Origin: an uncultured Spartobacteria bacterium
GTDB lineage: Bacteria > Verrucomicrobiota > Verrucomicrobiia > Chthoniobacterales > UBA6821
NCBI GenBank assembly: GCA_903847935.1
Contig: CAINEX010000003.1
Location: 13,250 to 77,249, forward strand
Direction: 5' to 3'
DNA length: 64,000 nt
Shown here: positions 1 through 64,000 of the stretch, piece after piece
Layout: each line of letters starts with the position of its first letter
How positions within the stretch are numbered: position 1 is the first letter of the stretch
Made by a program: the position numbers and the translations under genes
Notes under the pieces: generated by a model
The model's database searches: none
What the model saw: the letters and a program-made list of their open reading frames with translations, nothing else
Told to the model about the DNA's origin: nothing

Positions 1-1232
1 AGAAGCTGACCGCGATCGGACTGACCGCCTCGTTGCATTCCACCCCCGGTTCTCCCGTGGTAGTGGCCCGCTCGGCCCACGATCCCAAGAAGCGGACCGT
101 ATTGATTTACGGCCACTACGATGTGCAGCCACCGGAGCCGCTGTCAGGTTGGACCACCCCCCCCTTCGAGCCCCGCATTGAGAACGGTCATATCCATGCA
201 CGTGGTGCGGCTGATAACAAGGGCCAGATCCTGGCTCATATTCTGGGCGTGGCCGAGACCTTCCGCGAGAGGGGCTCTCTGCCCGTCAACGTGATCTTCC
301 TCATCGAGGGAGAGGAAGAGATTGGGAGTCCAAATCTGGAGGAGTTTCTCCGGGAACACCGTGCGGAGCTTGCCTGCGATCTCGTGGCCATCTCTGACAC
401 GGCGATGGGACCCGGCAATACGGCGGCGCTGACCTACGCGCTTCGCGGGATCGCCGCCATGGAGCTCATCGTGCGCGGCCCGGCACGGGATCTCCATAGT
501 GGTCTCTTCGGTGGAGCGGTCGCAAACCCCGCCACGGTGGTGGCGCGTCTTCTGGCGTCACTCCACGATGCCGATGGTCGGGTCCTGATCCCCGGTTTCT
601 ATGATGCTGTCCGTCCCCTGCAACAATGGGAGCGAGCAGCGGCCGCCGATCTTGAGAGAGCAGCCGGTGGCGACGAGGCCATCAAGGAACTCGCCGGTGT
701 GAAAGAGTTGTTCGGCGAAAAAGGGTTCACGACCATCGAGCGGATCGGGGCCCGACCCACCGCCGAGGTGAATGGAATCGGCGGCGGTTATCAGGGAGCA
801 GGCACCAAGACCGTGCTCCCCAAGGAGGCCTTCGCCAAGATCACCTTCCGGCTGGTTGCCGATCAAGACCCTGCTCTTATCCTCGCTGCTGCCGAGGAAT
901 ACCTGCGCGCCCAGACCCCTCCCGGCGTCCTGCTCGAAATCGTCACAGGCCATTCCGGCGCCGCCTACCAATACGACCCCAACTCGCCGGACGGAATTGC
1001 CGCACGCAAAGCACTCAAAGAAGCCTTCGGTGCAGAACCCCTGCTCCTCCGTGATGGTGGTAGCATCCCGATCCTTGCCACTCTGAAGGAGATCCTGGGT
1101 GTCGACTCCTACCTGCTCGGACTTGCCAATCCCGACTGCCGCATCCATTCACCGAATGAGAATATGCTGGTGGAGAATTTCCTCGGAGGTATCCGGATGA
1201 ATAAGATCCTCCTCCAAGCATTGGCTAGATAG
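1..1232 (+). CDS. M20-family metallopeptidase/dipeptidase (ArgE/DapE/CPG2 superfamily), 5' end cut by window edge
   Basis: Listed ORF 33..1232 begins at a TTG, but the frame is open back to nt 3 (KLTAIGLTAS...), so the gene starts upstream of the window. Motifs IYGHYDVQP, ARGAADNKGQ and EGEEEIGSP are typical of M20 dipeptidases. Confidence 0.85.
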   Translation, partial: KLTAIGLTASLHSTPGSPVVVARSAHDPKKRTVLIYGHYDVQPPEPLSGWTTPPFEPRIENGHIHARGAADNKGQILAHILGVAETFRERGSLPVNVIFLIEGEEEIGSPNLEEFLREHRAELACDLVAISDTAMGPGNTAALTYALRGIAAMELIVRGPARDLHSGLFGGAVANPATVVARLLASLHDADGRVLIPGFYDAVRPLQQWERAAAADLERAAGGDEAIKELAGVKELFGEKGFTTIERIGARPTAEVNGIGGGYQGAGTKTVLPKEAFAKITFRLVADQDPALILAAAEEYLRAQTPPGVLLEIVTGHSGAAYQYDPNSPDGIAARKALKEAFGAEPLLLRDGGSIPILATLKEILGVDSYLLGLANPDCRIHSPNENMLVENFLGGIRMNKILLQALAR

Positions 1233-1343
1233 TTCCTTGGGGCTTGGAGCGCGAGCGGTGAAATCCGCTGCGTACAGACCATCTGGCGTGCGTTTTGCTC
1301 TCTGTTGACTTGAACCAAACCGCCAACCTTTTATTCTAAACCG

Positions 1344-2489
1344 ATGTCCGCCGATCCAAACGCTCTCTATTCCCGCAAGAATCCCTTTCCCGCCAAGCTC
1401 AAGACGAACCGCAAGCTGACCGCCGCGGGTTCCGCCAAGGACACACGCCACTTCGAGATCGTGCTCGAAGGATCCGGGCTCCAGTACGAGGTCGGGGATT
1501 CCCTCGGGGTTTTTCCGACGAACAATCCCGCGCTGGTGGAGGAGATCCTCAGCGTACTCGGTTTCAGCGGGGAAGAGCAGGTGCCGGATCCGAACGGCAA
1601 CACCCTCTCGATCCGTGAGGCACTGACACGCAGTTATGTGATCACGGAGAAGGACAAGAAGCTCCTTGCGGCCATTGCGGAGAAAGATCCTACGGCTGCC
1701 CATTTCGTTCCGATGACGACTCCCGAGGGGAAGGCGGAACTGGAAGCCTATGTCTGGGGGCGTGAAGTGATCGATCCCTTGCTCGCTCATCCCGCCGCCA
1801 AGTTCACCCCGGAGGAGTTCGTGAAGTGCCTGCGCAAGCTGCAGCCCCGGCTCTACTCGATTGCTTCCTCCCAGAAGGCGCATGCGACCGAGGTCCATCT
1901 CACGGTGGCTGCCGTCCGATACGAGAGCCATGGCCGCAAGCGTGAGGGTGTCTGCTCGACCTTCCTCTCAGACCGGGCTGACAACGCCCCCGTTCCCGTC
2001 TTTGTCCACACGGCCAAGCACTTCCGTGTGCCCGAGGATCTCACCACGCCCGTCATCATGGTTGGTCCGGGCACCGGTATCGCTCCCTTCATGGCCTTCC
2101 TGCAGGAACGCAAGGTCAGCGGCGCCACTGGGAAGAACTGGCTCTTCTTCGGCGATCAGAAATCGGAGACCGACTTCCTCTACCGCGAGGAGCTGGAGGC
2201 CTGGCAGGAGGAGGGTGTGCTTCACAAGCTTTCTACCGCGTTCTCCCGCGATCAGGCCGAGAAGATCTACGTCCAGCACCGCATGCTGGAGGAGGCCGGT
2301 GAACTCTTCGGATGGCTCGAGCAAGGAGCCTTCTTCTACATTTGCGGCGATGCGTCGCGCATGGCCAAGGACGTCGATGCCGCACTTCACAAGGTCGTCG
2401 AGACCGCGGGAGGCAAGTCCCCTGAAGAGGCAGCCGCCTATGTCGAGGAGCTGAAGAAGTCGAAGCGCTACCGCAAGGACGTCTACTAA
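1344..2489 (+). CDS. FNR-like FAD/NADPH-binding reductase, CysJ (sulfite reductase flavoprotein) C-terminal-type, without flavodoxin domain
   Basis: 381 aa. Has the RLYSIASS FAD-binding motif, the GPGTGIAPF NADPH-binding motif and the C-terminal YRKDVY of the CysJ/CPR family. No FMN (flavodoxin) domain is present at the N-terminus. Confidence 0.8.
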   Translation: MSADPNALYSRKNPFPAKLKTNRKLTAAGSAKDTRHFEIVLEGSGLQYEVGDSLGVFPTNNPALVEEILSVLGFSGEEQVPDPNGNTLSIREALTRSYVITEKDKKLLAAIAEKDPTAAHFVPMTTPEGKAELEAYVWGREVIDPLLAHPAAKFTPEEFVKCLRKLQPRLYSIASSQKAHATEVHLTVAAVRYESHGRKREGVCSTFLSDRADNAPVPVFVHTAKHFRVPEDLTTPVIMVGPGTGIAPFMAFLQERKVSGATGKNWLFFGDQKSETDFLYREELEAWQEEGVLHKLSTAFSRDQAEKIYVQHRMLEEAGELFGWLEQGAFFYICGDASRMAKDVDAALHKVVETAGGKSPEEAAAYVEELKKSKRYRKDVY

Positions 2490-2544
2490 GGGCGTCTCTA
2501 CCAAGCTCAGGCACCGAGTCTCATTCCCTCCCTCTCCTCTGTTC

Positions 2545-3942
2545 ATGACGAATAAGGCGCGCCGCGTCCATTTCCTGGGCATCTGCGGCACGGCGATGGG
2601 TGCCGTCGCGGTGGGCATGAAGGAGCAGGGATGGATCGTCACCGGATCCGATCAGCAGGCCTATCCGCCCATGAGCGACTTCCTCGCCGAGCGGGGGATC
2701 GAGGTTCTCTCAGGGTTTCGCCCCGAAAACCTTCCCAAGGAGGAGGCTCTCATTGTTGTCGGTAATGCCATCTCGCGCGGCAATCCCGAGGTCGAGGCGG
2801 TTCTCAACAGGAAGCTGAACTACGCCTCTCTCCCTGAGGTGCTCCGGGCCCACTTCCTGCGTGGTCGGCACAATATCGTCATCACTGGCACTCATGGGAA
2901 AACCACCACGACCTCCATGACAACATGGATCCTCGAGTATGCCGGGCTGCAGCCCTCCTACCTGATCGGTGGTATCCCCGCGAACTTGGGCCAGGGGGCC
3001 TGCCTGCGGGATGAAGCGACCTCGCGTCACTTTGTGATCGAAGGGGACGAATACGACACCGCCTTCTTCGACAAGCGCTCGAAGTTCCTCCACTACCTTC
3101 CCGAGCTCGTCGTGGTGAACAACGTGGAGTTCGATCACGCCGATATCTTTGAGAACCTTGAGGCCATCAAGCTGAGCTTCCGCAGGCTACTGAACGTTGT
3201 CCCCTCCGAGGGGATGGTGCTGATCAATGCTGATGATCAGAACTGCCTCGATGTCGCCCGCGACTGCCAGGCCCCGATCGTTGAGGTCGGCTTCTCCGAG
3301 AATGCCGGCAACAGAATCCTCCACCCCTGGCAAAAAGAGGGACATAGCGGCTTCGAGTTGTTCGGCGAGAAGTTCGAGATCCCGATGTCGGGTGAATTCA
3401 ACATCCGCAACGCAGCCATGGCGGTTTCCGCCGCCCATTTCTACGGAGTTCCGACCTGTACCATCCGCGAGGCGCTGCTCCAATTTCGGGGAATCAAGCG
3501 CCGCCAGGAGGTCCGGGGCGTCGTCGGTGGCATCACCATCATCGATGACTTCGGTCACCACCCCACCGCCATCCGGCAGACGCTCGAGGGACTGGCCAAG
3601 CACTATGAGGGATCCCGACTCTGGGCTCTCTTCGAACCCCGCTCGAACACGACCCGACGCGCCATCTTCCAGCAGGAATTTCCCAAGGCCTTCGCCGCAG
3701 CTCATGGTGTGGTCATCGGGGAAGTCAACCGTGCCGCGGATCTGAACCCCGAGGAGCGCCTAGATGCCCACCGCCTCGTGGCTGACCTCGTGAAAGCCGG
3801 CAAGCCAGCCTTCCACGAGCCCTCCGCCGATAAGATTATCGAACAACTGCGGCCACAGCTGCAGGAGGGAGATGTTGTTGTGGTCTTGAGCAACGGCGCC
3901 TTTGACGGACTTCACGGGAAGCTTCTCAGTGCTCTGGCCTGA
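2545..3942 (+). CDS. mpl: UDP-N-acetylmuramate:L-alanyl-gamma-D-glutamyl-meso-diaminopimelate ligase (murein peptide ligase)
   Basis: 465 aa. N-terminus VHFLGICGTAMGAVAVGMKEQGWIVTGSD and the GTHGKTTTTSM P-loop match Mur ligase/Mpl architecture. Confidence 0.85.
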   Translation: MTNKARRVHFLGICGTAMGAVAVGMKEQGWIVTGSDQQAYPPMSDFLAERGIEVLSGFRPENLPKEEALIVVGNAISRGNPEVEAVLNRKLNYASLPEVLRAHFLRGRHNIVITGTHGKTTTTSMTTWILEYAGLQPSYLIGGIPANLGQGACLRDEATSRHFVIEGDEYDTAFFDKRSKFLHYLPELVVVNNVEFDHADIFENLEAIKLSFRRLLNVVPSEGMVLINADDQNCLDVARDCQAPIVEVGFSENAGNRILHPWQKEGHSGFELFGEKFEIPMSGEFNIRNAAMAVSAAHFYGVPTCTIREALLQFRGIKRRQEVRGVVGGITIIDDFGHHPTAIRQTLEGLAKHYEGSRLWALFEPRSNTTRRAIFQQEFPKAFAAAHGVVIGEVNRAADLNPEERLDAHRLVADLVKAGKPAFHEPSADKIIEQLRPQLQEGDVVVVLSNGAFDGLHGKLLSALA

Positions 3943-3993
3943 GCGGGCTTTTCCCTGTCATCGTTTCCCCGATTTCCTAACCTTGAGCAAACC

Positions 3994-4518
3994 ATGGTAG
4001 CCGATCTCGCCGACACTCCCTCCGCACGGCTCTGCGGATCCTGCGGCATGTGCTGTGACGGCGTGCTCTTTCATGCCGTCGAGTTACAGAAGGGGGACAA
4101 CCCGCGCCAGCTTGCATCACTCGGGTTGAAGCTCCGTAGTAAGAAAGGTGTCTCCTCTTTCCTCCAGCCCTGCAGCGCTCATCGGGAAGAGGGTGGCCGT
4201 TGCTCCTGCTCGATCTACGATCAGCGGCCCCAGCGATGCAAAAACTTCGACTGCCAACAGTTGCGCGGCCTCCTCTCGGGAACCATCGCCGAGGATCTTG
4301 CCCTGGAGCGCGTCCAACAAGCCCGCACGCAGGTTGAGCGTGTCCTTGGTTTACTGGATCGGATCTCTCCCACCAACCCCAACCGTTCCCTTGCCCACCG
4401 GGTCGCCAATGCCCTCACCCTCCCGCCCGGCGTCGAGCGTGGCGCTCCTCACGAAGAACTCGAGACAGCCATGAAGGGGTTGGAGTCCCTGCTCCAAAAA
4501 GAATTCCGGGTGTCTTAA
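3994..4518 (+). CDS. Cys-rich YkgJ/CxxCxxCC-type putative zinc- or Fe-S-binding protein
   Basis: 174 aa. Contains CGSCGMCCDGVLF, a second Cys cluster (CSCSIYDQRPQRCKNFDC) and the family-typical YDxRPxxC pattern. Confidence 0.55.
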   Translation: MVADLADTPSARLCGSCGMCCDGVLFHAVELQKGDNPRQLASLGLKLRSKKGVSSFLQPCSAHREEGGRCSCSIYDQRPQRCKNFDCQQLRGLLSGTIAEDLALERVQQARTQVERVLGLLDRISPTNPNRSLAHRVANALTLPPGVERGAPHEELETAMKGLESLLQKEFRVS

Positions 4519-4548
4519 TGCTGGGGCCTTAGCCTTGTTACGTCTTAG

Positions 4549-5634
4549 GTGTCGATCTTCCACCCATCTATCTCTCCCCTCTCCTTTCACCACGTGAGCG
4601 CTTCCCTGAAGATCCTGGTGGTCCGGCGCGATAATATCGGCGATCTGATCTGCACGACACCCCTGCTGCATGGTCTTCGCACAAAATATCCCGAGGCCTG
4701 GATCTCGGTCCTTGCCAGCAGTTACAACGTGCATGTTCTGGATGGAAATCCCGACGTCAACGAGGTCTTGGTCTTCCTCAAGAAGAAGCAAAAGAGCCAT
4801 GGTTACGGTCGATTGGGCATGCTCTGGAATCGCTGGCAGCTTCTCCGCTCAATCCGTAGCCAACGCTTCGATCAAGTCATCCTGGCAAACGGGGGCTGGC
4901 GTTACGGCCATACGCTTGGCGGGAGGCAGACCATCGGCTTCCGCGAGCCCGGAGAGCCGGACCATCGTCAGCCCGATGTTCTTGCACCGGATCACGGCGG
5001 GTTTGAGGAGCACGAGGTCTCCAAGATGGCCCGACTTGGACGCATGCTGGGTGCGGAGGAAACCATGGGCAAAACAAAGCTTTTCCCTGACACCCATCAG
5101 CTTGAGCTTCAACGAGCCAGACTTATCTCCCTGGGTTGGGATCCGGCCAGGCCATCGCTGGCTCTCCATATTAGCTCCCGCATGCCAAAGCAGCGGTGGC
5201 CGGTGGATTCGTTCGTCGCCTTGGCAAAGCACTTGATGGCCTCCCACCATGTCCAGGTGCTCCTCTTCTGGTCACCCGGCTCGGAGCGCGACGCCATGCA
5301 CCCCGGTGATGATGACAAGGCGCAACTCCTCCTCGGGCAACTGCGTCATCTTCCGGTCTTCCCCTGCCCCACCAACACCATCCCCGAATTGGTGGCCGCC
5401 CTCTCCCTTGCCGACCAGATGATCTGCAGTGACGGCGGGGCGATGCATGTCGCGGCAGCCTTGAACAAACCGATCGTCTGCTTCTTCGGTCCAAGCCCAG
5501 TGCCCGAATGGCATCCTTGGGGGGTTCCGTACGTTGCGCTTCAGCAGCCCTCCCGTGTGGTCGCCGAGATCTCAGTCGAAGAGGCCTTGGCGGCCTACGA
5601 AAAACTTCAAGAAAGCCTTCGGCAGGCCACGTAA
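4549..5634 (+). CDS. Glycosyltransferase family 9 (ADP-heptose:LPS heptosyltransferase-like)
   Basis: LKILVVRRDNIGDLICTTPLL N-terminal motif and a C-terminal DGGAMHVAAAL motif, as in the WaaC/WaaF family. Start is uncertain (GTG 4549, or GTG 4594 giving VSASLKILVV). Confidence 0.75.
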   Translation: MSIFHPSISPLSFHHVSASLKILVVRRDNIGDLICTTPLLHGLRTKYPEAWISVLASSYNVHVLDGNPDVNEVLVFLKKKQKSHGYGRLGMLWNRWQLLRSIRSQRFDQVILANGGWRYGHTLGGRQTIGFREPGEPDHRQPDVLAPDHGGFEEHEVSKMARLGRMLGAEETMGKTKLFPDTHQLELQRARLISLGWDPARPSLALHISSRMPKQRWPVDSFVALAKHLMASHHVQVLLFWSPGSERDAMHPGDDDKAQLLLGQLRHLPVFPCPTNTIPELVAALSLADQMICSDGGAMHVAAALNKPIVCFFGPSPVPEWHPWGVPYVALQQPSRVVAEISVEEALAAYEKLQESLRQAT

Positions 5635-6344
5635 ACCGTCCCGGTCGATTCCCCGCCTCGGATGGGATTTGGGAAGCTCACCACCGTCGCCTCAACACGA
5701 GGGAAGACCTCACGGAGATGCGAGCAGAAGGCTTCGTCGGGTGCTTCGTCCGACCACATGGCGAAGACGCCGCCAGGATGTAGGTGCGTCCTCAGGGTCT
5801 GCAACCCCTCGGTCGTGTAGAAGGCAGCGTGACGCGGATTGAGCCAATGCCCGGGCGTGTGGTCGATATCGAGCAGGATGGCGTGGAACCTCGAGCCGGG
5901 AAACTCCGTATCTAAGCCTGTTACAGGATCGGCGGCGCGTGCAAAGAAGTCTGCTTCCCGAAAGCACGTTCTTGGATCGCCTGACAGCCCCTCACCGAGC
6001 GGAACCATCCCGCTCTGATGCCAGCGGATCACCGGCTCCAGAAAGTCGATCACCAGCAGCTTGCCGACTTCTTTATTTCTTAAGGCGGCCGCGGCGGTGT
6101 AACCAAGACCCAGGCCACCGACGACCACATCGAGCGACCCCCCTCCGGTCGTTTCCACCGCTGCAAGACCAAGATCGGCCAGAGCCTCTTCCACCACATG
6201 GAAGAGACTGCTCATCAGAAATTCCCCGTTGAGGATGATCTCGTGGACAACCTCGTTCTCCAACATGGGGATCCGACGCCGGCGCAGGATCAGCTCGCCG
6301 AGTTGGGTATCGCAGTAATCGAGTTCCTCAAAAGACTTCTCCAT
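5607..6344 (-). CDS. Spermidine synthase-like class I methyltransferase-fold protein
   Basis: 245 aa. Has a VVGGLGLGYTAAAAL glycine-rich loop and FHAILLDIDHTP, resembling polyamine aminopropyltransferase-like proteins. Its 3' end overlaps the convergent GT9 gene by 28 nt. Confidence 0.6.
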   Translation of the reverse strand: MEKSFEELDYCDTQLGELILRRRRIPMLENEVVHEIILNGEFLMSSLFHVVEEALADLGLAAVETTGGGSLDVVVGGLGLGYTAAAALRNKEVGKLLVIDFLEPVIRWHQSGMVPLGEGLSGDPRTCFREADFFARAADPVTGLDTEFPGSRFHAILLDIDHTPGHWLNPRHAAFYTTEGLQTLRTHLHPGGVFAMWSDEAPDEAFCSHLREVFPRVEATVVSFPNPIRGGESTGTVYVACRRLS

Positions 6345-6499
6345 CCCATGACGCTCTTTTGGGAATCTCCTGTTGGCGAGCAGTTATGGCGAGCCATCCC
6401 GATGGAATTTATCTTGTCGCCATTCACTTTCTGCAGCATGAGCATGTTAAGACACCAACCTGTTTTGCCCTCCAAGGTTACGACATCCACCCACTTTCC

Positions 6500-7249
6500 A
6501 TGAAAAATCCACTCCTTCTCACACTGGCCGGCTTTCTCTTGATCGGCTCTCTCCGGGCAGAAAAGCCCTCTCCCATCGACCCCAACGCCCTCTCGATGCT
6601 CAAGCGGATGAGCGCCACGCTCTCCGCTGCGAAAGCCTTCTCCGTGGAAACTCACGGCATCATGGAGGTCCCCTCCGTCTCGGGCCAGTTCATTACCCTC
6701 TTCCCCTCCGGACGACTCTCGCTCCAGCGCCCCGACAAGGTGCGTGCTGAACTCGGGGGAGATGCGCCTCCTTTTGATTTTTATTATGACGGGACCTCGG
6801 TCTCCGCGATCGCACCGCACACGAAGGTTTTCTCAACGCTGAAGGCCCCATCGACCATCGACGAGATGCTCTCCGGTCTGCAGCAGGAAACCGGGATCCG
6901 CTTTCCCTCCGCCCCGATCCTCAACAGCGATCCGTACGGCGTCCTATCGCGCGGACTCCTGAGCGCCGTTGTCGTCGGCCCCTGCAAGGTAAACGGCGTC
7001 GAGTGCGATCATCTGGCCTTCCGATCCCCCGGTGTGAATTGGGAAATCTGGATTGATGCAGGCCAACGCGCCGTGCCCCGCCGTCTGGCTGTCACTTTCA
7101 CCGATAGGCCCAACTTCCCTCGCTCGATCGTGGAGTTTTCCTCCTGGAATCTTCATCCATGGCTTCATCAGTCCTTGTTCATGTTTCACCCTCCCACCGG
7201 TTTCAAGGAAATCCCCTTCAAGACCGTGCTGAAAGATTCCGACCGCTGA
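6500..7249 (+). CDS. Secreted LolA-like/DUF2092-type periplasmic protein
   Basis: ATG at 6500 gives the signal peptide MKNPLLLTLAGFLLIGSLRA. The body (LKRMSATLSAAKAFSVE ... FDFYYDGTSVS ... TIDEML) matches my memory of the DUF2092 family. Upstream ORF extension to 6359 is unlikely. Confidence 0.6.
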   Translation: MKNPLLLTLAGFLLIGSLRAEKPSPIDPNALSMLKRMSATLSAAKAFSVETHGIMEVPSVSGQFITLFPSGRLSLQRPDKVRAELGGDAPPFDFYYDGTSVSAIAPHTKVFSTLKAPSTIDEMLSGLQQETGIRFPSAPILNSDPYGVLSRGLLSAVVVGPCKVNGVECDHLAFRSPGVNWEIWIDAGQRAVPRRLAVTFTDRPNFPRSIVEFSSWNLHPWLHQSLFMFHPPTGFKEIPFKTVLKDSDR

Positions 7250-7272
7250 TCAATCCAATACCCATTTTCTTC

Positions 7273-7701
7273 ATGAACTCCTTACGATCCTTGTCCGTCA
7301 CCAGCCTAATTGTGGCTGCAGCTCTCTTCCTGACGGCCTGTAACGGCTCCGCCTACTACGGGCCGACCGTCTACACGCCCCCACCGGTGGTTCCTTTCTA
7401 CGGTTGGGGTGGTGCCGGCTATTACGGCGGGGCCTACTACGGCACCAGTGCCGCTTACTACAACAGCTCCTACTACCGCGGCGTCAACGGCGCCGCCTAT
7501 CACACCCCTTATGCTTCCGGCGGGTATTACCACACCCCATATTCCAGCAGTGCCTACTACCACAATGCCAACGGCAGTTATGCCTACTCGCATGATGGTT
7601 ATGGCAGTGCCTATGGGGCACGAGGGGGGTCGGCTTCATGGGGTGGCGGATCGGGAAGCGCTACCGGGTACAGGGGGCGTTCCGTCTCCTGGCACCGCTA
7701 A
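7273..7701 (+). CDS. Tyr/Gly-rich low-complexity lipoprotein
   Basis: ATG at 7273 gives MNSLRSLSVTSLIVAAALFLTAC, a lipobox L-T-A-C. The mature part is dominated by YYG/AYY/GGS repeats. Confidence 0.55.
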   Translation: MNSLRSLSVTSLIVAAALFLTACNGSAYYGPTVYTPPPVVPFYGWGGAGYYGGAYYGTSAAYYNSSYYRGVNGAAYHTPYASGGYYHTPYSSSAYYHNANGSYAYSHDGYGSAYGARGGSASWGGGSGSATGYRGRSVSWHR

Positions 7702-7744
7702 TCGCGTTGACCGAAGAACCAGCGATTCCCTCTGATTGCGGGGA

Positions 7745-9514
7745 TTAGCTGCGGCTCCTCCGCTCCCGGTCCCAATCACGACCCTTGTTTCCAACGCGGC
7801 TCCACCAAGCTGGGGCCGGCATTTTTGGTGAGGATGATTTGTCACTCCCAGCGCTTTGCTGCTCTTTTGGGTTAGTCGCGGCCTTCCTGTCGCCCTTGCC
7901 ACCTCTCGCAAGGGTTACCTGCTTTCCGGGAATCACCTTGCGGTACATCTCAAGTCGGCAGTTGAATCCCCCCAAATCGACGGTCTTCTGAAACTCCAAC
8001 TTCAGCGAAGGATCGGAGGGGCCGGTGCGAAGAGGATTCACGAAGACGAGCCGGCCTCCCACCTTCAAGGCGCAGGACGCGGCGGCATAGAGGTCGGAGA
8101 AAAGCCCCTGCATGTCCTTGATCCGGACGCGTCGTCCGAGGGGGGGATTGGTGATCATGAGCGAGATACTTCCGGGGGAAATCCCGGCTTTCGTTGCCGC
8201 ATCCCGGAAATCACATTCCACCATTTCGGCGCGCGCTCCCCCCATCCTTGGGTTATCACGGCGGGCCGCATCGAAGTTTTCCCGTGCCACGGCGATGGCC
8301 TTGGCATCCAAATCCGTTCCGTAAGCCATGACCACACCTCCTCGCAGGGAGCGCTCCACAAGTTCCAGGCCCGATCCGCAGAAGGGATCCCAGACGATCT
8401 CATCCGGCTTCACTCCCGCCAGACGCACCATGCACGCAGCAAGCGGCGGATGTGAGGCGGCCGCAATGTCATCCTGACGGTAACCGAGTCGCGGATCGGG
8501 GTAGAGTCGCGGCCTTAGCTCGACCATGGATTCCCCGCGGCCACTCGGAGTACTTGATGAAGTTTCGGGGATCACGTCGACCGACCAGAGGGATTGCCGC
8601 GAATCATTCAGGATGGAAGGAGAGAGTGCATAGGCACGATCCACCACTTGGCGGACGGCTCCGCGTTGATGACCGCGGCCGGCGAATTCCAGCCGGTAGC
8701 GGGGCTCTCCCGCCGTGGCGGCGGTCATGATCTCGCGGGCACGATTCGATGCGATGCATCGCGCCAGGGGCTCCACCCAACTTGCGTTGGAGCCGGAGCC
8801 AACGGCGACCATTCCCAGTGGGAAAGCCACCGTCGCAAAACAGCGAAGCCGATAGAGCGTCGCGAGGGAAAAGTCTCCGAGCGGCTTCAGCGTCACACAG
8901 CCGGGCTGGGTCCTCTCGATGATCCATTCCGCAGGAGAGAGGATCTCTCTGGCCTCCTCCCGCACGAAGTCCTCGAGGCCCTTGCGACAGCGAAGGAGGA
9001 CACGCATGTCGGGATCCCCCGAGAGTAGGGCCTCCATGCGGAGGGATCCGGGATTTTCCCTCCTGGAAACAGCAGCTTTCACTTTCAGTCCGGTGATCCC
9101 TGGCACGATGGCCCCTCCTGATTCCTCGATGACGTTCAGCGTCGCCTTCCCACCGACCTTCTCCAGCGCGCGGCCCACGTGGCGCTTTTCCCGATCTTCT
9201 CCGCTTTTTCCCAGCAGATTCAGCATCTCCTGTTCCCCGGATTCACCAATACCGATCTTGGGAAGTGCGGCTAATGCGTAGCGACGCACCTTTTCCTGCG
9301 GGTCCTGCAGCAACGAAATCAACCACTGGCGCACCTGCGCCTTCTCCTCCTCCGTACCGAACCGGGAAAAGATCATCCCGACCGCGCGGATCACGGCCAC
9401 GTTCTCCATGCGCTCCCGCTGGGAGGCCCTGTTGAATCGGCTCACCTCGTTGCTCCAGAGCGCCTCCTTGGAGAGATCGCGCAGACGCTTGTACAGATCC
9501 TGATCGGACTTCAT
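7745..9514 (-). CDS. HEAT-repeat + THUMP-like + class I SAM-dependent (NPPxG-type) RNA/DNA methyltransferase fusion
   Basis: Catalytic motif LMITNPPLGRR and SAM-binding DPFCGSGLELVE. The N-terminus has HEAT-like repeats (VRRYALAALPKIG ... VGRALEKVGG) and the C-terminus is a basic tail. ATG at 9514 (MKSDQDLYKRL) is preferred over the ORF start at 9622. Confidence 0.7.
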   Translation of the reverse strand: MKSDQDLYKRLRDLSKEALWSNEVSRFNRASQRERMENVAVIRAVGMIFSRFGTEEEKAQVRQWLISLLQDPQEKVRRYALAALPKIGIGESGEQEMLNLLGKSGEDREKRHVGRALEKVGGKATLNVIEESGGAIVPGITGLKVKAAVSRRENPGSLRMEALLSGDPDMRVLLRCRKGLEDFVREEAREILSPAEWIIERTQPGCVTLKPLGDFSLATLYRLRCFATVAFPLGMVAVGSGSNASWVEPLARCIASNRAREIMTAATAGEPRYRLEFAGRGHQRGAVRQVVDRAYALSPSILNDSRQSLWSVDVIPETSSSTPSGRGESMVELRPRLYPDPRLGYRQDDIAAASHPPLAACMVRLAGVKPDEIVWDPFCGSGLELVERSLRGGVVMAYGTDLDAKAIAVARENFDAARRDNPRMGGARAEMVECDFRDAATKAGISPGSISLMITNPPLGRRVRIKDMQGLFSDLYAAASCALKVGGRLVFVNPLRTGPSDPSLKLEFQKTVDLGGFNCRLEMYRKVIPGKQVTLARGGKGDRKAATNPKEQQSAGSDKSSSPKMPAPAWWSRVGNKGRDWDRERRSRS

Positions 9515-9620
9515 GCAGTGATCATGACAGCTTGGTATCGGGAACCGAGATTTAATCGGTGGGCCGTACCGTTCTCCTTGGACTTCGGGGAAAACTCTTC
9601 TAAAGCATAGAGGCATTGCC

Positions 9621-10040
9621 ATGACACGACTCCTCTCTCATTCACTTCCTCGCCTTGCCCTCCTTCTGCTCGTGATGGTCTTGTCGGCCTGCGCCACCCA
9701 CCTTCAGAAGAAGGAGAGCTACCTGCGCGAGGCCGGGTTTCATGCCGTCACACCTGTTACCCCGGTCCAGATTGCCCGGGTCAAGGCGCTCCCTCAGGGT
9801 CACATCACCCGCGTGAAGCGCCAAGGGAAAGTCCTCTTCGTCTTGGCCGATGCCAAGCAGAATTTTGTCCTCATCGGCGGCGATCCTCAGTATCAGCGCT
9901 ACCAACAGATCCTCTATAAGAAGGAAGTCATCCCCGGCATCGGGGAAGATGAGGAGATGAAGGCCTTCGACGAGGCGGGCGGACCATTGGAAGGCTTGTA
10001 CGGTCCGATGGGCATGTTCGGTGGCCCGATGTTCTACTAG
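9621..10040 (+). CDS. Lipoprotein of unknown function (paralogue A)
   Basis: Lipobox LSAC. Conserved core CATHLQKKESYLREAGF ... LPQGHI ... GGDPQYQRYQQILYKK is shared with the next gene. Confidence 0.6.
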   Translation: MTRLLSHSLPRLALLLLVMVLSACATHLQKKESYLREAGFHAVTPVTPVQIARVKALPQGHITRVKRQGKVLFVLADAKQNFVLIGGDPQYQRYQQILYKKEVIPGIGEDEEMKAFDEAGGPLEGLYGPMGMFGGPMFY

Positions 10041-10092
10041 CCTGCTCTTCCTGATCGACTCAACAAAGGGTTGTGATATCTCTCCACTTGCT

Positions 10093-10482
10093 ATGAATCG
10101 CCTTCTCTCCCTGCTAGCCCTCCTTCTCGCTGTGTTGCTCACTGGATGCGCCACCCACTTGCAGCAGAAGGAGAACTTTCTGCGTGAAGCCGGATTCCGC
10201 ACCGTGAAGCCTTCGACTCCGGAACAGATCGCCCACTTCCAATCCCTCAGGCAAGGACACATCAGCCACGAGACCCGCAATGGGCAGACCCTCCACATGT
10301 TGGCCGACCCGGGTCAGCATATTCTCCTTGTAGGAGGAGATGCTGAATACGAACGGTACCAGGAGATCCTCTACGCAAAGGTCGTCGATCCCGATACCGC
10401 CAGCGCCAAGTTCACCCAGGGACTGGAGAATGCCTGGAACAATGGTTGGGGGGCGGTCCTCGGCTCCCTCGTCCCACAATAA
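10093..10482 (+). CDS. Lipoprotein of unknown function (paralogue B)
   Basis: ATG at 10093 gives MNRLLSLLALLLAVLLTGC. Core CATHLQQKENFLREAGF ... LRQGHI ... GGDAEYERYQEILYAK is paralogous to 9621..10040. Confidence 0.6.
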   Translation: MNRLLSLLALLLAVLLTGCATHLQQKENFLREAGFRTVKPSTPEQIAHFQSLRQGHISHETRNGQTLHMLADPGQHILLVGGDAEYERYQEILYAKVVDPDTASAKFTQGLENAWNNGWGAVLGSLVPQ

Positions 10483-10492
10483 TTTTGCCTCG

Positions 10493-11062
10493 GTGAGCAA
10501 GCCCCGCATCTTGGCCTTCGGTGGAAGTCTCCGCCGTGATTCGTTGAACCAGAAGCTCGCGGCCATTGCCGCCGAGGGGGCGCGTGAGGCGGGTGCGGAG
10601 GTGACGCTAATCGAGCTGCGTGATTTCCCGATGCCTCTCTTTGACCAGGATCTCGAGGCGGAGATCGGAAAGCCTGAGCACGCCAAGCGCCTCAAGGATC
10701 TCTTCCTCTCGCATCAGGGACTCCTGATCGCCTCGCCGGAATACAACAGCTCCTACTCCGCAGCTCTGAAGAATGCCATCGACTGGGTCTCGCGCGGTGA
10801 CAACCCCGACGAGCCCCCGATCTCAGCGCTGGCAGGGAAGCGTGCCGTGATCATGGCAACCTCACCAGGTGGACTCGGCGGTCTGCGTGGACTGGTTCCC
10901 CTGCGGATGCTCCTCGGCAATCTCGGCATCACCCTGCTCCCCGACCAGATCGCCATCCCCTCCGCCTTTCAGGCCTTTGGCCCGGACGGCCACCTCGTCG
11001 ATCCTAAGCAGGAGGCTAAAGTCAAAGCCCTGGGCGCAGCGTTGGCGAAGAATCTGAGGTAG
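10493..11062 (+). CDS. NAD(P)H-dependent FMN reductase family oxidoreductase
   Basis: In-frame GTG at 10493 gives VSKPRILAFGGSLRRDSLNQKL, the typical flavodoxin-like FMN_red N-terminus, and SPEYNSSYSAALKNAIDW follows. The upstream part of ORF 10340.. overlaps the preceding gene. Confidence 0.7.
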   Translation: MSKPRILAFGGSLRRDSLNQKLAAIAAEGAREAGAEVTLIELRDFPMPLFDQDLEAEIGKPEHAKRLKDLFLSHQGLLIASPEYNSSYSAALKNAIDWVSRGDNPDEPPISALAGKRAVIMATSPGGLGGLRGLVPLRMLLGNLGITLLPDQIAIPSAFQAFGPDGHLVDPKQEAKVKALGAALAKNLR

Positions 11063-11166
11063 GCTAAGGATTTAGGCGCGAGCCTTCCAATCTCGCTCTG
11101 CGGCCGCAATTCAGAAGGTTTTTGATTTGGATCTCACGAAGGCGGGAAGTTAAATATTAGTTTCCG

Positions 11167-12150
11167 ATGCCATCCTCTCGCCAATCTGAAGAACGCAGAG
11201 ATGCATTTCGGAGGATTGTGCCTTTCTTTGGGAAGATTATTCCTTCCATCAAACTTAGATCTCCCGGAGATGATCTGCCCGGCGTTAAAACGATTCATCC
11301 GCTTATTGAGGGGATTTATAAACCCGCAGATTCTCTTTATGCCTTTAGCATCGCCTCGATGTTGAAGAGTCCCTATGCGGATCAAACATTTTTCAATCCC
11401 GATGGGTCATGGTGGTTGTGGTATAGCCCAAAGGATGGGGGATTAGATATAGCGGCTAATGCTTCGCTTATGCGTTGCATGCAAGAGCGGGAACCAGTCT
11501 TAGTGCTTAAACAGATTGGTGATAAAACCAGTAAAGGCGGAGCTCGTCATCGAGTACTAGGCCTTGGATTCATTGATGAATTTAGTGCATCTCAAAATGC
11601 ATTTCAGATACGGGGCCTGAACGATGCACAACTTCAATCTTATCTGCATGTTGGCCTTGATACGGAAGACGTCCTTGAAGCTGCTTTACGACTACAGTCG
11701 CTCGAAGCATGGTCCCCTTTTATTCAAGAAGAGCGTGCTATCTATCATGTATCCCGAATCAAGCGCGACGCAGCATTTAGGCAAGTAGTACTAGATAACT
11801 ACGATCACACCTGTGCTGTAACGGGGCAGAAGTTTGTTTATGAGCACCGAGTTTTTGAGGCCGATGCAGCTCATATTATTGCTAAAGGCAAACTTGGTAG
11901 CGACGATCCTCGTAATGGAATAGCTCTCTCTAAGAGCGTTCATTGGGCTTTTGATCAAGGTGTATTCACTATATCGGATCAGTTTGAAGTTCTAATTCAC
12001 CCGAAAGCAAAACAGGCCACCTCACAAAATTTTCCTCTGCTAGATGCGCATGGCCGACAAATTGTTCTGCCTTCAGATACTGCATACCATCCTCACTCCG
12101 ATGCTCTTGAGTGGCACAGGAAAGAAATGTTTGGTCGCTTTGCGGCCTAA
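11167..12150 (+). CDS. SRA/YDG-like domain + HNH (HNH_2-type) nuclease; candidate modification-dependent restriction endonuclease
   Basis: C-terminal DHTCAVTG...AAHIIAKG...NGIALSKSVHWAFDQGVFTI matches the HNH_2 pattern. N-terminal GIYKP..YAFSIAS..YADQ..WYSPKDGG..EPVLVLKQ..VLGLGFI matches the SRA domain pattern. The gene is markedly lower in GC than its flanks. Confidence 0.7.
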   Translation: MPSSRQSEERRDAFRRIVPFFGKIIPSIKLRSPGDDLPGVKTIHPLIEGIYKPADSLYAFSIASMLKSPYADQTFFNPDGSWWLWYSPKDGGLDIAANASLMRCMQEREPVLVLKQIGDKTSKGGARHRVLGLGFIDEFSASQNAFQIRGLNDAQLQSYLHVGLDTEDVLEAALRLQSLEAWSPFIQEERAIYHVSRIKRDAAFRQVVLDNYDHTCAVTGQKFVYEHRVFEADAAHIIAKGKLGSDDPRNGIALSKSVHWAFDQGVFTISDQFEVLIHPKAKQATSQNFPLLDAHGRQIVLPSDTAYHPHSDALEWHRKEMFGRFAA

Positions 12151-12256
12151 TTATTGTGGCGCCGCAATCTTATATGCGGGGCTAGGCGTGCGAGTGAAGC
12201 CGTAGTAGAGCTACGGCGATCGAGCAACAACAACGCCCCGCGCCAAGAGTGCAAGA

Positions 12257-12278
12257 GGACAGCCTAATTAGGCTGTCC
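12257..12278. repeat. Perfect 22-nt palindrome overlapping the secA stop codon
   Basis: GGACAGCCTAATTAGGCTGTCC forms a 9-bp stem with an AATT loop. No U-tract follows on either strand. Confidence 0.8.
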
Positions 12279-15261
12279 GCCCACAGCAGGATTTGAATTT
12301 TTTGCCGGAGCCACACGGACAAGGATCATTCCGCCCCGCCTTCACCACCTGCGCCCTCTGCACCGGCTTCTGCTGCATGGCTTGCTCGAAGACAGACTGC
12401 GGCGCGGCGGCCTGCGTGGCGTCGGCTTCCCCTTCGTTCGCGCCAAGGTGTCCCTCGGAACCGAGCAGATCCCTCTGCAGGAGGTGATGCGGCATGGAGG
12501 CGAGCAACTGCTCGAAAGCCTGGAGGTTGGTGGTGGAGCGGAAGAGGTTGTTCAGGACCTCGTTCTTGATGCTCTCCATGAGCTCCACGAACATGGCGTA
12601 GGCCTCGGTCTTGTACTCGGTGAGCGGGTCCTTCTGACCGTAGGCGCGGAGGTAGACAGCCTCGCGGAGTCCGTCCATGGCGTAAAGGTGCTCCTGCCAG
12701 AGGCGGTCGACGGCGTTCAGGATGACATACTTTTCCAATCCCGATCGGGCGGCAGCATCCTCGATTGCGGCCTTGCGGTCGTAGGCCTCGACGAGCGTCG
12801 TGGCCAGCCACGCACCGTTCTCTTCGATATCGCGGCTCTCGAAGGAGCACTTCTCGCGGGTGAGGCCGACAGGGAAGGTGGAGTTCACCCACTGGAGAAG
12901 TCCGGCGACATCAGGCTCCGAGTCACTGCTCTCCGTCGTCAGGAAAGCCGCCACCTTCTTCGGCACGACTTCGTTGATCACCTCGTGGATGAGGACGCGA
13001 GGGTTCTCGGCATCCATGACCTCGTTGCGGTAGCCGTAGATGACTTCGCGCTGTTGATTCATCACGTCGTCGAACTCGAGGGTCCGGCGGCGCATGAGGT
13101 AGTTCCTCTGCTCGACGCGCTTCTGCGCCGTCTCGACGGACCGATTCAGCCAGGGGTGCTCAAGCTCCTCGCCCTCCTTCATGCCGAAGGTCTCCATGAT
13201 CTTGGTCATGCGGTCGGCGGCACCGAAGTTCCTCATGAGGTCATCCTCAAAGCTGATGTAGAAGCGGGAACGTCCCGGATCGCCCTGACGGGCACAACGT
13301 CCGCGCAGCTGGCGGTCGATGCGGCGTGACTCGTGCCGCTCTGTGCCGAGCACGAAGAGTCCCCCTAACTCGGAGACTCCCTCGCCCAGCTTGATGTCGG
13401 TACCACGGCCGGCCATGTTCGTGGAGATCGTGACAGCCCCCTTCATGCCGGCGCGCGAGATGATCTCGGCCTCCTGCATGTGGAACTTCGCGTTCAGCAC
13501 GGTGTGGGGAATCTTGTCCCGTTTGAGCATGCGGCTGAGCACCTCGGAGGACTCGACGCTCGCCGTACCGACAAGGATCGGCTGGCCGCGCATGTGGGAG
13601 GCCTTGATCTCGTCGATGGCGGCCGCCATCTTCTCGCGGCGGGTCTTGTAGATCCGGTCGTTCTCGTCGAGGCGGGCGACGGGCCGGTTGGTCGGGATGA
13701 CGTTGACGGCCAGCGCGTAGATGTCGTGGAACTCATTGGCCTCGGTCTCCGCGGTTCCGGTCATGCCTGCCAGCTTCTCGTAGAGGCGGAAGTAATTCTG
13801 GATGGTGATCGTGGCCATCGTCTGGGTCTCGCGGTCAATCTGGACTCCCTCCTTGGCCTCGACGGCCTGGTGAAGTCCGTCGCTCCAGCGGCGTCCGGCC
13901 ATCTTGCGGCCCGTGAAGGTATCGACGATGACAACTTTGTTCTCCTCGACGACGTACTCGACATCCTTCTCGTAGAGGCAGTAGGCCTTGAGCAACTGGG
14001 CGATGTTGTGCATCCGCTCGGCAGAGTGATCGCAGTGGCGCTGGCGTTCGGCCTTCATGGCGGCTTTGCCATTGGCATCGAGATCGGGATCGTTCTCGAT
14101 GTCGGCGAACTCCGTCAGCAGATCAGGGAGGACGAAGGCATTCGGGTCGTCGGGGTTGAGGAAGGTGCGTCCCATCTCGGTGAGGTCAGCCTCCTGCTGT
14201 TTCTCCTCAATGGTGAAGTAGAGCTCCTCCTTGAGCGCGACGAGGGCATCCTTGGAAGTATCCTGATAGAAGGAGAGCTCGGCCTTGTCGGTGAGGCGGC
14301 GAAGCTCCGGATCCTCCATGGCACGCAGCAGTCCCTTGTTGCGAGGCTGTCCCAGCTTCACCTTGAAGAGGGCCATGCCGGCGGCCTCCTTCTCCCCCTT
14401 GGCGAGGAGCTCCTTGGCGTCGACCACGAGCTTGTTGATGAGCGCGGTCTGCTTGCGGACGAGCTGTTCGACAAGCGGCTTGAACCGATCGTACTGGTGA
14501 GTCGAGACGGTGGCCGGACCACTGATGATCAGGGGCGTGCGGGCCTCGTCGATCAGGATGGAGTCGACCTCGTCGACGATGGCGAAGTAGTGGCCGCGCT
14601 GGACCTGCTGGTCGCGGCTGGTCGCCATGCCATTGTCCCGGAGGTAGTCGAAGCCGAACTCGCTGTTCGTCCCGTAGGCAATGTCGCACTCGTACTGGGC
14701 GCGGCGCTCTTCGGGAGACTGGTCGTGCTGGATGATGCCGGTCGAGAGTCCGAGGAAGGCGTAAAGCTGTCCCATGCACTCGGCGTCACGGCGGGCGAGG
14801 TAGTCGTTCACCGTCACGACGTGGACGCCGCGCCCGGTGAGGGCATTCAGGTAGACGGGCAGGGTCGCCACGAGGGTCTTACCCTCACCGGTCGCCATCT
14901 CGGCGATGCGCCCCTTGTGGAGCACCATGCCCCCGACAAGCTGGACGTCGAAGTGGACCATGTTCCAGGTGTATTCGTGGTCGCAGACCATGAACTGCAT
15001 CCCGACCATGCGGCGGGCGGCATTCTTCACCACGGCAAAGGCCTCGGGGAGGATCTCGTTGAGGCGTTTCTGCAGGAGGTCCGGATCCTGAATCTGGGAA
15101 AGCTCGGCCTTCCAGGCGGCGGTCTTTTGGCTAAGCGCCTCGGCGGGAAGTGACTGCAGCGACTTCTCGATGTCGTTGATCTTGGTGACCAGCGGAAGCA
15201 TGCGGCGCACTTCGCGCTGGTTCTTTGATCCGACGATTTTTTTTAAGATCCAGTTGAACAT
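12268..15261 (-). CDS. secA: Preprotein translocase ATPase SecA
   Basis: 997 aa. MFNWILKKIVGSKNQREVRR N-terminus, MATGEGKTLVATLP Walker A, and the C-terminal zinc finger CPCGSGKKFKSCCG. Confidence 0.97.
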   Translation of the reverse strand: MFNWILKKIVGSKNQREVRRMLPLVTKINDIEKSLQSLPAEALSQKTAAWKAELSQIQDPDLLQKRLNEILPEAFAVVKNAARRMVGMQFMVCDHEYTWNMVHFDVQLVGGMVLHKGRIAEMATGEGKTLVATLPVYLNALTGRGVHVVTVNDYLARRDAECMGQLYAFLGLSTGIIQHDQSPEERRAQYECDIAYGTNSEFGFDYLRDNGMATSRDQQVQRGHYFAIVDEVDSILIDEARTPLIISGPATVSTHQYDRFKPLVEQLVRKQTALINKLVVDAKELLAKGEKEAAGMALFKVKLGQPRNKGLLRAMEDPELRRLTDKAELSFYQDTSKDALVALKEELYFTIEEKQQEADLTEMGRTFLNPDDPNAFVLPDLLTEFADIENDPDLDANGKAAMKAERQRHCDHSAERMHNIAQLLKAYCLYEKDVEYVVEENKVVIVDTFTGRKMAGRRWSDGLHQAVEAKEGVQIDRETQTMATITIQNYFRLYEKLAGMTGTAETEANEFHDIYALAVNVIPTNRPVARLDENDRIYKTRREKMAAAIDEIKASHMRGQPILVGTASVESSEVLSRMLKRDKIPHTVLNAKFHMQEAEIISRAGMKGAVTISTNMAGRGTDIKLGEGVSELGGLFVLGTERHESRRIDRQLRGRCARQGDPGRSRFYISFEDDLMRNFGAADRMTKIMETFGMKEGEELEHPWLNRSVETAQKRVEQRNYLMRRRTLEFDDVMNQQREVIYGYRNEVMDAENPRVLIHEVINEVVPKKVAAFLTTESSDSEPDVAGLLQWVNSTFPVGLTREKCSFESRDIEENGAWLATTLVEAYDRKAAIEDAAARSGLEKYVILNAVDRLWQEHLYAMDGLREAVYLRAYGQKDPLTEYKTEAYAMFVELMESIKNEVLNNLFRSTTNLQAFEQLLASMPHHLLQRDLLGSEGHLGANEGEADATQAAAPQSVFEQAMQQKPVQRAQVVKAGRNDPCPCGSGKKFKSCCGRTA

Positions 15262-15357
15262 GAAAAAAGGCCCGGTTTGTGGTATTTGGGCGAAGTGTGA
15301 CTAAACCCGAAGGCGCCCCTCGTAGCAAGCCAAGGAGGAAGTGATCGCGCGGGGGAA

Positions 15358-15876
15358 TTATTCGGTATTCCCGCGACGCTCGGCAAAAAAGGTTTTGAGC
15401 AGTTGGCCGCTCTCCTCACCCATGACGCCGCCGGTGATCTCACATCGGTGGCTGAGGCCCGGCATCTGGAGGATATTGATGCTCCCCCCGGCCGCACCCC
15501 CCTTGGGATCATGGCATCCGAAGATGACCCGGCGTAGTCGTGCATTCACCAGGGCACCCGCACACATGGGACATGGCTCCTTGGTGACATACAGGTCGCA
15601 CTCGTTGAGGCGCCAGTCTCCGATGGCATTCTCCGCCTGCGTGATCGCAAGCATCTCGGCGTGGGCTGTCGCATCCTTGAGGGTCTCCACGAGATTGGAA
15701 GCCCGGGCGATGATCCTGCCCTCCCTGACCACCACGGCGCCGATCGGTACCTCCTCGGCTTCGTAGGCCTTCACGGCCTGTCGCAAGGCCTGCCCCATGA
15801 AATAGGTGTCACTTGTGAGATCAATGATCGGCTCCTCATCCGGAGTGAACAAGGTGATGTCGGCGGGGTCATTCAT
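15358..15876 (-). CDS. tadA: tRNA adenosine(34) deaminase
   Basis: HAEMLAI and PCPMCAGAL zinc-binding deaminase motifs. 172 aa. Confidence 0.9.
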   Translation of the reverse strand: MNDPADITLFTPDEEPIIDLTSDTYFMGQALRQAVKAYEAEEVPIGAVVVREGRIIARASNLVETLKDATAHAEMLAITQAENAIGDWRLNECDLYVTKEPCPMCAGALVNARLRRVIFGCHDPKGGAAGGSINILQMPGLSHRCEITGGVMGEESGQLLKTFFAERRGNTE

Positions 15877-15879
15877 GCT

Positions 15880-16566
15880 TTATTTCGCGCTCAGGCTGCT
15901 GAACATGACATTCACGGTGCCGTTTGTGGCCTGAGGATAACAACCGGCCTTGAAGTAGTTCTGATAGGGCCAGAACGCCAGTGATCGGGTGACTTTCAGC
16001 TGGCCGTCGGCGAGAACCTTGAGCTGTCCACCTTCCACCACCACATCGATCTTCACCGGCTTGGGTCCGAGGCCCTTGACGAGGGTGATGACATCGTTTT
16101 GCTTGCCACTGCTGTCGGTCTTGATGATGGCCTCTAGGTTCCCGTCGTCGAGCGCCACCCTGAGCAAGGGAGGAGCGTTCTTCTTGTCATCGGTCATGCC
16201 GTGGATCTGGACAACGGTCACCTTGTCGGGAGAGAGGTGGGAATCCGTACGCACCACGGCGGAGAGAGCGTGGCTCTCGTTCGCCCTCCAATTCGGCAGG
16301 TGCCTCAACTCGGAGCGGACGTAATGGGTGTTGGGCGTGGTCCCCTTCTCGGAGGCATCCAGGTGAAAACACATCTCCTTGCCTGCACTGAGTTCAAAAT
16401 ATTTGGAAGCGTATCCTTGGAGGTCCCTGATCTCGACGGGTCCGGGTATATCGATCTTCCACTCCCGAAGATCGAAGCTGTTAGACGGAGGGGCAAAGCT
16501 CTCGCTCCTTGCAGGAAGGGAGATGAGTGCCAGCGTTGCCAGTAGTAGGAAGAGTAATTTTTGCAT
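15880..16566 (-). CDS. Secreted polysaccharide lyase family 7 (alginate lyase-like) protein
   Basis: PL7 signature blocks RSELR, VVQIHG and YFKAGCYPQ. Signal peptide MQKLLFLLLATLALISLPARS from the ATG at 16566. Confidence 0.75.
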   Translation of the reverse strand: MQKLLFLLLATLALISLPARSESFAPPSNSFDLREWKIDIPGPVEIRDLQGYASKYFELSAGKEMCFHLDASEKGTTPNTHYVRSELRHLPNWRANESHALSAVVRTDSHLSPDKVTVVQIHGMTDDKKNAPPLLRVALDDGNLEAIIKTDSSGKQNDVITLVKGLGPKPVKIDVVVEGGQLKVLADGQLKVTRSLAFWPYQNYFKAGCYPQATNGTVNVMFSSLSAK

Positions 16567-16633
16567 CAGGAGGAAGGGAGATGCTCGATCGCCCATCTCT
16601 GGGATAGCCTAAGCGACCAAGACGCGCTAGAAA

Positions 16634-17293
16634 ATGCCCATGTCCGCATCTCTCATTGCACCCTCGATTCTGGCCAGCGATTTCTCACGACTCGGTGATG
16701 AGGTAGCTGACATCACACGCGCTGGTTGTGACTGGATCCACTGCGACGTGATGGATGGCGACTTCGTCCCAAATATCTCTTTTGGTGCTCCGATTGTGGA
16801 GGCAGCGTCGCGCCATACGACGCTTCCGCTCGATGTCCACCTCATGATCCAGCGGCCGGACCGCTATCTGGAGCAGTTCCTCGGGATCCGTGGCGTGGAG
16901 TCGGTGACATCCCACCTTGAGGCCAACCATGATGCCGGCATCACGCTCGACCGGACGAGGGCCGCAGGAAAAAAAGCCGGCCTCTCCATCAAGCCGGGAA
17001 CGCCTCTGGATCAGGCTCGTCTGCTCTTTGGCCGCTTCGATATCCTGCTGGTGATGACGGTCGAGCCGGGCTTTGGCGGACAGCCCTTCATGAGTGATAT
17101 GCTGGGTAAAATCCGCGAGGCGTCACGTCTCCGGAAGGATCTGGGCCTTGGATTTCAGATCGAAGTGGATGGCGGCATCAATGTGGAGACGGCAGCGCTC
17201 TGCCGCGAGGCCGGCGCGGACGTCATGGTGGCAGGCACCTCGGTCTTCAAGGCTGCCGATCGCGCGGAAGAGATCCGCAGGCTACGCGGGTAA
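16634..17293 (+). CDS. rpe: Ribulose-phosphate 3-epimerase
   Basis: IAPSILASDFSRLGDEV, DWIHCDVMDGDFVPNISFG and VMTVEPGFGGQPF motifs. Confidence 0.93.
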   Translation: MPMSASLIAPSILASDFSRLGDEVADITRAGCDWIHCDVMDGDFVPNISFGAPIVEAASRHTTLPLDVHLMIQRPDRYLEQFLGIRGVESVTSHLEANHDAGITLDRTRAAGKKAGLSIKPGTPLDQARLLFGRFDILLVMTVEPGFGGQPFMSDMLGKIREASRLRKDLGLGFQIEVDGGINVETAALCREAGADVMVAGTSVFKAADRAEEIRRLRG

Positions 17294-17318
17294 CGGCGCG
17301 CCGCACCTGCCGATCAGC

Positions 17319-17864
17319 TCAGCTGAAAAAAAGTTCCCGGAGGAGTTGGACAAGTCCCGCCGTGCCGAAAACGAGGCTCACGCCCCAGAGCCCTTTTTTT
17401 CGCGTGATGGCCGAGATGGCACCGATGGCGATGGCGATCTGAAAGAGCGTTACCCCGTTGGCCAGCGTCTTCCGCTGAGCTAACCGATGCGCGGCATCGC
17501 GCTGTTTCTCCTCAGCAGTCTTCTTGATCTCTGCCATCTCCTTTTCATAGCGGCCCGCTTTCTCCCGATCGGTTGCTGATGAAGTTGTTCCGCTCAGCGC
17601 TTGAAGAGTCTCCATCTTGGCGCTTAGTACCGCTCCTTTGATGCTCTTGGCCTGGTAATAAGCCCACTGATCCGAGGCTAGGATCTGATCCACCAACGCC
17701 TCGTCCGCACGTTCCCCGGCAAGGTAGCCCGTCACGGCCGCGAGCGCAGCGATCAGGGCTGTCGTGAGGGCAATACGCGTGAGCAACCCCTCCTTCGCCT
17801 CGGAGGCCCTCTCATTCAGGCCTTCCTGAAGGTCGCGGACGGTCTCCTCGGCTGGATTTTCCAT
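17319..17864 (-). CDS. DUF4337-like membrane protein
   Basis: 181 aa with two TM segments and the SDQWAYYQAKSIK motif I associate with DUF4337. Confidence 0.55.
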   Translation of the reverse strand: MENPAEETVRDLQEGLNERASEAKEGLLTRIALTTALIAALAAVTGYLAGERADEALVDQILASDQWAYYQAKSIKGAVLSAKMETLQALSGTTSSATDREKAGRYEKEMAEIKKTAEEKQRDAAHRLAQRKTLANGVTLFQIAIAIGAISAITRKKGLWGVSLVFGTAGLVQLLRELFFS

Positions 17865-17872
17865 CAGGAAGG

Positions 17873-19261
17873 TTAAATGTGAATGGCGTGGCCGAGCGCG
17901 GCTTCCGTCGCCTCGAACATGGCCTCACTTAACGTGGGATGAGCATGGATCGTGGAGGCAATATCGTCGTAGGTGGCTTCAAGGGTGATCGCCAACCCCA
18001 TTTCAGCGATCATCTCGGTGGCGTCTGCGCCGATGATGTGAGCTCCGACCAGTTCGCCGTGAGGCTCGTTGAAGAGGAGCTTCACGAAGCCGTCGGTGTC
18101 GCCGACCGCCATCGCCTTGCCGCTGGCCTGGAACGGGAACTTGCCGATCTTGACGGTAAGTCCCTTCTCCTTGGCGGCACGCTCGGTGAGCCCCACGCTA
18201 GCAACCTGTGGATGGCAGTAGGTGCATCCGGGGAAGGTGCGCTTGCGCGCAGGCACTCGCTTGCCGAACATCCCCTCGACGGCCTGAACCGCTTCCCAAC
18301 TCGCGACGTGGGCGAGCCATGGCGGCCCGATGATATCACCGGCTGCGTAAACTCCCGGTATGCTGGTCTCATATCGGTCGTTGACCGCAAGGTATCCTTT
18401 CTCGTCGAGGTTGAAGGGGGCCGCACCGCCTGGAAGGAGCGGGCTGACTCCGATGGCGACCAATGCCACATCGGCGTTGAGTGTCTCATTCGCACCACCT
18501 GAGACCGTAATGCTGACACCCTCCTTCGTGGTCTCGGCCTTCTCGACTTTGGTGCCGGTAAGAAGGCGGATGCCCTGCTTGGTGAGAGATTTGGCAAGGG
18601 CCACGGAGACTTCCGTATCCTCGACCGGGAGGATGTTGGGCATCATTTCGACGACGGTCACCTTGGTGCCGAATGCGTTGAAGAAGTAGGCAAACTCGAT
18701 GCCAATCGCCCCTGCCCCGATCACGATGATCTCCTTGGGCTGCTTTGCGAGGACCAGTGCGTGACGGCTCCCGATGACGCTGGTCCCATTGAAGGCAAAG
18801 CCCGGCATCTCCCGGGTCACGACGCCCGTGGCTATCAGGATCTTTGTGGCCGTGAGGGATTGTTCCGTACCGTCGGCTAACTTCACATCGACGGTGCCTG
18901 TCTTCGGAACGGAGGCCTCCCCCTTGATGTAGTCGACCTTGTTCTTCTTGAGCAGGAACTCAATGCCGCCGGCAAGCTTGTCGGCCACCTTGCGAGATCG
19001 GCCGATCACTTTGTCCCAATCATACTTGAGTCCAGTGACTTCAAGGCCGAAGTCAGCGGCGTGGTGACCGATCAGCGAATAGAGCTCGGCATTTTTGAGG
19101 AGAGCCTTTGTTGGAATGCAACCCCAATTGAGGCAGGTGCCTCCGGCGCGCTCTTTCTCAACAACGGCAACACGTTTTCCGAGTTGTGCGGCGCGGATTG
19201 CGCCAACATAGCCGGCGGGTCCGCCGCCGATCACGATAAGGTCGTAGGGTGTGGTAGCCAT
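17873..19261 (-). CDS. lpdA: Dihydrolipoyl dehydrogenase (E3)
   Basis: DLIVIGGGPAGY FAD motif, redox-active GGTCLNWGCIPTK, and the C-terminal HAHPTLSE motif. Confidence 0.93.
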   Translation of the reverse strand: MATTPYDLIVIGGGPAGYVGAIRAAQLGKRVAVVEKERAGGTCLNWGCIPTKALLKNAELYSLIGHHAADFGLEVTGLKYDWDKVIGRSRKVADKLAGGIEFLLKKNKVDYIKGEASVPKTGTVDVKLADGTEQSLTATKILIATGVVTREMPGFAFNGTSVIGSRHALVLAKQPKEIIVIGAGAIGIEFAYFFNAFGTKVTVVEMMPNILPVEDTEVSVALAKSLTKQGIRLLTGTKVEKAETTKEGVSITVSGGANETLNADVALVAIGVSPLLPGGAAPFNLDEKGYLAVNDRYETSIPGVYAAGDIIGPPWLAHVASWEAVQAVEGMFGKRVPARKRTFPGCTYCHPQVASVGLTERAAKEKGLTVKIGKFPFQASGKAMAVGDTDGFVKLLFNEPHGELVGAHIIGADATEMIAEMGLAITLEATYDDIASTIHAHPTLSEAMFEATEAALGHAIHI

Positions 19262-19387
19262 AGTGATCCTAGATTCCTTATCCGAAGACCATGCGTCAAA
19301 AAGATTCTCACCACGGGCTTCCTCGTGGGACTATCGCGCTTCAAATTCTTTGCGAGCGAGGATCGGCTGTGACAGCATCCCCTCATC

Positions 19388-19741
19388 ATGCAGATTTCGC
19401 TCTCCCTCTTCGGGGATATCCCCGTATTCCACCTTTCCGGAAGACTGGATGTGACCACTACTCCCTCGCTCGAAGAGCGCATCAAGCCAGTGGTAGAAAA
19501 CACAGGTCAAACGATGATCTTCAACTGCCAGGAACTCACCTATATCAGCAGTGCCGGTCTACGTCTTTTCCTCACAGCTCAGCGTCAGTGTGCCGCCTCG
19601 GGTGGAAGCGTTGCATTCGCCGCGTTGAGTCAGCCGGTGGGGGAGCTGTTTGCACTGGCGGGGCTCGATGGACTTTTCACCATCGAATCCTCCGTGGAGG
19701 GTGCGGCCTCGCGTCTTGGTGGTTCGGGTAAGATCTCTTGA
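19388..19741 (+). CDS. STAS-domain anti-sigma-factor antagonist (SpoIIAA-like)
   Basis: 117 aa. The YISSAGLRLFL motif carries the conserved phosphorylatable Ser context. The stop codon directly abuts the convergent mnmG stop. Confidence 0.75.
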   Translation: MQISLSLFGDIPVFHLSGRLDVTTTPSLEERIKPVVENTGQTMIFNCQELTYISSAGLRLFLTAQRQCAASGGSVAFAALSQPVGELFALAGLDGLFTIESSVEGAASRLGGSGKIS

Positions 19742-21643
19742 TTAAGAACATCTGTCGCCTGAGGCATCCGACTCAACAGCGTTGGGAGAACTGATCTTTT
19801 TCATCCAGATCGAGAGCACGGAGATGTCTGCAGGCGTAATGCCGCTGATCCGCGAGGCCTGACCGAGTGTGCCTGGGGAGTAATCGCGGAACTTCTGCCT
19901 TGCCTCCAACCTCATGCTGGGAATCGAATCATAATCTATCCCGGCGGGAATAAGACTCTCCTCCTGCTGGCGATGGCGTTCAATTTGGTCCTGCTCTCGT
20001 CGTAGGTATCCCTCGTACTTGAGGTCTGTCTCCACAAGTTCCCAGATCTCGGGTTTGTATCGCCCGTACAGTTCGGGTGGGAGTTTGCGGGGTGCATTCT
20101 CGGATCGTTTGAGCCACTGCCCCAAGGAAATTCCTTCATGGCTTGTACCCGCGGTTTCTGCAAACAGTGCTTGGATGGAGGCTTGCTTCTTCAAAAAGGT
20201 GTGTTTCCGATATTCACATGCTATTCCTAGTTCTAAAGACTTCTCTGTCAGTCGGATATCACAATTATCTTGGCGCAGTCGCAACCTGTATTCCGCGCGA
20301 CTGGTGAACATTCGATACGGCTCTGGCGTCCCCCTCGTGATGAGATCATCAATCATGACGCCGATATAGGCCTGCTCTCGTCCAAGAACAAAGGGGTCTC
20401 GTTGCTGTACCTTAAGGGCGGCATTGATGCCTGCCATTAGCCCCTGAGCCGCCGCCTCCTCATAGCCTGAAGTTCCGTTGATTTGACCTGCAAAATAAAG
20501 GCCTTCGATCTTCTTTGTTTCAAGTGTTGAGTGAAGTTGATGGGGGGGGCAATAGTCGTACTCAACAGCATATCCCGGTCGGAGAATCTCCGCCTTCTCC
20601 AGTGATGGGATGGATCGAATGAAATCATACTGCACTTCATAGGGCAAACTTGTTGAGACTCCATTGACGTATATTTCTCCCGTGTGCCTTCCTTCCGGCT
20701 CCAGAAAGATCTGATGTCGCGATTTTTCCGCAAACTTAACCACCTTATCCTCAATCGAAGGACAATACCTGGGTCCCACTCCATCAATCACTCCAGCGTA
20801 GAGCGGTGAGAGGTGGAGATTTTGTCGGATGATCGTGTGCGTCTCTTCGGTCGTGTAGGTAATCCAGCAAGGGATTTGTTCCACATGGAACAATCGATCA
20901 CGGAAGTGATTGAGCGTATGAAGATCGTGGGGACCTTTTTCTATGGATTCAGGAATGTGAGAAAAAAGTGGTTCCGGTGTATCGCCGTCTTGGCGCTCAC
21001 ATCGGGTGAAATCAATCGATTTCGCCAATAGGCGGCAAGGGGTCCCCGTCTTGAAACGCCCAACCTCAAATCCTAACTCCTTAAGGTGATCACTCAGGGT
21101 CGATATCGATTCTCCCATCCTACCTCCTGTCTGTGTCTTCATTCCCACATGGAGAAGACCACGCATGAAGGTTCCTGTGGTGATGACAACGGAAGATGCT
21201 AAAAACCGGAGTCCTAGGTTGGTCTCTACCCCAGTGATCTTATCTCCATCAACCAAGAGATTGGTGATATTTGCTTGTTTCAGTGAAAGGTTAGGGAGGT
21301 TCTCCAACAGAGCTTTGAGACGAAATTGATAGGCTTTCTTATCGCACTGGGCTCGCGGTGCTCGAACGCTTGGACCTTTGGAAGCATTCAACATGCGGAA
21401 CTGAATTCCTGTCGCATCCGTATTTATACCCATCAATCCACCCAGAGCATCTATTTCGCGAACCATGTGACCTTTGGCTAATCCTCCAATGGCCGGGTTA
21501 CAGGACATCTGACCGATCGTGTCAGCATTTTGGGTGAGAAGAAGTGTTTTGCAACCGAGACGTGCCGCCGCATGTGCAGCTTCGATACCAGCATGACCCG
21601 CACCGATAATTAAAACATCAAAGTGATCAGGATAGGTGTACAT
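19742..21643 (-). CDS. mnmG: tRNA uridine 5-carboxymethylaminomethyl modification enzyme MnmG (GidA)
   Basis: [19 protein letters not shown] motif and a full-length GidA-like sequence. ATG at 21643 ([10 protein letters not shown]) is preferred to GTG at 21658. Confidence 0.95.
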
Positions 21644-21736
21644 CGAGGTATGTTCCACATGGAACTTTTATATAAGTTTTTATTAATGAATACATTATAA
21701 TTCTAAATTCCGTTATATCCCGACGACGCGAACTGT

Positions 21737-21770
21737 GTGTGGTTTTCTTGTGAAGAAGTGTGGTTTTCTT
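21737..21770 (+). repeat. 13-bp direct repeat GTGTGGTTTTCTT x2 with 21-bp period
   Basis: Exact copies at 21737-21749 and 21758-21770. The core TGTGGTTTT matches the DnaA-box complement at 6 of 9 positions. Confidence 0.7.
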
Positions 21771-21952
21771 TAAAAACTTGTTTCATGGAACAAAAGGTTG
21801 GGATCAACTTCTTATGGTAGGGAGAAGGATTCACACCAAATCGTCTTTTACAACTCTCTTCTTTTAAGGATCTTGACCATTCGAGAAAATGTTTACTCAC
21901 ACTCTTATGATTAAGAAGATCTTGTCCTAAAAAATAAGAAATCCATAAAAGG

Positions 21953-21961
21953 TGTGGATAA
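21953..21961. promoter_or_regulatory. Perfect consensus DnaA box (TGTGGATAA = TTATCCACA on the other strand)
   Basis: Exact 9-mer match read directly from the sequence (ggTGTGGATAAgt). Confidence 0.5.
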
Positions 21962-22076
21962 GTTTTTCTTAGGCAGGCCCCGATCGTTCTGCCTCTTCCT
22001 TGAGCATATCTTAAAGGAGAGGAGTTGCTGAAGATTTCTTTCCGTGGGCGGTGGGATTCATTAGATATTGATCTTT

Positions 22077-23024
22077 ATGGCAACGTTATCGTTAAAACGG
22101 GAAAGATCTGGAACAAAAACCTTTTTTCTCTGGATGTTTGCGTTGGCGCTACTTGTCTCGATTGGAATCCATTATCTCTTCTTTGAAACAACACAATCGT
22201 GGGTGATCAATGCGTTCTCTCCGGAAACGTATGATCAGATCGTTCCAAGGACTTTCCGCATGAAGCGTGTGGAAATCGACCCAAAAGTTTTGGAGGAACA
22301 GCGACCGGTGGAAAAAAAGTTCGCGACGCAGCCAGTCCTCCTGGATCAGGAAAGACCTTTGGATAAAGCACAGGAACAAGCAAAAAGAGAATCAACACTC
22401 ATCAAACCAAAGGAATTAGATCAGGAACTTTTGCCTCGGGAAAAGGCGGATATGGAGAAAACTGTAGCGAGTGGAGGGAAAGTACTGGCAGGAATCCAGA
22501 TGCCAGAGGATGTGGGGAAGAACCATGAGTTGGAAACAATCCTCGACCCATCACCTGAGCCAAGTGATATGGCGCTCCCAACAAGTCCAAAAGGAAAAGG
22601 GGAAAGTGTCGGCGAAAAGTTCAGTTCCTTGGATGACCTCCTTGCCGGAAAAGAAAGCGTTACTGCAGCAACAGCGCCGATCTTGATGCCGACCGATCTC
22701 CTCTTCGGTTATGACGCAGATACACTCAAGCCCGAAGCGGCCCAGTCACTGGCCAAACTGGGCGCCCTCATTCAAAGGAATGCACAGGCAAGATTTAGAA
22801 TCGAGGGACACACAGACTCCTTTGGGAGTGATGAGTACAACAATGCACTCAGTCTGCGGCGGGCAGAGGCAGTCCGGAGTTGGCTTCAACTAAACATGGG
22901 TATCAACCCCAACTTGATGACAATAGCCGGCTTCGGAAAAAGCAGGCTACTGGTTTCTGCAACAGGAACAGTTGAAGAACAGCAGATCAATCGGAGGGTT
23001 GAGATTGTGATTATTACCCAATAA
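22077..23024 (+). CDS. OmpA-family peptidoglycan-binding protein with N-terminal TM anchor
   Basis: The C-terminal OmpA_C block is FGYDADTLKPEAAQSLAKLGALIQ...IEGHTDSFGSDEYNNALSLRRAEAV...NRRVEIVI. There is one N-terminal TM helix. ATG at 22077. Confidence 0.8.
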   Translation: MATLSLKRERSGTKTFFLWMFALALLVSIGIHYLFFETTQSWVINAFSPETYDQIVPRTFRMKRVEIDPKVLEEQRPVEKKFATQPVLLDQERPLDKAQEQAKRESTLIKPKELDQELLPREKADMEKTVASGGKVLAGIQMPEDVGKNHELETILDPSPEPSDMALPTSPKGKGESVGEKFSSLDDLLAGKESVTAATAPILMPTDLLFGYDADTLKPEAAQSLAKLGALIQRNAQARFRIEGHTDSFGSDEYNNALSLRRAEAVRSWLQLNMGINPNLMTIAGFGKSRLLVSATGTVEEQQINRRVEIVIITQ

Positions 23025-23038
23025 GGAGAGAATGCTTT

Positions 23039-25816
23039 ATGGAGGGAATTGTTCCGTTATCCGAGCATCGTGCCCAAATTCAGCGCGAAGTCGCCAAGAA
23101 GCTACATGCCGTGCTTGATGGTCAGAAGGAACTGCCTATTCAACAGCTTCTCACATTCAGAAAACGGGAGGAACACCGACTCAAGCTCTGGCATCGTGCA
23201 GGAGGGGGTGGAAGGGAGATCGCGGGGAGAAGATCCGAATTGGTGGATATTCTGCTTCGCGAAATATTCCGATTTGCGACCCGAAAGGAGCTTTTGGAAT
23301 CCGGAAATAAAGAAATGCCCGGTCTCGTCGTAAGTGCGTTCGGAGGATATGGAAGAAAAGAGCTCAACCCCTTCAGTGATGTCGATATCACATTCCTTCA
23401 TGAAGGGGAAAAAACTACCCCGTCCATGGAGAAGGTGGTCACCACCTGTCTGATGGCTCTTTGGGATCTGGGATTCAAGGTCGGTCATGCCACGCGTTCC
23501 ATCCAGGGTGCCATCGACCAGGCAAACATCGACATGATGGCCAAGACAGCCATGTTGGAAAGCCGTTGGCTCGCGGGAGAAAAAAAAATCTTTGAGGATT
23601 TCCGGGAGAAATTCGAACGTGCTTGTGTCCAGGGACAGGAAAAAAGCTATATCCTCTTTCGGTTGGAAAACATGAAAGAGCTTCGTGCCAAATATGGTGC
23701 AAGCGTCTTCATGCAGGAGCCGAACATCAAGTCGGGTTGCGGAGGGCTCAGGGATTATCAAAACCTCCTTTGGACAGGAATGTTCCATTCCGGTGCCTAT
23801 AGTCTGGCGCGGCTGGTGGAGGAACACATCCTGCATGGAAAGGAGAAGAGACTTCTCGATGAAGCGCATGACTTTCTTCTCCGTGTAAGAACGGAAATGC
23901 ATTACCAGACGGGGCGTGCTGCGGACCAGTTGACTCTCCAGCTCCAAGGCAAGGTGGCCACGGCACTGGAATACCCCGAAAAAAACATCCTCCGAAGATG
24001 CGAGGCGTTCATGCGTGATTATTACCGGCACACACGGGAAGTTCACCTCATCACGACGCTCGCCTTGGGACACATCCGCGAACAACGAGGGATGAGGACG
24101 ACTTTGCTCGGGAAGTTGCTAGGACGGCGGGAAAAGACGGTGGATGAAATGGAAATCAGGGAGGGAGAGCTTTTTCCCAAAGCCAGGGATATCTTCAATA
24201 AGGATCCTTCCCGAATGATGAGGGCTTTCCAGTTGGCCCAAAAGAGACAATTGAAATTTTCCGCCGAGCTCGGAGATCTGGTCAAGCGACGTCTCAAGTT
24301 GGTGGACCGGACGTTTCAGTATAATAAGGAAAACCGGACTGTTTTCCTGGATATCCTTTCCCGCAAGGGGGAGGTTGGCCGGATCCTCAGACTCATGCAC
24401 GATCTGGGCTTCCTAGGAAAATATTTGCCGGAATTCGCCCCGTTGACCTGCCTTGTACAGCACGAATTTTTTCACCGATACACGGCTGATGAGCACACGC
24501 TCCGATGCATCGATAAAATCGATGAGTTGCTCTTCACCAAGAATCCCAAACTTCAGCGATATGGAGAAATCTTCAGGAGAATCGAGGACCCGGCGGTCCT
24601 TTACCTTGCCATGCTTCTCCATGACACGGGCAAGGCTGCAAACACCCGGCACCACGAGGAGGAAAGCGCCCTCGCCGCGCTGAAGGTTTCACGAAGGCTT
24701 CAGCTCGCCACGAAAAGGCTCAAGATGCTGGTCACGTTGGTGGATGCTCACGGGGAGATGAGCGGCGTGGCACGTTCCCGGAATATCGAGGACCCGGCGA
24801 CCGTGGAGGAGTTCGCACAGATCATCAAGGATCCCATCATTCTGGACGCCCTCATGGTGATCACGTTGGCCGACGGCATGGGTACCAGCGACGAGGGATG
24901 GAGTGACTGGAAAGAGCAGTTGGTCTGGAAGCTCTATCATGAGACAAGAAAATGCCTTCGCGACAGCGAGGGATTCCTACAGGAACGCAACAAGCGCCGC
25001 GAGGATCTTCGAGCGCAGGTCACAGATAATCTTACTTCCGGATACGGGGAGGAGGAGGAGGCTCACTTGAGTGGAATGCCCGAGCGCTATCTACAAGCAA
25101 AGGCTGCCAAGGAAATAGCGGGACACATTCGTCTCTTCCGCAGGTTTTTCGAACAGGGGTTGCAGCAGGATGGTCCGAACCTCGATCCCATCATCGAGTG
25201 GATTGATCACCCGGAAGCCGGATACGCGGAGGTTCTTGTGTGCGGCTGGGATAGAGAGCGATTGCTAGAGCGCCTGTCCGCCGCCTTTCTTGGAGTTGGC
25301 ATCAACGTGCTCGGTGCCGATGTCTTCACACGGAGAGATCAATTGATCCTGGATATCTTCAAAGTCTCCAACCACCGGAATGATCCCCTTCCCGCCGAAC
25401 GCGACCGCAAGCAGTTCGAGCAACGGCTGAAAGAGTTACTCATGGCGCCGGGGAGCCGACAGGTTCCCGAACCAACGAAGCCGGTTCGTCTCGAGAGGAA
25501 TGTGATTGCGAACCCTGAGGACGAGGAGTTGCCAGTCTGGGTAAAACTCAATAACACGGCGCATCCATCGTGTACGATTCTTGAAGTTCAGGCGCCTGAC
25601 CGAATGGGGCTTCTTTACCATCTGCTACGCGCCATCTCGCATGGGGGTATCTCCATCGAGGCAGCCCGTATTGCAACCGAGCAGAAAGCTGCGTTGGATG
25701 TTTTTTATCTCAGGACCAAAGAGGGTGAAAAGATCCAGGAGAAAAATTTGCAGATGAGACTGGAGAGACGCCTTCGTCTAGCCTCCGCGCGCGCGAACAT
25801 CGAGGGAAAACGATGA
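23039..25816 (+). CDS. glnD: [Protein-PII] uridylyltransferase/uridylyl-removing enzyme
   Basis: 925 aa. Nucleotidyltransferase motif GGYGRKELNPFSDVDI, an HD domain (LLHDTGK), and two C-terminal ACT-like regions. Confidence 0.85.
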   Translation: MEGIVPLSEHRAQIQREVAKKLHAVLDGQKELPIQQLLTFRKREEHRLKLWHRAGGGGREIAGRRSELVDILLREIFRFATRKELLESGNKEMPGLVVSAFGGYGRKELNPFSDVDITFLHEGEKTTPSMEKVVTTCLMALWDLGFKVGHATRSIQGAIDQANIDMMAKTAMLESRWLAGEKKIFEDFREKFERACVQGQEKSYILFRLENMKELRAKYGASVFMQEPNIKSGCGGLRDYQNLLWTGMFHSGAYSLARLVEEHILHGKEKRLLDEAHDFLLRVRTEMHYQTGRAADQLTLQLQGKVATALEYPEKNILRRCEAFMRDYYRHTREVHLITTLALGHIREQRGMRTTLLGKLLGRREKTVDEMEIREGELFPKARDIFNKDPSRMMRAFQLAQKRQLKFSAELGDLVKRRLKLVDRTFQYNKENRTVFLDILSRKGEVGRILRLMHDLGFLGKYLPEFAPLTCLVQHEFFHRYTADEHTLRCIDKIDELLFTKNPKLQRYGEIFRRIEDPAVLYLAMLLHDTGKAANTRHHEEESALAALKVSRRLQLATKRLKMLVTLVDAHGEMSGVARSRNIEDPATVEEFAQIIKDPIILDALMVITLADGMGTSDEGWSDWKEQLVWKLYHETRKCLRDSEGFLQERNKRREDLRAQVTDNLTSGYGEEEEAHLSGMPERYLQAKAAKEIAGHIRLFRRFFEQGLQQDGPNLDPIIEWIDHPEAGYAEVLVCGWDRERLLERLSAAFLGVGINVLGADVFTRRDQLILDIFKVSNHRNDPLPAERDRKQFEQRLKELLMAPGSRQVPEPTKPVRLERNVIANPEDEELPVWVKLNNTAHPSCTILEVQAPDRMGLLYHLLRAISHGGISIEAARIATEQKAALDVFYLRTKEGEKIQEKNLQMRLERRLRLASARANIEGKR

Positions 25817-28392
25817 GCTTGGGTTCCTCCGTGGTTATGTGCTGGAGAGGTTCCCTGCGGCCTTTGATCCAGCGCCCTCGAGCCGCCGCGCTCGGAATCC
25901 TTAGCATAGCCCTCGGAGTGACCGTATTCTTGGCGATCACGATCGCCAATCGGAGCGCGGTGGAGAGTTTTCATCAGGCTTTTTCCATGATTACGGGCCG
26001 TGCGGATCTAGAAATCCGAGGGAAGATTCCGGAGACCGTGCTTCCCAATGTACGAGCCTGCCCGGGTGTGGAAGCGGCCACACCGATGATCGAGGCCATG
26101 GTAACGCTTCCTGATTTTCCCGGTGAGTCGGTGCACATCGTGGGAATCGACCCTTTTACGGCAAACGACCTTTTGCCGATGAAGCCCGCCTTCGGATCCA
26201 ACGGCGAAGGGGATCTGGGAGAATGGCTGACACGTAACGATTGCGTCGCCGTGAACGAGGGCTTCCTGACACGCCACCACTTGCAAAAGGGAGATGCACT
26301 CACCCTACAGGGACCCGGAAAACCCCGGCAAGTGCAGCTCACGTATATCCTCCATCATGTTGAGGCGACGGCTGCATCCGGTGCCGGAGTTGCCGCCATG
26401 GATTTGGCAACCGCGCAGGAATGGGTCGGCCAAACCGGGACATTGTCGGCCATTCTTATCAAGCTCCGGAATCGAGAGGAACGAAAGGAAGTTGAGGAGC
26501 GTCTCCATCAGCTTCTGCCATTGGATATAACGGTAGAGCCCCCTTCCATGCGTACCAAGCAGGTGGACATCATGCTCTCCGCGTTCCGCTTGAACCTGAC
26601 AGCGCTGAGCCTTGTTTCGCTGTTGGTGGGGATGTTCTTTGTGGGAAACTCCGCAGCGGCCTCCGTCGTCAGGCGCCGAGTATCCCTGGGTATTATGAGG
26701 GCATTGGGGATGGGGCGAACGACCATCCTGCAGATGGTGTTAATGGAAGCGGCTTTCAGTGGAGTTGTTGGATCCCTTCTTGGGGTGTTGTTTTCACCGG
26801 TTCTCTCCGCGGTGTTGGCGGCACCGGTGGCAAAAACCGTGACCTCTCTCTACTTACCGGTAGATGCCCGGGGAGGATGGCCCAGCATGCCTGAGATGGT
26901 GGCTGGAGTCATCATCGGGACGGTAGCCTCCATGGTTGCTGCCTGGATTCCGGCGCGGCAGGCCGCGTACGTTGATCCAACACGAGTGCTTCACCCCGGA
27001 TCGGCACCCGAAATCTTCCCCATGCACGCGGGTCTGCTTGCCTTGACGGGTTTGGCGTCCTTGTTGCTAGCCCTTGCGTTCTCGCTGGGTGCGTTGGATG
27101 GAGGCGTTCCCATACTGGGATTCGGTGCCGCCTTCTGCATTCTAGCCGGTTTTTCACTCATGGTACCTTTCGCAACGCAATGGGTCGCGTGGGTCTTGAG
27201 GGTCGTGCTGGCTGTCCGAAGTTGGCCCGGAGGGACGATCCTGCGTATCGCACTTGAGCAGACCATGCGCTCCTTGCACAGGACCGCGCCTACGATTGCC
27301 GCACTTGCCGCCGCCGCGGCGATGACCGTTGGAATCAGTGTCATGATCCACTCTTTCCGGGGAAGTGTGATCGCTTGGGCGGGAAGAACATTAACAGCCG
27401 ATCTTTTCATTGCACCTGCGGCGAACGAGTTGCTTGGGCTCGAGCATACGCTCCCTGAGGGCGCCGCTTCATGGTGGGCAAGCAGGCCGGATGTGGCCGC
27501 CGTGGGTAGCTTCCGGGAAGTGGAAGCACGGACCACGCATGGTGAGCAGGTCACACTCGGTGTTGTGGCGGGGCCTGCGCGAGGATCGGTTGATTTCATT
27601 CATGGCGCCGCAGAGGAAAAAACCCGCGCTTTAGAAAACGGGGGGGTGGTGGCGTTATCCGAGAGTCTGGGCCGCCGATTAAAATTGGTACCGGGAGACA
27701 CGTTGGTTCTCTCCGGACCATCCGGACCCCTTTCGTTGAAGATCTTGGATTATTACCGCGATTACACGCGTGATCGCGGGATTGCCATGATAGGGGCCGC
27801 TTACTTTGCGAGAGTCTGGGGAGCGAAAGGGGTCCATTCGCTGGCCATCGAATTTCGACCGGGAACTTCGCCGGAAAGCCGGGAGCAGGAGTTGATCGCC
27901 TTTGATAACACCTTTGGTGGTAAGGAGGCCTTTGCCAGTTATAGCAACCAATCTTTGAAGGCACGCATCCTGGAGATCTTTAACCAGACCTTTGCCGTGA
28001 CGGCTGTACTCAAGAGCATATCCATCGCCGTGGCGGTTGGGGGTGTCATGTTGACCTTGGGTATCTTGGTAATAGAGCGGTCGCGAGATCTCGGGGTGCT
28101 TCGTTCCCTCGGCGCATCCAAAGCTCAGATTGTACGTATCATGCTCTGCGAGGCCGCCTTGATCGGCATGATTGCAAGTTTGGTGGGCATCGTGAGTGGT
28201 GCTGTTCTGGCGCTAGTCCTGACGTGGGTGGTAAATAAGGCTTTTTTTGGGTGGAGTATCGATTTGGCATACCCGTGGTGGGAGATCATTATTGTCCCGA
28301 TTTGGATGACGGTAGCTGCGCTTGTGGCGGGGTATTTTCCAGCCGTTGGTGCGTCCAAAACTTTACCTGCCGCTGCTTTACGGACGGAATAA
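25813..28392 (+). CDS. FtsX-like ABC transporter permease with duplicated FtsX domains (MacB/YbbP type)
   Basis: 859 aa. Two blocks of four TM helices are separated by large periplasmic loops, and GILRALGMG / GVLRSLGAS motifs are present. The ATG overlaps the glnD stop (ATGA). No ATPase gene is adjacent. Confidence 0.8.
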   Translation: MSLGSSVVMCWRGSLRPLIQRPRAAALGILSIALGVTVFLAITIANRSAVESFHQAFSMITGRADLEIRGKIPETVLPNVRACPGVEAATPMIEAMVTLPDFPGESVHIVGIDPFTANDLLPMKPAFGSNGEGDLGEWLTRNDCVAVNEGFLTRHHLQKGDALTLQGPGKPRQVQLTYILHHVEATAASGAGVAAMDLATAQEWVGQTGTLSAILIKLRNREERKEVEERLHQLLPLDITVEPPSMRTKQVDIMLSAFRLNLTALSLVSLLVGMFFVGNSAAASVVRRRVSLGIMRALGMGRTTILQMVLMEAAFSGVVGSLLGVLFSPVLSAVLAAPVAKTVTSLYLPVDARGGWPSMPEMVAGVIIGTVASMVAAWIPARQAAYVDPTRVLHPGSAPEIFPMHAGLLALTGLASLLLALAFSLGALDGGVPILGFGAAFCILAGFSLMVPFATQWVAWVLRVVLAVRSWPGGTILRIALEQTMRSLHRTAPTIAALAAAAAMTVGISVMIHSFRGSVIAWAGRTLTADLFIAPAANELLGLEHTLPEGAASWWASRPDVAAVGSFREVEARTTHGEQVTLGVVAGPARGSVDFIHGAAEEKTRALENGGVVALSESLGRRLKLVPGDTLVLSGPSGPLSLKILDYYRDYTRDRGIAMIGAAYFARVWGAKGVHSLAIEFRPGTSPESREQELIAFDNTFGGKEAFASYSNQSLKARILEIFNQTFAVTAVLKSISIAVAVGGVMLTLGILVIERSRDLGVLRSLGASKAQIVRIMLCEAALIGMIASLVGIVSGAVLALVLTWVVNKAFFGWSIDLAYPWWEIIIVPIWMTVAALVAGYFPAVGASKTLPAAALRTE

Positions 28393-28483
28393 GCTAAATT
28401 TTTAAGAAGACATCAAAAAACAGTTGATCTTGGGGGCAAAAGCTATAAGGTAGGCTTATCGAAAGATTGTTCTGGGGGGAACA

Positions 28484-28524
28484 ACAGGCCGTCGTATCCT
28501 ATGATGCGGCGGCCTGTATCTTTT
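28484..28524 (+). terminator. Possible terminator downstream of the FtsX-like permease gene
   Basis: ACAGGCCG (28484-28491) pairs with CGGCCTGT (28510-28517), with an 18-nt loop, followed by ATCTTTT. Confidence 0.35.
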
Positions 28525-28618
28525 CATGGATATCACCCCATAGAAAGGTTCGATGCTTTTGTCGGGTTTTTTGGACGGATCTAGCCATACTTTCCCTCTA
28601 AAAGTGACGCAATAGAGA

Positions 28619-31600
28619 GTGAACCCCAAAGAAACATCCCAAACAGAGCATCCTCCCGGGAGATCTTCCACACCTGCAGCGTGGGGAGCACTCGCCGTGA
28701 TGGCTATCCTTCTGGGGGTCTGGATTTTTTTTGAACCATTGGCCTGCGGAGTCCTTCATGCGGGTCTGACGTCTGCAAGTTGGTTACGCGGTGACCAATT
28801 GTCCGTGGGAAAACTGACGTATGCGGGGAATGGTATTTTTAGAGCGGATGAAGTAGAGTTCCTTTTTGGAACGATCGGCCATCGCAGTTCCTGGAAAAGC
28901 GAGCGGATGGAATTTCATCCCATCCACCTAATGGGAGTGCTCTTCCGTGGTAAAAATCAAAGCCTCCGCCTGATACGGGAGTTAAAAGTCAGCAAAAGTA
29001 AACTGCTTGTGGATTGCCGTGGGGCATCGGATAACGCCCATGGTGTGGCCAGGCTGCCATGGATTGAGACCGTCGTGAATCCAGCGAATTTCTTTCCGAG
29101 CGCCATCGAGGGCGGTCCCATCGACTTTGTGGTGATCGGCGATGCCTATCGATGTTCGCTCAGTGGATTGAGAATCTCCCTTCCTGACCGTTGGGCAGGG
29201 AAGGTGGCCTTCGATGAGGCCCAACTCGATATGGGAACCTGGCACGGGACCTTTTCGCATGGCGCGTCTCTGGCAGGCTGGGATGGAAACTCACTGCATC
29301 TGGAAAATTTGATCTTGAGTAAGGAAACTGCCCTCCGTGACGTGACGCTGACCTTGAAGGATGGTCGCGCCGATTTTGGAATCCGTGGAGCTATAGGCAA
29401 GGCATTGATCAGAGGTGATGGATCGGTTGGATCGCCCTCGCATCCTCATGCATTGGAACTCACGCTGGTGGGAGAGAATTTGCAACTCGGAGCACTGGCA
29501 GAACTCTTGGGTCAGGATCGGCGCGCTTCGGGGACGGTCGGACAGGCTCGTTTTACCTTCCGGGGTGATCCTGACAATCCGATGGAAGCGGACAGCTCGC
29601 TAAGGCTCGTTGCCAATAATTTTCGATGGGACGGCAGGGGCTGGGATTCGTTGAGACTTGCAGCCACGCTGACTGGTAGGAAGCTGACAGTCTCTGAGCT
29701 GAGCCTCCAGCAGGAGGATAATGTCCTGACCGGCAAGGGCCTTGTTAATCTCCCGCGTGACTGGCATGAAGCGCTCAAATCTCCTTTCACAGCCTTTTTC
29801 AGCGCGACGCTTGATGATGCCGGCGCCTTGGCATCTTTGGCTGGGCCGCAGTTTGCCACACTCTCTGGAGGTCTTGAGATGGAGGGTGAGATCCAGGGTG
29901 CTGATAATAAGGCGACGGGCCACGCCAATCTTCAGGGGGTGGGAATGAAAATACATGGATTGCCCGTGGACTGGATGAAAGGGGAAATTCAGTTCAAGGG
30001 AGACCACGTGGAGCTTACCCATCTGGAGGCATGGAGCGGCCAAGACAACATTTCGATGGAAGGAAGTGTTCAAAACAATCAGCCGCACGCCTACAAGGCA
30101 TCCGCGCAGATCAATGTTCACAACCTGACCAAGAGACTAGGACAAGTTGGGATCAAGACCGCAACCACGCTTGGCGCAGGCGCAGTGAAATGTTCCTGGC
30201 AAGGCGAGGGAACCAAGGACGCTCATTCGGGTTCTTTTCAAGCCCGGGTGACGGAATGGGTCAGTAAGTGGACTGCAACCGGAATGTCGGGATCTTTCGA
30301 AGGCATGTATTCCCCGGACTCACTCCGATTGACGAAAGCCGAGTTCTTGCAGGGGGAATTGAAACTAGCGCTTAAGCTGAATGCCACGGCGAAATCACTT
30401 GAAGCCGCGGAAATCAAAGCTACCCGAGGGGAGAAGGAAGCTCCACTCGTACAGGGAAGCATAATGCTCCCGATAGATGCCATGGATGTCTGGGAGAGCG
30501 GCGATGTCGTAAGAACACTTGATACGAGTGGGTCCTTTGCGATCAATCTTGCCTTGCGCGGCATCAAGGCCGAAGAAATCGAGGAACTTTTGGGTCAGCA
30601 AGTTCGTCTGACCGGATCGCTCGAAGGAGATCTCTCGGCCTCGGGTACCATGGAAAATCCAGAAATCCACGGCGAGCTGAAGATCGGCAGTTTCGTCTCG
30701 CTCCCGGGAGAAGCTCCTGCGGATCTCAATCTGACACTTAATGCCGTACGCGGAGAGTTCAAAGGGTCACTTTGTGAAGCGATCGGACAAAAGCCCCTGA
30801 TGCAGATGGAATTGGATGCGCCGATGCATGTGGTGAGAAATCAGGGAAGACTTCAGTTTGCGCAAGAGGCTGGTCCCGTACGCGGCAGCGCCAAGCTTCA
30901 ACAAGTTCCTCTTGAAGGCTGGGCTTCGTTGCTGGGTCTCACCGATTGGCCCTTCAAGGGTGCGATACTCGACGGATCCTGCACGCTGGGAGGAAGTGTT
31001 GAAAAGCCGACCTTCGATGGAGCCCTCATGATGAATGCCGACGAGGCAAGACTCATGGGCATGCAGTATCTGCGAAAACTTCGGCTGCCTCTCGCTCTGA
31101 AATCGAACCAAGCCCTCCTGGCTGGGGGCGTCGCTGATTACAATGGGAAGCCGCTCAATCTTACAGGAGAGTTGAATTGGAGCAAAGAGCATCAGGGGGG
31201 AAACCTCTTGATGAAGGGGGAAGCTCTTCCCATACCGCTTGGCGGGGATCTCTTGGGTGAGGGTGATACAGACCTGACGGTTTCCCTCAAACCAATCGAT
31301 AGGCCGGAGTTGACGGGTACAATCCTGCTAAAAACGATCACCGGAACCATCCCACTCCGATTGACACCCAGTTTCGTTCCCCCGGGAATTCGTGTGGTTG
31401 GCGAGAAGATACCGATGATCTCTTATCCCCCGGGGAGTGCTGGCAATGGGCAATTAAGCGTGAACATAAAGGTAATGACGCCGGGCTTTATCGCGCTCGG
31501 AACTCCTGCGGGAGATCAACATCATCCGGAAGGGCGGGAGTCGCCGCGCATCGCAGTAGATCTGACCGTGACCGGTGGAGCAGATGCAACGCAACTGGGA

Positions 31601-32032
31601 GGGACTGTTCAACTGCAGAATGGAACGATGGAACTCCCCTGCGGACCTTTTCAAGTCCCGCAGGCTAGCCTGATGATGGATGGCGGTGGGAGTTGGTTTC
31701 ATGCGTTGGCTTATGGCATGACCCAACGCGGGGAATGCATGCTGTCGATTTCCTCAACAGCCAATGAGGTGAACGTGGAGAGTACCGGCCCAACGGGCAT
31801 CACGGCTTCTGATCGCATACTGGCATTGGCCATACCTACCGCCGCTGGAGGAAAAGCGCCGCTCTTTAATCAGAGCTACGCCTGGATCCGCCAGGGTATG
31901 ATCTTTCCTGACCAGACAATGCTCAGAAACAACACGCTTGCAGAGTCAACCGAACCTGCTTCGCTTGGATTTTACGGATCGCCCTGGGTCTGGGGGATGT
32001 TGTGGAGCAAGGCGAGAACCGATAACCAATAA
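28619..32032 (+). CDS. TamB/AsmA-like large envelope protein (translocation and assembly module-like)
   Basis: 1137 aa. It has an N-terminal TM anchor, a long beta-rich repetitive body, and a C-terminal block (LGGTVQLQNGTMEL ... SISSTANEVNVESTGPTGITASDRILALAI) resembling DUF490/TamB. GTG start. Confidence 0.6.
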   Translation: MNPKETSQTEHPPGRSSTPAAWGALAVMAILLGVWIFFEPLACGVLHAGLTSASWLRGDQLSVGKLTYAGNGIFRADEVEFLFGTIGHRSSWKSERMEFHPIHLMGVLFRGKNQSLRLIRELKVSKSKLLVDCRGASDNAHGVARLPWIETVVNPANFFPSAIEGGPIDFVVIGDAYRCSLSGLRISLPDRWAGKVAFDEAQLDMGTWHGTFSHGASLAGWDGNSLHLENLILSKETALRDVTLTLKDGRADFGIRGAIGKALIRGDGSVGSPSHPHALELTLVGENLQLGALAELLGQDRRASGTVGQARFTFRGDPDNPMEADSSLRLVANNFRWDGRGWDSLRLAATLTGRKLTVSELSLQQEDNVLTGKGLVNLPRDWHEALKSPFTAFFSATLDDAGALASLAGPQFATLSGGLEMEGEIQGADNKATGHANLQGVGMKIHGLPVDWMKGEIQFKGDHVELTHLEAWSGQDNISMEGSVQNNQPHAYKASAQINVHNLTKRLGQVGIKTATTLGAGAVKCSWQGEGTKDAHSGSFQARVTEWVSKWTATGMSGSFEGMYSPDSLRLTKAEFLQGELKLALKLNATAKSLEAAEIKATRGEKEAPLVQGSIMLPIDAMDVWESGDVVRTLDTSGSFAINLALRGIKAEEIEELLGQQVRLTGSLEGDLSASGTMENPEIHGELKIGSFVSLPGEAPADLNLTLNAVRGEFKGSLCEAIGQKPLMQMELDAPMHVVRNQGRLQFAQEAGPVRGSAKLQQVPLEGWASLLGLTDWPFKGAILDGSCTLGGSVEKPTFDGALMMNADEARLMGMQYLRKLRLPLALKSNQALLAGGVADYNGKPLNLTGELNWSKEHQGGNLLMKGEALPIPLGGDLLGEGDTDLTVSLKPIDRPELTGTILLKTITGTIPLRLTPSFVPPGIRVVGEKIPMISYPPGSAGNGQLSVNIKVMTPGFIALGTPAGDQHHPEGRESPRIAVDLTVTGGADATQLGGTVQLQNGTMELPCGPFQVPQASLMMDGGGSWFHALAYGMTQRGECMLSISSTANEVNVESTGPTGITASDRILALAIPTAAGGKAPLFNQSYAWIRQGMIFPDQTMLRNNTLAESTEPASLGFYGSPWVWGMLWSKARTDNQ

Positions 32033-32038
32033 TGATTC

Positions 32039-32920
32039 ATGGAGAGCATGACCGGACATGGTCGCGGAAACGCGACAGCAGAAGGATGGAGGATCACGGT
32101 GGAATGCGGCTCCGTGAATAGAAAGGGTATCGAGATATCCGTTGCATTACCGAAGACGATCTCCACCCTTGAGCAAAAGATACGGGAAACCGTGCAAAAA
32201 AGAGTCAATCGTGGCCGGGTTAATATAACCGTCCTGCTGGAGAGTTCCGGCAGGAATACGGCGGGTCAAGGTGTTGTGGATCGGGAGGCCGCTCACAAAG
32301 CCCTCCAAGAAATGAAATCTCTTCAGGAGGCCCTCGCACTTCCCGGCGAGATCACCTTGGATTTACTCATGAGAGCTCCGGGTGTCCTGAGAACCCCGAT
32401 GGATGAGGTCCTTTCAGCGGAGGCGCTCTGGCCGTCTCTACAGGAGGCGCTCGTGCAGGCGTTGGATAAGATGTCCGCGATGCGCCGCAAGGAGGGGGTT
32501 CACCTCGTCACGGATCTCTTGAAAAGGGTGAAGATGCTGGAGACGCTTACCAAAGCGATCCGCGGTCGGGTCCCCGCTGTCCTGCGCCAACGCCGGGATC
32601 ACCTCAGGACTAGGCTGGAAGACCTCGGTCTTCCATTACCGGCCAATGATCCCGCACTGGCGCGGGAGTTGGCATTCATGGCCGAGCGAAGCGATATCAC
32701 CGAGGAACTCACCCGGCTTGATAGTCATTTTCTGCAATGCAGGGAGGCGCTGGAGGGCAAGGAACCTGCGGGACGAACACTTGATTACCTTGCCCAGGAG
32801 ATGTTCAGGGAGTTCAACACGCTGGGCAACAAGGCGGGTGATGCAGCCATCTCCCAACGGGTCGTGCAATCAAAGGCGGAACTTGATAGGATCCGCGAAC
32901 AGGTCGCAAACCTAGAGTAA
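32039..32920 (+). CDS. yicC: YicC-family stress-induced protein (endoribonuclease YicC-like)
   Basis: N-terminal SMTGHGRG and a C-terminal DUF1732-type block DITEELTRLDSHF...GRTLDYLAQEMFREFNTLGNKA. Confidence 0.85.
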   Translation: MESMTGHGRGNATAEGWRITVECGSVNRKGIEISVALPKTISTLEQKIRETVQKRVNRGRVNITVLLESSGRNTAGQGVVDREAAHKALQEMKSLQEALALPGEITLDLLMRAPGVLRTPMDEVLSAEALWPSLQEALVQALDKMSAMRRKEGVHLVTDLLKRVKMLETLTKAIRGRVPAVLRQRRDHLRTRLEDLGLPLPANDPALARELAFMAERSDITEELTRLDSHFLQCREALEGKEPAGRTLDYLAQEMFREFNTLGNKAGDAAISQRVVQSKAELDRIREQVANLE

Positions 32921-32925
32921 TCCCT

Positions 32926-33561
32926 GTGAGTAATCCATCGCACCAATTTCGCCGAACAGGCATCCTGTTCGTGATTTCCGCTCCTTCCGGAGCCGGCAAG
33001 ACAACCCTCTGCACGGCACTCCGTCAGAAGCCCGACTTTGTCTGGAGTGTCTCCTGTACTACGCGTCCTCCAAGGACCGGGGAGATTGACGGCGAGGATT
33101 ATCACTTTCTATCACGAGAAGAATTTACGCGGAGGTTGGGAGCGAATGAATTCCTGGAGCATGCCGAGGTGCACGGAAATCATTACGGAACGCTGAAGGG
33201 ACCCGTTCTCGAGAACCTGAACAACGGCATCGACGTGCTCCTCGATATTGATACCCACGGCGCAGACAACATCCGAGCCTGCGGAGACCCCATCATCCTT
33301 CAGGCCCTTGCCGATGTTTTCATCATGCCTCCCGAATTGGAGGAATTGCGGCGCCGGCTCATGCGACGAGGTACCGAGACGGCTGAACAGGTCGAGATCA
33401 GGATGAACAATGCCGCCCGTGAGATGGAATGCTGGCGCGATTATCGGTACACCATCATCAGCGGTTCCATGGAGGAGAACATTGAGAAGTTTCGTGCCGT
33501 CATGAGGGCTGAGCGATATCTCAGCCGTCGTATGAGCGTCGTGGCGGAGGGGGTGGTATGA
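32926..33561 (+). CDS. gmk: Guanylate kinase
   Basis: ISAPSGAGKTTL P-loop, SCTTRPPRTGEIDGEDYHF and EHAEVHGNHYGT motifs. GTG start. Confidence 0.92.
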   Translation: MSNPSHQFRRTGILFVISAPSGAGKTTLCTALRQKPDFVWSVSCTTRPPRTGEIDGEDYHFLSREEFTRRLGANEFLEHAEVHGNHYGTLKGPVLENLNNGIDVLLDIDTHGADNIRACGDPIILQALADVFIMPPELEELRRRLMRRGTETAEQVEIRMNNAAREMECWRDYRYTIISGSMEENIEKFRAVMRAERYLSRRMSVVAEGVV

Positions 33562-34124
33562 ACGGATTGCAGCAGACGATGGGTAAAACGATCATCCTTG
33601 GGGTGACCGGTTCCATCGCCGCGTACAAGGCGGCTGAGATCGTCAGCCAACTCCGTAAGGCAGGCCACGATGTCTTTGTCGTGATGACGCGGAGAGCCAC
33701 CGAATTCATCACACCGCTTACGCTCGCAACCCTCTCACGGAATCCCGTGCTTTGTGATCTCTCGGAAGAAAATGCAGGTGCCTGGAAGCCGGGACACATC
33801 GAGTTGGCGGATCGTGCTGATCTCCTGCTCATTGCTCCTGCCAGTGCGAACACGATCGCGCGCCTTGCTCACGGATTTTCGGATGACGCACTTGGATCGG
33901 TGGCACTCGCGACGCGCGCGCCACTGCTCATTGCTCCGGCGATGAATGGAAAAATGTGGGATCACCCCGCGACCAAAATGAATGTGGAGACATTGCGCGC
34001 CCGTGGAGCCGCATTTGTAGGGCCGGCAGAAGGAATGCTTGCCTGTGGTTATGAAGGCCTCGGAAGGCTCGCGGAGGTCACGGAGATCAGCGCACGCGCG
34101 GAAAAAATGATCGCGGCGCGGTAA
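33558..34124 (+). CDS. coaC: Phosphopantothenoylcysteine decarboxylase (stand-alone flavoprotein/CoaC domain)
   Basis: 188 aa. IILGVTGSIAAYKAAEIVSQL, APASANTIARLAHGFSDD and PAMNGKMW motifs. No CoaB domain is fused. The start overlaps the gmk stop (ATGA). Confidence 0.85.
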   Translation: MNGLQQTMGKTIILGVTGSIAAYKAAEIVSQLRKAGHDVFVVMTRRATEFITPLTLATLSRNPVLCDLSEENAGAWKPGHIELADRADLLLIAPASANTIARLAHGFSDDALGSVALATRAPLLIAPAMNGKMWDHPATKMNVETLRARGAAFVGPAEGMLACGYEGLGRLAEVTEISARAEKMIAAR

Positions 34125-34133
34125 GCGCAGAAT

Positions 34134-34157
34134 CTCTCCTCTCGTCCTCGAGGAGAG
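34134..34157 (+). terminator. Weak hairpin downstream of coaC (possible terminator)
   Basis: CTCTCCTC (34134-34141) pairs with GAGGAGAG (34150-34157). The T-run comes only after an intervening GCGGCAAAAA, so this is not a textbook terminator. Confidence 0.3.
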
Positions 34158-34184
34158 AGCGGCAAAAATTTTTCAGAAAATCCG

Positions 34185-34213
34185 TTGACGCATAACAGCA
34201 AGCAACTTATTCA
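34185..34213 (+). promoter_or_regulatory. Sigma70-like promoter candidate for the H1-like gene
   Basis: TTGACG (34185-34190), a 17-nt spacer, then TATTCA (34208-34213), about 70 nt upstream of the ATG. Confidence 0.35.
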
Positions 34214-34247
34214 CATTCAGCAGTGACTTATTCACAAACTTTTCACA
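34205..34247 (+). repeat. Direct repeats ACTTATTCACA x2 (21-bp period) plus a degenerate third copy ACTTTTCACA
   Basis: Exact 11-mers lie at 34205-34215 and 34226-34236, with a degenerate copy at 34238-34247. They overlap the putative -10 region and early leader. Confidence 0.6.
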
Positions 34248-34283
34248 CAAGCCGCCCATGCGGAACAAAGGAGGTGGATTGAA

Positions 34284-34475
34284 ATGCCCGTTAAGAAAAA
34301 AGCCCCAGCCAAAAAGGCTCCAGCTAAGAAAGTGGTTAAGAAGGCCGTAGCCAAGAAGGCTCCAGCCAAGAAAGTCGTCAAGAAGGCCGTAGCCAAAAAG
34401 GCTCCAGCCAAGAAGGTCGTTAAGAAGGCTCCTGCAAAGAAAGCCGTCAAGAAGGCCGTCGCAAAGAAGAAGTAA
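34284..34475 (+). CDS. Histone H1-like Lys/Ala-rich repeat protein (putative nucleoid protein)
   Basis: 63 aa made almost entirely of K, A, P and V in AKKAPAKKVVKKAV repeats. It has a strong RBS (AAAGGAGG, 10 nt upstream), a promoter-like element upstream and a strong intrinsic terminator downstream. Confidence 0.75.
   Translation: MPVKKKAPAKKAPAKKVVKKAVAKKAPAKKVVKKAVAKKAPAKKVVKKAPAKKAVKKAVAKKK
34311..34472 (+). repeat. In-frame 42-bp tandem repeat inside the H1-like gene
   Basis: The units at 34338-34379 and 34380-34421 differ at only 3 of 42 positions (AAGAAGGCCGTAGCCAA[G/A]AAGGCTCCAGCCAAGAA[A/G]GTCGT[C/T]). Partial units flank them on both sides. Confidence 0.85.
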
Positions 34476-34520
34476 GTATTCCTCCCGCCGGAACAACCTT
34501 TCGGCGACGAGCTAAAATCT

Positions 34521-34557
34521 TGGGGGAAGCGCCAAAAACGCTTCCCCCAATTTTTTT
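34521..34557 (+). terminator. Rho-independent terminator of the H1-like gene
   Basis: Perfect 10-bp GC-rich stem GGGGGAAGCG (34522-34531) / CGCTTCCCCC (34539-34548) with a 7-nt loop, followed by AATTTTTTT. Confidence 0.8.
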
Positions 34558-34637
34558 ACTCATCCCTGCAATCAAGGTTCGGTCAAAAAGGTCGTTCCTT
34601 ACTCGACCAAGTTCCCACCCTCCGGTAACTAATCTCC

Positions 34638-35393
34638 ATGGACGAATTGATACTCATCACCGCGCGCGACGCGGCCCTAGCTGCCGGCGGAATGATCCGG
34701 GGACACTTTGAGCAGAAACTGAATGTTGATGCCGCTGAGGCTCACGATATCAAACTGGAGCTCGACCGACGTTCCCAAGCATTGATTGAGTCCCTGATCC
34801 TCGGCGTCTTCCCCGACCATGCCATCTACGGTGAGGAGGGGATTCGTGGCGATCAACGTGCGGCTGACCAGTGGATCATCGACCCGATCGATGGAACGGT
34901 GAATTTTTTCTACGGTATCCCGCATTTCGCGGTTTCCATTGCCCATCGCCGCAACGGTGTTATCACGACAGGTGTTATCTACCAGCCGATGACCGAAGAA
35001 CTCTGGATTGCCTCACGCTCCACGGGACAGGTCACACGGAATGATCAACCGATCCGCGTCAGCAGCCGGTCAAAACTCGCCGATGCCATAGTGTCCGTTG
35101 GAGTTTCCAAGACCGAGGCTTCAATCGAGAAGGGACTACCGGTGCTCGGTGCGATGATGAAGGCCGCCCGGAAGACACGCATGATGGGAAGTGCCGCGCT
35201 CGACATTGCCTTTGTGGCCAGTGGGCGACTGGATGCCTACATCGAGAGCCAGATCAGCCTCTGGGATATTGCGGCCGGCATGCTCATGGTGGAACTTGCG
35301 GGGGGGAAGGTCGATCTGCGACCCCATGAGTCTGTTCCTGACAAATACTCCTGCGTGGCCTGCAGTGGCGCGATCGCCTTCGATCATCTTTAA
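34638..35393 (+). CDS. Inositol monophosphatase family protein (SuhB-like)
   Basis: IYGEEG and WIIDPIDGTVNFFYGIPHFAVSIA signature motifs, plus WDIAAG. Confidence 0.85.
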   Translation: MDELILITARDAALAAGGMIRGHFEQKLNVDAAEAHDIKLELDRRSQALIESLILGVFPDHAIYGEEGIRGDQRAADQWIIDPIDGTVNFFYGIPHFAVSIAHRRNGVITTGVIYQPMTEELWIASRSTGQVTRNDQPIRVSSRSKLADAIVSVGVSKTEASIEKGLPVLGAMMKAARKTRMMGSAALDIAFVASGRLDAYIESQISLWDIAAGMLMVELAGGKVDLRPHESVPDKYSCVACSGAIAFDHL

Positions 35394-35402
35394 ACACGTT
35401 CC

Positions 35403-35909
35403 ATGGCAAAAATTACCCGCAGCGGGATAGGCTATGACGTCCACCGGCTCGAGCAGGGCGAGGCACATCGTGCCCTCGTTCTTGGAGGGGTGGCGCTTCG
35501 TCATCCCCAGGGACTAACCCTCGCTGGTCACTCCGATGCGGATGTGCTCTGCCATGCGATCGCTGACGCCTTACTAGGAGCCGTGGGCCTGCAGGACATC
35601 GGCCACTATTTCCCGAATACGGAGCCATCACTCAAGGGCATCTCCAGCCTCGAGATCCTAAGGCGCGTGGCAGGCATCCTCGCCGAAGCGGGGGCCCGGG
35701 TGATCAATATTGATTCAACGCTTGTGGCCGAGGAACCCCGCATCGGACCATTTGTCCAAGAGATGAGGGAAAAGATCGCCGGAGCAATCGGGATCGATTC
35801 ATCCCGTATCGGAGTGAAGGCGACAACCAACGAGTGCCTTGGATTCCTTGGCCGCGGTGAGGGAATTGCCGCGCTAGCCACTGCTTCCGTGGAGACTACC
35901 GAGGAATAG
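35403..35909 (+). CDS. ispF: 2-C-methyl-D-erythritol 2,4-cyclodiphosphate synthase
   Basis: GIGYDVHRL and GHSDADVLCHAIADALLGA motifs. Confidence 0.93.
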   Translation: MAKITRSGIGYDVHRLEQGEAHRALVLGGVALRHPQGLTLAGHSDADVLCHAIADALLGAVGLQDIGHYFPNTEPSLKGISSLEILRRVAGILAEAGARVINIDSTLVAEEPRIGPFVQEMREKIAGAIGIDSSRIGVKATTNECLGFLGRGEGIAALATASVETTEE

Positions 35910-35923
35910 TCCCGGCCAAGAGC

Positions 35924-37339
35924 ATGTCGCTGCAGGTTCACAACACGCTCACGCGGACTCGCGAGGAGATCACTCCACGACACGGAGAAGGGCAAACACT
36001 CTCCCTCTACACCTGCGGGCCGACGGTTTATGCGCACGCGCACATCGGAAACTTCCGAGCCTACGTTTTCGAGGATCTGCTGCAGCGGCATCTTCAGGAA
36101 CGAGGCTTCATCGTCCGCCGAGTGATGAATCTCACCGACGTCGATGATAAGACGATCCGCGGCGCCCATGCCGCCGGGATCGCACTGGCTGATTACACCC
36201 GCCCCTTCAAGGAAGCCTTCTTTGAAGATGTCAAGACCCTCCGGCTCCTGCCTGCCGAGGCCTATCCCGCCGCGACCGATCCTGAACAAATCGCGCGAAT
36301 GATCGCCATGATCGCCATCCTGATGGAGAAGGGAAATGCTTATCAGGCCGAGGATGGATCCGTTTATTTCCGCATCGCCTCGTTTCCTGATTATGGGAGG
36401 CTGGCCCATGTTGACTTGGAGAACCAGCGAAGCGGGCAACGGGTCGCCAGCGACGAGTATGACAAGGAGGCCGTGGCCGACTTTGCACTCTGGAAAGCCT
36501 GGGTCCCCGAGGATGGCCCCGTTGGTTGGGAGAGTCCTTGGGGAAAAGGTCGCCCCGGATGGCATATCGAGTGCAGCGCCATGGCGACGGGACTGCTCGG
36601 CGAGACCATTGACATCCATTGCGGTGGCGTCGACAACATCTTCCCCCACCACGAAGCCGAGATTGCCCAGTGCGAATGCGCGGCCCATGGGGAGAAGCCG
36701 TTCGTCCGCTACTGGATGCACTGCGCGCACCTGATGGTCGAGGGTTCCAAGATGGCCAAATCGGCCGGTAACTTTTTTACCTTGCGCGATCTGCTCCAGA
36801 AAGGATGGACCGGCCGCGAAGTGCGTTATGCCCTGATTTCCGTCCACTATCGCGGTGCGCTCAATTTCACGATCGAGGGGCTCGGTTCGGCGCGCACCGC
36901 CCTTGGTCGTCTCGATGCCTGGCGCGCACGCTTGTACGAGACAGCAGGATCCGAAACAGCAGCGGAAAGACCAGATCCCGCGACCGAAGGATTTTTCTCC
37001 GCGCTCGATGATGATCTGAATATTTCCGCTGCCCTCGCTGTTCTCTTCGAGACACTGCGGGAGAGCAATCGCAGGATGGACATGGGGAATGAAGAAAAAC
37101 TCACGCCGGCGCAAGCCCGCGGACTGCTGAATTGGCTTGTCCGCGTGGATGGTGTCTTGGCCTTGGAAGCAGACTCCAGCACCACAATCCCAGCAGAGGT
37201 GGAGGAACTTGTTGCCGCCCGCGCCGCCGCCCGCACCGGGAAGGAGTGGAAGAAGAGCGACGAGATCCGAGATCAGATCGCCGCCTTGGGATGGATCGTG
37301 AAGGATACCAAGGACGGACAGAAGCTAACAAAAGCATGA
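35924..37339 (+). CDS. cysS: Cysteine--tRNA ligase
   Basis: HIGN (HIGH) motif in YAHAHIGNFRAYVFEDLL, KMAKSAGN (KMSKS), and WHIECSAM. Confidence 0.95.
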   Translation: MSLQVHNTLTRTREEITPRHGEGQTLSLYTCGPTVYAHAHIGNFRAYVFEDLLQRHLQERGFIVRRVMNLTDVDDKTIRGAHAAGIALADYTRPFKEAFFEDVKTLRLLPAEAYPAATDPEQIARMIAMIAILMEKGNAYQAEDGSVYFRIASFPDYGRLAHVDLENQRSGQRVASDEYDKEAVADFALWKAWVPEDGPVGWESPWGKGRPGWHIECSAMATGLLGETIDIHCGGVDNIFPHHEAEIAQCECAAHGEKPFVRYWMHCAHLMVEGSKMAKSAGNFFTLRDLLQKGWTGREVRYALISVHYRGALNFTIEGLGSARTALGRLDAWRARLYETAGSETAAERPDPATEGFFSALDDDLNISAALAVLFETLRESNRRMDMGNEEKLTPAQARGLLNWLVRVDGVLALEADSSTTIPAEVEELVAARAAARTGKEWKKSDEIRDQIAALGWIVKDTKDGQKLTKA

Positions 37340-37424
37340 TTCACAGGAATGAACGGGATTAAGGCGATGAGAAGCCAACTTTTCCTATCCCATTTATCCC
37401 CTTCATCGCTGTAAGGTATCCTCC

Positions 37425-38111
37425 ATGTTCGCGCCTGACGCCCTCCTCGATCTCGACCGTACTGAGCACAGTGTCATCTTCGAGAATGTCTCCCACGCGT
37501 GGGAGGGGCTCGCCAAGATCTCGACCTATCTCCAGTTCCGTCTGAAACCGGGTATCTATGGCAAGCTGATCGGCAAGCCCTTCATCAGCGGCGCCGTCTA
37601 CATCGGGCGTGGCACGATTATCGAGCATGGAGCCATGATCAAGGGGCCCGCTTGGATCGGCGAGGGATGCGAGATCCGTAATGGTGCCTACATCCGCGAG
37701 AATGTGGTCGTGGGTAACGGCGTCGTCCTCGGGAATTCCTGTGAGTTTAAGAATTGCCTCATCTTCGACGAGGCGCAGATCCCGCATTACAATTATGTCG
37801 GTGACTCCATCCTCGGATACAAAGCACACCTCGGTGCCGGCGCCATTCTCTCCAATGTTCGGCTCGACCATGCTCCGATCTCCGTGGTCACTTCGGAGGA
37901 ATCGATCGCCACAGGCCTTAAAAAATTCGGTGCCGTCATCGGTGACCGCGCCGAGATCGGATGCAACTCGGTGCTGAGCCCCGGGTCGATTATCGGTCGC
38001 GATACGATTATCTATCCGGGGACGTCATGGAGGGGAGTGTTGCCTTCCAATTCCATTGCCAAGATGGAGCCGCAGACGCTGCGCATCCTCCCCCGCCAGA
38101 CTCGGGATTAG
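37425..38111 (+). CDS. Left-handed beta-helix (hexapeptide-repeat) transferase, GlmU C-terminal-domain-like
   Basis: 228 aa of consecutive hexapeptide repeats (IGRGTIIEHGAMIKGPAWIGEGCEIRNGAYIRENVVVGNGVVLGN...). No nucleotidyltransferase domain is present. Confidence 0.65.
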   Translation: MFAPDALLDLDRTEHSVIFENVSHAWEGLAKISTYLQFRLKPGIYGKLIGKPFISGAVYIGRGTIIEHGAMIKGPAWIGEGCEIRNGAYIRENVVVGNGVVLGNSCEFKNCLIFDEAQIPHYNYVGDSILGYKAHLGAGAILSNVRLDHAPISVVTSEESIATGLKKFGAVIGDRAEIGCNSVLSPGSIIGRDTIIYPGTSWRGVLPSNSIAKMEPQTLRILPRQTRD

Positions 38112-38120
38112 GGAAGGCTT

Positions 38121-38174
38121 GGGATATCGGCGGATAGCAGTGTTGGCCTGCGGTCGGCGTAGGACTACTACGCC
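38121..38174 (+). repeat. Dispersed intergenic repeat, copy A (10 nt after the stop of 37425..38111)
   Basis: GGGATATCGGCGGATAGCAGTGTTGGCCTGCG is 28/32 identical to 48291-48322. It is followed by the hairpin GGCGTAG-GACTA-CTACGCC (38156-38174). Confidence 0.75.
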
Positions 38175-38281
38175 TTCCCTTGGCCGCCTTGCTCTCCATC
38201 CGATCTTCCAAGTCTTTGCGGAAGTAAACTCCTAACGCTAAAGCTCAGCCACGACCGAAGGGCGTTGGCTGCAGCGCTTGG

Positions 38282-38560
38282 TTATGCGTTGTTGGTTTTG
38301 TCATTGATCACAGATTTGGGGCGGTGTCTTGTGAAGAAATGGACGCAAAAAAATATAACTGTCGAGATGGAATAAACTGCGAGGGCGCCTAAAACGGAAC
38401 CGAACAGCAGGGCCAGATATAGACGGATGCCGCTCTCCTGAGAGCAAAGTGCAAAGACCACTCCCGATGCTAAAGCTACACCATAAAACGCAATGGTAGC
38501 GACCCGTCGACAGTGAAAGGAGGGCTCGTTTAGATGTGGTATCGAATGTCCCTCTTTCAC
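38282..38560 (-). CDS. Small hypothetical membrane protein (2 predicted TM helices)
   Basis: 92-aa ORF in an otherwise empty, lower-GC gap. It has two hydrophobic stretches, and I recognise no homology. Confidence 0.35.
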   Translation of the reverse strand: MKEGHSIPHLNEPSFHCRRVATIAFYGVALASGVVFALCSQESGIRLYLALLFGSVLGALAVYSISTVIFFCVHFFTRHRPKSVINDKTNNA

Positions 38561-38662
38561 AGGATGAGTGAGTAATCGCCTAACTTGTAATTAGACGTAA
38601 AATTGTTCGCATAACAAAGGGGAGGGACAGCGTGAAGGAGTAGAAATTACGAAAAGGGCTGA

Positions 38663-39133
38663 TTACGAGGCCATCCTCTTATACCTCCACACAGTGAAGT
38701 CGTTGGTTTCTAGGAGTTTAGTTCCTGTATCGAATTGAGATTCGAAGTCGGGAAAGTGGGTGTCTCCTTCGATCGTTCTGGGGACGTTGGTGACGTAGAG
38801 TTCCTGGATCCTGGGGAGGAGGAGTCGGTAGATCTCTTCGCCGCCGATGACGAAGAGGTCACGGCCATCCAATTTGTTCTCGAGTTCCTTGAGGACGTCA
38901 AGGGAGCGGATTACGGTGACCCCTGGGGTCTCAGGCATCGTGCGGGAGAGGACGATATTCTCCCGACCGGGAAGCGGCTTGCCGATCGATTCGTAGGTCT
39001 TACGCCCCATGAGGACGGCGTGGCCCATGGTGGTCGCCTTGAAGAATTTGAAATCTTCAGGAAGATGCCACGGGATCGTGCCGGCATTCCCGATGACCCT
39101 GTTCTCTGCCATCGCCACAATCGCTTTTATCAT
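38663..39133 (-). CDS. folA: Dihydrofolate reductase
   Basis: IVAMAENRVIGNAGTIPWHLPEDFKFFKATTMGHAVLMGRKTYESIG. Confidence 0.9.
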   Translation of the reverse strand: MIKAIVAMAENRVIGNAGTIPWHLPEDFKFFKATTMGHAVLMGRKTYESIGKPLPGRENIVLSRTMPETPGVTVIRSLDVLKELENKLDGRDLFVIGGEEIYRLLLPRIQELYVTNVPRTIEGDTHFPDFESQFDTGTKLLETNDFTVWRYKRMAS

Positions 39134-39163
39134 CTTAAAGAAACATGGAACTGATTGATATCC

Positions 39164-39245
39164 CGCAGAGGCGCGGAGGCGCAGAGGAATGAAATAAACA
39201 AAAGGGAATTCTCAGATCCTCGCTCTGCGCCTCCGCGCCTCTGCG
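39164..39245. repeat. 23-bp perfect GC-rich inverted repeat with 36-nt AT-rich spacer in the thyA-folA intergenic region
   Basis: CGCAGAGGCGCGGAGGCGCAGAG (39164-39186) is the exact reverse complement of CTCTGCGCCTCCGCGCCTCTGCG (39223-39245). Confidence 0.9.
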
Positions 39246-39319
39246 CGAAAACTTCCGTCGCCTTACTTCCTGCCTTCCTGCTTTCCATATTAATCCCTGC
39301 AGTCTTTAGCCGCTTCTGA

Positions 39320-40114
39320 TCAAACGGCGATGGGGGCCTTGATCGCGGGATGGGGGTCGTAGCCCTCCAGCGTGAAGTCATCGTAGCGGAAATCCTCCAA
39401 GGATTTCACGGCGGGATTGAGCAGCATCCTGGGAAGTGGGCGTGGTTCACGAGAGAGTTGCTCGCGGGCCTGATCGAGGTGGTTCACGTAGAGGTGAAGG
39501 TCGCCGAAGGTGTGGATGAACTCCTTGGCCTTCAATCCGCAGACTTGCGCGATCATCATCGTAAGGAGGGCGTAGGAGGCGATATTGAAGGGGACACCAA
39601 GGAAGAGATCGGCACTGCGCTGGTAGAGCTGGCAGCTGAGTTCGCCGTTTGCCACGTAGAACTGGACGAGGGCGTGGCAGGGTGCCAAGGCCATCTTGTC
39701 GATCTCGCCGGGATTCCAGGCGCTTACAATGTGTCTGCGGCTGTCGGGATTGTTTCTCAGATCCTCGACGACGCGCGCTATCTGGTCGATTTCCGCACCT
39801 TCGGGGGTACGCCACCGCCGCCATTGTGCGCCATAGACAGGGCCCAAATCGCCGTTTGCATCAGCCCACTCGTCCCAGATCGTGACGCCGTGCTCCTTCA
39901 GATAGCCGATATTGGTGTCTCCTTTCAGGAACCAGAGCAGCTCGTGGATAATGGAACGGAGATGGAGCTTTTTGGTGGTGAGCAAAGGGAAGCTCTGCGT
40001 CAGGTCAAAGCGCTCCTGGGCTCCAAAAACCGAGAGGGTTCCCGTGCCGGTGCGATCATCCTTCCGCGTCCCGTGATCAAGCACGAGATTCAGGAGCCGC
40101 AGGTAAGGAGTCAT
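39320..40114 (-). CDS. thyA: Thymidylate synthase
   Basis: [40 protein letters not shown] (catalytic Cys) and DLHLYVNH motifs. Confidence 0.96.
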
Positions 40115-40132
40115 CGCAACGTCAAGGCGAGC

Positions 40133-40519
40133 CTATCCGGTGTAAACGCTGTCGGGATTGAAGAGTGGCTCCTCTTGAGGAGGGAGATCATTACCCGCTT
40201 TGTCGAGTTCGACATAGAAGCAGCTTGCAAAGCCCGTATGGCAGGCGCCTCCATGTTGCTCCACCTCGAAGAGGAGGGTGTCGCGGTCGCAATCGACGAA
40301 CCATCGCAGGATCTTCTGCGTGTGGCCGCTTGATTCACCCTTCTTCCACAGTTTTTTGCGGGAGCGGCTCCAGTAGTGCATGTAGCCGGATTCCACCGAA
40401 TGCTTCAAGGAATCCTCGTTCATCCAGGCCATCATCAGCACACGTCCCCCCGCTGCTGCACTCTCCTGCACGATGGCAGGAATGAGTCCACGGTCATCAT
40501 ATTTGAGGTTTAACTCCAT
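40133..40519 (-). CDS. hisI: Phosphoribosyl-AMP cyclohydrolase
   Basis: GLIPAIVQE..MMAWMNEDSL..YWSRSRKKLWKKGESSGHTQ..DCDRDTLLFEVEQ..GACHTG. ATG at 40519 is preferred, though the ORF extends to 40627. Confidence 0.85.
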   Translation of the reverse strand: MELNLKYDDRGLIPAIVQESAAAGGRVLMMAWMNEDSLKHSVESGYMHYWSRSRKKLWKKGESSGHTQKILRWFVDCDRDTLLFEVEQHGGACHTGFASCFYVELDKAGNDLPPQEEPLFNPDSVYTG

Positions 40520-40614
40520 CCGGTCATTTCGGAGGTGAAGCCGCTTCTGCGCAAGAAGATTATTGAACAGGATTCCCGATTGCGAATCGGGCATTCTTTC
40601 GTGAGGATCACGGA

Positions 40615-41916
40615 GTGGAAGTCCCATCCGTGAACACGCCCCGATACCGCTATTATGAAGAGGCGCCCGCCAGCCTCTCGGTCCCTCTGTCAGAGCTGCT
40701 TGAGAGGATCCCGATGGAATATCTCCAAGACTTGTGCGAGGGGGAGTCGGGGAGCCGGCAGCAGGGCTTGCTGGAGATTCCCTGCAAAGAGCTTCTTACG
40801 GGCAACACCCCTGGACTTTCACTTGGTAAGTTGAACGATCTGCTCCCGGGCAGGATCGTGATGACCAACGAGGCCGACCGGATGAAGAAAGTGGAGTTGC
40901 CCGCTGGTTGGCTTGTTCTCCATTACCGTCTGGTTACCCGTTGCGAGGAGGTGAAGTCAGACGGGGGTGAGAAGGGGGCCAGAGTTCCTCAGAAGAGCAT
41001 GGGCATGACCGGTGAAGGGAGGAACATCGATGCCCAGTTCCTCACCACCCCAATGGCAATCTCAACATCCAGGCCGCCAACACGAGATGGAAAGAGTGCC
41101 AAGGGCTTCAACGGAGAGCCCAAGGAGCAGGCTGATACGCAGGCGCAGGCTCAGCCCCAAACCAATGCCCCGGAGGAGACGCTCTCCAATGAGTCTTCCC
41201 ATGCTGGGCCAGATCTTTCCAAACAGCAGGAACCGATGCCCCATCGTGAGGTGACCAAGGGTCCCAATAAGGGACTCTTTGCGTCGCTTCCGATCTTTAG
41301 CCGGCACAAGCCGGATAAAGATTCCCGCGAGTCTGCCGATCGTTCGGAATCTCCCGAGTTCGTCATCGGGGAACAAGCCGGATCACTGGTTGTCCAATCA
41401 TCGGAAACCGTGGAGCCGGTATCCTCTTCGATTCCATCGGTCCTTAAGCTCGAGACACTCTGGAAGCTGGGTCCCGGCGACCAACTTGCAGATCCCACTC
41501 CTCTTCAAGATCTCTTCATGACAGAGGAAAAGCTGACACTCGACCGCGTCATCGCCCTAGCAGGTCAACTCCCAGGCCTGCGCGCCTGCGTGCTGGCCCA
41601 TGGTGATCAGGTGGTCTGTGCCTCCAACACAAGTGCCGGTGTCGATCTCCAGTCGCTCAGCGGTCAAGCCATGACGATGCTTTCGCAGATCCGTGAGTCC
41701 TCTGCCAAGATGGGTCTCGGGTCGATCCCAGCGGTGACCCTGCATGCGGAACAGGGGGCCCTCAGCTTCCTTCACAAAGGGGAACTCTGCCTTCTCGTGA
41801 TGCACGCCGACAGGGGATTCATCCCCGGGGTGCGTGAGCGTCTGCAGGAGATGCTCGGGCATTTGTCCGAAGCCAAGGCCCTCCCCCCAACGGGCAGCTC
41901 CGAAGTGGCGTCTTGA
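40615..41916 (+). CDS. Hypothetical protein with disordered middle region and C-terminal Roadblock/LC7-like domain
   Basis: 433 aa. The C-terminal ~110 aa (LPGLRACVLAHGDQVVCASNTS...LSGQAMTMLSQIRESSAKMGLG..PAVTLHAEQGALSFLHKGELCLLVMHADRGF) follow the Roadblock/LC7 (MglB-like) pattern. The centre is rich in Pro, Gln and Glu. GTG start is uncertain. Confidence 0.5.
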   Translation: MEVPSVNTPRYRYYEEAPASLSVPLSELLERIPMEYLQDLCEGESGSRQQGLLEIPCKELLTGNTPGLSLGKLNDLLPGRIVMTNEADRMKKVELPAGWLVLHYRLVTRCEEVKSDGGEKGARVPQKSMGMTGEGRNIDAQFLTTPMAISTSRPPTRDGKSAKGFNGEPKEQADTQAQAQPQTNAPEETLSNESSHAGPDLSKQQEPMPHREVTKGPNKGLFASLPIFSRHKPDKDSRESADRSESPEFVIGEQAGSLVVQSSETVEPVSSSIPSVLKLETLWKLGPGDQLADPTPLQDLFMTEEKLTLDRVIALAGQLPGLRACVLAHGDQVVCASNTSAGVDLQSLSGQAMTMLSQIRESSAKMGLGSIPAVTLHAEQGALSFLHKGELCLLVMHADRGFIPGVRERLQEMLGHLSEAKALPPTGSSEVAS

Positions 41917-41992
41917 AGTATCGGGGAGGAGACCATCTTGAGAATGGTTTTTAACCTTTTTAACGCTTTGCCGCTGTCGATAGAATCCCGTC

Positions 41993-42625
41993 ATGCTTGA
42001 ACTCTTGCAAAAAGGCGGTCCGCTCATGTGGATCATCCTGCTCTGCAGCGTCGTTGCGCTCGGGGTATTTCTGGAACGAATCATCTATCTCCACCGGGTA
42101 TCTATCCGCGTCGGGGAACTGCTAGGCGGACTCTCCCTCCTCATCCGCAATGGCAGGATTGCCGAGGCACTTGGTGAGTGCAGCTCGACCTCAGCGCCCG
42201 TCGCACGGGTTCTGCTCTCCGCACTCATGCGTCCGAAGGAGCAACGGGAAGTGCTCAAGTCCATCACCAGGGATGCTGCCCTGCTGGAGATTCCCAAACT
42301 CGAAAAAAATCTCCCTATCCTTTCGGCCTTGGCCTACGTGACTCCCCTGGTGGGTCTGCTTGGCATGGTACTCGGTCTGCTGGATGCCTTTCTTGCGGTC
42401 TCGGCGCATGGTGGTTACGCCACTGCGGAGGAGCTCTCGCGCGGAGTGTACGAGAGCATGCTGAACGCGGCGGCGGGTCTGGCGGTGGCCATCCCGGCCT
42501 TCATCGGACACAGCTACCTGACCTCAAGGGTGAATGACATCATTCACGACATGGAGCGCGCCGGGATCGAGATCGTGAATCTGCTCACGGCGCCTGCTTC
42601 CGAGGGCGATCAGCCGGCTGCATGA
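41993..42625 (+). CDS. MotA/TolQ/ExbB proton-channel family protein
   Basis: 210 aa with three TM helices. N-terminal GGPLMWIILLCSVVALGVFLER and C-terminal LNAAAGLAVAIPAFIGHSYL are typical of ExbB/TolQ. Confidence 0.85.
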   Translation: MLELLQKGGPLMWIILLCSVVALGVFLERIIYLHRVSIRVGELLGGLSLLIRNGRIAEALGECSSTSAPVARVLLSALMRPKEQREVLKSITRDAALLEIPKLEKNLPILSALAYVTPLVGLLGMVLGLLDAFLAVSAHGGYATAEELSRGVYESMLNAAAGLAVAIPAFIGHSYLTSRVNDIIHDMERAGIEIVNLLTAPASEGDQPAA

Positions 42626-43026
42626 GACTTCCCCGTCTGGCGGGTGCCGCTTCACCCTTTCTTCTCCTCGCGCCGGCGCTGGCAACCCTGTTGAGTCTGG
42701 CGTTTTTCCTGCTGCTGACGGGCTCCTTTACCCTCCAGCCAGGGATCCCGATGAAAGTACCTGACTCCCCGTTCCTGCTCCTGCCGCAGCATGACCCTCA
42801 GGTGGTGAGCGTCACGGGCGCTCCCCTCCCCCAGATCTATTATGAGCGCAACGTGGTCTCTCCCGCCGAGTTGGAGAAGGCCCTTGGCAAGGTTCGCAAA
42901 ACGGGCAGCCTCATTATCAAGGCGGATCGGCTGGCTCCCTATGATCTATTGCTCCAAATCATGACGATCGGCATCCGGTGTGGGTTCACCGTGGTGTTGG
43001 CCACGGATTCCAGACCGGCGTCATGA
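42622..43026 (+). CDS. ExbD/TolR-like protein lacking the conserved transmembrane Asp
   Basis: 134 aa with one N-terminal TM helix and a periplasmic domain (LIIKADRLAPYDLLLQIMTIGIRCGFTVVLAT). There is no D or E in residues 1-45. The ATG overlaps the exbB stop (ATGA). Confidence 0.7.
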   Translation: MRLPRLAGAASPFLLLAPALATLLSLAFFLLLTGSFTLQPGIPMKVPDSPFLLLPQHDPQVVSVTGAPLPQIYYERNVVSPAELEKALGKVRKTGSLIIKADRLAPYDLLLQIMTIGIRCGFTVVLATDSRPAS

Positions 43027-43883
43027 TGCCCTCGCTGCCACGCGTGCCCTTGACCCCCAGGGATCTTGGTGGTTTGGCCCACTTGCTTTTTGAGTGGCCC
43101 ATTCGTCAGGCGCCCAGACTGTCGCTGCCGCTTTGTATCCTCCTTGCCGCAATCGTGCAGGGGTTCATGATTTTCCTCTTTTCGATTAGTTATAAGGCTC
43201 CCTCCTCACCCAGGCCGGAATCTCCGCAGGTCTATTTCCTTCCCCCCGATTCCAAGGCGGCCAATCGGCTGATCCCATGGCTTGAGGCGAATGATCCGGC
43301 GGTATTTTCTCCACAGCGCGCCGCAGGTGAGGCGCTCCCGGCCCCACCCCCCTTGAACTATCGACCCAGCTACATGGAGCCGCCCCCCCCGCTCCGGGCG
43401 CTCCCTCCTGAGGAACTTCCAGCCCTTCAACCCCCACCTCTTCCAGTGGATGCGGGTGTCTCTGGAGGATTGGTCGGTTTGGGTAGGAAAGCGGTTAGGG
43501 CACCTGCAGCAAGTTCTCATGCGGCAGACCCGAAAGCCGAAACCGTTGTGCACTGGGAGGATGACCTGTCGGGGCGTGTCCTGGTGACCCCCGAGCTACT
43601 TCACGGCCTCCCCAACCCATCAGCATTTCCCCATGGTCGGGGGGCGCAGGAACCCTCCCTTTATCAGGTGGCCGTGAATGAAGAGGGGATCCCCGCCCAC
43701 AATGTCCTGATCGGGACATCCGGAGATGCCACCAGCGACGAGGCCGGCAGGATCTGGATCCAGTCAGCGCGTTTTCAACCTTCGGATCATGTCACCTGGG
43801 GGCGCGTAATCATCATCTGGGGAGCCGGAACCAAGGATGTCGGAACCAAGGGGTCGGGGGGCAGGCCCGTCAATTCCAAATGA
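43023..43883 (+). CDS. TonB-like energy-transducer protein (TM anchor, Pro-rich spacer, TonB_C-like end)
   Basis: TM LSLPLCILLAAIVQGFMIFLF and a Pro-rich region (PAPPPLNYRPSYMEPPPPLRALPPEELPALQPPPLP). The C-terminal YQVAVNEEGIPAHNVLIGTSGDATSDEAGRIWIQSARFQP resembles TonB_C. ATGA overlap with exbD. Confidence 0.6.
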   Translation: MMPSLPRVPLTPRDLGGLAHLLFEWPIRQAPRLSLPLCILLAAIVQGFMIFLFSISYKAPSSPRPESPQVYFLPPDSKAANRLIPWLEANDPAVFSPQRAAGEALPAPPPLNYRPSYMEPPPPLRALPPEELPALQPPPLPVDAGVSGGLVGLGRKAVRAPAASSHAADPKAETVVHWEDDLSGRVLVTPELLHGLPNPSAFPHGRGAQEPSLYQVAVNEEGIPAHNVLIGTSGDATSDEAGRIWIQSARFQPSDHVTWGRVIIIWGAGTKDVGTKGSGGRPVNSK

Positions 43884-44137
43884 TTCCCATCACGCTCTCT
43901 TGGTTCGTCTGTCTCTATCTGGGACTTTTTCTGGCCGGCATGTTGCTCCTTTGGGGGGCCTATGAAATGCTCCGAAGGCGTGACTCCGATTCCAGAGGAC
44001 GTGAGCATGTTTATTGCCGGATCTGCAGTTCGCGATACACCGACAGAAGCGATATCGATCTTCTTCACTGCCCTGTCTGCGGCAGCTTGAACGAGCGTAC
44101 GAAAGGGGAAAAAGTCTCGATCGGCCGGTGTGAATAA
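43880..44137 (+). CDS. Small membrane-anchored zinc-ribbon protein
   Basis: 85 aa. One N-terminal TM helix, then CRIC-x16-CPVC. The ATG overlaps the tonB-like stop (ATGA), so it is translationally coupled to the operon. Confidence 0.5.
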   Translation: MIPITLSWFVCLYLGLFLAGMLLLWGAYEMLRRRDSDSRGREHVYCRICSSRYTDRSDIDLLHCPVCGSLNERTKGEKVSIGRCE

Positions 44138-44838
44138 CTTGTGTGAAAACTCGCCCTTCTCGTTCAGGGGATTCGTGGAACAGCAGGAACGGATAAGCGA
44201 TCGCACCCTTCTGTTACTGGAGAATAACGGCTCTGTTCTGTGGAACACACTCTGATAAAGAGCGGAAGAGGGCTCTCCCATGTGACATCTCTGTAACATA
44301 AGATGAAAGCTGGCTCCCAACGCCACGAGGGTATGTCTCGCTAGGGCCAGCACCTGTGAATAACTCGGGAGATTCTCCCCACAGAAGCGGTTTCTTTTTG
44401 CTGGGTAGGGCGGTTTCCTGACCCATCAAGAAAATCTCGATTCCGGACCTGATAGTCGAATTGCCTTGTTTCCTCCCCTGGATGATGCGACAGAAAGAGC
44501 TGTGCCCTAACAGGTAGCCGCCGTATGGCGGGGCGGTTCAAGACCGCTCCACGGAATCAACAGGGGAATTTTTCTCAAGACCTTCCCTGATTCGTTTTTT
44601 TCCGGGGAAGAGGTCTTCACCACCGCAGCCGGTCGTCCCGTAAAAGACTGCAGGCCGACCAGACAACGCCCACCGCACTCCATCTTTCCCTACAGGGGAG
44701 GATCGGGACACAGCGGAGGAGCGGCTACCGGGCCATCAACACACATCGTAAAGTACTAGAATAGCACTGATCCCAGTCAGCCCCGACCACGTGTCCCGGG
44801 CCGTGACCCACAGGGATTTTCCAACAACACACCTACCA

Positions 44839-45447
44839 ATGTCCTCAAATTATTCCTCCAATCGCAACCGCTCCGGCAACGGCGGCCGCCGCCGTTCCTC
44901 CGGATCGCAAGGCTCTTCCGGACGCTACCGTGGCGAAGATCGTCCACGCCGTGACCACGCCTCCAGCCAGCAAGCCAAGAAGAAGGGATTCTTCGCGAAG
45001 CTGCTCTCCCTCATCGGAATCGGCGGTGGCAAAAAGTCCGCCCCGAAAGGTCAGGGCCAAGGCCGCACCCCCCGTGCCGAGGGATTTACGCCCCGTCAGT
45101 CTCGCAAGCCCGAGCGCATCGAGGTCACCACGCCACGTGTCTATGTCGGTAACCTCTCCTTTGATGCCACCGAGAGCGACCTTCAGGAACTCTTCAGTGG
45201 TGTCGGATCTGTCCAGAATGTGGAGATCGTCTCCAACCGCGAGACGCATCGCTCCAAGGGCTTCGGCTTTGTCCAGCTCACCACCGTTGACGAAGCCAAG
45301 CGCGCCGTCGATGAGCTCCATGACAAGGAGTACATGGGACGTAAGCTCGTGGTCAGCGGAGCAAAGGCCGTCGCCGAGAGTCGCAGCGAGCGCTCGGAGC
45401 GTCGCGAGGCCTCCGAGGGAGCCGCAGCTGAATCAGCGGCGGCTTAG
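44839..45447 (+). CDS. RRM-type RNA-binding protein with long Arg/Gly/Ser-rich N-terminal extension
   Basis: RNP-2 VYVGNL and RNP-1 KGFGFVQL are present. About 100 aa of basic low-complexity sequence (NRNRSGNGGRRRSSGSQGSSGRYRGEDRPRRD...) precede the RRM. ATG at 44839. Confidence 0.85.
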   Translation: MSSNYSSNRNRSGNGGRRRSSGSQGSSGRYRGEDRPRRDHASSQQAKKKGFFAKLLSLIGIGGGKKSAPKGQGQGRTPRAEGFTPRQSRKPERIEVTTPRVYVGNLSFDATESDLQELFSGVGSVQNVEIVSNRETHRSKGFGFVQLTTVDEAKRAVDELHDKEYMGRKLVVSGAKAVAESRSERSERREASEGAAAESAAA

Positions 45448-45472
45448 TCGGTCACTACGTATCTTCGTTTCC

Positions 45473-46378
45473 GTGATTCCAACGGAAACAATCATCATTG
45501 CCGGCCCCACGGGGGCCGGCAAAACCGATCTCTCGCTCCGACTGGCCAAAGCGCTTGGTGGGGAGATTGTCGGGGCGGATGCCTTTCAGATCTATCGTGG
45601 ATTACCGGTGCTTACCGCGCAGCCCTCAGCACACGAGCTCGCGCAGATTCCGCATCATTTGGTCGCATCAGTCGATCCCTCCGAGGCCTATGATGCGGGC
45701 CGTTATCAGAGGGAGGCCCTTCCGATCCTTAAAGCCATCGTCGCACGGGGAAACCGTCCCATTGTGGTCGGCGGTACGGGACTCTATGTGAAGGCGCTGC
45801 TGGGGGGTCTCAATCCGCTTCCTACCTCCAGTCCGGAACTCCGCCTCGGGTGGGGGAGGCTGTCGCTGCCGGAACTCGTCACGCGGTTGAGGGAGTTGGA
45901 TTCAGACGCTCCCGGAATGATTGATTTGGCTAACCGCCGCAGGGTTGAGCGGGCCCTGGAGATCGTCCAGCTGACAGGGAAACCGCTGGCAGCTTCACGT
46001 ACCGGATCACCTCGGCCGCCATCCGGGGTTCGTTCCCTTTTCGTCACCCGCGAGCGCGGGGAACTCAATGCCCGGATCGACGCGAATGTGGCCAAGATGT
46101 TCGTGAGCGGCGTTGAGGCAGAAGTGGCGGCTCTCCCAGAGGAAAATACAGGGCCCACGGCTTCCATGACGCTCGGGCTTCAGGATGTCAGATCGCTCCT
46201 CCGAGGCGAATGCTCGCGTGCAGAGGCCATCGCGTCCATCGGGTCCATGACCCGGCGCTATGCCAAGCGGCAGATGACCTGGTTCCGACATCAGCATGAC
46301 TTCCCGATACTCAACCTCTCCCATTTTCCGGAGGCCGATCAGGATTTGACGGAGGCGTTGCGTCTGCTGGCAGTTTAA
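45473..46378 (+). CDS. miaA: tRNA dimethylallyltransferase
   Basis: IIIAGPTGAGKTDLSLRLAKALGGEIVGADAFQIYRGLPVLTAQPS and VGGTGLY motifs. The GTG at 45473 is in-frame within the long composite ORF 44930..46378. Confidence 0.9.
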   Translation: MIPTETIIIAGPTGAGKTDLSLRLAKALGGEIVGADAFQIYRGLPVLTAQPSAHELAQIPHHLVASVDPSEAYDAGRYQREALPILKAIVARGNRPIVVGGTGLYVKALLGGLNPLPTSSPELRLGWGRLSLPELVTRLRELDSDAPGMIDLANRRRVERALEIVQLTGKPLAASRTGSPRPPSGVRSLFVTRERGELNARIDANVAKMFVSGVEAEVAALPEENTGPTASMTLGLQDVRSLLRGECSRAEAIASIGSMTRRYAKRQMTWFRHQHDFPILNLSHFPEADQDLTEALRLLAV

Positions 46379-46433
46379 TTGGTGAGTCAGTTCTTCCTTG
46401 GCTGGGAGGTGTCCGTGCGGGACGATCTCGTCC

Positions 46434-46889
46434 ATGGCCAAGAAATCGAAAAACATAGCTTCGGATACCCGCACTCTCACGCTTCTCGGTGGAGGACCGT
46501 TGCCGCAGCTCTCCTCACCCGACCAAGCCGTCCTGGAAACGTTCGCAAGTCCCACCGGTCGCGATTATGAAGTCACCTTCTCGACACGGGAGTTCACCTC
46601 CCACTGCCCGGTGACTGGTCAGCCCGACTTCGCCGAGATGACGATCCGCTACACGCCCGACCTGCTCTGCATCGAGAGCAAGTCGCTCAAGCAGTATCTC
46701 GGAGCCTATCGGAATCAGGCCGTCTTTGCCGAGGGCATCACCAACAGGATCCTGGACGATGTGGTGAAGGCCATCGCCCCGCGTCGTGCCGTGGTGATCG
46801 GCGATTTTGTACCCCGAGGCGGCATCGGGATCCGGGTGGAGGCCACCCATGTTGGGAAGAAAGTCTCCCACGCAAAGAAAAGCCGGTGA
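46434..46889 (+). CDS. queF: NADPH-dependent 7-cyano-7-deazaguanine reductase
   Basis: EFTSHCPVTGQPDFAEMTIRYTPD..CIESKSLKQYLGAYRN (catalytic Cys and QueF motif). ATG at 46434. Confidence 0.9.
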   Translation: MAKKSKNIASDTRTLTLLGGGPLPQLSSPDQAVLETFASPTGRDYEVTFSTREFTSHCPVTGQPDFAEMTIRYTPDLLCIESKSLKQYLGAYRNQAVFAEGITNRILDDVVKAIAPRRAVVIGDFVPRGGIGIRVEATHVGKKVSHAKKSR

Positions 46890-47584
46890 AGGTTGTTGTT
46901 CTGCTGAGCGGCGGACTCGATTCCGTGACGGCACTTCACGAGGCGCTTGCTGAGCATGAGGTGGTGGCTTCCCTCAGCTTCGACTACGGAGCCAAACACC
47001 ATGCCCGCGAGCTTCCGATGGCGGCATGGCAGAGCGAGAAAGCCGGCATTCCGCATGCCACGGTCAACCTGCCCTTCGTTGCGGAGGAGTTCCGCTCCGA
47101 CCTGCTCGCGGGCGGAGGAGAGATCCCCGACGGTCACTATGCGGAGGAGTCGATGAAGAGCACGGTCGTTCCTTTCCGTAACGGGATCATGCTTTCGATC
47201 GCGGCAGGATTTGCGGAAAGCCGCGGGGCGGAGGCGGTCGTGATTGCGGCCCACTCCGGAGACCATGCCATTTACCCCGACTGCAGGGAGGAATTTCTCA
47301 AGCCCATGGCCGATGCCATCAGAGCTGGAACCTATGCGGGGATCGTCGTGTTGAGACCTTTCGTCTCGATCGACAAAGCAGGGATCGTGCGGCGTGGCAA
47401 CCTGTTGGGAGTCGACTTTTCGCACACCTGGTCCTGTTACAAGGGGGGAGAGATTCATTGCGGCACCTGCGGCACCTGCGTGGAGAGACGCGAGGCGTTC
47501 CTGCTGGCGGGAGTCCCTGATCCGACGAGGTATGCCGAGACGGGTCCGCTGCCTGCTAAGCCCGCGGCAGAAACCACTCGATGA
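46886..47584 (+). CDS. queC: 7-cyano-7-deazaguanine synthase
   Basis: VVLLSGGLDSVTAL PP-loop and the C-terminal zinc cluster CYKGGEIHCGTCGTCVER. The GTG overlaps the queF stop. Confidence 0.92.
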   Translation: MKVVVLLSGGLDSVTALHEALAEHEVVASLSFDYGAKHHARELPMAAWQSEKAGIPHATVNLPFVAEEFRSDLLAGGGEIPDGHYAEESMKSTVVPFRNGIMLSIAAGFAESRGAEAVVIAAHSGDHAIYPDCREEFLKPMADAIRAGTYAGIVVLRPFVSIDKAGIVRRGNLLGVDFSHTWSCYKGGEIHCGTCGTCVERREAFLLAGVPDPTRYAETGPLPAKPAAETTR

Positions 47585-48279
47585 GGATCTCGGAGATTTT
47601 CCATTCCATTCAGGGTGAAGGTCTGCTGCTCGGAGTGCCCTCCGTCTTCGTGAGGACATCGGGATGCAACCTCCGGTGCCGCTGGTGTGACACGCCTTAT
47701 GCCTCCTGGAATCCGGAGGGAGAGGAGATGACATTTCCCACGATCATGCAGCGGGTCAGGAGTTACGAATGCCGACACGTCGTCCTGACCGGCGGAGAGC
47801 CGATGGTGGCTTCAGGGATTCGGGAACTTGCTTCCATCCTGCGGGAGGAGGGCTTTCACATCACGATCGAGACAGCGGCGACAGTTGTTCCCGAAGGCAT
47901 TGCATTCGATCTGGCCTCCCTCAGTCCGAAACTCGCCGACTCCACCCCGGAGTGGGAAACTGCCGGCCCCTGGCGGGAACGTCATGAATCCACCCGCAGG
48001 AAGCCATCGGTGATACGACAATGGCTTCAGGCTGGACCTTGCCAACTGAAGTTTGTGGTTTCCCAAGTGGAGGATCTTCCCGAGATCGAGGAGCTTCTCA
48101 ACGAGGTGGGCGCGGTTCACGGCTTTACCCGCGACAGGGTCCTGCTCATGCCCGAGGGGACGGATGTGGAGACATTGCGGGAGCGCGGTCCGGTCTTGGC
48201 CGAGATCTGTTTGGAGCATGGATTTCGATTTGCACCGAGAATCCATATCGAGCTCTTTGGCAACATCCGCGGCACCTGA
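47581..48279 (+). CDS. queE: 7-carboxy-7-deazaguanine synthase (radical SAM)
   Basis: EIFHSIQGEG and the radical-SAM cluster CNLRCRWCDT. The ATG overlaps the queC stop. Confidence 0.9.
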   Translation: MRISEIFHSIQGEGLLLGVPSVFVRTSGCNLRCRWCDTPYASWNPEGEEMTFPTIMQRVRSYECRHVVLTGGEPMVASGIRELASILREEGFHITIETAATVVPEGIAFDLASLSPKLADSTPEWETAGPWRERHESTRRKPSVIRQWLQAGPCQLKFVVSQVEDLPEIEELLNEVGAVHGFTRDRVLLMPEGTDVETLRERGPVLAEICLEHGFRFAPRIHIELFGNIRGT

Positions 48280-48290
48280 GGGTCGGGCTC

Positions 48291-48341
48291 GCGATCTCGG
48301 CGGATAGCTATGTTGGCCTGCGCTTGCAGTATGTCTCATAC
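48291..48341 (+). repeat. Dispersed intergenic repeat, copy B (12 nt after the queE stop)
   Basis: GCGATCTCGGCGGATAGCTATGTTGGCCTGCG is followed by the short hairpin GTATG-TCT-CATAC (48329-48341). Confidence 0.75.
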
Positions 48342-48472
48342 AACACGGTGTAGCGGCATAGCGGTATAGCGCAGCCCACTAACTTCCAAGGAGGAGGAAG
48401 AGCCCTTTGATCACGTCTCCTTCTCGTTCCGGATTGCAAAAACGGGCTGATAGCTTTATCGACAGGGTGCTT

Positions 48473-49405
48473 ATGCAGCGTCACTTCAACAGTTTTCTAT
48501 TTTGCCTTCTTGCAGGGATTTTTATTACCGCTCCGCTTTATGCGGAGAGTTCCATCATTGTTGATAACCAGACAGGCAGGATCTTGGAGGGGGTCAACAG
48601 GGATCAAAAGCTGCCGATCGCCAGCCTGACAAAGCTCGCTCTGGCCATGGTCGCCCTGGACTGGTCGGAACTGAAGGGTGGTAATCTCGAAGAGACCGCA
48701 ACGGTGCCCGAATCCGCGATCTCCACGACCGGAGGAATCAACCCTCTTGGCCTCCAGGCCGGGGATGTGCTGACCTTGAGGGATCTTCTGTACGCCTGCC
48801 TGCTTGCCTCCGATAACGTGTCGGCAGTCACCTTGGCAAACCACTTGGGAAGGGCGCTTCCGAATGCCACCGGCCTTGATCCCGTCGGCAATACCGTTTC
48901 CCAGATGAATGCCTTGGCCCGTCAGTTGGGAATGCGCCACACCCTCTTCCTGAACCCCCATGGCCTCGATACACCCGAGGGAATGGCCGAGCCCCACTCC
49001 TCCGCTGCCGACCTAGCACGTCTTGCACGCTACGGCTACTCCAAGTCGGGCCTCTCCTTCTATGTCTCGCAGGGCACCAGGGAAATCCACGTTCAACGCG
49101 GCGCATCGAATCTCGGAGTTCAACTTCACAATACGAACGCCCTGCTGGGCACGGATCACATCGATGGGGTGAAGACAGGACGCACCTCGCGCGCAGGCGA
49201 CTGCATCATTCTAACCTCCGAACACACCCCTGAAGTTGTCCATCAGGGCGATACGGTGCTTACCACGCCGCGTCGTATCATTGTTGTGTTACTGGGGGGT
49301 GCCAATCGCGAGCAGGAGGGATTAGCTTTAATCCAGCACGGCTGGGGTCTCTACGACGCCTGGGCTGGACAGGGGCGCCCTGCCAAGGCCTCCAATTCGC
49401 TCTAA
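48473..49405 (+). CDS. D-alanyl-D-alanine carboxypeptidase (peptidase S11, PBP5/6-like)
   Basis: SxxK motif in PIASLTKLA, SDN motif in LASDNVSA, and KTG in GVKTGRTSRAG. Signal-like N-terminus from ATG 48473. Confidence 0.8.
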   Translation: MQRHFNSFLFCLLAGIFITAPLYAESSIIVDNQTGRILEGVNRDQKLPIASLTKLALAMVALDWSELKGGNLEETATVPESAISTTGGINPLGLQAGDVLTLRDLLYACLLASDNVSAVTLANHLGRALPNATGLDPVGNTVSQMNALARQLGMRHTLFLNPHGLDTPEGMAEPHSSAADLARLARYGYSKSGLSFYVSQGTREIHVQRGASNLGVQLHNTNALLGTDHIDGVKTGRTSRAGDCIILTSEHTPEVVHQGDTVLTTPRRIIVVLLGGANREQEGLALIQHGWGLYDAWAGQGRPAKASNSL

Positions 49406-49409
49406 AGCA

Positions 49410-50492
49410 ATGTCAAAAAAACGTATCGGCGTCCTCACCAGCGGAGGCGACTGCCCAGGTCTGAATGCGGTGCTTCGCGGGATCTATTGCGCCTCGGAAG
49501 AGCTTGGATGGGAGGTGCTTGGCTTTCGTGACGGCTACGAGGGAATGCTTGCTGAGGGCGGAGATTTCCTGATGCTAAATCGCCAGAACACGTCCGGCAT
49601 CATGCAGGTGGGTGGCACGATTCTTGGTACCACCAACAAGGGTCACTTCTCTTCCAAGGTAGGTCCGGGGGAGAAGGCCTTCATCCCGGAGGAGATCATC
49701 TCCAAGGCTGCCAAGACATGCCGGGAACTCGACCTGTCCGCCATTATCGCCATTGGAGGGGATGGCTCGATGAGCACAGCTCTCCAGCTCTACCGCTCGG
49801 GGTTCCCGATGATCGGCGTGCCCAAAACGATCGATAACGATCTGGAGGCGACCGCGATGACGTTTGGCTTTGACTCGGCGGTGGCCTGCGTGACCGATGC
49901 GCTCGACCGACTTCACACGACGGCAGCAAGCCACAAGAGGGTCATCATTCTCCAGGTCATGGGCCGCCACGCCGGATGGATTGCCCTCTGGGGAGGGATT
50001 GCCGGAGCGGCCGACATCATCCTGATTCCCGAGATCCCCTTCTCTCTCGAAAAGGTCGCGGAGGAGATAAAGCGCCGCGAAGAGGCAGGATACAAAAGCA
50101 CGATGATCGTGGTGGCCGAGGGGGCTCGCACCCAGCACGGCCAGCAGTTTCGCAAACAGTCCGCAAGCGGGGAATGGCGCCTCGGAGGCATCGGGGAGAT
50201 GGTTGGCCAGGAGACGGAGGCGCGTACCGGCAAGGAGACGCGTGTCTGCGTGTTGGGGCATCTTCAGCGTGGAGGAGACCCGACTTCACTCGACCGGATC
50301 CTCGGTATCCGTTTCGGGGTCAAGGCCGTGGAGTTGGTGAGTCAGCAAAAATTCGGCACCATGGTCAGCTATCAGAACTACGACGTCTGTGACGTGCCGA
50401 TCGCCGACGCAGTTCACCGGCTTAAAAAAGTTCCCCCATCCTGCCAACTCGTCCAGACCGCTCGTGCCGTGGGCACGAGCTTCGGAGACTGA
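49410..50492 (+). CDS. 6-phosphofructokinase (360-aa paralogue, GGDGS + PKTIDND signature)
   Basis: IGVLTSGGDCPGLNAVLRG, IAIGGDGS, GVPKTIDNDL and MGRHAGWIAL motifs. Confidence 0.9.
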   Translation: MSKKRIGVLTSGGDCPGLNAVLRGIYCASEELGWEVLGFRDGYEGMLAEGGDFLMLNRQNTSGIMQVGGTILGTTNKGHFSSKVGPGEKAFIPEEIISKAAKTCRELDLSAIIAIGGDGSMSTALQLYRSGFPMIGVPKTIDNDLEATAMTFGFDSAVACVTDALDRLHTTAASHKRVIILQVMGRHAGWIALWGGIAGAADIILIPEIPFSLEKVAEEIKRREEAGYKSTMIVVAEGARTQHGQQFRKQSASGEWRLGGIGEMVGQETEARTGKETRVCVLGHLQRGGDPTSLDRILGIRFGVKAVELVSQQKFGTMVSYQNYDVCDVPIADAVHRLKKVPPSCQLVQTARAVGTSFGD

Positions 50493-50493
50493 C

Positions 50494-51033
50494 ATGCCGG
50501 AAACTGACCTGGCCCGGGCGGTTCGTACGATTCCCGACTTTCCGAAGCCGGGCGTCCTCTTCCGAGACATCTCGCCGCTGCTTGAGGATGCGGTTCTTTT
50601 TCACAAGACGATCCAGCTGCTTGCCGCAGAGTGCTCGGACCTTCATCCCTCCAAGATCATCGGCATCGATGCGCGAGGATTCATCTTTGGTGCCGCTCTC
50701 GCCTACAAGCTGGGGCTCGGTTTTGTGCCCGTCCGCAAGAAAGGAAAACTCCCCTCCCATACCATTTCCCATGCCTATGATCTGGAGTATGGATCAGCAG
50801 AATTGGAAATTCACAGTGATAGCATCCGCGCCGGAGAAGCGGTTGTCATCGTGGACGATCTCTTGGCGACTGGTGGAACTGCCGGCGCTGTCCTGAAACT
50901 TCTCGACCAAATTGGAGCGAAGGCTCTCCTGGCACTTTTCGTGGTGGAGTTGCCTGACTTGGGAGGACGGGCTTCTCTGGCACCCTGTGAGGTCAGATCC
51001 CTGATGGCGTTCGGGGATCAGGTACATTCGTAA
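50494..51033 (+). CDS. apt: Adenine phosphoribosyltransferase
   Basis: IPDFPKPGVLFRDISPLL and the PRPP-binding motif VVIVDDLLATGGTA. ATG at 50494, directly after the pfk stop. Confidence 0.92.
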   Translation: MPETDLARAVRTIPDFPKPGVLFRDISPLLEDAVLFHKTIQLLAAECSDLHPSKIIGIDARGFIFGAALAYKLGLGFVPVRKKGKLPSHTISHAYDLEYGSAELEIHSDSIRAGEAVVIVDDLLATGGTAGAVLKLLDQIGAKALLALFVVELPDLGGRASLAPCEVRSLMAFGDQVHS

Positions 51034-51049
51034 GAGGGAGGTATAGGAA

Positions 51050-51727
51050 TCAGCAGCTTCCCTCCTGGGGGGAACGGCGGGATCTTGACTTTTTCCAGAC
51101 CCACCAGGCAATTGCAAGCGCCATGGCCGCGGCAATCACGATGTCCGAAGGGTGATGAGCGCCCAGCAAGAGTCGGGAAAGGGCTATGGCGGCCGCAACA
51201 AGCATCGCCGGAAGACCCCAGAGCGGGGAGGCAAAGAGTAATACGCCCGCAAATCCGAAAGCGGTCGCGGTGTGGCCCGAGGGGAAGCTGTTGAAATCAG
51301 CCTGACCGATTAGCCACTGATCGCCATGTTTGGGGCCATACCATCCCTGTTCCGCGACGGCCCGAGGGCGCGTCCGCCCTGTCGTGAGGCGCAAGGCATT
51401 CGCGGTCATGCCAGAGAGCGTTGAAGCGATCATCGCCGCCAGAAGGATCTTCTGCCAACGGACGTTGCGCAACCAGCGTGCCAAGACATACCCGAGAAGC
51501 CCAAGGATCATCAATTCCGGCCAATCCCCATACTGGCTGCAGAGAGCGACGATTCGGCTATGGTTCCAGTGCCCATGATTGGCAGCGAGGATTGAGGGCG
51601 TCACCGCTGCATCCACGAGAAAAGAGGCAGTGACCAAGAGGAGTCCAAGAAGGATTATAGCCGGAACAACAAGCCGTCGTAATGCCCTGTTGGTCGATGA
51701 GGAAAGAGTGTCAGGAGTGCGGTCCAT
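51050..51727 (-). CDS. PAP2-family (type 2 phosphatidic acid/undecaprenyl-PP) phosphatase
   Basis: The three PAP2 motifs are RLTTGRTRP, SFPSGHT and LSRLLLGAHHPSD. Multiple TM helices. Confidence 0.8.
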   Translation of the reverse strand: MDRTPDTLSSSTNRALRRLVVPAIILLGLLLVTASFLVDAAVTPSILAANHGHWNHSRIVALCSQYGDWPELMILGLLGYVLARWLRNVRWQKILLAAMIASTLSGMTANALRLTTGRTRPRAVAEQGWYGPKHGDQWLIGQADFNSFPSGHTATAFGFAGVLLFASPLWGLPAMLVAAAIALSRLLLGAHHPSDIVIAAAMALAIAWWVWKKSRSRRSPQEGSC

Positions 51728-51868
51728 GAGATGGAATGCCCAGCAGTTCGTTCGGGAGTAGGCTTGAGGTCAAGCCCTGAACTCCACTACAAGAAGAAAT
51801 TTCACTGAGTGAAGAGGTTGCAGTTGAAGGGTTTCGCTTGCTCCTGAGGGTTTTGCAGTTACCCAAGA

Positions 51869-52810
51869 ATGATGCCAAAACGCATTTTTCCAGCTGCATT
51901 GGGCTTTTTACTCGGTCTGATGCTGTTGCTGACGGGTTGTGCGGTGGGGACATCCACGATCCCATCCGTATCTCGCTCCACTTCAAATTCGGTGCCGGTG
52001 GTGGCTGGCACCGAGGTGGCTCCCACCAAGTCCTCCTCGCTCTGGCTCCAAGGTCAGGGTCAGAGACGTGTGCCGGACGCCAATCCCCCAGCCATCCGAG
52101 CCGTCTCAGCCATCATGATTGATGCACGAACGGGGGAAACGCTTTACCAGAAAAATGCCGACGAGCCGCGTCAGGTCGCCAGCACGCAGAAGCTTGTCAC
52201 CGCGCTGATCGTGGCGGAACAGGATCCCCTCGACGAGCCTGTCCGTGTTGATCGCAGGGACACCAACGTCGAGCCCACCAAGGTTGGTATTCGCGCCGGA
52301 GAACTATACACGCGCCGTCAGCTTCTGCGGGCCATGCTTGTTCATAGTGCCAATGACTGTGCGGCCGCGCTTGCCCGGGCTCATTCGGGGAGCATTGCCG
52401 AGTTTTCCGGTGAGATGAACCGGTTGGCCCAGCGGTGTGGAACGACCTGCTCGCACTTCGTGAATCCCCATGGCCTTCCGGCCCAACAGCACTCGACCGC
52501 ACGTGACATGGCCCGTATCGCTTTCCGGGCGTACCACAATCCCGATCTACGTGAAGCGATGGCCATGCGTTCGTATTGTTTCCGCTATGCAAGCGGCAGG
52601 CTCTGCATGCTGGAGCCGACCAACAAGCTTTTGGAGCGCTCTCCCTTCTTCAATGGCATGAAGACGGGCTACACAGAGGCGGCTGGCAAGTGCCTTGTCA
52701 GCAGCTACAGCCGTGGTGGTCGCGAGCTGATCCTTGTGCAATTGGGGAGCCACGCCCGCTATGTTTTCGATGATGCCCAGCGCCTCATCGGATGGGCGGC
52801 CGGATCTTAA
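51869..52810 (+). CDS. D-alanyl-D-alanine carboxypeptidase (peptidase S11), lipoprotein paralogue
   Basis: Lipobox LLTGC. SxxK in VASTQKLVTA, SxN in HSANDCAAA, and KTG in GMKTGYTEAAG. Confidence 0.8.
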   Translation: MMPKRIFPAALGFLLGLMLLLTGCAVGTSTIPSVSRSTSNSVPVVAGTEVAPTKSSSLWLQGQGQRRVPDANPPAIRAVSAIMIDARTGETLYQKNADEPRQVASTQKLVTALIVAEQDPLDEPVRVDRRDTNVEPTKVGIRAGELYTRRQLLRAMLVHSANDCAAALARAHSGSIAEFSGEMNRLAQRCGTTCSHFVNPHGLPAQQHSTARDMARIAFRAYHNPDLREAMAMRSYCFRYASGRLCMLEPTNKLLERSPFFNGMKTGYTEAAGKCLVSSYSRGGRELILVQLGSHARYVFDDAQRLIGWAAGS

Positions 52811-52820
52811 AAAAGAGCAA

Positions 52821-53387
52821 TCAAGCCTTCCACTTGATACTGCAGCCCAAGGCTGGCGGCCATGGCTCTGGTACCTGCAGGCCCCCGGCAACGGCTTCTA
52901 GGGCCTTGCGAAGATCTTCTCCAGTATTGGGCAGTCCGTTTTTTGGACTGCTGGCATCCAAGCGTCCCCTGTAGGCAAGGCGGCTTTCGGAATCAAAGAG
53001 AAAGAAATCGGGCGTGCAGACGGCCGTGTAAGCGCGCGCCACCTCCTGGGACTCATCATACAGGACAGGGAAGGAAAAGTCTGATGAGGCAACCATCTCA
53101 CGAAGTTTTTCGGGGGCGTCTGCAGGGTAGGCCACAGCGTCGTTGGAACTGATTCCCACCGTCGAGATGCCGCGAAGGGCATATTCCTCGGAGAGGCTCT
53201 TTAGATGCTCTCGAACATGGACCACATAGGGGCAGTGTCCGCACAGGAAGACAATCAGGGTGCCCTCCCTCCCCCCGACGTCTGCAAGGGATCGGGTCGT
53301 CCCGGTAGTGACATCGGGCAAGGTGAAGTCCGGCGCCTTGGTGCCGGCGCTCATGGTGTCTGGGAAGTCAGCGGAGGAGGTTGCCAT
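52821..53387 (-). CDS. Thioredoxin-fold redoxin (AhpC/TSA-like thiol-disulfide oxidoreductase)
   Basis: KAPDFTLPD and the CGHCPY redox motif. ATG at 53387 is preferred. Confidence 0.75.
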   Translation of the reverse strand: MATSSADFPDTMSAGTKAPDFTLPDVTTGTTRSLADVGGREGTLIVFLCGHCPYVVHVREHLKSLSEEYALRGISTVGISSNDAVAYPADAPEKLREMVASSDFSFPVLYDESQEVARAYTAVCTPDFFLFDSESRLAYRGRLDASSPKNGLPNTGEDLRKALEAVAGGLQVPEPWPPALGCSIKWKA

Positions 53388-53512
53388 AGTATCGATGGGA
53401 TGGGGTTGAATGAATGAGCGGATGCTGACGGAAGAGGATCGCAGACGCAATACCCAAGCCGGTCACAATCCTCGTGACCCGATCCCCCTGTAAGGCATAG
53501 GATGGGCTTCCG

Positions 53513-54406
53513 ATGCCATCTAAGAAAACAACCGTAACGGCCTCCTCCAAGCGCGCCGCAACTCCTAAAAAAGCATCCGGATCCGTGGGACTCTTGAGGA
53601 TCGGTAAGGCCGCGTTCGTGACGCTAGGTGGGAAAGATCCTCTCTTCATCCTTGGTCCCTGCGTGATCGAGGGGGCAAAGCCGCTGTTGAAGGCGGCCCG
53701 GACGATCAAGTCGATCTGTTCGGACCTCGGGGTTCAGTTTGTGTTCAAGGCCTCCTATGACAAGGCCAACAGGACGTCCGGCTCCTCGTACCGCGGCATC
53801 GGGGCTCTCGACGGTTGCCGGATGCTTGCCGAGGTGGGAGCCTCTATCGGTGTTCCGGTCACGACCGACATCCACTCCCCGCAGGAGGCCGAGATCGCTT
53901 CGGAGTTTATCGATCTGCTACAGATCCCGGCCTTCCTCTGCCGGCAGACCGACCTGATCGAGGCGGCGGCGCGATCCGGACGGGCCGTGAATGTGAAAAA
54001 AGGACAGTTTCTCGCCCCTTGGGACTTGGCTCCCATCGCTGGGAAACTCCGCGCAGCGGGGTGTGAATCCTTCTGTTTTACCGAGCGCGGCACCACCTTC
54101 GGTTACAATAATCTCGTGGCCGACATGCGATCGCTCTACTGGATCCGGGAGCAGGGTTTTCCGGTCATCTTCGATGCAACCCACTCCGTCCAGCGCCCCG
54201 GCGGTGGCGGCGGGCATACGACCGGAGATGGGCATCTGGCACCCGTGCTCGCACGGGCCGCAATGGCGGCAGGGGTTGACGGCATCTTTCTGGAAACCCA
54301 TGAGAATCCGGCGAAGGCTCCCTCCGACGGGCCCAATCAGATTCCCCATGCGAAGCTCGCTGAAACCCTGAAATCACTCCTTTCGATCCGTCGTGCACTT
54401 GCCTGA
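53513..54406 (+). CDS. kdsA: 3-deoxy-8-phosphooctulonate (KDO-8-P) synthase
   Basis: FVFKASYDKANRTS, LQIPAFLCRQTDL and FDATHSVQ motifs. Confidence 0.93.
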   Translation: MPSKKTTVTASSKRAATPKKASGSVGLLRIGKAAFVTLGGKDPLFILGPCVIEGAKPLLKAARTIKSICSDLGVQFVFKASYDKANRTSGSSYRGIGALDGCRMLAEVGASIGVPVTTDIHSPQEAEIASEFIDLLQIPAFLCRQTDLIEAAARSGRAVNVKKGQFLAPWDLAPIAGKLRAAGCESFCFTERGTTFGYNNLVADMRSLYWIREQGFPVIFDATHSVQRPGGGGGHTTGDGHLAPVLARAAMAAGVDGIFLETHENPAKAPSDGPNQIPHAKLAETLKSLLSIRRALA

Positions 54407-54419
54407 TTTCAAGAATGTG

Positions 54420-54911
54420 ATGGTGCCCTTGCTGGTGGCGCTCCTTCTCACGGGAAGTGCTCCGTTAGTACACGCCGCAAGCGGGTCAAAGAACAATGCA
54501 GAGCTTGCGCCCGAGTCCACATCCAGCAACGCTGCCAAGATTGACCTACCTGTTCCCGTGGGAGAGCCGGTCAAGGGGATCAAGATTCCCCAGTATGACG
54601 AGCAGGGAAACCTCACCATGAACCTCACGGCTGAGGTTGCCCGCAAGCTCGACGAGCGGCAAGTCGAGCTCACCAAACTCAAAGTGCAGTTCAACGACAA
54701 GGAGCAGAAGCAAATCATTGTCGAGATTCCCCACAGCATGCTCGATCTGGAGACCAAGAAGTTGATCGCTGATTCGGAAACCGTCATCAGTCGTGAGGAT
54801 TTTGAGATCACGGGCCAGACCGCGGAGTTTGACACCGTCGCCCGGCAAGGCATCTTCAAGGGACATGTCCGGGCCTCTTTCCGGAACGACAACGCCCCGA
54901 TTCTCCCATGA
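54420..54911 (+). CDS. lptC: LptC-like LPS export periplasmic protein
   Basis: It has a signal-anchor and a beta-jellyroll-like sequence, and sits between kdsA and lptA as in canonical loci. Start is ambiguous (GTG 54393, or ATG 54420). Confidence 0.55.
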   Translation: MVPLLVALLLTGSAPLVHAASGSKNNAELAPESTSSNAAKIDLPVPVGEPVKGIKIPQYDEQGNLTMNLTAEVARKLDERQVELTKLKVQFNDKEQKQIIVEIPHSMLDLETKKLIADSETVISREDFEITGQTAEFDTVARQGIFKGHVRASFRNDNAPILP

Positions 54912-55501
54912 AGCCATTCCTCTACCTCCTCCTGGCATTGACGTTCCAGAGTGGCCGACTCGTGGCCCAGTATGCTCAGGATCCGGGTCCAACGGCAGGG
55001 GTTGCCCCCGAGAGTGGCACCATGATGGGTGGAATCATGCCCCAAGCTGGCGAGCGCCCCAAGAATTCCCGCACCGTGATCGAGAGTGATGACGGAGCCA
55101 CGTTCGATAGCACGAGCAACACGGCTGACTTCACCGGTCACGTCGTCGTTCACGATCCCCAGTTCGACCTCTCAGCCAGCACCCTCCATGTCGTTCTGCG
55201 GCCGGACCGAAAGGGGCTTGAGCAGGTCATTGCAACAGGGTCCGTCGTCATCACCCAAGAGAAGAAGAACGACCGCGGCGATCTTGTCAAATCGGTCGGG
55301 AAATGCGGGAAGGCGACGTATGAAACCGCCTCGGGTGACGTACGCCTGGAGGAGTGGCCCCAGATTCAGCAGGGGATCAATAACCAGATTGCCACCGAGA
55401 AGACCACTGTCATGATCCTCAACGCCAAGGGCCGCTCCCGCACCATCGGGCCCAGCCGTACCATGATTGTCGATCAGGGTGAAAAGGCCATCACCCCGTA
55501 A
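54908..55501 (+). CDS. lptA: LptA/OstA-like LPS transport periplasmic protein
   Basis: Signal peptide plus OstA_N-like repeats (ADFTGHVVVHDPQFDLSASTLHV ... ATGSVVITQ ... GKATYETASGDVRLE). The ATG overlaps the lptC stop. Confidence 0.7.
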   Translation: MKPFLYLLLALTFQSGRLVAQYAQDPGPTAGVAPESGTMMGGIMPQAGERPKNSRTVIESDDGATFDSTSNTADFTGHVVVHDPQFDLSASTLHVVLRPDRKGLEQVIATGSVVITQEKKNDRGDLVKSVGKCGKATYETASGDVRLEEWPQIQQGINNQIATEKTTVMILNAKGRSRTIGPSRTMIVDQGEKAITP

Positions 55502-55526
55502 TTCCCCACCCGAACGCCCGATACCC

Positions 55527-56342
55527 ATGAGCACCAACGGCGAATTTCAATTCACCTCGGATCCGGTCAATGCCACACCAAGCCGCTTTGAGTCAGCGCC
55601 CGTCATATCAGACCGAGACGAACCGATCTTAAGGACCGACAAGCTCGTCAAGATCTACAATGGCCGCTCTGTTGTAAACGGCGTCGACATCCATGTCCGC
55701 AAGGGGGAGATCGTCGGACTTCTCGGACCGAACGGTGCGGGAAAAACAACCACCTTCTACATGATCGTCGGCCTCGTACGCCCGGATGGCGGCAGAACTT
55801 TCTTCCACGGCAAGGATGTCACCCACGAGCCGATGTACAAAAGAGCCCGACTTGGCATGGGATACCTGCCGCAGGAGGAGTCTATCTTCCGCAAGCTCAC
55901 CGTCCGGCAGAATATCATGGCGATTCTGGAGACCACCTCTCTCAACAAGAAGGAGCGGAACGAGCGCTGCGACGAGCTGCTCGAGCGATTCGGTATCGCC
56001 CACCTTGCCAAGAACGAGTCGCTCACCCTCTCCGGCGGAGAGAAGCGCCGCCTGACCATTGCCCGCTCGCTGGTGACCAATCCCAAGATGCTCATGCTCG
56101 ACGAGCCCTTCAGCGGCGTCGATCCTATCGCGGTCTACGATGTGCAGCAGATCATCTCCGACCTCCGAGACATGGGGCTTGCGATCATCATCACCGACCA
56201 CAATGTCCGTGAGACCCTTGCCATCACGGACCGCGCCTACCTCATTTTCGAAGGTCGCGTCGAGAGTCAGGGCGACAAGGACTTCCTCCTGCACGACCCG
56301 ATCAGCCGCAAACTCTATCTCGGCGAGTCCTTTGCCATGTAG
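55527..56342 (+). CDS. lptB: LPS export ABC transporter ATP-binding protein
   Basis: GLLGPNGAGKTTTFYM Walker A, LSGGEKRRLTIARSL signature, and MLMLDEPFSGVDP Walker B. ATG at 55527 leaves a ~35-aa N-terminal extension relative to typical LptB. Confidence 0.92.
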   Translation: MSTNGEFQFTSDPVNATPSRFESAPVISDRDEPILRTDKLVKIYNGRSVVNGVDIHVRKGEIVGLLGPNGAGKTTTFYMIVGLVRPDGGRTFFHGKDVTHEPMYKRARLGMGYLPQEESIFRKLTVRQNIMAILETTSLNKKERNERCDELLERFGIAHLAKNESLTLSGGEKRRLTIARSLVTNPKMLMLDEPFSGVDPIAVYDVQQIISDLRDMGLAIIITDHNVRETLAITDRAYLIFEGRVESQGDKDFLLHDPISRKLYLGESFAM

Positions 56343-56387
56343 GCTCCGGTAAGAACGCAGAGACTTTAACAAGAAGAGATTTCTCAC

Positions 56388-57371
56388 ATGTCCCGCTCCA
56401 AGACATCCTCCACGCAGAAGGCCAAGGCGCTGACCGTGGGGACCTTCTTTGCCAACCATGGACCCGCGCTTGGGCTCGAACTCATGGGAGACTCCTCCGG
56501 CATGGAGTCGATCATCGAGGAGCCGACCATCAACCGGCCCGGCCTCGCGTTGGCAGGATTCTTCCGCTACTTTGCTTCCAAGAGGGTTCAGGTGGCAGGA
56601 CACGCCGAACTGAGCTACCTCCGGAGTCTCACTGCTACGGAGAGAGCGGCCAAGCTGGAGGCGCTCTTCGAGCAGCACATACCCTGCCTCATCATCGCCC
56701 GAGGCCTCCCACTGCCGAATGGTATCCTTGATCTTGCCGCAAAACGGGAGATCCCCGTCTTCCGGACACCGCTGGTCACCATGAAATTCATCAATTCGGC
56801 CACCATCGCCCTTGAGGATGAGTTCGCCCCTGTGGCATCCGAACAAGGGAGCATGGTTGATATCATGGGGATCGGTGTCCTTATCCGTGGAAGTAGCGGT
56901 ATCGGCAAGAGCGAGTGCGTCCTTGGGCTCATTGAGCGCGGCTACAGCCTTGTTAGCGACGACATCACCCGGTTCCGCAATCTGGAGGGAAGGGAGCTGA
57001 TCGGCAATAGCAAGGAGCTGACACGCTTTCACATGGAGGTGCGCGGCATCGGCATCATCAATGTCGCCGCCGTCTTCGGTGCTGGCTCCGTCCGTCCCGA
57101 GAAGCAGTTGGATCTCGTGGTTACTCTAAAGGACTGGCACGACGTCGAGGATATTGATAGGATCGGACTTGACAGGGATACCTATGAGATCCTTGGCATT
57201 TCCATACCACACGTGACCATCCCCGTTAGAACAGGACGCGACCTAGCAAGGCTCGTCGAAGTTGCGGCCCTCGACCAGAAACTCAAGTCGATGGGCCACG
57301 ACACGGCTCGTGAATTCAACGAACGACTTCTCCGGGCCATGACGCCCACCAAGGAACGCCTTAAGAAATGA
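56388..57371 (+). CDS. hprK: HPr kinase/phosphorylase
   Basis: GVLIRGSSGIGKSECVLGLIERGYSLVSDD P-loop and the EVRGIGIINV motif. Confidence 0.92.
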   Translation: MSRSKTSSTQKAKALTVGTFFANHGPALGLELMGDSSGMESIIEEPTINRPGLALAGFFRYFASKRVQVAGHAELSYLRSLTATERAAKLEALFEQHIPCLIIARGLPLPNGILDLAAKREIPVFRTPLVTMKFINSATIALEDEFAPVASEQGSMVDIMGIGVLIRGSSGIGKSECVLGLIERGYSLVSDDITRFRNLEGRELIGNSKELTRFHMEVRGIGIINVAAVFGAGSVRPEKQLDLVVTLKDWHDVEDIDRIGLDRDTYEILGISIPHVTIPVRTGRDLARLVEVAALDQKLKSMGHDTAREFNERLLRAMTPTKERLKK

Positions 57372-57658
57372 GCAACCCAAGCGACGCACCCTCAGCCACC
57401 AAGGACCTGACCATCGAGAACCGCAACGGTCTCCATGCTCGTCCGGCGGCACTCTTTGTCAAAACCTCCAGCCGTTACCGATCTGAAGTCTGGGTCGAGA
57501 AGGATGGAGAGCGCGTGAACGGCAAGAGCATCATGGGACTCATGATGCTCGCCGCCGGCAAGGGGTCTGTCCTCCGTGTCATTGCCGAAGGAGAGGATGC
57601 CGAGACGGTATTAAACGAGCTGGAACAGTTGATTTCGACCCGTTTCGGCGAAGAATAG
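57368..57658 (+). CDS. ptsH: HPr-family phosphocarrier protein
   Basis: NGLHARPAALFV (His-15 context) and GKSIMGLMML (Ser-46 context). The ATG overlaps the hprK stop. Confidence 0.85.
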   Translation: MSNPSDAPSATKDLTIENRNGLHARPAALFVKTSSRYRSEVWVEKDGERVNGKSIMGLMMLAAGKGSVLRVIAEGEDAETVLNELEQLISTRFGEE

Positions 57659-57835
57659 ACTCGGTGTCAACGCTTTTGGCGCCACCACGATGTTCTTTGG
57701 TCTGGGTGCTTTGCTCCTCAATTTAGGTTGCCGCCTTCGAAAGGCAGTCTAAATCTCTGCGGGGATAACCGCCTATGTAATCTTCGAAGACCGCCACTCG
57801 ACTTTCCTGAGGGGTCTCAGTAAACTCATACACTT

Positions 57836-59764
57836 GTGAGCTACCGCGTCTTTGCCAGAAAATACCGACCGCAGAAGTTCGAGGAGGTGATTGGTCAGGA
57901 ACACATCACCCGCACTCTCCAGAACGCGATCAAGGGAAGCCGTCTTGCACAGGCCTATCTCTTTGTCGGTCCCCGCGGGGTTGGCAAGACATCCACGGCT
58001 CGCATATTGGCCAAAGCGCTGAATTGTCTGAACGGTCCGACGGACAATCCGTGCGGCACCTGCGACGCCTGTATCGAGATCGCGGAGGGACGCAGCCTTG
58101 ACGTGATGGAAATCGATGGGGCGAGCAATAACAGCGTGGAGAGTATCCGCACGCTCCGAGAGAACGCGGCCTACGCGCCGGCCCGCGGCCCCTACAAGGT
58201 CTACCTGATCGATGAGGTGCACATGCTCTCCACGGCGGCCTTCAACGCCCTTCTCAAGACGCTGGAGGAGCCTCCCGAGCACGTAAAGTTCCTCTTTGCC
58301 ACGACGGAAGCGCAGAAAGTTCCCGCCACGATCCTGAGTCGATGCCAACGCTTCGACCTCCGACGACTGACGCCGGAGCTGATCGCCGCACATCTCCTCT
58401 ACATTGCGAACATGGAGAAGGTGTCACTCGATCCGACCGCTGCCGAGGCGATTGCACGAGGAGCAGACGGGGCGCTTCGGGATGCCGAGTCGATGTTTGA
58501 TCAGGTGATCGCGTTCTGCGGTACCACGATTACGGCCGGCGATGTTCAGATGGTCTTCGGTTTCACACCTAGGGAGACGGTTATTTCGCTGACGGCCGCG
58601 CTCTTGGCGGGCGACACACCATCTGCGCTTGCGCAGGTGAGGGATCAGGCCGAGGCAGGCAAGGATCTCTCGCGACTGCTAGCAGAACTGGTCGGCCTTC
58701 TGCGCGATGTCCTGATCTCAAAAGCACATCCCGCCACGGAGGAGCAGACTGAAGAGGGGCGACTGGGGCATACAATTTCCCAGGAAAAGCTGCTGGTCCT
58801 GCTCGATCACTTTGGCGAGTCCGAGGGGCGGATGCGTTGGGCAACTGACAAGAAGCTCCTGCTCGATGTCGCCCTGATCAAGGGGGTGCATCTGTTGGAA
58901 GAGACCAGTCTGAGTGACGTGATTGATGCTCTCGCCTCCCTGCGTGGCGGGTCCCCGCTCCCCGATCGACCGACCGCGAAGGTCACGGTATCTGCTTTGG
59001 TGCCAAAACCAGCCATTGTCCCAACTTTAACACCTGCTCCAGTAGCGCCAGCTACCATCGCCCCTCTAAAAAAAGAGCGACCAGTCATCGAGGAAGAATC
59101 CAACGAGGAAGCCGATAAGGAGTCCAAGAAAGAAGCAACCAAAGGGGACGAAACCAACACTCTTGCCTCCGAGGCTGAGATGATCCCAATCCTCTCCTTG
59201 GGCGACGAAATGGCATCAGGACCGGCCGCTTCAGGGTTGGAGGAGTTGGAGGAGAAAGCGACTCCCGCTGCAGTGACAACCACGGATCCTTGGCACACGG
59301 TAGCCATGTCACTGGCCTCCGAGTCCCCCCTGAAATTCGGATGGCTGGAGGATGGCCGCTTTGTGGAAATTCAAGGGGATCGACTGATCGTGGAGTTCCC
59401 CCCCTCCCTCGAAGCACAAACTCAGACCCTCTTCTGGATTCAGGCGGTCAAAAAAATCGAGACGCTGCTTTCCACCGACCTCGGGAAGAAAATAACCCTC
59501 GAGTGCCGATTCAGCGGGGCCGAGCCTCCAGCCCCGGAGCCAATGCCAGAGCCCCTGCCTCCCCCGAAGGCAAAACCGATTGACAAGGCCTCACCCTCTT
59601 CTGCCTCCTCAACAGCTTCCAATCCCAAAATGGCGTCACCAGAATCCCCGCCAGAAATCAGCGCTGAGGAACTGGAGGCTTTCAAGAATGACCCGCTGAT
59701 CAAGAAGGCGCTGGAAATTTTCAAGGCAGAGATCCTATCAGGCGAACAATCACCCGGCATCTGA
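57836..59764 (+). CDS. dnaX: DNA polymerase III subunits gamma and tau
   Basis: YRPQKFEEVIGQEHI, GPRGVGKTSTARILAKALNC, the zinc module CGTCDACIEI, and SRCQRFD. 642 aa with a Pro/Ala/Glu-rich C-terminal half. GTG start. Confidence 0.93.
   Translation: MSYRVFARKYRPQKFEEVIGQEHITRTLQNAIKGSRLAQAYLFVGPRGVGKTSTARILAKALNCLNGPTDNPCGTCDACIEIAEGRSLDVMEIDGASNNSVESIRTLRENAAYAPARGPYKVYLIDEVHMLSTAAFNALLKTLEEPPEHVKFLFATTEAQKVPATILSRCQRFDLRRLTPELIAAHLLYIANMEKVSLDPTAAEAIARGADGALRDAESMFDQVIAFCGTTITAGDVQMVFGFTPRETVISLTAALLAGDTPSALAQVRDQAEAGKDLSRLLAELVGLLRDVLISKAHPATEEQTEEGRLGHTISQEKLLVLLDHFGESEGRMRWATDKKLLLDVALIKGVHLLEETSLSDVIDALASLRGGSPLPDRPTAKVTVSALVPKPAIVPTLTPAPVAPATIAPLKKERPVIEEESNEEADKESKKEATKGDETNTLASEAEMIPILSLGDEMASGPAASGLEELEEKATPAAVTTTDPWHTVAMSLASESPLKFGWLEDGRFVEIQGDRLIVEFPPSLEAQTQTLFWIQAVKKIETLLSTDLGKKITLECRFSGAEPPAPEPMPEPLPPPKAKPIDKASPSSASSTASNPKMASPESPPEISAEELEAFKNDPLIKKALEIFKAEILSGEQSPGI
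59068..59074 (+). other. A_AAA_AAA slippery heptamer in dnaX, in the correct phase for -1 frameshifting
   Basis: Zero-frame codons are CTA AAA AAA GAG (codons 411-414, PLKKE). The -1 frame reaches TAA at 59116-59118, 14 codons later. Confidence 0.4.
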
Positions 59765-59802
59765 TCGGAAAAATCCAACTCAACCACCAATCATACCCAT
59801 TG

Positions 59803-60114
59803 ATGAATATTGCTAAAATGATGAGCGCTGCCGCGAATGCGCAGAAGAAGATGGCCCAGATTCAGGAAGATCTTGCCAAGCGTGAGGTCGAAGCGACTTC
59901 CGGCGGAGGAAAGGTGACGGTCAAGGCCTCCGGATCGGGAGAGATCCTCTCCATCAAGATCTCTCCGGAGGTTATTAATGCGGATGACGTGGAGCTTCTC
60001 GAGGATCTTGTCCTGAGTGCCGTGCGCCAGGCGACCGGTGATGCGAAGAAGCTGGCCAGCGACGAGATGGGCAAACTGACGGCAGGCCTCGGCATTCCGG
60101 GCCTTCCTTTCTGA
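59803..60114 (+). CDS. ybaB: YbaB/EbfC-family nucleoid-associated protein
   Basis: Located immediately after dnaX as in most bacteria. MAQIQEDLAKREVEATSGGGKVTVKASGSGEILSIKISPEVI. Confidence 0.9.
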   Translation: MNIAKMMSAAANAQKKMAQIQEDLAKREVEATSGGGKVTVKASGSGEILSIKISPEVINADDVELLEDLVLSAVRQATGDAKKLASDEMGKLTAGLGIPGLPF

Positions 60115-60142
60115 ACTGCAAGAGATCCCTGGATTCCAAAAC

Positions 60143-61237
60143 ATGACCACGCTTCTCTCGCCGATTCAACTCGGCCCCATCGCCCTTCCCAACCGTGTTT
60201 TCATGGCACCGCTGACACGTTGCCGTGCCTCGGAGGGCCATGTGCCCAATGAGCTGAACGTGAAGTATTACGCCCAGAGGGCTTCGGCTGGCCTGATCAT
60301 TTCCGAGGCGACATCGGTCTCCCCGAGTGGCTATGGCTACCCGAACACTCCCGGCATCCACACCGAGGCGCAAGTTGACGGATGGAAAAAGATCACCAGT
60401 GCGGTTCACGCCAAGGGAGGGCACATGTATCTCCAACTCTGGCATGTCGGCCGGATCTCACACCCTGCGTATCAGGAGGATGGGACCCAGCCGGTGGCTC
60501 CCTCCGCCATCAAGCCCAAGGGACAGGTCTTCACTGGAGCGGCCATGGAGGAGTATGTCACCCCGCGAGCGCTCGAGACCTCCGAGATCCCGGGAATCGT
60601 GGCCGAATATGTGCATGGAGCCACACTTGCCAAGGAGGCCGGATTTGACGGTGTGGAGATCCATAACGCAAACGGCTACCTTCTTGACCAGTTTCTTCGG
60701 GATGGAACCAACAACCGTGGCGACGAGTATGGCGGATCGGTTCAGAACCGTGCTCGCCTGACCCTGGAAGTCACGGAGGCGGTTGTCGGTATCTGGGGTG
60801 CCGACCGCGTTGGGATCCGCCTCTCACCCGGAGGTGTCTTCAACGACATGCACGACAGCAATCCACTCGCAACCTTCGGACATCTGCTGAAAGAGCTGAA
60901 CGCCTTCAATCTGGCCTATGCCCATATCACCCAGGTCACGGCGCAAGATATCGCGCACGGAGCAAAGGAGGGGGTGGGCCCCAAGGAGTTGCGCCCCTTC
61001 TGGAAAGGGACGATCGTCTCGGCGGGAGGATTCAATTTGGAGACTGGCAATAAAGCCCTGACAGAGGGTTGGGCAGACGCGATTGCTTTTGGCGTTCCCT
61101 TCATTGCCAATCCCGACCTGCCGGAGAGATTCCGTCAGAATGCGCCTCTTAATGCCCCTGAGGAGGCTTCGTTCTACGGAGGCACCGAGAAGGGATACAC
61201 CGACTATCCTACCCTGCAAACAGACGTGCTTTCGTAG
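60143..61237 (+). CDS. Old Yellow Enzyme-family NADH:flavin oxidoreductase (alkene/N-ethylmaleimide reductase-like)
   Basis: LPNRVFMAPLTRCRA, LQLWHVGR, GFDGVEIHNANGYLLDQFL and DEYGGS motifs. Confidence 0.9.
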   Translation: MTTLLSPIQLGPIALPNRVFMAPLTRCRASEGHVPNELNVKYYAQRASAGLIISEATSVSPSGYGYPNTPGIHTEAQVDGWKKITSAVHAKGGHMYLQLWHVGRISHPAYQEDGTQPVAPSAIKPKGQVFTGAAMEEYVTPRALETSEIPGIVAEYVHGATLAKEAGFDGVEIHNANGYLLDQFLRDGTNNRGDEYGGSVQNRARLTLEVTEAVVGIWGADRVGIRLSPGGVFNDMHDSNPLATFGHLLKELNAFNLAYAHITQVTAQDIAHGAKEGVGPKELRPFWKGTIVSAGGFNLETGNKALTEGWADAIAFGVPFIANPDLPERFRQNAPLNAPEEASFYGGTEKGYTDYPTLQTDVLS

Positions 61238-61241
61238 GTAC

Positions 61242-62045
61242 TTACTGTCCGAAGAGCCCGGTTTGAGGATCGGGTTGTGCGATAGGGCGTGCTTTCTTTT
61301 CCTTCACCGGAAGAGGATTTGAGACTGTCTCGGATTCGTTGGTCCTGAACCCAAGCCCACTCATCAGCAGGGCGCCGCCAGGGACCACAAAGGAGAGGAG
61401 ATCGGCGACGCCACGGATGAGTTCGCCGTGAACAAGCATGGCATCGGCGGTTTTTCCTGTTGGAATCTGGTGATATGCGCTGAGGAAAAGAATCAGTTCC
61501 GAGAGAAGGATGCTGAGGAGAGCCCACTTGATCCCAGTTTTCTGCTTCTTGGAACTCAAGTCCAAGGCGGGCATCTTGAACCAAAGAAGCCATCCCGCGC
61601 AGGCGAACGTGAGTAGCGCCAAGGTGACCGAGAAAAGAGAGGTCACGGACAGCAGCAGCAGGACCACGGCAAGGCGCACCAGTTGATGGTTACCCACCTT
61701 GCCAAACGCGAAGCTGGTCATGCCCAGGGAGAGCAAAATTAGAGGAACGCCCACGGCCCAAGCCATCACCCGATCCTCCCCGGCAAGTAATTGTCCGGTC
61801 ACGCAGTAGGAGGTGCCGGCCAACTCAAAAGCCTCCTTCCAGCCGACCCATACGCCAGATTCGAACCATGTGGCGACAGCCATGGCGCCTCCCCCCATCA
61901 GAAGTGGAAACCTAGCCTCCCGAGGCACGCAGGAGACCGATGCCACGAGCAGGAAGGAGAGAAAGCCCATCAAGGCGACGCAGAGCTTGAGTGTCAGCTC
62001 CACCGCGCTGTACTGGCCGATGGAAATGGTGAGGAGCGTATCCAT
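61242..62045 (-). CDS. Polytopic (about 7 TM) membrane protein of unknown function, with faint microbial-rhodopsin-like motifs
   Basis: 267 aa with about 7 hydrophobic helices. DRVMAWAVGVPLILL and VADLLSFVVPG resemble rhodopsin helices C and G but lack the counter-ion Asp and the Schiff-base Lys. Confidence 0.5.
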   Translation of the reverse strand: MDTLLTISIGQYSAVELTLKLCVALMGFLSFLLVASVSCVPREARFPLLMGGGAMAVATWFESGVWVGWKEAFELAGTSYCVTGQLLAGEDRVMAWAVGVPLILLSLGMTSFAFGKVGNHQLVRLAVVLLLLSVTSLFSVTLALLTFACAGWLLWFKMPALDLSSKKQKTGIKWALLSILLSELILFLSAYHQIPTGKTADAMLVHGELIRGVADLLSFVVPGGALLMSGLGFRTNESETVSNPLPVKEKKARPIAQPDPQTGLFGQ

Positions 62046-62075
62046 CGTTAAGAAACTAGGTCGCCGGCGCTCTCC

Positions 62076-63071
62076 TCAGACTTCGGTGGGATCACCGAAA
62101 TCGATCTGAAGGTTGCGGGCCAACCTGATCAACTCGGGGGCAGGATGCTTTTTCTTGCCGATCACCTGGTCAAAGGAGACGAGGGTGGTGCGGCCCTTGG
62201 CGAGCGATGTCATGCAGCCGGTTTCCTGCTGGAGAAGTCCGGTGACGGCGAGTTCTCCGAAGCGGGAGCCGAGCATGCGGTCGAAGTGGGTCGGAATACC
62301 GCCTCGCTGGACATGGCCAAGGACTGTCTTGCGAACTTCCTGCTCGAATTCCGAACCACGGGCGGCAACCATGCGCTGAATAAAGGTGTCGGCATCGCAG
62401 ACACCTTCGGCAAGCACGATGATGGAGTTATCCCTGGTCTGCTGGTAGCGTTCGTGCAACTGGGTGACGATCCGCTTGATGTTGCAGTAATATTCGGGGA
62501 TCACGGCGAATTCGGCCCCGCAACTGATGGCCGTGGTGAGGGCGAGGTAGCCCGAGTTGCGGCCCATCACTTCGATCAGGAAGCAGCGTCGGTGGGAGCG
62601 TGCCGTGTCGCGGATACGATCGATCAGCTGCATGATGGTATTGGCGGCCGTGTCCACTCCGATTGCCATCTCCGTGCCGGCCATGTCGTTGTCGATACTC
62701 GCGGGGATGCCCACGACGGGCATGCCTCGATTGGAAAGCTCCTGGGCCCCGGTCAGCGAGCCGTCCCCGCCGATGACGACAAGGCCATGGATCCCAAGTT
62801 CCTGAAGGCGCCGCCGAGCCTCATCGATCCCCTCGGGGGTATACATGCGCTTGCAGCGGCTGGATTGGAGGATGGTTCCTCCCCGGTCGATCATACCCGA
62901 GAGAAGCCGGCCCCCCAGCTCCTCGACGTTACCGTCAAAGATGCCGTCGTAGCCGTTATTGATCCCCACGACGCGGCAACCATTCTCAAAAGCGGTTCTA
63001 GCCACGGCACGGAGTGCAGGATTCATTCCCGGGGCGTCACCACCGGATGTCAATACGCCGAGTGTTTTCAT
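62076..63071 (-). CDS. pfkA: ATP-dependent 6-phosphofructokinase (331-aa, PfkA-like paralogue)
   Basis: LGVLTSGGDAPGMNPALRAV, VVIGGDGS, GIPASIDNDM and MGRNSGYLAL motifs. Confidence 0.92.
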   Translation of the reverse strand: MKTLGVLTSGGDAPGMNPALRAVARTAFENGCRVVGINNGYDGIFDGNVEELGGRLLSGMIDRGGTILQSSRCKRMYTPEGIDEARRRLQELGIHGLVVIGGDGSLTGAQELSNRGMPVVGIPASIDNDMAGTEMAIGVDTAANTIMQLIDRIRDTARSHRRCFLIEVMGRNSGYLALTTAISCGAEFAVIPEYYCNIKRIVTQLHERYQQTRDNSIIVLAEGVCDADTFIQRMVAARGSEFEQEVRKTVLGHVQRGGIPTHFDRMLGSRFGELAVTGLLQQETGCMTSLAKGRTTLVSFDQVIGKKKHPAPELIRLARNLQIDFGDPTEV

Positions 63072-63198
63072 GGAAAAAGGGCCTTCGGGCTACGAAGACA
63101 ATCTTCTAGTTAGCATGGGGAGGCGTAAAAAACAGGCGAATAAATTTTTTTTGAACGGAATCGTTGCTAGGTGGTCTCTATTAACAGGGTTTCATTGG

Positions 63199-63264
63199 AA
63201 GCGGGCCACCTCGCATCGGTTTCTTGGTTTTTTCCGGTGCGGCAAACAGGTGGCCCGCTTTTTT
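63199..63264 (+). terminator. Orphan Rho-independent terminator-like structure (no upstream + strand CDS)
   Basis: A 13-bp perfect stem AAGCGGGCCACCT (63199-63211) / AGGTGGCCCGCTT (63248-63260) encloses a 36-nt insert with its own imperfect hairpin. It ends in a run of six T (63259-63264). The structure is directional: there is no T-run on the minus strand. Confidence 0.65.
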
Positions 63265-63364
63265 GATCCCGTTCCACGTAAAGCTCTTCTTGCCACTTGC
63301 TTCGGGGAGATGAGTCGGCTAGCTCCTTGTTAGCTCAACCACCATCACGACAACCACGCTAGCC

Positions 63365-64000
63365 ATGCCCGAAACCATTTTACTGATAGAGGACGAAGCA
63401 GATGTTGCTGACCTGGTCCGCTACCATCTCAAAAAGGCAAAGTATCGGGTGCTTCACGCCATGGATGGCGCCGAAGGGTTGGAAATGGTTCGTCAGGAGC
63501 GTCCCGACGCCGTCGTGCTCGATATCATGTTGCCCAGGCTGAACGGCTTTGAAGTGGCAAAAAAATTGAAGTCCGATCCGACGACCGAATCCATACCGGT
63601 GCTGATCTTAAGTGCCAAGGGAGAGTCCGAAAGCAGGATCAAGGGGTTGGAACTGGGAGCCGAGGATTATCTGCCGAAGCCTTTCAGCCCGCGGGAGTTG
63701 GTCCTGCGCATCAAGGCCCTCCTCCGCCGCAGTGCATCGGTGCCTGCGGCCGAAAAAACCATGGCTGGACCCTTTGTGCTGGATCGCGGTGCGCTCAAGG
63801 TGACTTTGCAGGGGAAGCGCCTCGATCTCACCTCGACCGAGTTCAAGCTACTCTCCCTCCTGCTCGGAAAGGAAGGAGCCATCCAGTCACGTGAAGACCT
63901 GCTTCAGGAGGTTTGGGGGTACAGCGTCACCATTGACACCCGCACCGTGGACACCCACATGAGACGTCTCCGGGAGAAGCTCGGTGAACACTCCACTCAC
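63365..64000 (+). CDS. OmpR/PhoB-family two-component response regulator, 3' end cut by window edge
   Basis: My own translation from ATG 63365 reads MPETILLIEDEADVADLVRYHL...VVLDIMLPRLNGFEV...AEDYLPKPFSPRELVLRIKALLRR, then a winged-helix part (LTSTEFKLLSLLL...IDTRTVDTHMRRLREKL). The frame is open to nt 64000. Confidence 0.88.
   Translation, partial: MPETILLIEDEADVADLVRYHLKKAKYRVLHAMDGAEGLEMVRQERPDAVVLDIMLPRLNGFEVAKKLKSDPTTESIPVLILSAKGESESRIKGLELGAEDYLPKPFSPRELVLRIKALLRRSASVPAAEKTMAGPFVLDRGALKVTLQGKRLDLTSTEFKLLSLLLGKEGAIQSREDLLQEVWGYSVTIDTRTVDTHMRRLREKLGEHSTH

Follow-up and report, generated by a model that had tools for sequence, protein, structure and literature searches.

The solitary gene lying between an FMN-reductase gene and secA in this freshwater Verrucomicrobium probably encodes a divergent Type IV (modification-dependent) restriction enzyme, in which an SRA-like reader is coupled to an HNH_2 nuclease in the manner of TagI and ScoA3IV. 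It is a variant of a known enzyme theme with a non-canonical pocket motif, and it extends current understanding without overturning it. The coordinates of the gene, its domains, and its neighbors in the window (the whole 64-kb stretch of DNA analyzed) are collected in Table 1. The open reading frame, its strand and length, and all motifs quoted in the sequence-only reading were found where that reading had placed them.

Table 1. Features of the locus, in window coordinates; residue numbers refer to the 327-residue protein.
Feature	Position	Strand	Evidence
NADPH-dependent FMN reductase, left hotspot anchor	10493..11062	+	PF03358, E 4.6e-40
Upstream intergenic spacer, left edge of variable cargo	11063..11166	.	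homology to orthologous loci starts at 11069–11188, depending on lineage
Complete gene, SRA-like/HNH_2 protein, 327 aa	11167..12150	+	ORF, stop codon included
N-terminal SRA-like reader domain, residues 1–160	11167..11646	+	AF2 model, Foldseek, PDB profile, hhalign
Putative flipped-base pocket segment (Y70, D72, D79, W82, Y86)	11374..11424	+	alignment only
Helical linker into pre-HNH helix, residues 161–195	11647..11751	+	secondary structure; ω 0.016
HNH_2 ββα-Me nuclease domain, residues 196–275	11752..11991	+	PF13391
C-terminal extension, part of the HNH_2 chassis, residues 276–327	11992..12147	+	NF045808, PADLOC HNH models, HHPV4I alignment
Downstream spacer, shared with convergent secA	12151..12278	.	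palindrome and terminator-like hairpins
secA, right hotspot anchor	12268..15261	-	SecA Pfam domains

The gene stands out by composition and is maintained by selection. GC content is 0.44–0.49 over positions 11050–12250 versus 0.57–0.66 in the flanks, and the gene itself, at 0.457, has a z-score of -3.3 relative to every other 984-nt segment of the 64 kb, which bears out the proposed low-GC, single-gene insert. GC3 follows the same pattern, with 0.366 in the gene versus 0.854 in secA and 0.758 in the FMN-reductase gene. The low-GC stretch is not unique in the window, as the GC content at 19.7–23.7 kb is lower still, nor is low GC private to this genome: orthologs that are 87% identical and occupy the same secA-proximal position have GC contents of 0.47–0.48. 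At least 21 metagenome contigs carry the exact 327-residue protein in the context seen here. The gene evolves under purifying selection (dN/dS ~0.06), with whole-gene values of 0.05–0.06 relative to orthologs and ω of 0.02–0.14 in every segment. A scan for sigma-70-like promoters in the upstream spacer found none. Downstream, terminator-like hairpins are present at 12133–12147 (+) and 12245–12231 (-), and a perfect 22-nt palindrome (12257–12278) overlaps the secA stop codon. Where relatives lack the gene, homology to them stops at 12267–12272, which is the secA stop.

The HNH_2 assignment of the nuclease half was confirmed by hmmscan against PF13391 (residues 216–269, E 2.4e-11). The catalytic residues H236 (codon at 11872), N250 (11914), H259 (11941), and D263 (11953) are invariant in 41 homologs and align to H229, N245, H254, and D258 of TagI, whose catalytic roles, zinc ligands, and pocket residues are described in the literature (PMC6212794). 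The zinc site (CxxC ... CxxC/D/H) is degenerate because the TagI ligand positions, C-x-x-C ... C-x-x-D, align to C216, T219, S255, and V258, giving C-x-x-T ... S-x-x-V. From residue ~161/183 onward, the protein is 32% identical to the HNH_2 proteins of L103 and HHPV4I. The latter is the closest experimentally characterized HNH module, detected by hhalign at 99.3% over residues 183–319 with 37% identity. The C-terminal extension aligns to HHPV4I up to residue 319, and is also covered by PADLOC HNH models and by positions 157–283 of the NCBIfam model NF045808 (PT-DNA_restrict).

NF045808 is the best NCBIfam match of the protein (E 9.4e-27), and this would suit a phosphorothioate-DNA-dependent enzyme of the SprMcrA/ScoMcrA type. 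However, the score of 93.9 bits lies below the cut-off of 180, and the aligned positions, out of 284 in the model, belong to the HNH part, leaving the sulfur-binding half unmatched. SprMcrA and ScoMcrA thus have a related HNH_2 domain and C-terminal extension, but their sulfur-binding reader is absent here; the N-terminal domain is instead modelled as an SRA-like β-barrel, and its Foldseek matches include no sulfur-binding-domain structure. Phosphorothioate dependence is effectively refuted at the domain level, and we regard it as extremely improbable.

The claim of an SRA-like domain in the N-terminal half holds because of fold and profile–profile evidence, while detection by the Pfam SAD_SRA model (PF02182) failed. 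hmmscan with PF02182, the check suggested in the sequence-only reading, gave no match at E ≤ 10 for the 327-residue protein, a single weak match (E 0.13) among 41 close homologs, and none at E ≤ 0.01 in 69 distant relatives. Against PDB sequences, phmmer with the full protein found nothing, and a profile of the domain built from close homologs found nothing relevant. A first AF2 model, based on the 41 close homologs, reached a pLDDT of 62 with the HNH domain unmodelled, and was replaced by a model of the N-terminal domain only, built from a more diverse alignment, with a pLDDT of 94.9. In this second model, the domain has an SRA fold. Its top 19 Foldseek matches in the PDB are all SRA or SRA-like modified-cytosine readers, led by the SRA domains of SUVH4, SUVH5, SUVH6, and SUVH9 (E 3e-5 to 3.5e-3, 21–25% identity over ~145 residues) and followed by LpnPI, AbaSI, SauUSI, and PvuRts1I. 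The structural agreement is moderate, with a TM-score of ~0.5, as for the 145-residue SRA domain of SUVH5, and an rmsd of 4.4–5 Å. A profile restricted to the N-terminal domain placed the SRA domains of SUVH4, SUVH5, and SUVH6 as the best three among 177,635 PDB sequences, in register, at sub-significant E-values of 0.07–0.4. SUVH4/KRYPTONITE, SUVH5, SUVH6, and SUVH9 are accordingly the best matches by both structure and PDB sequence profile. The SRA domains of SUVH proteins and UHRF1 are base-flipping 5mC readers; in these eukaryotic proteins the domain is fused to SET or RING and serves chromatin regulation, whereas here it is fused to a nuclease. The best viral match is annotated as a ‘ScoMcrA-like SRA domain’ protein.

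The readers of MspJI/LpnPI/AspBHI, PvuRts1I/AbaSI, and SauUSI form a second tier of structural matches (E 0.02–0.13). These are likewise Type IV enzymes with an SRA-like reader coupled to a nuclease, but the nuclease is of the PD-(D/E)XK type or a PLD with a helicase, and domain order and oligomeric state differ. The SRA-HNH Type IV family, comprising TagI, ScoA3IV/Sco5333, TbiR51I, MsiJI, and VcaCI, shares with the 327-residue protein the order SRA-type reader, helical linker, and HNH_2, a similar size (311 residues in TagI), the H/N/H/D catalytic set, the lack of a nearby methyltransferase, and, in the same sequence, the motifs GI, Y-x-D, Y-[ST]-x-x-GG, N-x-x-L, PV-x-V, and Y-x-x-x-GL. Full-length hhalign against the TagI family is colinear over both domains (97.6%, E 3.8e-12, 238 columns; query residues 19–276 on TagI 5–271), and the N-terminal domain on its own aligns at 40.6% (E 2.9e-4). 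Differences are also evident. PF02182 is present in 120 of 120 TagI relatives among the matches listed and absent here; the protein has extra N-terminal helices (residues 3–31) relative to TagI; and its host belongs to the Verrucomicrobiota, whereas ScoA3IV homologs have been reported mostly from GC-rich Actino- and Proteobacteria.

A further difference lies in the putative pocket. [quoted passage not shown] In the hhalign alignment, Y70 (codon at 11374) corresponds to Y55, D72 (11380) to D57, Q73 to D58, and Y86 (11422) to Y67, while HMMER assigns W82 (11410) to the second pocket tyrosine of SUVH4. The second wall is therefore ambiguous, Y86 or W82, owing to a four-residue insertion that lengthens the hairpin relative to TagI. 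The segment further includes D79 (11401). The canonical Y-x-D-D motif, as found in TagI, reads Y-x-D-Q here, and Q73 is non-conserved. Y70 and D72 are invariant over the superfamily, and W82 and Y86 nearly so. Readers of this type make up at least 216 clusters at 50% identity, a family without annotation in which K52, P53, Y70, D72, N98, P110, and G132 are invariant; one 1800-residue protein with nine ‘stretches’ (P0163) proved to be a repetitive secreted protein and was discarded as a spurious match. Within the family, the reader is fused to HNH_2, HNH, McrB-like AAA_5, EVE plus HNH_2, or MTaX1, and the modularity seen in the AAA_5, EVE plus HNH_2, and MTaX1 fusions, whose partners are effectors and readers from modification-dependent systems, supports a modification-dependent role.

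These pocket features bear on which mark is read. An enzyme of the same architecture and defence role could recognize N4-methylcytosine, 6mA, glucosylated or hypermodified pyrimidines, or 5hmU derivatives rather than 5mC or 5hmC. The off-canonical pocket, with its Y-x-D motif, four-residue hairpin insertion, and variable residue at the position of TagI D58, points in this direction, as does the standing of the domain as a separate family missed by Pfam SAD_SRA. There are also precedents, in that ScoA3V is a PUA-superfamily HNH enzyme whose activity is stimulated by 6mA, and HHPV4I combines HNH_2 with an SRA variant and does not read a cytosine modification. On the other hand, the structural neighbors are all readers of 5-substituted cytosine, and the invariant D72 sits beside the putative first aromatic wall, a carboxylate so placed being the cytosine selector of SRA domains. 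A PUA domain of the ScoA3V type seems unlikely, as the structural neighbors are SRA and not PUA/EVE domains. HHPV4I, which is Gm6ATC-dependent, consists of an N-terminal SRA variant, a DpnI-like winged helix, and HNH_2; the enzyme does not need its SRA variant, which seems to be inactive, and reads m6A through a different domain (PMC10101028). That domain, the DpnI_C winged helix (PF17726, residues 170–221 of HHPV4I, E 2.2e-16), has no match in the 327-residue protein, and a BLAST extension into residues 106–160 was unsupported by hhalign, so m6A specificity by analogy with HHPV4I was set aside. On balance, we consider recognition of another mark rather unlikely. The stronger proposal, that the altered pocket, with its Y-x-D motif, lengthened hairpin, and Trp/Tyr wall, defines a distinct family of base-flipping readers for a modification other than 5mC or 5hmC, seems to us marginally less likely again.

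A different concern is whether the N-terminal domain senses modification at all. It might be vestigial, or a DNA-binding module blind to modification, in a modification-independent nuclease. Such a nuclease could be a toxin, a selfish homing-type HNH protein, or an orphan enzyme of Type II-like or nicking character, with a partner or immunity gene elsewhere in the genome. The SRA variant of HHPV4I can be deleted with activity kept, L103 places the same HNH_2 chassis in a methyltransferase-linked and presumably modification-blocked enzyme, and our methyltransferase search was confined to 64 kb of the genome. Yet the N-terminal domain is strongly conserved, in contrast to the dispensable variant of HHPV4I: ω is 0.03–0.14 for the reader, whose conserved core spans residues ~47–140 (11305–11586), and 0.03–0.05 relative to L086 and L089, indicating purifying selection as strong as on the HNH domain. 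The putative pocket residues are invariant over the at least 216 clusters, and neither flanking repeats nor an intron or intein context points to homing. Moreover, an unprotected nuclease that ignores modification would kill its host unless a methyltransferase or immunity gene were linked to it, and the eight contexts compared show no such gene. We judge a modification-independent nuclease quite improbable.

The absence of an adjacent methyltransferase, put forward in the sequence-only reading, was upheld in all eight distinct contexts (the window and seven from family members), and no ORF with DNA methyltransferase motifs was detected in the 64-kb window. This agrees with the rule that ORFs for endonucleases with PUA-superfamily readers are rarely near methyltransferase ORFs (PMC6765204). 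The UPF0020 methyltransferase at 7745–9622 was rejected as a partner, as it has an RMKL-like methyltransferase domain and is also kept where relatives lack the gene. The HNH_2 enzyme of L103 does lie beside a C5 methyltransferase, and its N-terminal domain is unrelated to the SRA-like reader.

The FMN-reductase gene and secA bound a defence hotspot whose content is hypervariable. In close relatives, the gene is absent or replaced by other cargo; the slot holds this gene, four different pairs of a C5 DNA_methylase and a restriction endonuclease, another HNH_2 protein, Mrr_cat, a Schlafen-type SLFN-g3_helicase, ParE/PIN toxin–antitoxin genes, or Fic. Cargo differs even in L135, a contig with a 99% identical secA. 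The gene has been exchanged between lineages, as its dS is about five times below that of the flanks in two of them (L100 and L115), and the 3' half of secA is mosaic, with a dS of 0.12 relative to contigs that carry an identical HNH gene. The polymorphic slot and the lowered dS sustain the suggestion of horizontal acquisition. Repeats flanking the gene, direct or inverted, were sought along with att-like sites and signatures of tRNA-type integration; none was convincing, so the gene looks like cargo exchanged through flanking homologous recombination and not like a self-mobile element.

We propose the following mechanism for the favored Type IV enzyme. The SRA-like β-barrel would bind DNA and flip the modified base out of the helix into a pocket that may be lined by Y70, D72, and W82 or Y86. 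The most probable base is a cytosine with a substituent at position 5, for instance 5mC or 5hmC. The HNH_2 domain, which is probably dimeric as in TagI, would then nick or cut the DNA near the modified site, with H236 as the predicted general base and H259 and D263, together with N250, expected to hold the divalent metal. As the host would have no matching methyltransferase, only incoming modified DNA would be attacked, and this may come from cytosine-modified phage or from sibling strains with m5C restriction-modification systems. The gene would thus be one of many alternative cargos in a recombination-driven defence hotspot.

If this interpretation is correct, the SRA-like label can be extended to a sizeable family of readers for which Pfam has no annotation, and many genes annotated as ‘HNH endonuclease’ or ‘hypothetical’ can be reinterpreted as modification-dependent restriction enzymes. 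Modification-dependent nucleases already serve as epigenetic-mapping tools, and this enzyme and its relatives would be candidate new members of that class. If the pocket reads another mark, Type IV enzymes would gain a new specificity class, and the protein might serve as a mapping reagent for that mark. The locus would also show cleanly, in nature, how antagonistic alternatives can share one hotspot: within this abundant freshwater population of uncultured Verrucomicrobia, some strains carry m5C-writing restriction-modification systems and others a probable m5C-type-reading nuclease, using the same nuclease chassis. Metagenomic methylomes could then be used to test directly whether Type IV enzymes act against DNA and phage that come from methylating sibling strains.

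All motifs quoted in the sequence-only reading were found at their positions in the 327-aa protein. The gene was described there as a low-GC insertion between an FMN reductase and secA, and this description holds: GC is 0.44-0.49 over 11050-12250 versus 0.57-0.66 on both flanks, and the neighbours are an FMN_red protein (PF03358, E 4.6e-40) and a convergent secA, whose last 499 residues are 92% identical to the best species representatives. Similarity of secA places the organism in a freshwater Chthoniobacterales/'Spartobacteria' lineage of Verrucomicrobiota. The gene itself has a GC of 0.457 (z = -3.3 versus every other 984-nt segment of the 64 kb) and a GC3 of 0.366; secA has a GC3 of 0.854 and the FMN reductase one of 0.758.

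The nuclease half is readily recognized. HNH_2 was confirmed by a Pfam match at residues 216-269 (E 2.4e-11), and matches to PADLOC HNH models and NCBIfam NF045808 are confined to residues ~180-323. A profile of 41 close homologs matched TagI (6ghs), a structurally characterised SRA-HNH enzyme. Both this profile alignment and a profile-profile alignment place H236/N250/H259/D263, which do not vary among the 41 homologs, opposite the TagI catalytic residues H229/N245/H254/D258, whose roles are described in PMC6212794. Because the TagI zinc ligands C210/C213/C250/D253 face C216/T219/S255/V258, the window protein's subfamily lacks the structural zinc site.

The N-terminal half had been read as an SRA domain; fold and remote homology to SRA-HNH enzymes uphold that assignment, but sequence detection with PF02182 (SAD_SRA) does not. 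PF02182 has no match in the window protein, one weak match among the 41 close homologs (E 0.13) and none in 69 distant relatives, and a profile of residues 1-195 built from close homologs gave no relevant match in the PDB. When residues 1-195 were searched exhaustively with phmmer, 216 cluster representatives with a common core (residues ~47-140) were recovered. In a 40-sequence alignment of this core, K52, P53, Y70, D72, N98, P110 and G132 are invariant and the consensus is KGIYKP...YALS...SPYxD...DGxW..Y...TNxxLxxC...VPVGV...YxVLGLxxV. Against PDB sequences, this alignment ranks SRA domains from SUVH4, SUVH5 and SUVH6 as its top three matches, sub-significant (E 0.07-0.41) but in register at YxD/YEDD, N..L/GNLAL, PVGV/PVRV and Y..GL/Y.YDGLY. 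An AlphaFold model of the reader domain from the same alignment has high confidence (pLDDT 94.9, pTM 0.91), and its best 19 Foldseek matches among PDB structures consist entirely of SRA or SRA-like readers, with SUVH4/5/6/9 in first rank (E 3e-5 to 3.5e-3, 21-25% identity; TM 0.50-0.55 against the 145-residue SUVH5 SRA) and the Type IV enzymes LpnPI, AbaSI, SauUSI and PvuRts1I in second. Among viral predicted structures, the sole significant match is a 'ScoMcrA-like SRA domain' protein. For comparison with TagI and 119 relatives, all PF02182+PF13391, 30 were aligned; hhalign matches the window family colinearly to this TagI family (97.6% probability, E 3.8e-12, query 19-276, TagI 5-271), and the N-domain on its own at 40.6% (E 2.9e-4). 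We conclude that the N-terminal domain has an SRA fold and is a remote homolog of the SRA in SRA-HNH enzymes, and that it forms its own sequence family apart from them, one that is unannotated.

In TagI, Tyr55 and Tyr67 wall the base pocket and the carboxylate of Asp58 reads the cytosine edge (PMC6212794). Hhalign pairs Y70 with Y55, D72 with D57, Q73 with D58, D79 with D60, Y86-S87 with Y67-T68 and G91-G92 with G71-G72; the HMMER alignment differs, pairing W82 with the second SUVH4 Tyr, and the pocket hairpin is 4 residues longer than in TagI. D72 is the invariant acid and position 73 is variable. The predicted pocket is plausible but non-canonical, and base identity would not be readable from its residues; we consider it rather unlikely that the same enzyme reads a modification other than 5-substituted cytosine. 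Since the PF02182 match and the zinc site are both lacking and the pocket alignment is ambiguous, the protein should not be classed as a Pfam-defined SRA-HNH member but as a divergent variant of that type.

HNH_2 with its C-terminal extension is a chassis combined with various readers. In the m6A-dependent HHPV4I it carries a DpnI-type winged helix, and hhalign matches the window protein to this enzyme at 99.3% over residues 183-319 only. A Pfam scan found no winged helix in the window protein, so m6A specificity cannot be carried over from HHPV4I. The SRA variant of HHPV4I is dispensable (PMC10101028), a caution by analogy that SRA variants may be silent. A modification-independent nuclease is nonetheless improbable in our judgement; purifying selection on the N-domain equals that on the nuclease (omega 0.03-0.05 versus the 87%-identical orthologs). 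NF045808 proteins join the chassis to sulfur-binding domains, and a phosphorothioate-dependent enzyme is a very improbable reading of the window protein. At the related locus L103 (secA 95% identical), a C5 cytosine methyltransferase precedes a 324-aa HNH_2 protein that has the linker, HNH and C-terminal module in common with the window protein (32% identity, residues 161-317) and an unannotated, unrelated N-terminal domain; the pair is apparently a restriction-modification system on the same nuclease chassis. The reader is likewise modular: among homologs it lies N-terminal to McrB-like AAA_5 in P0196 (690 aa), accompanies EVE and HNH_2 in P0238 (486 aa; two different readers, one nuclease), is C-terminal to an MTaX1 domain in P0262, and elsewhere joins classical HNH or PD-(D/E)XK-type Vsr/DUF559/MTES_1575 domains. 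These partners are effectors or readers of modification-dependent systems.

The gene was absent within 7 kb of secA in all 80 species-representative genomes; the identical protein occurs in the same context on at least 21 metagenome contigs. Orthologs of 87% identity are likewise convergent with secA at L086 (secA C-terminal region 91%) and L089/L090 (about 80%). Recent acquisition had been proposed from composition, to be judged by whether all relatives share gene and GC: the orthologs share the low GC (0.47-0.48), and some relatives lack the gene. Low GC is therefore a persistent trait of the copy in this clade; distant family members (55-60% identity) have GC near that of their hosts. Distant homologs are solitary, with no methyltransferase neighbour in the contexts examined, consistent with the rule that PUA-superfamily reader endonuclease ORFs are seldom near methyltransferase ORFs (PMC6765204); their frequent neighbours are TIR_2, DUF4365, RVT_1 or ParE genes. 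The contig of homolog P0017 (JGI 3300047160, 7001-9017) bears tandem HNH_2 genes of the window family (324 and 338 aa) adjoining AAA, MazG-like, thymidylate-kinase and T5orf172 genes; this resembles a phage-like or defence-island setting in which the reader-nuclease has been duplicated.

Metagenome loci anchored on the FMN reductase revealed alternative cargos in an FMN_red/secA interval of 1.25 to 4.5 kb.

Features of the window and cargos of the FMN_red/secA interval in related loci (L numbers)
Feature	Locus	Position	Strand	Remark
SRA-like/HNH_2 gene	window	11167..12150	+	ORF, 327 aa
HEAT-repeat/UPF0020 gene	window	7745-9622	-	625 aa
Small paralogous genes	window	9621-10040; 10021-10482		tandem
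mnmG/gidA	window	19742-21658	-	GC about 0.49-0.51
OmpA-family gene	window	22068-23024	+	GC about 0.49-0.51
DnaA box TTATCCACA	window	21953-21961		perfect
Window HNH gene	L097/L098; L100; L115			L100, 98%; L115, 100% over 201 aa
C5 DNA_methylase + Eco29kI-type REase	L121/L122			
C5 methylase + 281-aa protein	L102/L111/L112			
C5 methylase + NotI-like protein	L105			
C5 methylase + other HNH_2 protein	L103	6705-8698		
Mrr_cat	L134			
SLFN-g3 helicase proteins	L130, L135	602-2590; 485-2548		
ParE + PIN + HNH_2	L118			
Fic + IS	L116			
PIN/antitoxin pair, Schlafen-type helicase homolog, ParE-like pair	L001	9718-11721 (helicase)		secA-proximal space

L135 is the same population as the window, because its secA is 99% identical. 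The Schlafen-group-3 helicase (DUF2075-type, 660-690 aa) recurs in three lineages, and its L135 gene is low-GC too (0.45). In L100/L115 the HNH gene has a dS of 0.10-0.13 versus 0.53-0.68 for flanking genes, which indicates recent exchange between lineages; its dN/dS is 0.05-0.06. secA is mosaic: L097 and L081-L085 share (near-)identical HNH, FMN-reductase and lipoprotein genes with the window (dS at most 0.007), yet the last 500 codons of secA (12268-13767) differ at dS 0.12 (98.8% aa identity), implying a recombination breakpoint at or within secA, at the hotspot edge.

Upstream of the FMN reductase, the two small paralogs start with lipoprotein-like sequences (…LSAC / …LTGC) and match no Pfam family; how many there are, and in what order with respect to the reductase, varies among close relatives (L086, L089, L100-L122). 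The gene at 7745-9622 encodes an unusual combination of HEAT repeats and a UPF0020 (RMKL-like) methyltransferase domain; it was rejected as a partner because it is kept, at 64% identity, in relatives without the HNH gene. A second, larger low-GC region spans 19650-23700 (minimum ~21600-22200), with GC falling to 0.34-0.40 between mnmG/gidA and the OmpA-family gene. This intergenic stretch holds the sole perfect DnaA box of the window. DnaA-box-like 9-mers are enriched across the window, with 15 observed that have no more than 1 mismatch versus 6.7 expected; the region is possibly oriC-proximal.

On balance we favour a solitary Type IV restriction enzyme, TagI/ScoA3IV-like, that probably reads 5-substituted cytosine. 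The SRA-like reader would flip the modified base, and the HNH_2 nuclease would then cut nearby. Its targets may be phage, or DNA coming out of sibling strains with m5C restriction-modification in the same slot. The theme is well known and the reader family unannotated; the hotspot offers an unusually clear natural contrast between mark-writing systems and one probable reader.
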